Assembly: GCA_021158375.1 (NCBI GenBank)
Contig: JAGGUS010000174.1
Coordinates: forward strand, 1-27,618
DNA length: 27,618 bases
Reading direction: 5' to 3'
From: Thermoprotei archaeon
GTDB lineage: Archaea; Thermoproteota; Thermoprotei; QMSL01; B3-G16
Every line of letters starts with the position of its first letter. The stretch's first letter is position 1. The notes below the pieces were generated by a model. That model did not search any database, had not been told where the DNA came from, and saw nothing but the letters and a program-made list of their open reading frames with translations. The translations under genes were made by a program, and so were the position numbers. Shown piece after piece: positions 1 through 27,618 of the stretch.

Positions 1-1059
1 GTTGTTGGTACTACTGTAGAAGTTAATGTTGCTAATGTAAAATTTAAAATACTTGGAACTGGATGTATCGTAAACCTAACAATAAACGACGAACTATTCC
101 TACTATACAGCGGATATGCATTCTGGCCAGATTCAATGAATGGTCTTTTATATTACATACCGGAGTACTCTGCGAGATTCTTAAGGGTTGATGTACCTAA
201 AGTGGAGCCGTTTGCAAACGGCATAATCGTAAAAACATATGCAAAAGTTAGAGATCCCAAAATACGTGTCTATGGTGTATTTACTGTTTACAGTTCAGGT
301 ATGATAGTTGTGAATATAACATATGTAGCATGGAATATAACTACTATGGAGTGGCCAGGAGTACGTAATTTGTATCCATACCCAGAGTTTAATGGTCTAA
401 AATGCCTTGCTATAGCAGATCAGGGGAGTATCATTGAATTACCCCATGATGATCAGCAAGGTTCAAGATGGGGTGGTGGTTGGGTTGGTCTTGGAATGCC
501 ATCACCAACTATCCCAAATACCTACCTAGTATGCCTAACACTACTACCACGCTTATATGATACTAGTGAGCTAAGATCTTATTCAGATATCCCGGTCCCT
601 CCATGGTATACAAGACAGAAAATATTCGCTCATGTTATTCGAGAATACGGTAGTAGCTGGTCTGGTGCATCAGGTGATAGTCTTACATATTTATACGTAT
701 TATACCCACATACAAAAGGAGAGACATTTACAAGAAACCTCCTAACAATAGGATGGAAACTAGATAGAGTAATAAATTCAGTAGGAACTACTAGTGTTCA
801 TGTGAAATTATCTATCACTAAACGAATGATTGAAGATCTATCAAAAAACATAGAGAACGTGCTGGATAAACTAGGAGTTGGTGATATTAGTACAACCTCT
901 AGTATGGTCGATAATATATACAGGAGAGCTAAGTTCCTATGGTTAACTGAGAGCTACTATGAGCTACTATTTCTCATAATAATACCTAGTGCTATTCTCT
1001 TTGGACTAGTGATATTAATCTACGTAAGAACTATGAAGCATACCAAACGATCTGTGTAG
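1..1059 (+). CDS. C-terminal part of a membrane-anchored extracellular protein (5' end outside the window)
   Basis: Frame 1 is open from base 1 (VVGTTVEVNVANVKFKILG...) into the 136..1059 ORF. It ends in a hydrophobic helix LLFLIIIPSAILFGLVILIYV followed by a basic tail RTMKHTKRSV. The segment FTVYSSGMIVVNITY weakly resembles a beta-galactosidase C-terminal supersandwich. Confidence 0.65.
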   Translation, partial: VVGTTVEVNVANVKFKILGTGCIVNLTINDELFLLYSGYAFWPDSMNGLLYYIPEYSARFLRVDVPKVEPFANGIIVKTYAKVRDPKIRVYGVFTVYSSGMIVVNITYVAWNITTMEWPGVRNLYPYPEFNGLKCLAIADQGSIIELPHDDQQGSRWGGGWVGLGMPSPTIPNTYLVCLTLLPRLYDTSELRSYSDIPVPPWYTRQKIFAHVIREYGSSWSGASGDSLTYLYVLYPHTKGETFTRNLLTIGWKLDRVINSVGTTSVHVKLSITKRMIEDLSKNIENVLDKLGVGDISTTSSMVDNIYRRAKFLWLTESYYELLFLIIIPSAILFGLVILIYVRTMKHTKRSV

Positions 1060-1386
1060 TAATTTTACTGAATATAGTAGTCTAAAAATATTTTTCAACA
1101 TTATTAATATTTAGGTAGATCTTGCAGTGTAAATTCTCAGAGAAACTTGAAGTTCATAACATCGTTGACAGTCATAATTTAATCTAGGTATCTTCACATT
1201 TGAGTATTAATACTAGGATTACGAGATGAGAAGCTTAAAAACTAATCTAATCTCTACTCCCCTCTTTAAAAGTGTAGACGGCCTTAATTGTGGAAGAAAT
1301 GAGGGCATGAAGAAAAGAGTTCAGAGTTACACTTTTCTCCTTCCCCATAGATATGACATATATGTAGCATAGTCATTCTTAAGGTG

Positions 1387-1771
1387 TTACTGCTTAACTC
1401 GTAATTTTCTACACTTATGACGATCATAAGTGGTATATAGCTCTCTAATGAGTAGTGCTAAGACAAGTACTGTTGAGAGCAACTAAGATGCAGTTGGCAA
1501 GGGTGAGCACACTATGCTTTTCTAATTGGTATATTCTAAATAGAGCTAAGATTAGTAATGGATATACTATGAGTAGTATGAAGAGAAGATTTAGTCCTAA
1601 GTCTACGCCGGTTCTAAAGTAGGCTATGCATACTTAGTATGCTAAGAGGAGTAATGCAGGGATCGCAATTGCTGAGAGGATGCTGAACGTCTTTATATCG
1701 TGCTTTTTACTGAATATCGCATATGCAATAGTAGCTGATACGCTAGAGATTACTAAACCTACAATAGTGGA
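1387..1771 (-). pseudogene. Disrupted multi-pass membrane protein
   Basis: Minus frame reads STIVGLVISSVSATIAYAIFSKKHDIKTFSILSAIAIPALLLLAY*VCIAYFRTGVDLGLNLLFILLIVVYPLLILALFRIY, with an in-frame TAA at 1634-1636. After a frameshift it continues STVLVLALLIRELY...KQ*. It may extend upstream to about 1870. Confidence 0.45.
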
Positions 1772-2309
1772 TCATATGATCCTGCCGTTAAGGTGAACCT
1801 AATCGCTATCACTATAGGATAACAAAATATTGCAGTATCAGTATAAATATAGAATGATATCTTCCTTTTACGCTCCTTACCTTGACAAAGATAAATAATG
1901 ATAAAAATCATTACCGTTAGATGAATTAGTGAAAACATTGTTAGAGACTTCTAGAATTGAGATCCTGTCGGATACTTTAACAGCAGTATCCACTTCGTTA
2001 ATAAGATCGTAAGTTAGCGCTAAACTAAGCAAAGCATGGACAGTAATTACATGTCATAACTATACTATCCTACTGAGATTGCCACTTACGAAATATAAGA
2101 GCGTAAGGATCCTACATTTAGTAAGGACACTAGAATAAGGCAGACGATAGAAATCCTAAAGCCTTTAGCAAAGATTGAACTACCCAAAGTAAGACCATGG
2201 TAGTAATAACCTAAAGGCTTATGGACAATATTATTTTAAGGGACATTGTAAGCTCCCCAAAACATTACAATCTGAAGAGATATCGCATTCTAATATGGAT
2301 GAATTTACT

Positions 2310-2940
2310 TAAAAATAGTGTAAAACGTGGTTGCCCGTGTTTTATCTTTTAGCGACTAGAGATATTTTGGAAATTAGCACGGGCTTCCCCTTCATCCCTC
2401 CTTGGATTTGCATCTGGTTAGGGGCATTCGGGGAGTCCATGAGACCACAGCTCCTCACATCTCGGGTTAGAAGTTTAAGACTATGCTCTCCCTTATTCTC
2501 TTAACAAATCTCCATTTCCTAGAGTATTTCTTCTGTATCTTCTCGCTGATAATTTTATGGGCTAATGCTCTCTTTAATCCATCAAATGGAATGACATTTA
2601 TAGAAACTAGTTTCCCAATTTTTGCCAACTATAGTATAGATTGTGTTGTTGAAGTTGATATCAACACCCATAACGTCTTCTGGTTTTCTTAACGTTACTT
2701 CTCTCTCTCGAAGGTAAGGTAAAACCATATCTCCTCCTTTCTATAGCTTACTAGGATTTCCTTAAGCTTCCAAAATCGCTAAGATATTTTTCAAGATAAC
2801 TATACCACTCTAGCTTCAATTCGGCCCACTCGTTATTGAGAACAGCTATTCTAAGCACTTTATTATTCATATCAAGCCTGTAGTCTTGGTAATCTAGTCT
2901 TGCCGTTAGCTTTTTTAATACTGGTTTACTAAACAACTAA
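2310..2940 (-). pseudogene. tnpB: IS200/IS605-family tnpB remnant (5'-truncated, frameshifted, RuvC-II/zinc-finger/RuvC-III region deleted)
   Basis: Pieces across frames: KPVLKKLTARLDYQDYRLD...LRIAVLNNEWAELKL; EILVSY...IWFYLTFE...KPEDVMGVDINFNN (RuvC-I); LKRALAHKIISEKIQKKYSRKWRF. These join directly to a C-terminal tail PRCEEL...PNAPNQMQIQGGMKG typical of archaeal TnpB. Confidence 0.75.
2330..2470 (-). ncRNA. Possible omegaRNA/right-end region of the tnpB remnant
   Basis: Inverted repeat GCCCGTG (2333-2339)/CACGGGC (2378-2384) encloses an inner TATCT/AGATA stem at the 3' end of the tnpB remnant, where omegaRNAs normally lie. Confidence 0.35.
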
Positions 2941-3319
2941 AATAATCATTTAAGTGAATAGTCTTATTCTCATATTACCTTCTTCAAGCTCACACTCCTC
3001 CCTAAGTAATTTGCTCGTAAGGCTTGGTTCCACACGAGCTATTTCCTGCCTTAAAGCTCTCATAATTAACTCGCGCTTCTCAGCTTCTACCTCATATTTC
3101 CGCTATGTATAGTTAAGTAACCCTCTTTATGCGCAAGTACACAGGATAACGGTCTAATATCATTCTATGAAAATTAAAGGCCTTAGCGATAATTTTACGA
3201 TACCCTCTAAGTTAATTAGAACTATCAGTATATGATGCTAGACTATTACTTAGAAATAACAGCATTATGCACAATCTATGAAGCCATAGGAGTAGGGAAG
3301 GGTGAAGAGTAGTTTACCA

Positions 3320-3333
3320 AAAGCATTTATACC
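3320..3333 (+). promoter_or_regulatory. BRE-TATA promoter of the first vapBC operon
   Basis: AAAAGCATTTATAC lies about 30 nt upstream of ATG 3362, consistent with a leaderless archaeal transcript. Confidence 0.5.
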
Positions 3334-3361
3334 TGAGTCTTCTTTATATTTTGGGAAATAA

Positions 3362-3607
3362 ATGAAATCTGGGATAAAGGTGAGAATCTCAAAAAAATTC
3401 ACCTTATATTTACCGAAGGCAGTAGTGGAGGCAGTAGGATTAAAAGAGGGGGACTTCGTTAAGATAAAGGTGAACGGCTCCAAGATTATCCTAGAACCAG
3501 TACCAGATCCATTTGACCTGGCTTTAAAAGGGCCAAAATTTGCAAAGATCACTTTCGAGGAGTTTGAAAAGGAGTCTGAGGAGATGCAAAGTGAGCTCTT
3601 CGACTGA
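3362..3607 (+). CDS. vapB: AbrB/MazE/SpoVT-family antitoxin
   Basis: KVRISKKFTLYLPKAVVEAVGLKEGDFVKIKVNGSKIILEP is a swapped-hairpin motif, followed by an acidic tail. The gene overlaps a downstream PIN gene. Confidence 0.9.
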   Translation: MKSGIKVRISKKFTLYLPKAVVEAVGLKEGDFVKIKVNGSKIILEPVPDPFDLALKGPKFAKITFEEFEKESEEMQSELFD

Positions 3608-4052
3608 GCTAAGGATTCTCTTAGATTCAACTTATATCCTGCCGATATTGGGTGTAGAGGTTGAAGGTATAGATGAGGTGTTAGTGGTTCTTAGAAGGCT
3701 CAGGAGGAAGAAGAGAGCTAGATTTTATTATACGGAGTTCAACATACTTGAGATCCTAGGTAAAATCGCTAAGGTTAGATATAATCGTGATATAGTTGCT
3801 ACTGGGCTTTCCTTAATTCAAGAAGAGTTCGAATTAGTCCATCCAACAGTTGAGGGATACATAAAGGCGCTTAACTTAAAAAGGAGGGGGTTCAAGGATT
3901 TAATAGACTTACTCCTCTATACGACATCGCTCACACGTAACTTATTGTTCTTAACAAGAGATGTCGTCTTAATCGATTTCCTAAAGGATGTTGATGAAGA
4001 GATAGGGAATATACTATATGAGGAGGATTTCATTAGAAAGTATTCACAGTAA
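3591..4052 (+). CDS. vapC: PIN-domain ribonuclease toxin
   Basis: Acidic PIN residues in ILLDST, NILEI, DLIDLL and LTRD. Start placed at GTG 3591 after GAGGAG; the ORF track starts at 3540. Confidence 0.88.
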   Translation: MSSSTELRILLDSTYILPILGVEVEGIDEVLVVLRRLRRKKRARFYYTEFNILEILGKIAKVRYNRDIVATGLSLIQEEFELVHPTVEGYIKALNLKRRGFKDLIDLLLYTTSLTRNLLFLTRDVVLIDFLKDVDEEIGNILYEEDFIRKYSQ

Positions 4053-4183
4053 ACCTTCAAAAATATACATTAGGCTTTAAGTAATATCTTATCTTCTCCA
4101 GCTCACTTTTATTCAAGAATGTGAAACGGTAAGTAATGAATATGAATAGTAGGGAATAGCTTGTATTATGAAGTGGATGAAAG

Positions 4184-4414
4184 TTGAGTGTTGTAGTCTC
4201 ATTTCGAATACCGAAGGAATTAAAGAAGAAGATGGACGAATTACGAGGGCTTATCAATTGGAGTGAGGAAATTCGAAGGTTCATTGAAAGGCGCATAAAG
4301 GAGTATGAGCAAATAAGAACGATAGAGGAACTTGAGGAGATAGTGAAGGGTATTCCTACGGTACCTAAAGGAACTGCAATGAAGTACGTGAGGGAAGATC
4401 GTGATAGTCATTGA
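4184..4414 (+). CDS. vapB: Ribbon-helix-helix (CopG-like) antitoxin
   Basis: MSVVVSFRIPKELKKKMDELRGLINWSEEIRRFIERRI has the RHH pattern. The tail KYVREDRD overlaps a PIN remnant. Confidence 0.88.
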   Translation: MSVVVSFRIPKELKKKMDELRGLINWSEEIRRFIERRIKEYEQIRTIEELEEIVKGIPTVPKGTAMKYVREDRDSH

Positions 4415-4581
4415 TGCCTCAAGTCTAACAGACTATGTATTACATGAAGAGAACATGAAATAACACTTTACGACCCATTATATATAGCACAAGCGCAAAA
4501 GTATGGAGAACTGCTCACGAGTGACAGAAATCAAGCAGAGGTAGCTGATAAATAGGAATAAAAGTGTACCTAGTAGTATAA
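4401..4581 (+). pseudogene. vapC: PIN toxin with large internal deletion
   Basis: N-terminal VIVIDASSLTDYVLHEEN is joined out of frame to C-terminal HEITLYDPLYIAQAQKYGELLTSDRNQAEVA...GIKVYLVV*. The middle of the domain is missing. Confidence 0.8.
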
Positions 4582-4626
4582 AACAGAGCTATGTTATAAC
4601 GAATGTTATGCAGAGGTTCATTAATA

Positions 4627-5112
4627 ATGATGTTAAACTTGAAAATGAGAGATGCATTGCCTGAAGATATTTAAGCAATAACTAATATAACTATAGAGGC
4701 ATTTTGGAAAGAATATGGAAGCTTAAAGGGGGCGGAAAACGTATTTAGAGGCCCTGTGGCAAGACAATGGGAGCATATGATAAAAGATGATGCATCGATA
4801 GTTCCAGTAGCGGAAGAGATAAGCAGATGGCTAGGATTCTTAGTTTTCCGTTGGTAGTTGGTTGGAATGGCTGGTTAGAGGCAATAGCTGTTAAAAAGGA
4901 ATATAGAGGTATGGGCATAGGTACGCTATTAATGAGAGTATTAATTAAGAGAGTACATAGGATTAGTTACATGAGAATATGTCCCGCTCAGACAGAACGG
5001 GAAAGTGATTAAGTTTTATAGGAAATTTAACGCACAACGTTTTAGAGGACTACCAGATAAAGACGTAGGGGAGCTAATGTTATATTTCGTACATACAAGA
5101 AAGTCTATTTAA
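4627..5112 (+). pseudogene. GNAT-family N-acetyltransferase pseudogene
   Basis: MMLNLKMRDALPEDI*AITNITIEAFW...; acetyl-CoA-binding motif A in WLEAIAVKKEYRGMGIGTLLM; C-terminal VIKFYRKF in another frame. Contains stops and frameshifts. Confidence 0.75.
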
Positions 5113-5157
5113 ACTGGCAGTTTAGATATTACTAAGGATAGTTTGTAGTGATTTGAT

Positions 5158-5625
5158 ATGGTAATGGATAGAGATGAATTAATTAAGATTCTTCGTAATA
5201 AGCTCAACAATCTCCCTAGTACTATTAAAGCTGTTTTACTCTTTGGATCTGTTGCCCGCGGTGAAGCAAGGGAGAAGAGCGATATCGATCTCTTGGTGTT
5301 ACATGAGGAACTAGGTATTAATAATCCGGTATCCCGTAGGAGGTACCTATATAGATTAGTAATGGATCGCATTGGAGATTTATTTGATGCCGTTACATTA
5401 ATAGATATGGAGCTAAAGGAATTCCTAAAGCCTAAAATAATCACATCTCTCCTTCTTAACATATATTGGGATTCTATAGTCATTATTGATAGGACTAAGA
5501 GGATAGAGAGGTTCTTAAGCTATGTACGTGAGAGGATTCGTGAAGCAGGCCTAGTACGTATTAAGGATGGAAAAGCGTACTACTGGAAATTACCAAGACC
5601 CTTTGGGAGGATTGAAATCTTATGA
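5158..5625 (+). CDS. Minimal nucleotidyltransferase (MNT) antitoxin with C-terminal extension
   Basis: LLFGSVARGEAREKSDIDLLV matches GS-x10-DxD. ATGA overlap with the downstream HEPN gene. Confidence 0.9.
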   Translation: MVMDRDELIKILRNKLNNLPSTIKAVLLFGSVARGEAREKSDIDLLVLHEELGINNPVSRRRYLYRLVMDRIGDLFDAVTLIDMELKEFLKPKIITSLLLNIYWDSIVIIDRTKRIERFLSYVRERIREAGLVRIKDGKAYYWKLPRPFGRIEIL

Positions 5626-6059
5626 GTATTGATCCAATAGAGGAAGCGTATTATAGGTACAGGCTAGCGATCCAACACCTTAATAGGGCTAAGAGACTTT
5701 ATGAATTAAATGATTGGGTTGGGACGGTACAATTCGCCCAAATAGCTATTGAAAACTTCGCTAAGACGCTTATAGCGCTTTTTGAAATACCCACTTGGAG
5801 CCACGATCCATCGAATCAGTTAATTAGATTACTTAATAGATTCCCTGATAAGATAACCGTACATATACGTGAGCTTGCGGAGATCACCAGAAGTGTAGCT
5901 CCAGAACATGGTAGATCTACTTATGGTGAGCCAAGCAGAGGGCTCACACCTAACGAAATATACACTAAGGATGAGGCTAAAGGAATTCTTGAAAAAGCGC
6001 AGAGAGCAAAAGACATAGTAGAACTGGTACTTAACGCATTGAACATTAGTTTACACTGA
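5622..6059 (+). CDS. HEPN-domain protein (HEPN-T/COG2250-like)
   Basis: Helical pattern LNRAKRLYELNDWVGTVQFAQIAIENFAK, conserved WSHD and RSVAPEHGRSTYGEP; coupled to an MNT gene. Confidence 0.88.
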   Translation: MSIDPIEEAYYRYRLAIQHLNRAKRLYELNDWVGTVQFAQIAIENFAKTLIALFEIPTWSHDPSNQLIRLLNRFPDKITVHIRELAEITRSVAPEHGRSTYGEPSRGLTPNEIYTKDEAKGILEKAQRAKDIVELVLNALNISLH

Positions 6060-6270
6060 GCAACTATGTTGCTAAAATCTTCAATGACCACATTCTTAAC
6101 CGCTTGATAATCATTAAGAGGATTAAACGGGTCTTAATATTAGAAAGCGTCTCTTTAGTGATGAAACTCCTTTAGTAGAGCACTAAATCGCGGTTTAATT
6201 TTGAGCAAACCGGAGTGGGAAATCACTAGGAGCAAAGAAAAGCCAATTCAATATTTTCCCATAGAGTAAA

Positions 6271-6296
6271 TAGTGGGAATGCTTATTAGTGGGAAT
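6271..6296 (+). promoter_or_regulatory. Candidate AbrB operator (tandem TAGTGGGAAT)
   Basis: TAGTGGGAAT at 6271-6280 and 6287-6296; further TGGGAA copies at about 6216 and inverted at 6256-6261, all upstream of the antitoxin gene. Confidence 0.4.
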
Positions 6297-6321
6297 ATTT
6301 ATTGGTAATGTAGGGCCATTC

Positions 6322-6600
6322 ATGAAACGTATCCTCTATGTGGATAGTAGAGGTAGAATAGTCATACCAAGTGATGTTAGGAAGATGTTAGGTATAGGGA
6401 AAATCGTAAAAATGAGTATTAAAGATAATAAGATAATCATAGAGCCCGTTAAGGATCCTCTGGACGAGCTCTCCAATCAAATAGTTAAGGTACACATAAA
6501 GGCATCAGTAGAACCCTCAGAATTGAGCAAGATGGCATACTCACGATTAATGGAGGAGATAAGAAGTGAGGAAGAGAAGGAGAAGAGAGATTCTAATTGA
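6322..6600 (+). CDS. vapB: AbrB/MazE/SpoVT-family antitoxin
   Basis: MKRILYVDSRGRIVIPSDVRKMLGIGKIVKM...KIIIEP. Start placed at ATG 6322; the track gives 6289. Confidence 0.88.
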   Translation: MKRILYVDSRGRIVIPSDVRKMLGIGKIVKMSIKDNKIIIEPVKDPLDELSNQIVKVHIKASVEPSELSKMAYSRLMEEIRSEEEKEKRDSN

Positions 6601-7015
6601 GACCGACGTATTCGTAGCCGCTATAGATCACGAAGACCCACATCATGAAGAGGCCCGTGAGGTTATTACAGGATACAGTATCGTGTTATCACCATATACT
6701 TTAATTGAAATGGATCTCCTGATAAGGTCGAGGATAATTATAGTTAAGGACTATTGCCAGTTCTGGTATAAGGTATACAGCTTATTAGATCAGTATAAGA
6801 TTAAGATAATAATACCTAGTCCACTACATCATGCTGAAGCACAGGAAATAAGAGCGCGTTATGATTTAACATACTTCGATAGCCTACATGCAGCAGTAGC
6901 CATCGTAAACAAAATGAAACTCGTTAGTTATGATGAGAAGGCTTATGGAAAGATAAAGGATCTGAACTATGCTCATCCACATACCTTAATTATGAAAGAC
7001 ACCTTTGAAGGTTAA
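6566..7015 (+). CDS. vapC: PIN-domain ribonuclease toxin
   Basis: ILIETDVFVAAID...DPHH, TLIEM, LTYFDSLHAAVA and VSYD; overlaps the antitoxin gene. Confidence 0.88.
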   Translation: MRKRRRREILIETDVFVAAIDHEDPHHEEAREVITGYSIVLSPYTLIEMDLLIRSRIIIVKDYCQFWYKVYSLLDQYKIKIIIPSPLHHAEAQEIRARYDLTYFDSLHAAVAIVNKMKLVSYDEKAYGKIKDLNYAHPHTLIMKDTFEG

Positions 7016-7276
7016 TTATGTTCAGAGCAAGCTGAATCTCTAGATTATACTCAATATAAGCAAACCGATCCTGTATTGTGTTAAATGCACAATAAAAATC
7101 ATAAGAATCTCAAAATCGCTTATCATATTCTCGATAGTAACTTTAATACCAAGACGGCCGATCTAGGCACAAATAATATTATGTCTGTAATTGCAAAAGG
7201 AGCGATAACACGGACATATAGATCATTATCATCAAGTAGGTTTTTCTATTAGCTTAAACGCTGTTGACAAAGGGCT

Positions 7277-7606
7277 TCATATGAGTTTTATTTTCCTCCC
7301 TTTTAACCTGACAAATTCATTTAAGTTAAATATATGGATTTCTAATGGATAATACATAGGTATTGTGTTTTCAATCGCTTCCCATATGTGCATTAAGATG
7401 TTAACTCTATCATTTTCGTTCAGTTTTGATCTAAATACTACAGCTATGTCTATATCGCTATCTATGGTGATTCTATTCTCAGCTACACCGCCTATTAGAT
7501 AGAGCTCGGCTTCAGGATAGAGCTTCTTCACGACGCTTGCGACACTATACACTATTCGCCTCCATTCACGTAAGAGCAAAAGTCTCCTCCTATACTTTTT
7601 CTCCAA
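7277..7606 (-). CDS. Minimal nucleotidyltransferase (MNT)
   Basis: LYLIGGVAENRITIDSDIDIAVV (GG-x10-DxD) and LEIHI; overlaps the upstream HEPN gene. Confidence 0.85.
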   Translation of the reverse strand: MEKKYRRRLLLLREWRRIVYSVASVVKKLYPEAELYLIGGVAENRITIDSDIDIAVVFRSKLNENDRVNILMHIWEAIENTIPMYYPLEIHIFNLNEFVRLKGRKIKLI

Positions 7607-8021
7607 ATATTTTCACCTCTAGATCCTTAAGTACACTAAGGATATCTTTAGCTATTTTAAGCAATATTCCTGACTCTCTTCTACCGAATTCTACAAGCCC
7701 ATATACAGCACGTGTATGGGCTTCAGATAGCTCAGCTAACTCCCGCCTATGCTTCCTTATATAATCGATAAGCTCATTTGCTTCAGTCCCAAAACTTTCC
7801 TCTATCAACGCCGATACCAATACTCCTAAGAGCTCACGAATATTATGGCCTCTAATCTCCTCACCTAATATACGATATATAATTGACTTGATATATAATT
7901 GAACAGCATATTCGGCTTCACGAACAGCGGTATCGTAATCTCCATCATTATAAGCTCTCTCGGCCCACTTTAATGCATTTAAGGCTCTCTTCCTTAACAA
8001 TATAGGATACCTACCGCTCAT
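7590..8021 (-). CDS. HEPN-domain protein (HEPN-T/COG2250-like)
   Basis: ALKWAERAYNDGDYDTAVREAEYAVQLYIKS, RGHNIRELL and AHTRAVYG. Confidence 0.88.
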   Translation of the reverse strand: MSGRYPILLRKRALNALKWAERAYNDGDYDTAVREAEYAVQLYIKSIIYRILGEEIRGHNIRELLGVLVSALIEESFGTEANELIDYIRKHRRELAELSEAHTRAVYGLVEFGRRESGILLKIAKDILSVLKDLEVKIFGEKV

Positions 8022-8068
8022 CTTGACACCATGTAGATACTTAGATTAACAATTAATACCTTCTAGCC

Positions 8069-8080
8069 TATTTATAAATA
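8069..8080. promoter_or_regulatory. Palindromic TATA element between the divergent HEPN-MNT and ZIP genes
   Basis: Perfect 12-bp palindrome TATTTATAAATA within an 85-bp divergent gap. Confidence 0.4.
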
Positions 8081-8106
8081 TTAAATATGGATTTATAGAT
8101 TAGCCA

Positions 8107-8886
8107 ATGGTTGATGATATGATTGAACTCCTCACAAGAATGCCCTTGGTTTTAAGGGTACTAGTAATGGGTTTAATACCAGCATCATTAACTACTTTGG
8201 GAACAGCACCAATACTTATAGGCGTGAAGCTTGGAAGACATTCTCTTAATATTGGGATGGGATTCGCTGCAGGAGTGATGTTAGTTGCTTCGTTTACCAG
8301 CCTACTCATACCAGCTATTGAGAGGAGCAATGTGGTAACAGCAACCTTAGGTTTTATCATAGGCGTAGTTATTATTAAAGCATTAGATCTGTTAATACCT
8401 CATGAGCATGCTGTTGTTGAATCTAAAAAGGATGAAACGGTTATTAGTATTAAAAAGGCGCAACTTATGGCTCTAGCTATGGTAGTTCATAATATTCCTG
8501 AAGGTATGGCTGTAGGTGCCGCGACGATGTATAGTATAGCTGATGGCCTAGCTATGGCTCTTGCAATAGGCTTACAGGATATACCAGAAGGGCTTGCAGT
8601 GGCAATTCCCATTCTAATGGTAACAGGAAAAGCGAGCATATCATTTATCATGGGCGCTCTAAGTGGTCTAGCTGAAGCATTTGCAGCGATCTTGCCAGCA
8701 TTAATGGTGACGTATGCTCAGGTGACGTTACCGCTGGTATTAGCACTAGCTTCTGGTGCTATGATCTATGTAGTGATACATGAGATAATTCCTGAGATAT
8801 ACAGTCGTGAACACAATGAACTAGTGACCTTAGGCTTCTTCATCGGCTTTTTAACAATGTTAATCTTAGATAGCATCATGTCATGA
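8107..8886 (+). CDS. ZIP-family (ZupT/GufA-like) metal transporter
   Basis: GFAAGVMLVASFTSLLIPA, PHEH loop, HNIPEGMAVG and QDIPEGLAV metal-site motifs, multiple TM helices. Confidence 0.92.
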   Translation: MVDDMIELLTRMPLVLRVLVMGLIPASLTTLGTAPILIGVKLGRHSLNIGMGFAAGVMLVASFTSLLIPAIERSNVVTATLGFIIGVVIIKALDLLIPHEHAVVESKKDETVISIKKAQLMALAMVVHNIPEGMAVGAATMYSIADGLAMALAIGLQDIPEGLAVAIPILMVTGKASISFIMGALSGLAEAFAAILPALMVTYAQVTLPLVLALASGAMIYVVIHEIIPEIYSREHNELVTLGFFIGFLTMLILDSIMS

Positions 8887-8928
8887 ATACATAAATATAA
8901 CGGAACTTACAAGGCAGTTAAATAAACT

Positions 8929-10351
8929 TTAACTGCCTTGTAAAAGAAAATAGGAAAAATAGCGGCTACTTTTTATTCTCATAAAGTATATTACAATCGC
9001 CGTTATAGCTACTACCAGGGCCACTATTACTCCTACTAGCGTCGTAGAAATCCTACCTTGATTAACGTTTTGGCTGGGCTGAGATGGGCTTTCAGAATTT
9101 GCTGTAAATGTCTTTGTTATTCCATTTACATCTACTGAGAGTGTGCCCTGAGTGTCCACAGTATACTTAAATGTAACTGTCGTGCTTTCCCCACTATCTA
9201 ACGTTACGTTTTTTACGTCTTCGATTTTACCATTTACCTTCAATGTAACCGTATAGTTTCCAGAGCTTCCGCCTATGTTTTTAACATCGACTGAAATAGT
9301 CACGTAGTCTCCTACTTTAACCGTAGATGGGTTAATCGATAAGTCCGTTATCTCGAATGATGCAGGAGCGTTTGCACGGACATGAATGATACTAGTCTTA
9401 TTGCAAAGTCTGACAGTATGATCTCCTTCGTTCTTTAAGGTTATCGTGAAGGATACTGTTTTAACATCGCCAGGATTTATGAGAGCTGTTTTACTTCCAA
9501 CGATCTTCCCATCTATGAAAAGTGTCGCATTATATATTGCAAATGACCCTCCTGTATTTGATATATCCATAGTGATAGTTACATTTTCATTGGGTTTTGC
9601 TTCTAAAGGATCAACTTTTATATCGCTAAAATGTACGTTAGGTAATTTTAACTGCTCGCTTAGAGTGATTGAAATCAATTCCCATTTAAACCACTCTTTA
9701 TGATCTAATGATTCGACATAAAGGTAAACTAATATTCCTCCGAATTGTGTTGGTGCGATCCAACCTTCAATAATCCATTGATATTCCTTGGGGTATCGTC
9801 TTATATGGAACGAACTTATACTTGTAGACTAGGAGTGAAGTGGAACCGAATTTCTTGATATCACTACCTATCAGTAACGTATATCCATATCGATAATGAT
9901 CCTGCCAGTATGTTAGCTTAGAGTAAGTCCATCTAACCCAAAGGTTATAGATCCAATTAGACCAAAACTCTTGAAAAGCAATCCCCGCAGCTTGTGCATA
10001 CTGGCCTGAAAATGTAGTATCACCGATTTTAGCTTTCATATACATTCCTGTTTCTTTTGAAATCCACAGAGTTGCATTAGTCGTTTCGCTCTTAGTGCTA
10101 TAGAACACGTTGACTACCTAACATTCCTCGCCATTGAGACTTTCCTCGCCAACTAGTTTGTAACTTAGCGTTACTCTATTGCCTTTATGATCTGAGAACC
10201 TTCCTGAAATTTGAGAAATAGCCTTAAGTAAATCGGAAACTTTCGCTATATTAGCTAGTTCATTATTGCCCTGGCCATAATTCATGTTTACTTGAATATT
10301 TACTAGTAGTATTAATATGCTCAGTACCGAAAATATCACCAAATTTTTCAT
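8929..10351 (-). pseudogene. Secreted, C-terminally anchored surface protein with two CARDB/Ig-like domains, split into three ORFs
   Basis: Signal peptide MKNLVIFSVLSILILLV. An in-frame TAG at 10118-10120 (EEC*VVNVFY) joins 10351-10118 to 10108-9767. A one-base frameshift at the C4 run (plus-strand GGGG 9790-9793) joins this to PKEYQWIIEGW...LISITLSEQ and the 9678-8929 ORF. That ORF has two repeats of the type V.N.GG..G.Y..TL..G and a C-terminal TM helix. Confidence 0.8.
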
Positions 10352-10813
10352 TAACTCTTCCTCTACCGGATAGTAGTGATGCAGTTATATTTCACTGCTA
10401 GAACTAAAAACCCATCCTAAGTAAAACAATAGCATATATTATGTAGACATGTTGTTTCGTTCTTTTAGTTATTCAGTTTCTAGGGTCATACTGAAGTGTA
10501 CAAAAACATCCATATTCGGAGTATGTATGGCCGTAGTTGGAATTAGTAAGTTACTTCAAGAAATTTTAGTGCTTTGAGGAAAGAAGCTTTTAATATACGC
10601 ATATACTGTCTTGAGGAAAGAAACTGAATGGCCATAGTTAGAGAAGTTCTAGAGTACATCAATTAGAGGAAGCTTACAGAGGAAGAACGAGAGAAGTTAG
10701 AATCCATTAGAGCTAAGCTTAAACACGCAACTCGTAAATAGGGGCCTTTAATGTTTTATGACGCGAACCCCTATTATGAAAGGTATTCACGCATATCTCA
10801 CATTGTGTTTAAT

Positions 10814-11221
10814 TTATTTGGTGACTACCTCGATACCTATCCTTTCTATAAGACCAGATTTTGATATAATATCTTTGTCAAATGTTGCGAAGCGAGGAGC
10901 ATTCATTATCTTACAGGTTGCTATATGGAGTAGGTCGAGTGTTCGGAGCCTTAAAAGTTTAGCTAACTTAAAAGCACGTATCAATACTTCGTTAAAGTTT
11001 ATGTCAACAACTCTTATGCCAGCGTACTTTACGGAGTATATGGCAAGAGCCAAAGGGTCCTCTAGATTAGCCCTAGAGTATACTGAGGCAAGCTCTATTA
11101 GCGTAAGCTTACTAGCAACTTTATCTTCTTTTGATGATCGGAGGAGATCTACAGCTTTGCTATGGTTTGGATCTAGGTCATCGATAAACGCTATGATAAC
11201 ATTAGTGTCGATGTACATCAT
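10814..11221 (-). CDS. vapC: PIN-domain ribonuclease toxin
   Basis: YIDTNVIIA, LTLIELA, LRTLDLLHIA and ATFDK; ATGA overlap with the upstream RHH gene. Confidence 0.92.
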   Translation of the reverse strand: MMYIDTNVIIAFIDDLDPNHSKAVDLLRSSKEDKVASKLTLIELASVYSRANLEDPLALAIYSVKYAGIRVVDINFNEVLIRAFKLAKLLRLRTLDLLHIATCKIMNAPRFATFDKDIISKSGLIERIGIEVVTK

Positions 11222-11469
11222 TTAATCCGATCCTCCTCTAATAGTTTCGAAAGGCCACCATGTCTAATTTTATATCTTCTTCTTTCAAGCTCCTTAACCT
11301 TCTCATATACACGATCCCAGAACTCTACTTCTTTAAGAACCTCTTTAATTCCTCTTTCAATCATTACATTAAATGCATGTGATCTGCTTCTAGCAATTCC
11401 GTATTTGATCATTTTATCAGCAAGCTCAACAAGCTCCTTACGCACTTTAATAGACACAGTAACCGACAT
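11218..11469 (-). CDS. vapB: Ribbon-helix-helix antitoxin
   Basis: MSVTVSIKVRKELVELADKMIKYGIARSRSHAFNVMIERG and a tail GLSKLLEEDR. Confidence 0.85.
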   Translation of the reverse strand: MSVTVSIKVRKELVELADKMIKYGIARSRSHAFNVMIERGIKEVLKEVEFWDRVYEKVKELERRRYKIRHGGLSKLLEEDRIK

Positions 11470-11473
11470 ATAT

Positions 11474-11520
11474 TAGGTACACCATGTAATATAGGTATTC
11501 CTATTATTATTTAAGCTTTT
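11474..11520 (-). promoter_or_regulatory. BRE-TATA and candidate operator of the RHH-PIN operon
   Basis: Minus-strand AAAAGCTTAAATAAT, followed by TACCTA twice (plus TAGGTA 11474-11479 and 11492-11497) and the palindrome ATAGG-TATT-CCTAT (11491-11504). Confidence 0.45.
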
Positions 11521-11664
11521 ATTCTACACCCTAGCAGAAGAATAGAAAGCTATTACGCATGGTAGATACAAGAGAGGAAGCAATCCCAAGATACATAACA
11601 GATGTTAAATACAGCTCTATAGTTGCTCATAGCGTTCTAATTTTAATAAGAGTCTCTACACTCC

Positions 11665-12151
11665 TTAAAAATTCGTGATATCGGGGAGTTTAAAGCCTAA
11701 TTGGCGTACTTCTTTCTCTGCCGGCTTTCTCACCTTTAGGACTGTATTTAGTATCCATGCTGCTTCCTTAGGATTCACATCTCGGCTCTTGAACCAGAGT
11801 AAACTGAAACATGCTTCTAAGTAGCCATTAAGGGCCTTTAAATCCTTCACCTGCTCAAATAGATATTTGTCTCCCTTCAAGTTCCCGCCGCAGTTTATTC
11901 ATCCAGTGTCTCAAGGGGACATAGGCCACATCGACTTTATAGTCCAACTCCTGTATGTTTTCCCTTTAAGGTCTATCTCCCTCACTAACTATGACACATG
12001 TATCAATATCGGATATCTCGCGAACATTTCCCCTAGCAACAGATCTTACTATAAGTACTGCGATTATATTTCACCTACTTTTGACTAGTCTCTCACAGAC
12101 ATACTGACCAGCTCTTCTCATAACTTTTAGTCTATCATTCAAGCAATTCAA
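11665..12151 (-). pseudogene. Nucleotidyltransferase-domain protein pseudogene
   Basis: From TTG 12151: LNCLNDRLKVMRRAGQYVCERLVKSR*NIIAVLIVRSVARGNVREISDIDTCVIVSEGDRP*RENIQELDYKVDVAY. The motif glycine is mutated (GS to RS), there are two stops, and a frameshift leads into the 11880-11665 ORF. Confidence 0.7.
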
Positions 12152-12300
12152 GACCTACCCCAGTCCAGCAATCTGTGTAGTATTATCTAAAATGTATCAT
12201 TTTATCATGCAGTAATATCCTTATGTAACGAATTAGCGAAGTGGATTGCAGGCTTACAATAAGGATTTCAACGTAAAATTAAATACCTAGCGCTATAGAA

Positions 12301-12324
12301 TTAGTATTTGGTGATTAGTATTTG
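12301..12324 (+). promoter_or_regulatory. Candidate operator (tandem TTAGTATTTG)
   Basis: TTAGTATTTG at 12301-12310 and 12315-12324, just downstream of a TATA-like AAAATTAAATAC and overlapping the antitoxin start. Confidence 0.4.
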
Positions 12325-12576
12325 CCAGTTAGAAGAAAAATTCATGCAGGTCAAGTGTATCTTGGTAAAGAAATACTGAACGCCCTTGGAATTAAAGATG
12401 GTGATGAGGTAGAACTAGAAGTTAAAGAAGGTAAAGTAGTAATAAGACCTGTTAAAGTTATTGATAAGGATACGCTAGATCTAATAAGGTTATTAAGGGA
12501 AGTTAAAACTAGTGGTAGTCGTGAAGATTACTTTGAAGAGTATGATTATGAAGATGTAGGTGGCTGGAAGAATTGA
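12322..12576 (+). CDS. vapB: AbrB/MazE/SpoVT-family antitoxin
   Basis: RRKIHAGQVYLGKEILNALGIKDGDEVELEVKEGKVVIRP and an acidic tail; 4-nt overlap with the PIN gene. Confidence 0.88.
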   Translation: MPVRRKIHAGQVYLGKEILNALGIKDGDEVELEVKEGKVVIRPVKVIDKDTLDLIRLLREVKTSGSREDYFEEYDYEDVGGWKN

Positions 12577-13052
12577 GAATCTTTATTGATACGCAATTAT
12601 GGGTTTATGCATTTAAGAAGCCACAGAAGGAGAAATTTAAAGATAAGGAAGAATATGAGGAAGCACTTCAGATGCATAATAAGGCCAATGAGTTTATACA
12701 GCGTGCACTAATGGATCATATAATATACCTTACTACTCATCAACTAGCTGAAATATTTCATGCACTAGCATTTAGAGGAATCAAAATGAGTAAGAAAACG
12801 GCATTAAACATCATAGATAAGATATTGAGGAGTTCAAAGACTGTGTTGATAGACGTTAAGAGGAGCCATTATAAGGAGGCATTGAGGTTAAGTAGTTTAT
12901 CAGGGATACACATATGGGATTATTTGTGCATAGTCCCGTTGAAGGGAATGATAGATGTAGCTCATACTAATGATAAACACTTCCTCCATCCTACTATAAA
13001 GAGCTTAGTACCTAAGATAGACAATCCCATAGGGAAATGGTTAGTAATATGA
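12573..13052 (+). CDS. vapC: PIN-domain ribonuclease toxin
   Basis: IFIDTQLWVYA, HQLAEIFH, IHIWDYL and HTNDKHF. Confidence 0.9.
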   Translation: MRIFIDTQLWVYAFKKPQKEKFKDKEEYEEALQMHNKANEFIQRALMDHIIYLTTHQLAEIFHALAFRGIKMSKKTALNIIDKILRSSKTVLIDVKRSHYKEALRLSSLSGIHIWDYLCIVPLKGMIDVAHTNDKHFLHPTIKSLVPKIDNPIGKWLVI

Positions 13053-13065
13053 AGGGTGTATAAGT

Positions 13066-13167
13066 ATAGGATAGATTTGCTCCACACCTTGGGCGCATGG
13101 TTGAAGTACCTTTAGGATTAACAAATATTACCGGCACGCCGTATTCTATCGCTTTAGTTATAATTAG
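13066..13167 (-). pseudogene. tnpB: Short tnpB fragment (zinc-finger region)
   Basis: LIITKAIEYGVPVIFVNPKGTSTMRPRCGANLSY matches the TnpB A.EYGVPV..V.P..TS..CP.CG motif, with the first Cys lost. Confidence 0.7.
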
Positions 13168-13212
13168 AGCGCATGCTCTAGATTACATGTTGATCAGACC
13201 GAGATAGGTAAA

Positions 13213-14877
13213 TTATCCACTATTATACCTCTCTATGAAGATGGGCTCTTCGCTGACCTTTAGGCTGAGCACCCCATACATGGTTTCATATATTCTAGTT
13301 TTCCCAAAAAGGTTAGTAACCTTAACCTTACTCCAACCTACTCTTAGGGCTATTTCATTTTCACCTCCAAAGGACCATACTACATACTTCCTGCTTTTTT
13401 CGTTTACGAACTCCACTATAATCACATTATCCTTGATAGTATAGTTCTTAACAACATAATCGTGTAATATTCTCGCTGTGTTATATATGGCAAAATATGC
13501 TGGCTTTATAAGTCTCAACCCTGCGGATTCGTAATCCGCTATTAAGCCGAAATTATGTTCAGCATTATTTATATCTGGGCCATCATCCTTCCAGTCGTAA
13601 ATTATCGTTATAGGTATTCCTTCCATTAAATTCGTTATGTACATCCTAACCACATAAGCTGCCTGCCTTCTCATAGAGATCCCATTAGACCATGTGCTGT
13701 ATCCCCACTCGCTACATACTATCGGAAGATTAAGTCCATATTTGGCTAGTATCTCTCTAAGTTTCTTATAATCTGTAAGTACAGTCTCCGGAATATTATC
13801 CCTATACGGGTGTACCGAAATAGCATCAATTCCTCTTAATGCCCCTATCTTTAATAACTTCTCGATAAACTCTAAATCAACACCTGAGGTCGCTGGCGCG
13901 ATTACGACAGCATTCGGATTAGCTGAGCGGATTGCCTTCAGTGTCGCCTTAAGTAATTCGGCATATTGCGTAGCGTTTGGCTTTGGCTTCCAGAAAACCT
14001 CTATGTTCGGTTCATTCCATACTTCCCATATAATATTACCCTCCTTATCTAGTCTACTGACTACATACATGGCATACTCGGCAAATGCTCTTACTCCTAG
14101 TTCACTGCTAGGAGGGAGCCCATTATCATAAAGTGGATTACCATAATCTAAGATGAAAAGCGGTCTCATACCTCTTTTAAGAAGCTCTTGAGCTAACTGA
14201 ATATATCCATCTAAATTGTATTCCTTGGGACTACGCTCTACATGGCTCCAGAAAAGATCCATCCTGACAATGCTGATTCCAGCTAGATGCATCATGTCTA
14301 AATCAATCTTCCTGGGAAGAACGAAATGTATGTTGACTCCAAGGCCGTAGGGCACCTTAAGCAAGGGAAACTTAAAAGAAGACCTATTTCCCATCTTAAA
14401 GGGCTCCATTACTGCGATAATCCACGGATATTTCTCATAATTATACTTAGGGTTAGTATTCGATGTATACACTTTATCTCCAATATGAAGTTGCACTAGA
14501 TAAAGGCCTATTGGAAGTTCTCTCGTATTAATTTCCACTCTCACTTTCTCCATACCATCCAGCGCTGGCCTAACTCTTCGTTTAACAAGCCTCATAACTA
14601 ATGAGTAGTCATCATAATTGAGCAAATCGATCTCCAATACCTTTCTACTAAGGCTGGAATACCTTATAGCGAATTCTAATACTGCAACTTCCCCTCTTAT
14701 GAACCAATTTTTACCTATCTTATGCGTGCCTATATAAACTAGTTTTACTTCTGTATTCGGCATCATTTTTACCAGATATGTTATGGAGATTAAAGAGATG
14801 GCTAAAAGGAGACCTATCAGGGCTACTATATCCATTGCCCTCAAGACCCCCTTATGATTCTGATACTTTCTATGCAC
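13213..14877 (-). CDS. Membrane-anchored clan GH-A glycoside hydrolase (GH39/GH5-like)
   Basis: N-terminal TM helix (DIVALIGLLLAISLISITYLV), VRMDLFWSHVE, acid/base WEVWNEPN, ISVHPY, nucleophile CSEWGYS and HNFGL. The start could be 14835. Confidence 0.8.
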   Translation of the reverse strand: MHRKYQNHKGVLRAMDIVALIGLLLAISLISITYLVKMMPNTEVKLVYIGTHKIGKNWFIRGEVAVLEFAIRYSSLSRKVLEIDLLNYDDYSLVMRLVKRRVRPALDGMEKVRVEINTRELPIGLYLVQLHIGDKVYTSNTNPKYNYEKYPWIIAVMEPFKMGNRSSFKFPLLKVPYGLGVNIHFVLPRKIDLDMMHLAGISIVRMDLFWSHVERSPKEYNLDGYIQLAQELLKRGMRPLFILDYGNPLYDNGLPPSSELGVRAFAEYAMYVVSRLDKEGNIIWEVWNEPNIEVFWKPKPNATQYAELLKATLKAIRSANPNAVVIAPATSGVDLEFIEKLLKIGALRGIDAISVHPYRDNIPETVLTDYKKLREILAKYGLNLPIVCSEWGYSTWSNGISMRRQAAYVVRMYITNLMEGIPITIIYDWKDDGPDINNAEHNFGLIADYESAGLRLIKPAYFAIYNTARILHDYVVKNYTIKDNVIIVEFVNEKSRKYVVWSFGGENEIALRVGWSKVKVTNLFGKTRIYETMYGVLSLKVSEEPIFIERYNSG

Positions 14878-15222
14878 TTTCCAATACTCGATAATTGCAC
14901 CTCCTTGTCCTCTAACGTCTCCCGCAAGTACTAGGCTTAATTACGTCTTCTCTACGATATAAATATTAATTCTTGTTCTCCAGCAGCTTATCCTCCAGGA
15001 ACATAATGAGGTCTACATTTTTCATTATGCCTCTCACTTATCTTTAGCGTTGCTATTGGACATAGCTATTATTTTAATATGCAGTACTAGGAATTCTCGG
15101 TCATTTTTCATCTTTTCTAAGTCTTATTTTCCAACAGCTATTACTTTCTTTAATTGAAGTCTGACAAACTTTAATGTGAATTGACAAGAAGAAAGCGTCA
15201 ATACATTAGTTTAATAAGGTAA

Positions 15223-16233
15223 TTACTTGCTCTTTGTCCCTTCTTCTAATCGTGTTAATATTCTAGGATAGAATTCTTCGAAAGATAAATCGCTATCTAA
15301 ATATTCTTTAAGAGCTTCGTAAAATATCCATATGTACTTGAAGCCCACGCGCTCCTGGTTCTTTAAGTAAGAAATGACTTTCTCTTCAGGAGCTTTGTCA
15401 TAAAGAGTCATGAGGAGGGCCTCAGTAGCCCTTATTATATGCTCGTTTAAGGCTATTTCCCAAGTTCCGTAAGCCAATCGCATCATCTGCTCCTTTATGT
15501 CACTGAAGAGATAGGCGTATTTGCCCACAAGCTCCTTATATTTCTCTGTTATAGAGTTAACGAAAAGATGCATGAATTCGTGCCTTAGGAGATGCCTTAA
15601 ATGGAAATCTATTCTTCCGAAAAAGGGAAAGCCATTAGATATCTTCCAGGGACCAATGAAGGTGAACATCGAATCATCTAACATATAACCGTACCCGATA
15701 GTTTCGCGAAATAATGGAGCGAGTATCACATAGGCCTTATATCGAAGCTCGCCAGCTCTGAAGAACTCCCTTAGTTGTTGCAGGATCTTCCTGATCTCAT
15801 TCACCCTTATCTCAGATCTGGTCACTACTTCCCTGTAAAAATCACCTTGACTTTCCCAGAACCCTAAGAAATTCGACTCGTTGACAAATCCCCTGAGTTC
15901 TTTTACGAACTTTTTAAGTATGTTCTCGCCACCAGCTCTTCTGATATGATAATTCGAAAATTTCTTAATTACTCTAAGATCAGGAGGCTCCGAGAGGTGC
16001 ATAACGAAGCCTACGGGGGCATCATAAGTAAATCCTGTACTCACAAGTTTTTGACAAATCTTGATAGCTTGATGGTTTCTATAAGGACTGAACCATTCGA
16101 GGACGGCTCTCTTATATGGATAGAAGAACGAGTCCTCAATGACCATTCCATGAAGTTTCCACGATGTGAAAAGCTGGATTATCGACAAGAGCTCAATTCT
16201 ACTATCAACTTTAACATAGATATTATCCATCAT
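15223..16233 (-). CDS. DUF4932-like putative zinc metallopeptidase
   Basis: N-terminus VKVDSRIELLSII, HEFMH (HExxH) and downstream ALNEHIIRA (gluzincin-type third ligand). Confidence 0.7.
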   Translation of the reverse strand: MMDNIYVKVDSRIELLSIIQLFTSWKLHGMVIEDSFFYPYKRAVLEWFSPYRNHQAIKICQKLVSTGFTYDAPVGFVMHLSEPPDLRVIKKFSNYHIRRAGGENILKKFVKELRGFVNESNFLGFWESQGDFYREVVTRSEIRVNEIRKILQQLREFFRAGELRYKAYVILAPLFRETIGYGYMLDDSMFTFIGPWKISNGFPFFGRIDFHLRHLLRHEFMHLFVNSITEKYKELVGKYAYLFSDIKEQMMRLAYGTWEIALNEHIIRATEALLMTLYDKAPEEKVISYLKNQERVGFKYIWIFYEALKEYLDSDLSFEEFYPRILTRLEEGTKSK

Positions 16234-16553
16234 ATATTCTCGTAGCAGTTCTAATATTGTTAAGTTTAATAAACATTATGTTCCTCAACATGAAATGCTT
16301 CCAAGACTTCTCTATGTGAAAGCTGTCGAGGCTTAGGAGACAATCTTGAAATCATAAGGTGCAGTACTTCAAAGTGAAGGTTACAATATGCTACTGATAT
16401 TAAGCTTTTAATCTTACTTGACATCTAACCAGGTCATCTCCTCAACATACTAGGAAATACTTTGGTGAGATATGGTGAGATAGAAGGGTCTGAAAGAAGA
16501 ATGTCGTGCCGTCTAGCTAGTACTTCGGTGTTCTTCAATTTAAATTATGACTC

Positions 16554-18050
16554 TTAAGAGAGGTGTATGTAGATTTTAGCTCGAGGATCCTCTTTCTCTA
16601 GCTTAAATGAGACTATTCTGTGGTATCCGTCCAGCCCTATAACATTCTTACCCTTCTTAATCCTATATTGTTCTTCCTCAGCTTGACAAGCAGGTAGTGA
16701 GAGGTCGTATTCATACACTTTTAGCATGTTTTCTTTGGTGGAGCTAATTATGAGTATGGGATTATCATAGCCCCAGAGTGGTATGCCTCCCCATGCTGAA
16801 GAGCCAATCATGCTCCCAGGTATTACAAAGCTTACAGGCGGAGGAGGAGAATAGAGGAGTGCCGAAGTGCTAACCACTAATATGTCTCTATGCCCCACAT
16901 CTATGGGGCTCGCATCTAAGGCCATGAGATTGGCTGTATCCGTTGTACCCAGAAGCACTTTATCTCCAACCTTCTCTATAGAGGTTACCCTAGCGCCTAA
17001 GGCACCAACTATCCGAGCCATAGGCGGCGTTATATAGACTAAAACTGTTGGGCCTACGGTAGTATTGAGGGTCTTAAGGAGTTCCTTCTCCCAAGGATTT
17101 CTCGCATGTACAATACCGTGTGTGAAGGAATTAAATGCTGTAAGAATTCCTCCGCCTAATGGTAGTGCAACGGTTCTTGTAGGGGAATAACCTGACTTAA
17201 CGAAATCAAAGAGCCTTATGAACCTAAGTGGCTCCACGCTAGGATCAACAGGATTTCCCACAAGCACACCTCCCTTTACGAACATAAAGAACCTAGCATA
17301 TGCCGAGCTTGCACAACCGGATAGTGGTTGTTCCGTACCATGTCCGTCCACACTTATTTTAGCATAATCGTCTATCAATCTCTTAGTCCATTTACCTGTC
17401 ACCATGTCCATACATTGAATACCTTCAACTCCCTTGCTCCAGTCTCTCATGATATCGAAACATACATAGTCTAGGTATGTGCTACCCTTTAGCCCTGGAT
17501 CCTCGCTCAGCTTTTCCTCCTTTCCGCTCTTCCTATCTAGAGCGTAAATCCCTAGGTGTTCGTGCCCATCAGCTCTAGCTATTATGAGCCTATCATCCAC
17601 GGGATTGTATACTATCTCCGAGACCTCACCTGCCCACTTCTCCTCATGCTCTATCGTATCCTTCCATAATAATTGTACTTCATCTTCGAGTATATCATAT
17701 ACATGTACATGGCTAAACTTGTTGTAAAAGAGAATAATTCCTCCATGATCTTTCCTTCCACCATAAATGGCAGGTGCATGAACCCATCCACCAAAATAAA
17801 TCTTGTCATCAACAACCTCGACTGCACTATACGTATCTCCACCTGATCTAGGACCAGGACCTTTGCCTACGTGTTCAAATCTGTAGACTTTCTCGCGATC
17901 ATCTCTGATGAAGTGGGCCTCGGCTTCGAATGCCAGTGTGAAGTAAAGCACTCCCTTATGGTATCTAAGCCCGAAGATTCCTCCTGAACCCCATTCTGGG
18001 CCATAGCGTGGAGGGAACCTGTATAATTTTTCGTATACGGACATATCCAT
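16554..18050 (-). CDS. Conserved archaeal protein, DUF2139-like
   Basis: Intact 498-aa ORF. The N-terminus FPPRYGPEWGSGGIFGLRYHKGVLYFTLAFEAEAHF is recalled as the DUF2139 signature; beta-rich. Confidence 0.65.
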   Translation of the reverse strand: MDMSVYEKLYRFPPRYGPEWGSGGIFGLRYHKGVLYFTLAFEAEAHFIRDDREKVYRFEHVGKGPGPRSGGDTYSAVEVVDDKIYFGGWVHAPAIYGGRKDHGGIILFYNKFSHVHVYDILEDEVQLLWKDTIEHEEKWAGEVSEIVYNPVDDRLIIARADGHEHLGIYALDRKSGKEEKLSEDPGLKGSTYLDYVCFDIMRDWSKGVEGIQCMDMVTGKWTKRLIDDYAKISVDGHGTEQPLSGCASSAYARFFMFVKGGVLVGNPVDPSVEPLRFIRLFDFVKSGYSPTRTVALPLGGGILTAFNSFTHGIVHARNPWEKELLKTLNTTVGPTVLVYITPPMARIVGALGARVTSIEKVGDKVLLGTTDTANLMALDASPIDVGHRDILVVSTSALLYSPPPPVSFVIPGSMIGSSAWGGIPLWGYDNPILIISSTKENMLKVYEYDLSLPACQAEEEQYRIKKGKNVIGLDGYHRIVSFKLEKEDPRAKIYIHLS

Positions 18051-18455
18051 CAGCAGAATTAAGGAAATTTACTGAGATTATAAAATTTTCTATTTATTAA
18101 ATCATAAAGTCAAACACTTTACACTCCATATCACATCTGAAAATCTCTACATAGGCATCTACCTCTTGCTCTTCATTTACATAGTGCTTTATCTTTATTG
18201 ATAGTATTGCCACTTCATGCACTTTGATTTCGATGAGTGAGATTACCTTGTTTTTAATGTTTCCTCTAGTAAGGGGAACCTTTACTTTGTTAAAACAGAC
18301 ATCTACTCCACTACATCTACGCACATTTCGATAACACTCTCATAGCTAAGGGATAAGGGATGATGAAGGCGAGTTAGCTTAGGATAAGTTCGATGTTATA
18401 AGGTATGCTGAAAAATGATCTGTTGCATATCACTTTAGGCTAAGGTATAGCTTGC

Positions 18456-18557
18456 CTAGCACTGTCTAGATGACCAAAGTACTCCCTTTGGTACATCGTC
18501 TGAGATTATAGCCATCAATTCTACCTCTCCTTGTTCATTGTAGAGTATAACATGACC
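18456..18557 (-). pseudogene. Remnant of a molybdopterin-oxidoreductase C-terminal domain
   Basis: GHVILYNEQGEVELMAIISDDVPKGVLWS resembles the V...N.RG.V...A.VS..V.PGVV motif; flanked by stops. Confidence 0.45.
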
Positions 18558-18712
18558 TTAACAAGTATTGATTTATGCACTACTACTAATCATTACGCTA
18601 ACGATAACTATAGCTAAGAAAACGAATCTCAAAGACATGTGTTAGTCTAGCTAAATATAAGAGGAGTGATTATATTTAAATGTGAGTGATACATCATCGG
18701 AGGACATCAATA

Positions 18713-19270
18713 ATGACTACCTACGTAACAATGATTCCTAGGAAGTTCATCCTTGAGTCCGGAGATACAGTTACGCTTAAGGCTATCGACGTAGAGGAGA
18801 AGTTAGTAAAAGATACGATTTTTAAACTTTGGGTTCCAGATGTCGAGGCTATTTGTAAATACCTTATTAAAAAGCAGGGTTTCGAACATGTTGCCTCCAC
18901 CATTCCAAAAGGCGAGAGGTACAGTTTAAGAAAGGCATTAAGTGATGTGTGGGAACTTCACCTAAGGCTTTACGATAATGGATTCATTGACGCCGAAGTC
19001 GAGGTTAGGAGAGAATATCTTGAACATCTCAATAAGAGGCTTAATGTAGTGTATGAGGCTTTTGAATTCTATAGGGGACTCTACGACAAGCTACACATAT
19101 TTTACGCGCCAGCAAGGGAATGGATTGTTAAAATTATAGATCACTTCCACGTCAAGCTACGCGAGCCAGATACTTTAACCCCCTGGAAGCCAATAGTCAT
19201 AGGCATCGTTGTAGCAGGCATACTCTCATATGCATTACTAAAACTTACAAGAGGGGGTAGAAGCCTTTAA
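18713..19270 (+). CDS. Uncharacterised protein with C-terminal TM helix; last codons supplied by the IS607 left end
   Basis: Intact ORF with GGAGG before ATG 18713 (track start 18686), WELHLRLY...DAEVEVRREYLEH, and TM IVIGIVVAGILSYALL. Confidence 0.75.
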   Translation: MTTYVTMIPRKFILESGDTVTLKAIDVEEKLVKDTIFKLWVPDVEAICKYLIKKQGFEHVASTIPKGERYSLRKALSDVWELHLRLYDNGFIDAEVEVRREYLEHLNKRLNVVYEAFEFYRGLYDKLHIFYAPAREWIVKIIDHFHVKLREPDTLTPWKPIVIGIVVAGILSYALLKLTRGGRSL

Positions 19271-19281
19271 ATATTTCAAAG

Positions 19282-19297
19282 TGTATCATACTGTATC
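19282..19297 (+). repeat. IS607 left-end TGTATC tandem motif
   Basis: TGTATC at 19282-19287 and 19292-19297 (10-bp period), just downstream of TATA TTTAAATA at 19266-19273. Confidence 0.6.
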
Positions 19298-19309
19298 GGA
19301 GAATAGCAG

Positions 19310-19948
19310 ATAACAGAAAGACTACTACCGCCAAGGGAGGCGTGTAGGCGTCTCGGGATTAGCTTCATTACTTTGAAGAGATGGATTTACTCAGGTAAGA
19401 TTCGTGCTGTTAGGACTCCTACTGGTAGATGGATGATACCAGAAAGCGAGATTGAAAGGATTATAAGCGGAAAAGAGGAAGCAAGGGAGGTAAGAGCAAT
19501 CATTTATGCTCGTGTCAGTTCTTCAGACCAAAAGGGAGACCTTGATAGACAGATAGAGCACCTGACACAGTATTGCTCAGCGAAAGGATATAGAGTAGTT
19601 GATGTTCTAAGTGACGTAGCCAGCGGGTTGAAGGCCAACCGTAGAGGTTTGATGAAGCTCTTCAACTACGTGGTAAATAAACAAGTAGACGTAGTAGTTA
19701 TCACATACAAGGATAGACTTACGAGATTTGGTTTTGAGTATTTAGAATACTTCTTCAAACAGTATGGTGTAAGGATAGAGGTTGTCTATGGTGAGGAGCC
19801 TAAAGATGCTTATCAAGAGTTAGTTGAAGATTTGTTAGCAATAGTTACCTCCTTCGCTGGTAAGTTATATGGTATGAGGAGTCATAAGAAAAAGAGGCTT
19901 GTTCAAGGCTTCAAGAAGCTTCTAGGAGAGGTTGAGAAGAATGGCTAG
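19310..19948 (+). CDS. tnpA: IS607 serine recombinase/transposase with N-terminal MerR-like HTH
   Basis: ITERLLPPREACRRLGISFITLKRWIYSGKI (HTH), catalytic IIYARVSS, DVASG, ITYKDRLTRFGF and SFAGKLYGMRS. There is no canonical start before TTG 19373; ATA 19310 follows TAG 19304. Confidence 0.9.
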   Translation: MTERLLPPREACRRLGISFITLKRWIYSGKIRAVRTPTGRWMIPESEIERIISGKEEAREVRAIIYARVSSSDQKGDLDRQIEHLTQYCSAKGYRVVDVLSDVASGLKANRRGLMKLFNYVVNKQVDVVVITYKDRLTRFGFEYLEYFFKQYGVRIEVVYGEEPKDAYQELVEDLLAIVTSFAGKLYGMRSHKKKRLVQGFKKLLGEVEKNG

Positions 19949-21239
19949 AGTAACAAGGACTGTTATAGTGAGGAGCGTAAAGTTACCAAGAAAGGTGTTT
20001 AGGCTTTTCGTCGAGCTTGAGGGGATGTACCGAAACATGGTTGAGCAACTAACTATGTATGCTGTTAGAAATAGGGCTAAGAGCTTCACTAGGCTTAAGG
20101 CTTTGAAGTATCGTGAAATGAGGAACTTATATCCTCAACTACCATCACACTATGTCTATACTGCTTGCCAAGACGCTAGTACTAGAGCCAAGAGCTTTCT
20201 CAAACTAAAGAAGCTGGGCTTAGCCGAAAGAGAATATCCCGAGATTAGGAGCGTTAGTATCTGGCTTGATGACCACCTATGGAAACCTAGTGGATTAATC
20301 TCCATTAGGATAGCAACTCATAAAGGATGGGTAACAGTAGAGTTCAAGCCTCATAAACAGTACTGGAGATACATTAACAGGGGATGGATGTTAGCGTCCG
20401 AAGCTAAAATTAAGCTTGATAAGAGGAATAGACAGTTCATAATCTATCTAACCTTCGTCAAAGAGGTTGAGGAGTATAAACCCAAAGGGTACTTAGCTGT
20501 TGATGTTAATGAGAACAACGTTACCATGTTAGTTGATGATATTGCTTACCTCTTTGAGACTAATACCGGGAAGCTGGTCTTGGGTTACTACTACCGTAAG
20601 AAGAGTATTCAGGAGAGGTACGATAAGCTCTATGGTAAGAAGTCAAGGATTAAACGAAAGATTATGAGAAGGCTTAAGGAGAGGATGAAGAAGCAAGACA
20701 TTAAGTGGAAGATAGCAAACCTAATCGTCAAGGTTGCTTACGAGAAACGAAATGCTATTGTTCTTGAGAAGTTGGGTAAGAAATCAGCCAACAATATGAT
20801 TAAGAGAATAAGGGATAGACAACTAAGGCACAGGATTTTCCAAGCATCATTCAGAGGTAACCAGAAAGCAATAGAGGAAAAAGCGAAAGAGTATGGTGTG
20901 CCAGTAATCTACGTTAATCCCAAGAACACTTCCAGGCTCTGTCCAGTACATAATGCTCCAATAATCTACAGTAGTGGGTCTAGAATGGGTAAGTGCAGTA
21001 AAGGTGGAGAAATATGGCACCGTGATGTAGTTGCATGCTGGAACCTCCTCCTCAAAGCCCTACGGGGTGATGGGGGCAATGCTCCAAGCCCCGTAGGGTC
21101 AGTCCTAGATGGGAGCCCCGTGCCGTTGGGCTCGACCGCCACCCATGACCCCATAGGAATATCCAAATCCCTATGGGCGAGGTGGAAGTCCCTACCGCAG
21201 ATACAATCTGATACAATTCTAAATAAAATGAGACGGTAG
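19941..21239 (+). CDS. tnpB: TnpB RNA-guided endonuclease
   Basis: RuvC-I YLAVDVNENN, RuvC-II AIVLEKL, AKEYGVPVIYVNPKNTSRLCPVH and RuvC-III WHRDVVACWNL; no frameshift. ATG 19941 overlaps the tnpA stop (track start TTG 19932). Confidence 0.92.
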   Translation: MARVTRTVIVRSVKLPRKVFRLFVELEGMYRNMVEQLTMYAVRNRAKSFTRLKALKYREMRNLYPQLPSHYVYTACQDASTRAKSFLKLKKLGLAEREYPEIRSVSIWLDDHLWKPSGLISIRIATHKGWVTVEFKPHKQYWRYINRGWMLASEAKIKLDKRNRQFIIYLTFVKEVEEYKPKGYLAVDVNENNVTMLVDDIAYLFETNTGKLVLGYYYRKKSIQERYDKLYGKKSRIKRKIMRRLKERMKKQDIKWKIANLIVKVAYEKRNAIVLEKLGKKSANNMIKRIRDRQLRHRIFQASFRGNQKAIEEKAKEYGVPVIYVNPKNTSRLCPVHNAPIIYSSGSRMGKCSKGGEIWHRDVVACWNLLLKALRGDGGNAPSPVGSVLDGSPVPLGSTATHDPIGISKSLWARWKSLPQIQSDTILNKMRR

Positions 21240-21266
21240 GGATAAACGGTGGGCAGTGAATCCACG
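21070..21266 (+). ncRNA. Predicted TnpB omegaRNA (scaffold to 21249 plus flanking guide)
   Basis: Stems: GGGGC/GCCCC (21073-77/21088-92), GAGCCC/GGGCTC (21113-18/21128-33), CCACC/GGTGG (21139-43/21181-85) enclosing CCCATAGG/CCTATGGG (21150-57/21170-77), and CCCTACCG/CGGTAGGG (21190-97/21234-41). The region overlaps the tnpB 3' end and the right end. Confidence 0.7.
21200..21215 (-). repeat. IS607 right-end TGTATC tandem motif (inverted relative to the left end)
   Basis: GATACA at 21200-21205 and 21210-21215 (10-bp period). Confidence 0.6.
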
Positions 21267-21645
21267 TATTAAAGTAGAGGAGTTAAAGAGGAGGTTCCGG
21301 GAAGCTCTAGAGTACATTAGTAAGGGAGACGCTGTACAAGCCGCTGAAAAGCTCTATAAAGTTGCTGAAAACAGCGTGAAAATACTATCTGAAATCAATA
21401 GACTACCAGAGTATGAAGTAGCTAGAAAACAGGGGACTTGGTGGACCAAGTTGCTAAACAGGGCAGCTAGAAGACTCAGGGATATTTATGGAGAAGAGAT
21501 AATAGATGCTTGGACCACCGCATACAAGTTCCATCAAATGGGGTTTCATGAAGAGCAACTTACTGCGGAGGAGATACTGAAAGAAGCGTATAAGGTAGAA
21601 GGTTTGATAAGAATAGTGGAGAGGGAAGTAGAGGAGAGAGGTTAA
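21256..21645 (+). CDS. PaREP1-family protein (HEPN-like fold)
   Basis: KGDAVQAAEKLYKVAENSVKILS, GTWWTKLLNRAARRL and AWTTAYKFHQMGFHE. Confidence 0.88.
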   Translation: MNPRIKVEELKRRFREALEYISKGDAVQAAEKLYKVAENSVKILSEINRLPEYEVARKQGTWWTKLLNRAARRLRDIYGEEIIDAWTTAYKFHQMGFHEEQLTAEEILKEAYKVEGLIRIVEREVEERG

Positions 21646-22423
21646 CATGATGAAAAGACTTCCTTCTTGGTTCTTTATTTTCTGAAAGGCAGAGAGGAAA
21701 GGGTATGCCATAAAAAGTAGCTCCATAGACATTTAAATTGCCGCCCATTAAGTGTGCCTCATACCATCTATGCATACCAGTCCATGGGAGGTGAGGATCC
21801 GCTAGGAGGATTACCGAACCATCCACAGTCCTAGATCTTCCTATAGCCCATTCATTACTTCCTTCAAGAGATGGTTCTACTCCAGATCCATTAAGCTCAT
21901 TCTCAGCCTCTCCTATACTTCTAGAAAGAACTATGTAGTATCCCCAGGCGATGATATCTTCTGGTCTTACTCTAAAATCTCGTATCCACTTAGGCAATTC
22001 ATCTTCATGCTCCTCTATATAGCGATTTATACCCCTAGCAAATGCACTAGCGAGCTTATAGACATGATCAGATATTTGATCCTTCCTATATTCATAAACG
22101 TGGTCAGGAATTTTAAGGGCCCTTATTTTATAGTCCATAGAAACATATTTCTCTCCAAGGAATTCTGATAGCCTACCAGTAGCTGTTAAATAGTCTATGA
22201 TCATATCTTCGAGGTGATCTTCTGCCTGAGCATAGCCAAAACCGTACATTACAGCTTCTTCGCTCTCCCCAACTACATGTGGTATACCATACTTGTCCCT
22301 ATAAATTATGACATCTTGTTCTCTCTTATTCATCATTATGAAGAATAGGGAAGAGCTAATTAAAAGCGTTATTAAAGCCATGATTATTGTTGTGCGAAAC
22401 TGCATGAAAATAAAGATCCACAT
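21560..22423 (-). pseudogene. Truncated penicillin acylase / Ntn-hydrolase (PvdQ-like)
   Basis: Signal anchor, IYRDKYGIPHV, GFGYAQAEDHL, nucleophile GSNEW, LADPHLPW and RWYEAHL. Similarity stops at about 21690 (YGIPF), so most of the beta subunit is missing. Confidence 0.8.
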
Positions 22424-22554
22424 AATGCTTAATAGCTTAACGGTAACGGATAGATCTCTTAGAATTAAGAATAAAGAGTATAGGGTTATAATTTCATTAT
22501 TTTTACTAGTAAAGTTTTATGTATTAATAGTATCCTTATCCTGCTAGGGAGATA

Positions 22555-22829
22555 ATGGAAGAAGTTGTTAAGATTATGCGTAATTTCAAGTAACTATTCC
22601 CGTTTCTATCAGAGCTAAGGTGGGGATTAATGAGGACGATGTTGTCAAGAGAGTGTATGATGAACGAGAGGAGGTTATTAAGATAATTTCATTAAGGAGG
22701 AAGAGAAGGACGATTAGAATCGGTAGGAAAATTAGTATTGAAGAAATTGAAGAAGCTATCGAGGGAATGATGGATGAAGCTATATTTTGGTCTATGATAC
22801 AATCGAGGATAGTGAATATCATGCCTTAG
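22555..22829 (+). pseudogene. vapB: AbrB-family antitoxin, frameshifted
   Basis: MEEVVKIMRNF, then a one-base loss (AATTTCAAGTAACT), then QVTIPVSIRAKVGINEDDVV...RKISIEEIEEAI. The native stop is lost. Confidence 0.75.
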
Positions 22830-23166
22830 CTATGAAGATTATTGACACAGTAAAAGAGTTATTCATACCATCCATCGTAGTTCATGAGTATACCTGGGTC
22901 ATGTTAAAATTAGTTCAAGCGACTCCTAGTTTCATCTTATTAAAAGTACGTGAATATCTTGAAGATCCGAGAACCACGTACATACTAGAGCCTACAAGAG
23001 CATTAGTTAACGCCTTAAAAATGCTTGAAAATATAAACAAGATGTAAAGGAAGTGAACGATTACATAATCCTTGCAGTGACCCTTCACTATAATCTAGTA
23101 TTAGCAACCTTCGATGAAAAGCTTAAGAGGATAGCTGTGAAGAGAGGATTAAGAGTAATTTCATAA
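22781..23166 (+). pseudogene. vapC: PIN toxin, N-terminally deleted and frameshifted
   Basis: Begins ILVYDTIEDSEYH without the first catalytic xxDTN strand; SIVVHEY; frameshift near 23045 into KEVNDYIILAV...ATFDEKLKRIA...RVIS*. Confidence 0.78.
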
Positions 23167-23404
23167 TCTAGTGTTATAGCCTATCAGAATTACTCTTAAT
23201 TTGATGGAAAGTTTAGACACATAAGGTATCCAAAATTATTTAACTGTTAGTGCACGTATTATTGTATCATAAAGATTACATTGGGAAGCCGATTAGGCAT
23301 AATGAAAACTGAAACCCTACAAAACGGGGAAACTAAAGGTGAGTTAAGACCGCTTAATCTATCTTGAGATGAATCTATCTCATGAAAAATTATATAATGC
23401 ACTG

Positions 23405-23430
23405 GTATACGTATATACAGTGTATATACA
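23405..23430 (+). promoter_or_regulatory. Candidate RHH operator (stacked palindromes)
   Basis: GTATAC (23405-10), GTATATAC (23411-18) and TGTATATACA (23421-30) lie between TATA-like AATTATATAAT and ATG 23430. Confidence 0.5.
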
Positions 23431-23681
23431 TGAGTGATATAATAAGCGTCAGAGTGCCCAAGGAACTAAGAGAGAAGATGAAGAAGTTCAGCTATATCAA
23501 TTGGAGTGAGGTAATCAGAGAGGCTATTAAAAAGCGCATAGAGATCGAGGAAAAGAAACAACGTAAGATGAAGGCTGCTGAAGATATGGATAGAATCAGG
23601 AACAAAATATTACGACTATACGGCATTACTGATTACGACTCAAGCGAGGTGATTAGATACTGGAGAGAGTTAAGAAAATAA
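23430..23681 (+). CDS. vapB: Ribbon-helix-helix antitoxin
   Basis: MSDIISVRVPKELREKMKKFSYINWSEVIREAIKKRI. Start placed at ATG 23430; the track gives 23382. Confidence 0.88.
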   Translation: MSDIISVRVPKELREKMKKFSYINWSEVIREAIKKRIEIEEKKQRKMKAAEDMDRIRNKILRLYGITDYDSSEVIRYWRELRK

Positions 23682-24097
23682 TAGTAGTTGATGCTAGCGT
23701 AGCCGTTAAGTGGTTCGTTCCCGAGAGGTACTATGAAAAGGCACTAGAGCTCAGAGATGCATACCTAAATGGAAAAGTTGACTTAATCTCACCAAGTCTC
23801 ATAATATATGAGGTTGCCAATGCCCTCAGATTTCACAGAGTATACAAGCTAACTTTAGAGGATATAGTAAACGCTGTAAAGGATATTATTAACCTTGATA
23901 TTATCAGGAAGTTGACTTTAGAAGGCTGGCTAAAGGCAATCAAGTTATCAATAGATAAGGATATAAGCATATACGACGCCATATACGGAGCTATGACCCT
24001 AATCTTCAATGGCATTCTAGTTACTAGTGACGAGAAGCTTAGCGAAAGGATAAAAGATACGGTAAGAGTAGTAACATTAGATGAACTAAGTCTCTGA
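23660..24097 (+). CDS. vapC: PIN-domain toxin, full-length frame without ATG/GTG/TTG start
   Basis: Open frame LERVKKIIVVDASVAVKWFVPE...IIYEVANAL...ISIYDAIY...VTSDEKL with all four acidic residues. Only CTG 23660, GTT 23669 or ATA are available as starts; the track reports only 23912-24097. Confidence 0.82.
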   Translation: MERVKKIIVVDASVAVKWFVPERYYEKALELRDAYLNGKVDLISPSLIIYEVANALRFHRVYKLTLEDIVNAVKDIINLDIIRKLTLEGWLKAIKLSIDKDISIYDAIYGAMTLIFNGILVTSDEKLSERIKDTVRVVTLDELSL

Positions 24098-24168
24098 ATG
24101 CTCTAGAATTTCTATCACATATCGCTAGAATCCTGTATTCCAATCTCCTCTAAATTCGTTAATATAGA

Positions 24169-24784
24169 TTAAGCATCACCGTGAATGACGTAATGCATTA
24201 TATAGAGGAGAATTAGGAAGCCAATGAAATTTATACACCGGGAGATTATGTAGACTTCTGATTTTACTAGTAGAAGTGCATGAAGATGCATTACATAGCT
24301 GACCAATATTGATATGAAGGCTACTAGCAATAACAGGGAGCCCCTTTCCCTCACTCTTACACAGGCTAGAAACTGATTTGTCGTTATGTAGAAAAGCAAT
24401 ACTACGCCGATCGTCCGAGGTAATACATTGATGGAAATAGATCCTACTGGGATTAAGGGTACTCCAAGAATTTTCTTTATTTCTTCATGGTATCCTACCG
24501 CTATAAGCATGTATGCTAGTAGTTCTAGCAAAATCGATGTTAAGGCGGAATATGTGGATGTTAATGCTATAAGCATCCTTGCAGGTCTAGCTGCTAGTAT
24601 CAGAAATAGTATCAGATCATGACTTATAAGGCCTGTTGCAAGCAATAAGAAAACTGTATAGATGAAGAGAAAAACTCCTCTTAGATAGCTTATATGCCTT
24701 TAGCGCATAATGGCGTATGGGCACAGCTGCAGCTCCTGAGATTAGATCAAAGCATGAAGTCATGAAGTATAGCAAAGCAAGCAT
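24169..24784 (-). pseudogene. Multi-pass membrane protein with one frameshift
   Basis: ATG 24784 MLALLYFMTSCFDLISGAAAVPIRHYALKAYKLSKRSFSLHLY, frameshift near 24655, then TVFLLLATGLISHDLIL... (24645-24169 ORF). Confidence 0.55.
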
Positions 24785-24886
24785 GTGGATTATCTGACAT
24801 ATAATGCCTTAAATAGCTTCATAAGCGCTATAGACCATTAGTACACATAATTTATATAGACTCGAAGAATGCCCCCATTAGGGAAC

Positions 24887-25492
24887 ATGAGGAAGCACCT
24901 AGCAATATCGTTAGTTGCAGTAATGATATTAGCATTCTCACCTAGAGAATGCTAATTCTTCTATCGATTCCATCCCTATCAGCTATTAAAGCTGACGCTA
25001 GAAGAGATTGGAAAGATATTTGCTGGGTATTATACTAAATGGAGCCAAGTTCGAGAAGACTTACCAGATAAGGAAATTATCGTATTCGTGCGAGAGCCTG
25101 GTTCAGGAACAAGAGCGACTTTTGAGGAATACTGCATGAAACCATTTGGATTTAAGGTAAAGACAGGAGCTATGGTAGTTCCTAGTAATCCCGCTATGAG
25201 GCTAAGCGTAGAGCAAACCCCATACTCTATAGGTTACGTCGGCTTGGGCTTCATTGAGGGAAACATTGATGTAGTTTATGTAGCCAAGGGGAAGAATGGC
25301 CCGCTTTACGCTCCAACTCGTGAAAATGTGAGAAAAGGCACTTATCCAATCTCAAGATTTCTATACCTAGTAACAAATGGTATCCCAGAGAGCGGATTCT
25401 TAATTGATAGGTTTATAGATTTCGTGAAAAGCCCGGTTGGTCAAGTGTTGGTCGAACAATGCGGTTATGTAGCCATTTATCCAAAAGAGTGA
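24887..25492 (+). pseudogene. pstS: Phosphate-binding protein PstS with internal deletion
   Basis: Signal-like MRKHLAISLVAVMILAFSPREC* (TAA 24953-55) is followed in frame by HPYQLLKLTLEEIGKIFAG...KW...REPGSGTRATF...SIGYVGLG...YPISRFLYL. The N-terminal lobe is absent. Confidence 0.8.
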
Positions 25493-25505
25493 GAGGCGGA
25501 TATTA

Positions 25506-26420
25506 ATGGGCCTGAAAACGTCCAAATTTTCTATTTTAAAAATCCGAGCAAGGGAGAAAGTTGAGTTTTTATTGCTTATATTGTCATTTGTTCCAGTCTT
25601 AATCCTAATTTTAATAACTGCATTCGTTTTTAAGGAGGGATTACCCGCTTTTACGAAAATAGGTCTTCTTAACTTTTTATTTGGACGGAGATGGGCACCC
25701 TATTATGAAAGTTATGGTGCTCTCCCGCTTCTTTACGGCTCAATTATGATTGTTTTTGGAAGTTTATTGATCTCGATTCCACTTGGGGTTTCAGCAGCCA
25801 TATTTTTAGCAGAATATATCCCTCGTTGGATTGGGGATTTAGTAAAACCAATCATCGAATTACTTGCTGCGATTCCGTCTATAATTCATGGATTTTTCGG
25901 ACTTATGTTTTTGGCTCCCAGAATCGCAGAATTTTTCAATTTAAGCACAGGCAAGACAGCTCTAACTGCTTCAATAACCCTATCTATCATGGTTTTGCCG
26001 ACAATTGTAAGTATTTCAAGTGAGGTTATCTCAGCAGTTCCGATGGAATTTCGAAAAGCGTCAATAGCCCTCGGAGCAACGCGCTGGCAAACAATAAGAG
26101 GGGTTGTCTTACCAACAGCAAAGCCGGGTATAGTGGCGTCTATATTGCTCGCTTTTGGGAGAGCGATCGGGGAGACTGTAGCAGTATTAATGACCTGTGG
26201 TTGTGTACCACGCATACCTGATCCATTCTGGAACTATCTTGAGCCAGTACACGCTTTAACAGCTGCCATAGCCTTGGATATGGGGGAAGTTCCTATAGGC
26301 AGTTTGCACTACCATGCCTTGTTTGGTTTAGGGGTAATCTTGTTCGTCATTACGTTCATAACGAATACTATCGCAGATCTAATCATGAGAAGGGCTCCGA
26401 AAGGTGTAATTCAAGTATGA
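25506..26420 (+). CDS. pstC: Phosphate ABC transporter permease
   Basis: ELLAAIPSIIHGFFG, EAA-like loop RKASIALGATRWQTI, LAFGRAIGETVAV. Confidence 0.93.
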   Translation: MGLKTSKFSILKIRAREKVEFLLLILSFVPVLILILITAFVFKEGLPAFTKIGLLNFLFGRRWAPYYESYGALPLLYGSIMIVFGSLLISIPLGVSAAIFLAEYIPRWIGDLVKPIIELLAAIPSIIHGFFGLMFLAPRIAEFFNLSTGKTALTASITLSIMVLPTIVSISSEVISAVPMEFRKASIALGATRWQTIRGVVLPTAKPGIVASILLAFGRAIGETVAVLMTCGCVPRIPDPFWNYLEPVHALTAAIALDMGEVPIGSLHYHALFGLGVILFVITFITNTIADLIMRRAPKGVIQV

Positions 26421-27253
26421 GAAATCGACACATACAGGAAAAAGTCATTTCTCTTCTTTTAGCTACTTCAATCGTTATTATATTCTCCTTCTTTATTTGT
26501 ATCATCCTGTTTGTGGGGATAAATGGCTTACACGCAATAAGCTGGAAAATGTTGATTACAAGTGTTCAAAAAGGAGGAATTTTTGAATCGATTGTGGGTA
26601 CTCTTTACTTATTGACTGGAACAATAGCAATAGCCACACCGATAGGTATAGCCACTGCAGTCTATCTTGTGGAGTATGCTCCAAAAGGCAAGGTAAGCCG
26701 AATGATCACTCAAGCCTTGAATAATTTAGCTGGGGTTCCCTCTATAGTTTTTGGGCTCTTCGGATACGCCTTCTTTTGTAAATTCCTAAGACTAGGAATA
26801 TCTCTAATTTCAGGATGGCTAACACTAACATGTATGGTGCTCCCAATAATTGTTAAGAGTGCCCAGGAGTCCATAAGGATGGTGCCTAAAACCTTCAGAG
26901 ACGCAGCTATAGCATTAGGAGCTTCGAGATGGCAAACCATAAAGGACGTAGTACTCCCAACAGCAGCACCTGGGCTTATGACTGGTATAATTCTAGGGAT
27001 AAGCAGGGTCGCAGGCGAAACCGCAGCTATTCTTTTCACATGTTCCGTTTTCCTAACGAAAGGTTTGCCATCCACGCCCCTTCAACCCGTAATGGTTCTA
27101 ACGTATCACTTATACACACTATTGGTGGCTAGTCCAGGCGCCTCCTTAGATCGTGCTTTTGCAATGGCACTTGTTTTAGTAGGAGTTGTAGTTATGCTAA
27201 ATGCTCTTGCATATGCTGTGAGAATCGGCTACCGTAAAAAATGGGGGTGGTAA
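26417..27253 (+). CDS. pstA: Phosphate ABC transporter permease
   Basis: [41 protein letters not shown]; ATGA overlap with pstC. Confidence 0.93.
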
Positions 27254-27255
27254 AC

Positions 27256-27618
27256 ATGGTAATTAAGATAGAGGTTGAGAATCTAAACGTATGGTACGGA
27301 GACAATCATGTCCTAAAAGACATTAATATGAGGATTCCGGAGAGGAAAGTTACTGCTATCATCGGACCTTCCGGATGTGGAAAATCCACTTTCCTTATGA
27401 CATTGAATCGTCTAATTGATTTAATTGACAATGCACGTGTCAAGGGAAGAGTTTTACTCGATGGAAAAACATATACGACCAAGATATAGATCTTACATGG
27501 CTAAGGAAAAAAGTCGGTATGGTATTTCAAAAGCCAAACCCCCTTCCTAAGTCAATCTATGATAACGTTGCTTATGGTCCACGAATCCATGGAATCAAAG
27601 ATAAGGATACACTAGACA
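27256..27618 (+). pseudogene. pstB: Phosphate ABC transporter ATPase, 5' part with a one-base frameshift; runs off the window
   Basis: Walker [10 protein letters not shown]. After the A5 run (27465-27469) the sequence continues in the other frame as [41 protein letters not shown]. Confidence 0.85.

Follow-up and report, generated by a model that had tools for sequence, protein, structure and literature searches.

An IS607-family insertion with a predicted RNA-guided TnpB nuclease, present and absent at one site in hyperthermophilic Thermoprotei

In a contig of a MAG that comes from a hydrothermal vent and belongs to a hyperthermophilic, Desulfurococcales-like member of the Thermoprotei, two neighboring genes are separated by a transposase gene and a tnpB gene. 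Can the site before insertion, the ends of the inserted element, and the guide and TAM of its TnpB be read from this locus? The window analyzed was the whole 27,618-nucleotide (nt) stretch, and the features discussed here are given in Table 1. Our reading, held with considerable confidence, is that positions 19258 to 21249 are an insertion sequence of the IS607 family with genes for a serine recombinase (TnpA) and an RNA-guided nuclease (TnpB). The use of a guide by this TnpB, its TAM, and its cleavage activity at this locus are predicted by analogy with characterized systems.

TABLE 1 Features of the insertion locus, in window positions
Feature	Positions	Strand	Basis or remarks
Upstream gene, 185 aa	18713..19270	+	Hydrophobic tail; no family assigned
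Target-site G run, GGGGG	19253..19257	+	19255-19257, GGG conserved at insertions, predicted TAM; 19256-19257, GG crossover core
IS607-family element, 1992 bp	19258..21249	+	Skipped in the X3/X6 joint; ends common to related copies
Left end with two TGTATC direct repeats (19282, 19292)	19258..19309	+	Conserved in left-end alignment of ~30 copies
tnpA, serine recombinase, N-terminal HTH	19310..19948	+	NF033518 transpos_IS607
tnpB, 432 aa, intact	19941..21239	+	RuvC D188, E276, D362; Zn ribbon
Predicted omegaRNA scaffold, ~195 nt	21054..21249	+	Within tnpB 3' end and right end; RNAalifold, 25 copies
Loop CCGTT of stem 2, candidate pseudoknot with tail AACGG (21245-21249)	21123..21127	+	Complementarity
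Two GATACA repeats (21200, 21210)	21200..21215	+	AT-rich loop of terminal stem; inverted relative to left-end repeats
Predicted guide/protospacer, TGGGCAGTGAATCCAC...	21250..21269	+	Analogy with ISXfa1 and CboTnpB; covers PaREP1 start codon
PaREP1 gene, GTG start	21256..21645	+	Pfam PF05942, E = 2e-30

At the left junction the sequence is ..ACAAGAGGGGG|TAGAAGCC, in which five Gs (19253 to 19257) precede T at 19258; at the right junction it is ..GGGATAAACGG|TGGGCAGTGA, and the last G of the element is at 21249. The GG(T) common to both junctions, which the original prediction had pointed out, is read directly in the sequence, and joining the junctions gives ..AGA GGG GGT GGG CAG TGA... When 60 and 120 related genomes were searched at the DNA level, no orthologous flank turned up, and the empty site was taken from metagenome contigs instead. 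The predicted empty allele was present in Logan contigs of runs X3 and X6, which come from two independent studies: 19255 is joined to 21248 (with 3 letters ambiguous), the contigs lack exactly 1992 bases of the occupied locus, and the five-G run is retained. The locus occurs empty in related strains. Contigs of a third run, X1, cross both occupied junctions, which rules out an assembly artefact as the source of the insertion. For runs X3, X6, and X7 the interpretation is confined to the parts of the stretch that contigs cover.

It is hardly credible that the match at the joint arose by chance or in assembly, the empty contigs being chimeric or derived from a paralogous locus. The runs are represented by Logan contigs rather than reads, one side of the X6 joint is only 25 nt long, and there is a paralogous module on contig C160, all of which would fit such an origin. 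However, the 655-nt X3 contig aligns over 333 nt to the left of the joint, where 8 letters differ (97.6% identity), and over 322 nt to the right, where 1 does (99.7% identity); the module on C160 departs from the guide at 3 of its 20 positions and is preceded by another upstream sequence; and the skipped length is that of the element as defined independently from ~30 other copies. The genuine empty allele may come from a strain that was never occupied or may be an excision product; the two would look the same.

The C terminus of the upstream protein also agrees with a true empty site. The insertion altered the last residues of the 185-aa protein from ..GGGQ* to ..GGRSL*, and in the empty allele the upstream stop codon and the start of PaREP1 overlap in GTGA. 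The GGGGGTG of the rebuilt site, which the original prediction took for a ribosome-binding site, is a candidate for that role. This rebuilt gene end, again as foreseen, fits because homologs of the upstream protein, which start with MTTY.., end in GG-x-Q (GGKQ, GGEQ, or GGRQ), and an ortholog likewise overlaps PaREP1 by 4 nt of stop and start codons (ATGA). A protein 98% identical to the upstream protein ends in GGRSL and is the occupied form; its entry represents 12 member sequences.

IS607 elements target GG and make no target-site duplication. The present element was integrated in this way: recombination at the GG core placed it, with no duplication, in the run GGGGG|T, where the stop and start codons of the two genes overlap. 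Only GG(T) is shared by its junctions, and the occupied allele is longer than the empty one by exactly 1992 bp. There are no terminal inverted repeats, and short repeated motifs lie near both ends, a TGTATC pair on the left and a GATACA pair on the right, each with a spacing of 10 bp. These subterminal repeats are likely, as candidates, to be the sites bound by TnpA. Alignment with other copies, proposed earlier as the way to fix the ends, placed them identically in all related copies. At the right ends of ~25 related copies homology stops at the same ..AAACGG (21249), and the flanks are unrelated from 21250 onward; at the left ends of 32 copies homology begins directly after GGG. All copies compared have GG at both junctions. 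In its own MAG the element is present as one full copy; a second complete copy was not found there, and the remainder was a fragment of 242 nt, lying where a contig ends, plus a sister family on two scaffolds. The many insertion sites among relatives, together with the presence/absence polymorphism at this site, argue for a mobile element family.

The 32 independent insertions also bear on the TAM. GGG preceded the element in all of them and G was found at -4 in 23, but positions -5 and -6 were not conserved (the GC content of the host genome is 38.7%, and GGGG occurs 2.9 times per kb). Because only GGG is invariant, with G at -4 in most sites, the TAM is likely to be 5'-(G)GGG. The original prediction was right that the left flank is G-rich, but the hexamer AGGGGG that it proposed as the TAM was rejected.

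Is the GGG a property of TnpB at all? It could be conserved by TnpA choice or by selection alone, and the IS607 TnpA of Helicobacter pylori, acting unaided, has (G)GG as its insertion site. The ISXfa1 TnpA also uses CGG, which its TnpB does not, so the two specificities are separable. Nevertheless, it is quite improbable that the GGG is solely an insertion preference of the serine recombinase and that TnpB has a different or looser TAM: in every tested IS607 system the TAM is the flank motif (GGG for ISXfa1, TGGG for CboTnpB, and AG-rich for the ISFba1 type), and C was found at -3 in 0 of the 32 sites, although insertion by TnpA alone would permit CGG. Taking (G)GGG as the predicted TAM, the occupied locus has CGG where targets carry GGG. 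The ISXfa1 TnpB cuts at GGG and not at CGG (bioRxiv 10.1101/2023.08.09.552727; PMC10711439), and CboTnpB has the TAM TGGG and a scaffold that ends in UCGG (bioRxiv 10.1101/2023.11.20.567912). By analogy, the occupied locus would escape its own nuclease, as had been proposed.

Judged from a profile and a model, the tnpB product adopts the TnpB/Cas12f fold, with a D-E-D triad in a RuvC-like domain. The single protein, searched by phmmer against the PDB, gave no match at E <= 0.01, and a shallow profile gave weak matches only; it took a deeper family profile to reach the solved TnpB/Cas12f chains, with E values of 1e-29 to 1e-20. In those alignments D188, E276, and D362 fall on the RuvC catalytic motifs, which bears out the triad claimed for this protein. 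An AlphaFold2 (AF2) model (pLDDT 88.8) matched AsCas12f, ISFba1 TnpB, ISDra2 TnpB, and Fanzor2 in Foldseek (8J1J, 8IAZ, 8H1J, and 9B0L), with E = 8e-12 for ISFba1 TnpB. The Zn ribbon, C334-x2-H337...C352-x7-H360, matches PF07282, and its four ligands, which replace CxxC...CxxC, are conserved in the family. Scores of 70 bits for TIGR01766 (cutoff 32) and 47.9 for the Pfam model Cas12f1-like_TNB (cutoff 26.3) pass, whereas that for the NCBIfam model NF040570 guided_TnpB, 83 bits, is under the cutoff of 100, which is the mark of a divergent subfamily and not of a failed fold.

The scaffold of the RNA predicted to guide this protein is well defined. RNAalifold on 25 copies gave stems at 21057-21099, 21113-21133, 21139-21185, and 21188-21243, followed by the tail AUAAACGG. 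Compensatory changes were found in 22 of the 44 pairs, whereas 300 shuffles yielded 16 at most; 95.9% of cells were paired, versus 32 to 43% in slid controls, and the single-sequence fold had z = -4.9. The multi-stem scaffold that had been claimed is thus strongly supported by covariation, and it resolves into four stems. An Rfam search (E-value mode) over 18500-22000 found no omegaRNA-type family, only a chance lncRNA match. The candidate pseudoknot between CCGTT and AACGG would include the GG core; its segments are invariant or nearly so in the 25 copies, in which they show no covariation, and the one C-to-T change keeps a G-U pair. Directly after the conserved right end the flanks are variable. 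Because the element ends at the same position in all related copies, the guide should start at 21250, in keeping with the earlier claim, and with the ISXfa1 and CboTnpB precedents, that it is taken from the right flank.

In the mechanism that we propose, the last ~195 nt of the element would fold into the four-stem omegaRNA scaffold ending in ..AAACGG, and read-through into the flank would supply the guide from 21250. TnpB with this RNA would cut the empty allele, where (G)GGG lies beside the guide match, and so favor re-copying of the element; it would spare the occupied locus, in which the guide-matching sequence follows CGG.

Whether the present copy can move unaided is another matter. The tnpA product scored 244 bits against the NCBIfam model NF033518 transpos_IS607 (cutoff 110; profile positions 2-187) and has the Pfam domains HTH_17 and Resolvase, an assignment to IS607 transposases that holds provided that the frame is read from 19310. 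The codon there is ATA, where ~25 other copies have ATG, TTG, or GTG; the first canonical start is a TTG at 19373, from which the HTH would be truncated. Because of the ATA, transposase expression from this copy is doubtful, and because its tnpA has no normal start codon the copy may need transposase from another. The element had been called complete, which is accurate for tnpB, its triad, the scaffold, and both ends, but not for the start of tnpA. The ATA codon and the single full copy in the MAG would also suit a decaying, nonautonomous relic with a readable anatomy but a TnpB and omegaRNA that are possibly dead. We think this rather unlikely, since the tnpB reading frame is intact, as are its triad, the stems of the scaffold, and both termini of the element, a TnpB 94% identical and a fragment 98% identical exist elsewhere, the polymorphism at the same site points to recent mobility, and the altered upstream protein stands for a dozen sequences.

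The closest known counterpart of the element, read as an IS607-family IS with an RNA-guided TnpB, is ISXfa1 of Xylella fastidiosa. The two share a serine-recombinase tnpA with tnpB, insertion behind GGG, a right end of CGG next to the guide, a TAM of GGG rather than CGG (shown in ISXfa1, predicted here), a pseudoknot of guide-proximal bases with a stem loop (a candidate here), and TnpA repeats in a scaffold stem-loop. ISXfa1 differs in being bacterial and mesophilic, in its scaffold of ~144 nt versus ~195 nt, in its Zn ribbon, which is not of the archaeal CxxH...C..H type, and in that activity was shown there and is inferred here. The CboIStron of Clostridium botulinum, with its CboTnpB, has the same GG core, a G-rich motif (5'-TGGG) as both target and TAM, and a scaffold end of ..UCGG; its scarless excision regenerates the TAM and target, and its retention is driven by TnpB (bioRxiv 10.1101/2023.11.20.567912). 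It is bacterial, has a group I intron that is absent here, and has T at -4 where the archaeal sites have G. ISFba1 and 22 other RAGATH-18-type IS607 TnpBs (PMC11061315; PDB 8IAZ) resemble the present one in a G-rich TAM beside the left end, of 5 nt (AGGAG or GAGGG), and the ISFba1 TnpB does so in fold as well; the TAM of ISFba1 is a strict 5 nt, versus 3 to 4 conserved positions here, and the RNA is of a different family. SisTnpB1 of Sulfolobus islandicus, likewise an archaeal, thermophile-derived TnpB, is active at 37 to 85°C and is a precedent for a heat-active archaeal enzyme (bioRxiv 10.1101/2023.03.06.531077), but it belongs to an IS200/IS605 element with a Y1 transposase, the A/T-rich TAM TTTAA, other ends, and another transposition mechanism.

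By these comparisons the rules at the archaeal locus match those demonstrated experimentally in bacteria, and the element appears to be a hyperthermophile-archaeon version of the same mechanism. The conceptual gain is small, because GG-core insertion, the GGG TAM, self-avoidance through CGG, and the pseudoknot have been published for ISXfa1, CboIStron, and ISFba1. The locus is nevertheless a clean natural example in which the empty site, the occupied site, and the predicted guide and TAM can be read for an archaeal IS607 TnpB. If the prediction holds, this would be the first archaeal IS607-type RNA-guided nuclease to be characterized, and the natural empty/occupied polymorphism would let homing be tested in wild populations. 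In practical terms, the predicted nuclease is compact, at 432 aa, and presumably heat stable; its TAM would be short and G rich, and its scaffold is well defined.

Within the collection of papers searched, nothing turned up on TnpB in Aeropyrum, Vulcanisaeta, or Desulfurococcales. The proteins of the family are 75 to 85% identical among Desulfurococcales, Aeropyrum, Hyperthermus, Vulcanisaeta, and further lineages of hyperthermophiles. We lean toward the view that this very widespread, highly conserved IS607 TnpB family is engaged in active homing at 80 to 95°C, with a GGG(G) TAM, a ~195-nt omegaRNA lying wholly inside the tnpB reading frame, and TnpA sites in a dispensable loop, and that it spawns mini elements consisting of the guide RNA only. 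In one of the related copies the loop of the terminal stem is absent and the stem is kept, and the mini elements retain the scaffold part.

Positions 17500 to 23000 of the window were compared with Logan contigs from four metagenome runs of hydrothermal vents or sediments. Contigs from two of these runs, X3 and X6, which belong to different studies, pass directly from 19255 to 21248, omitting 1992 bases; three letters at the joint (GGT) are ambiguous. The X3 contig is 655 nt long (left 333 nt, 8 differences; right 322 nt, 1 difference) and the X6 contig is 206 nt long. The joint gives an empty allele that reads ..AGA GGG GGT GGG CAG TGA.., exactly as reconstructed in the original prediction. 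Because contigs from a third run, X1, span both occupied junctions, the insertion is real. Protein comparisons point independently to the same empty site: homologs of the upstream protein with ~70% identity end in ..GGKQ, GGEQ, or GGRQ, and an ortholog with 74% identity has a PaREP1 start that overlaps the upstream stop as ATGA, consistent with the GTGA overlap read from the rebuilt site. A 98% identical upstream protein, representing 12 member sequences, ends in ..GGRSL as in the window and is therefore an occupied allele.

Features of the locus (forward-strand positions in the window)
Feature	Positions	Remarks
Upstream gene	18713-19270	185 aa, no family; left of element
IS607-family element	19258-21249	1992 bp
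tnpA frame	19310-19948	serine recombinase
tnpB	19941-21239	432 aa
Zinc ribbon of TnpB	20940-21020	residues 334-360
Predicted omegaRNA scaffold	21054-21249	last ~195 nt
PaREP1 gene	21256-21645	right of element

Between the upstream gene and the PaREP1 gene lie a serine-recombinase gene and tnpB. The left junction reads GGGGG then T (19253 to 19258) and the right junction ..AAACGG then TGGGCAG (21244 to 21256); the GGT said to be common to both is present in the sequence. Element copies from related genomes and a genome-collection scan were compared by BLAST, regular expressions, and nhmmer. Left-end homology starts immediately 3′ of GGG at 32 distinct left junctions, and right-end homology stops at ..GGTAGGGAYAAACGG in ~25 copies, beyond which the flanks are unrelated. 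We looked among the relatives for copies ending at different positions; the ends coincide. Since five G's are left in the empty allele, the three conserved G's of the left junction are all target sequence rather than element sequence; the element has a GG core and no duplication. The mechanical open reading frame of the upstream gene starts at GTG 18686; its homologs all begin at the ATG at 18713 (MTTYVT..), and the earlier start (adding 18686 to 18712) is probably wrong. X3 and X6 contigs also join 21247 to 21542, where a right-end-like ..AAACGG meets the interior of PaREP1 between AAATGGGG and TTTCATG. This joint, weak because one side is only 28 nt, suggests that a related element lies ~290 bp downstream in other strains, behind GGGG.

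Read from 19310, the tnpA frame is a full-length match to the NCBIfam IS607 transposase model, scoring 244 bits (cutoff, 110). Its codon at 19310 to 19312 is ATA; in the alignment, ~25 sister copies have ATG there, replaced in a few by TTG or GTG. With ATA here and the first canonical start only at 19373 (a TTG that removes part of the helix-turn-helix), the window copy may lack a full-length transposase and so may rely on one in trans. The subterminal repeats, two TGTATC at the left end and two GATACA at the right end, each 10 bp apart, fit the short repeated motifs known at IS607 ends (PMC6188088).

TnpB scores above cutoff with TIGR01766 and Pfam Cas12f1-like_TNB, and below cutoff with NCBIfam guided_TnpB (83 versus 100). 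A profile of 34 relatives, most from an exhaustive search and three close ones from a separate search, matches solved Cas12f and TnpB chains, including ISDra2 TnpB and ISFba1 TnpB (E = 1e-29 to 1e-20). The D-E-D triad is intact, as had been claimed: D188 (VDVNE), E276 (VLEKL), and D362 (HRDVV) align onto the RuvC motifs. AlphaFold2 gives a confident model (pLDDT, 88.8; pTM, 0.81), which over its whole length matches AsCas12f, ISFba1 TnpB, ISDra2 TnpB, and mimivirus Fanzor2. The family-conserved zinc ribbon is Cys-His-Cys-His (CPxH...C-x7-H), not CxxC...CxxC. The family is large (1011 matches at E ≤ 1e-5) and strikingly conserved: proteins of Vulcanisaeta souniana, Aeropyrum pernix, Hyperthermus, and many Desulfurococcales MAGs show 75 to 85% identity.

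We place the scaffold entirely inside the tnpB reading frame; the tnpB stop codon falls on the 3′ side of the final stem. The proposed multi-stem architecture is borne out by a 25-copy alignment, which gives four stems and 44 pairs, 22 of them with pair-keeping changes on both sides. Overall, 95.9% of cells pair versus 32 to 43% with slid partners, and column shuffling gave at most 88.7% pairing and 16 compensatory pairs; the window scaffold alone folds with z = −4.9. The stem 2 loop, CCGTT, complements the tail AACGG. The two segments are invariant or nearly so, do not covary, and are inferred to form a pseudoknot. A pseudoknot of like kind is experimentally supported in ISXfa1 (bioRxiv 10.1101/2023.08.09.552727; PMC10711439). 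Rfam contains no family matching the scaffold.

Mini elements in relatives, in which the left end is fused to the scaffold, put its 5′ limit near 21054 to 21062. In these (L048:1501-1730, minus strand, L043, L126, and L044; L and G numbers denote related genomes, contigs, or element copies), ~45 to 55 nt of left end is joined directly to the scaffold and right end; judged by sequence, they are protein-less, guide-RNA-only elements. A loose end in X6 at 21053 groups with them. The inner ~29 nt of stem 1 (21064 to 21092) is reverse-complemented in two copies (G033, G004; L011, L026) with the outer stem kept, and in X3 the positions 21057/21098 are joined on "opposite strands"; the stem 1 hairpin is conserved, its loop sequence is not.

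All 32 independent insertions, one of them aligned by eye, have G at −1, −2, and −3; at −4, 23 have G, 4 have A, 5 have T, and none has C. The GC content of the host genome is 38.7%. The left flank is G-rich, as originally proposed, with GGG invariant, but the hexamer AGGGGG put forward as the TAM over-reads the flank, which is not conserved beyond −4. All right ends have C at −3. This is the pattern of bacterial IS607 systems: ISXfa1 TnpB cuts GGG targets and not CGG, and CGG flanks its guide at the occupied locus (bioRxiv 10.1101/2023.08.09.552727; PMC10711439); CboTnpB requires TGGG, and its scaffold ends in UCGG (bioRxiv 10.1101/2023.11.20.567912); and ISFba1-type TnpBs use AGGAG or GAGGG, adjoining the left end (PMC11061315). 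Taken with these published systems, the insertion sites give as our best prediction a TAM of 5′-(G)GGG and a guide starting at 21250. Elsewhere in the MAG, the guide has a single near match, on the minus strand of contig C160 at 5528 (12/12 in the seed; 17/20 overall). It is in a paralogous gene junction or module and is preceded by CTAAG, not GGG; under the predicted TAM rule it should not be cut.

The analysis thus establishes how the locus is built, that it occurs both empty and occupied, that the element's ends and the GGG target are conserved, that the scaffold covaries, and that the TnpB fold and triad are intact. From established IS607 and TnpB biology, we propose that transcription through tnpB would produce the omegaRNA; TnpB bound to it would recognize GGG(G), with the guide pairing to the empty donor joint; and the cut joint would be repaired from an occupied copy, so that the element is retained. 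The right-end CGG would shield the occupied locus. The mechanism itself is already known. Our literature search found no description of a TnpB from Aeropyrum, Vulcanisaeta, or Desulfurococcales, and the only characterized archaeal TnpB it found was SisTnpB1, which is IS605-type (bioRxiv 10.1101/2023.03.06.531077). Its practical interest, which is moderate, lies in a TnpB that may be a heat-stable nuclease with a G-rich TAM.

The same MAG also contains two sequences resembling the scaffold, from a sister family (C61:5055-5234, plus strand; C5:3371-3508, minus strand). They have the central stems in common with the window scaffold but differ in the terminal hairpin and end in the tail ..GAGGAAACGG; neither is part of an assembled full element. 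In all four metagenome runs, summed contig depth over 20996 to 21179 exceeds the left-flank depth roughly 10- to 80-fold; this central scaffold segment is common to many elements in these communities.
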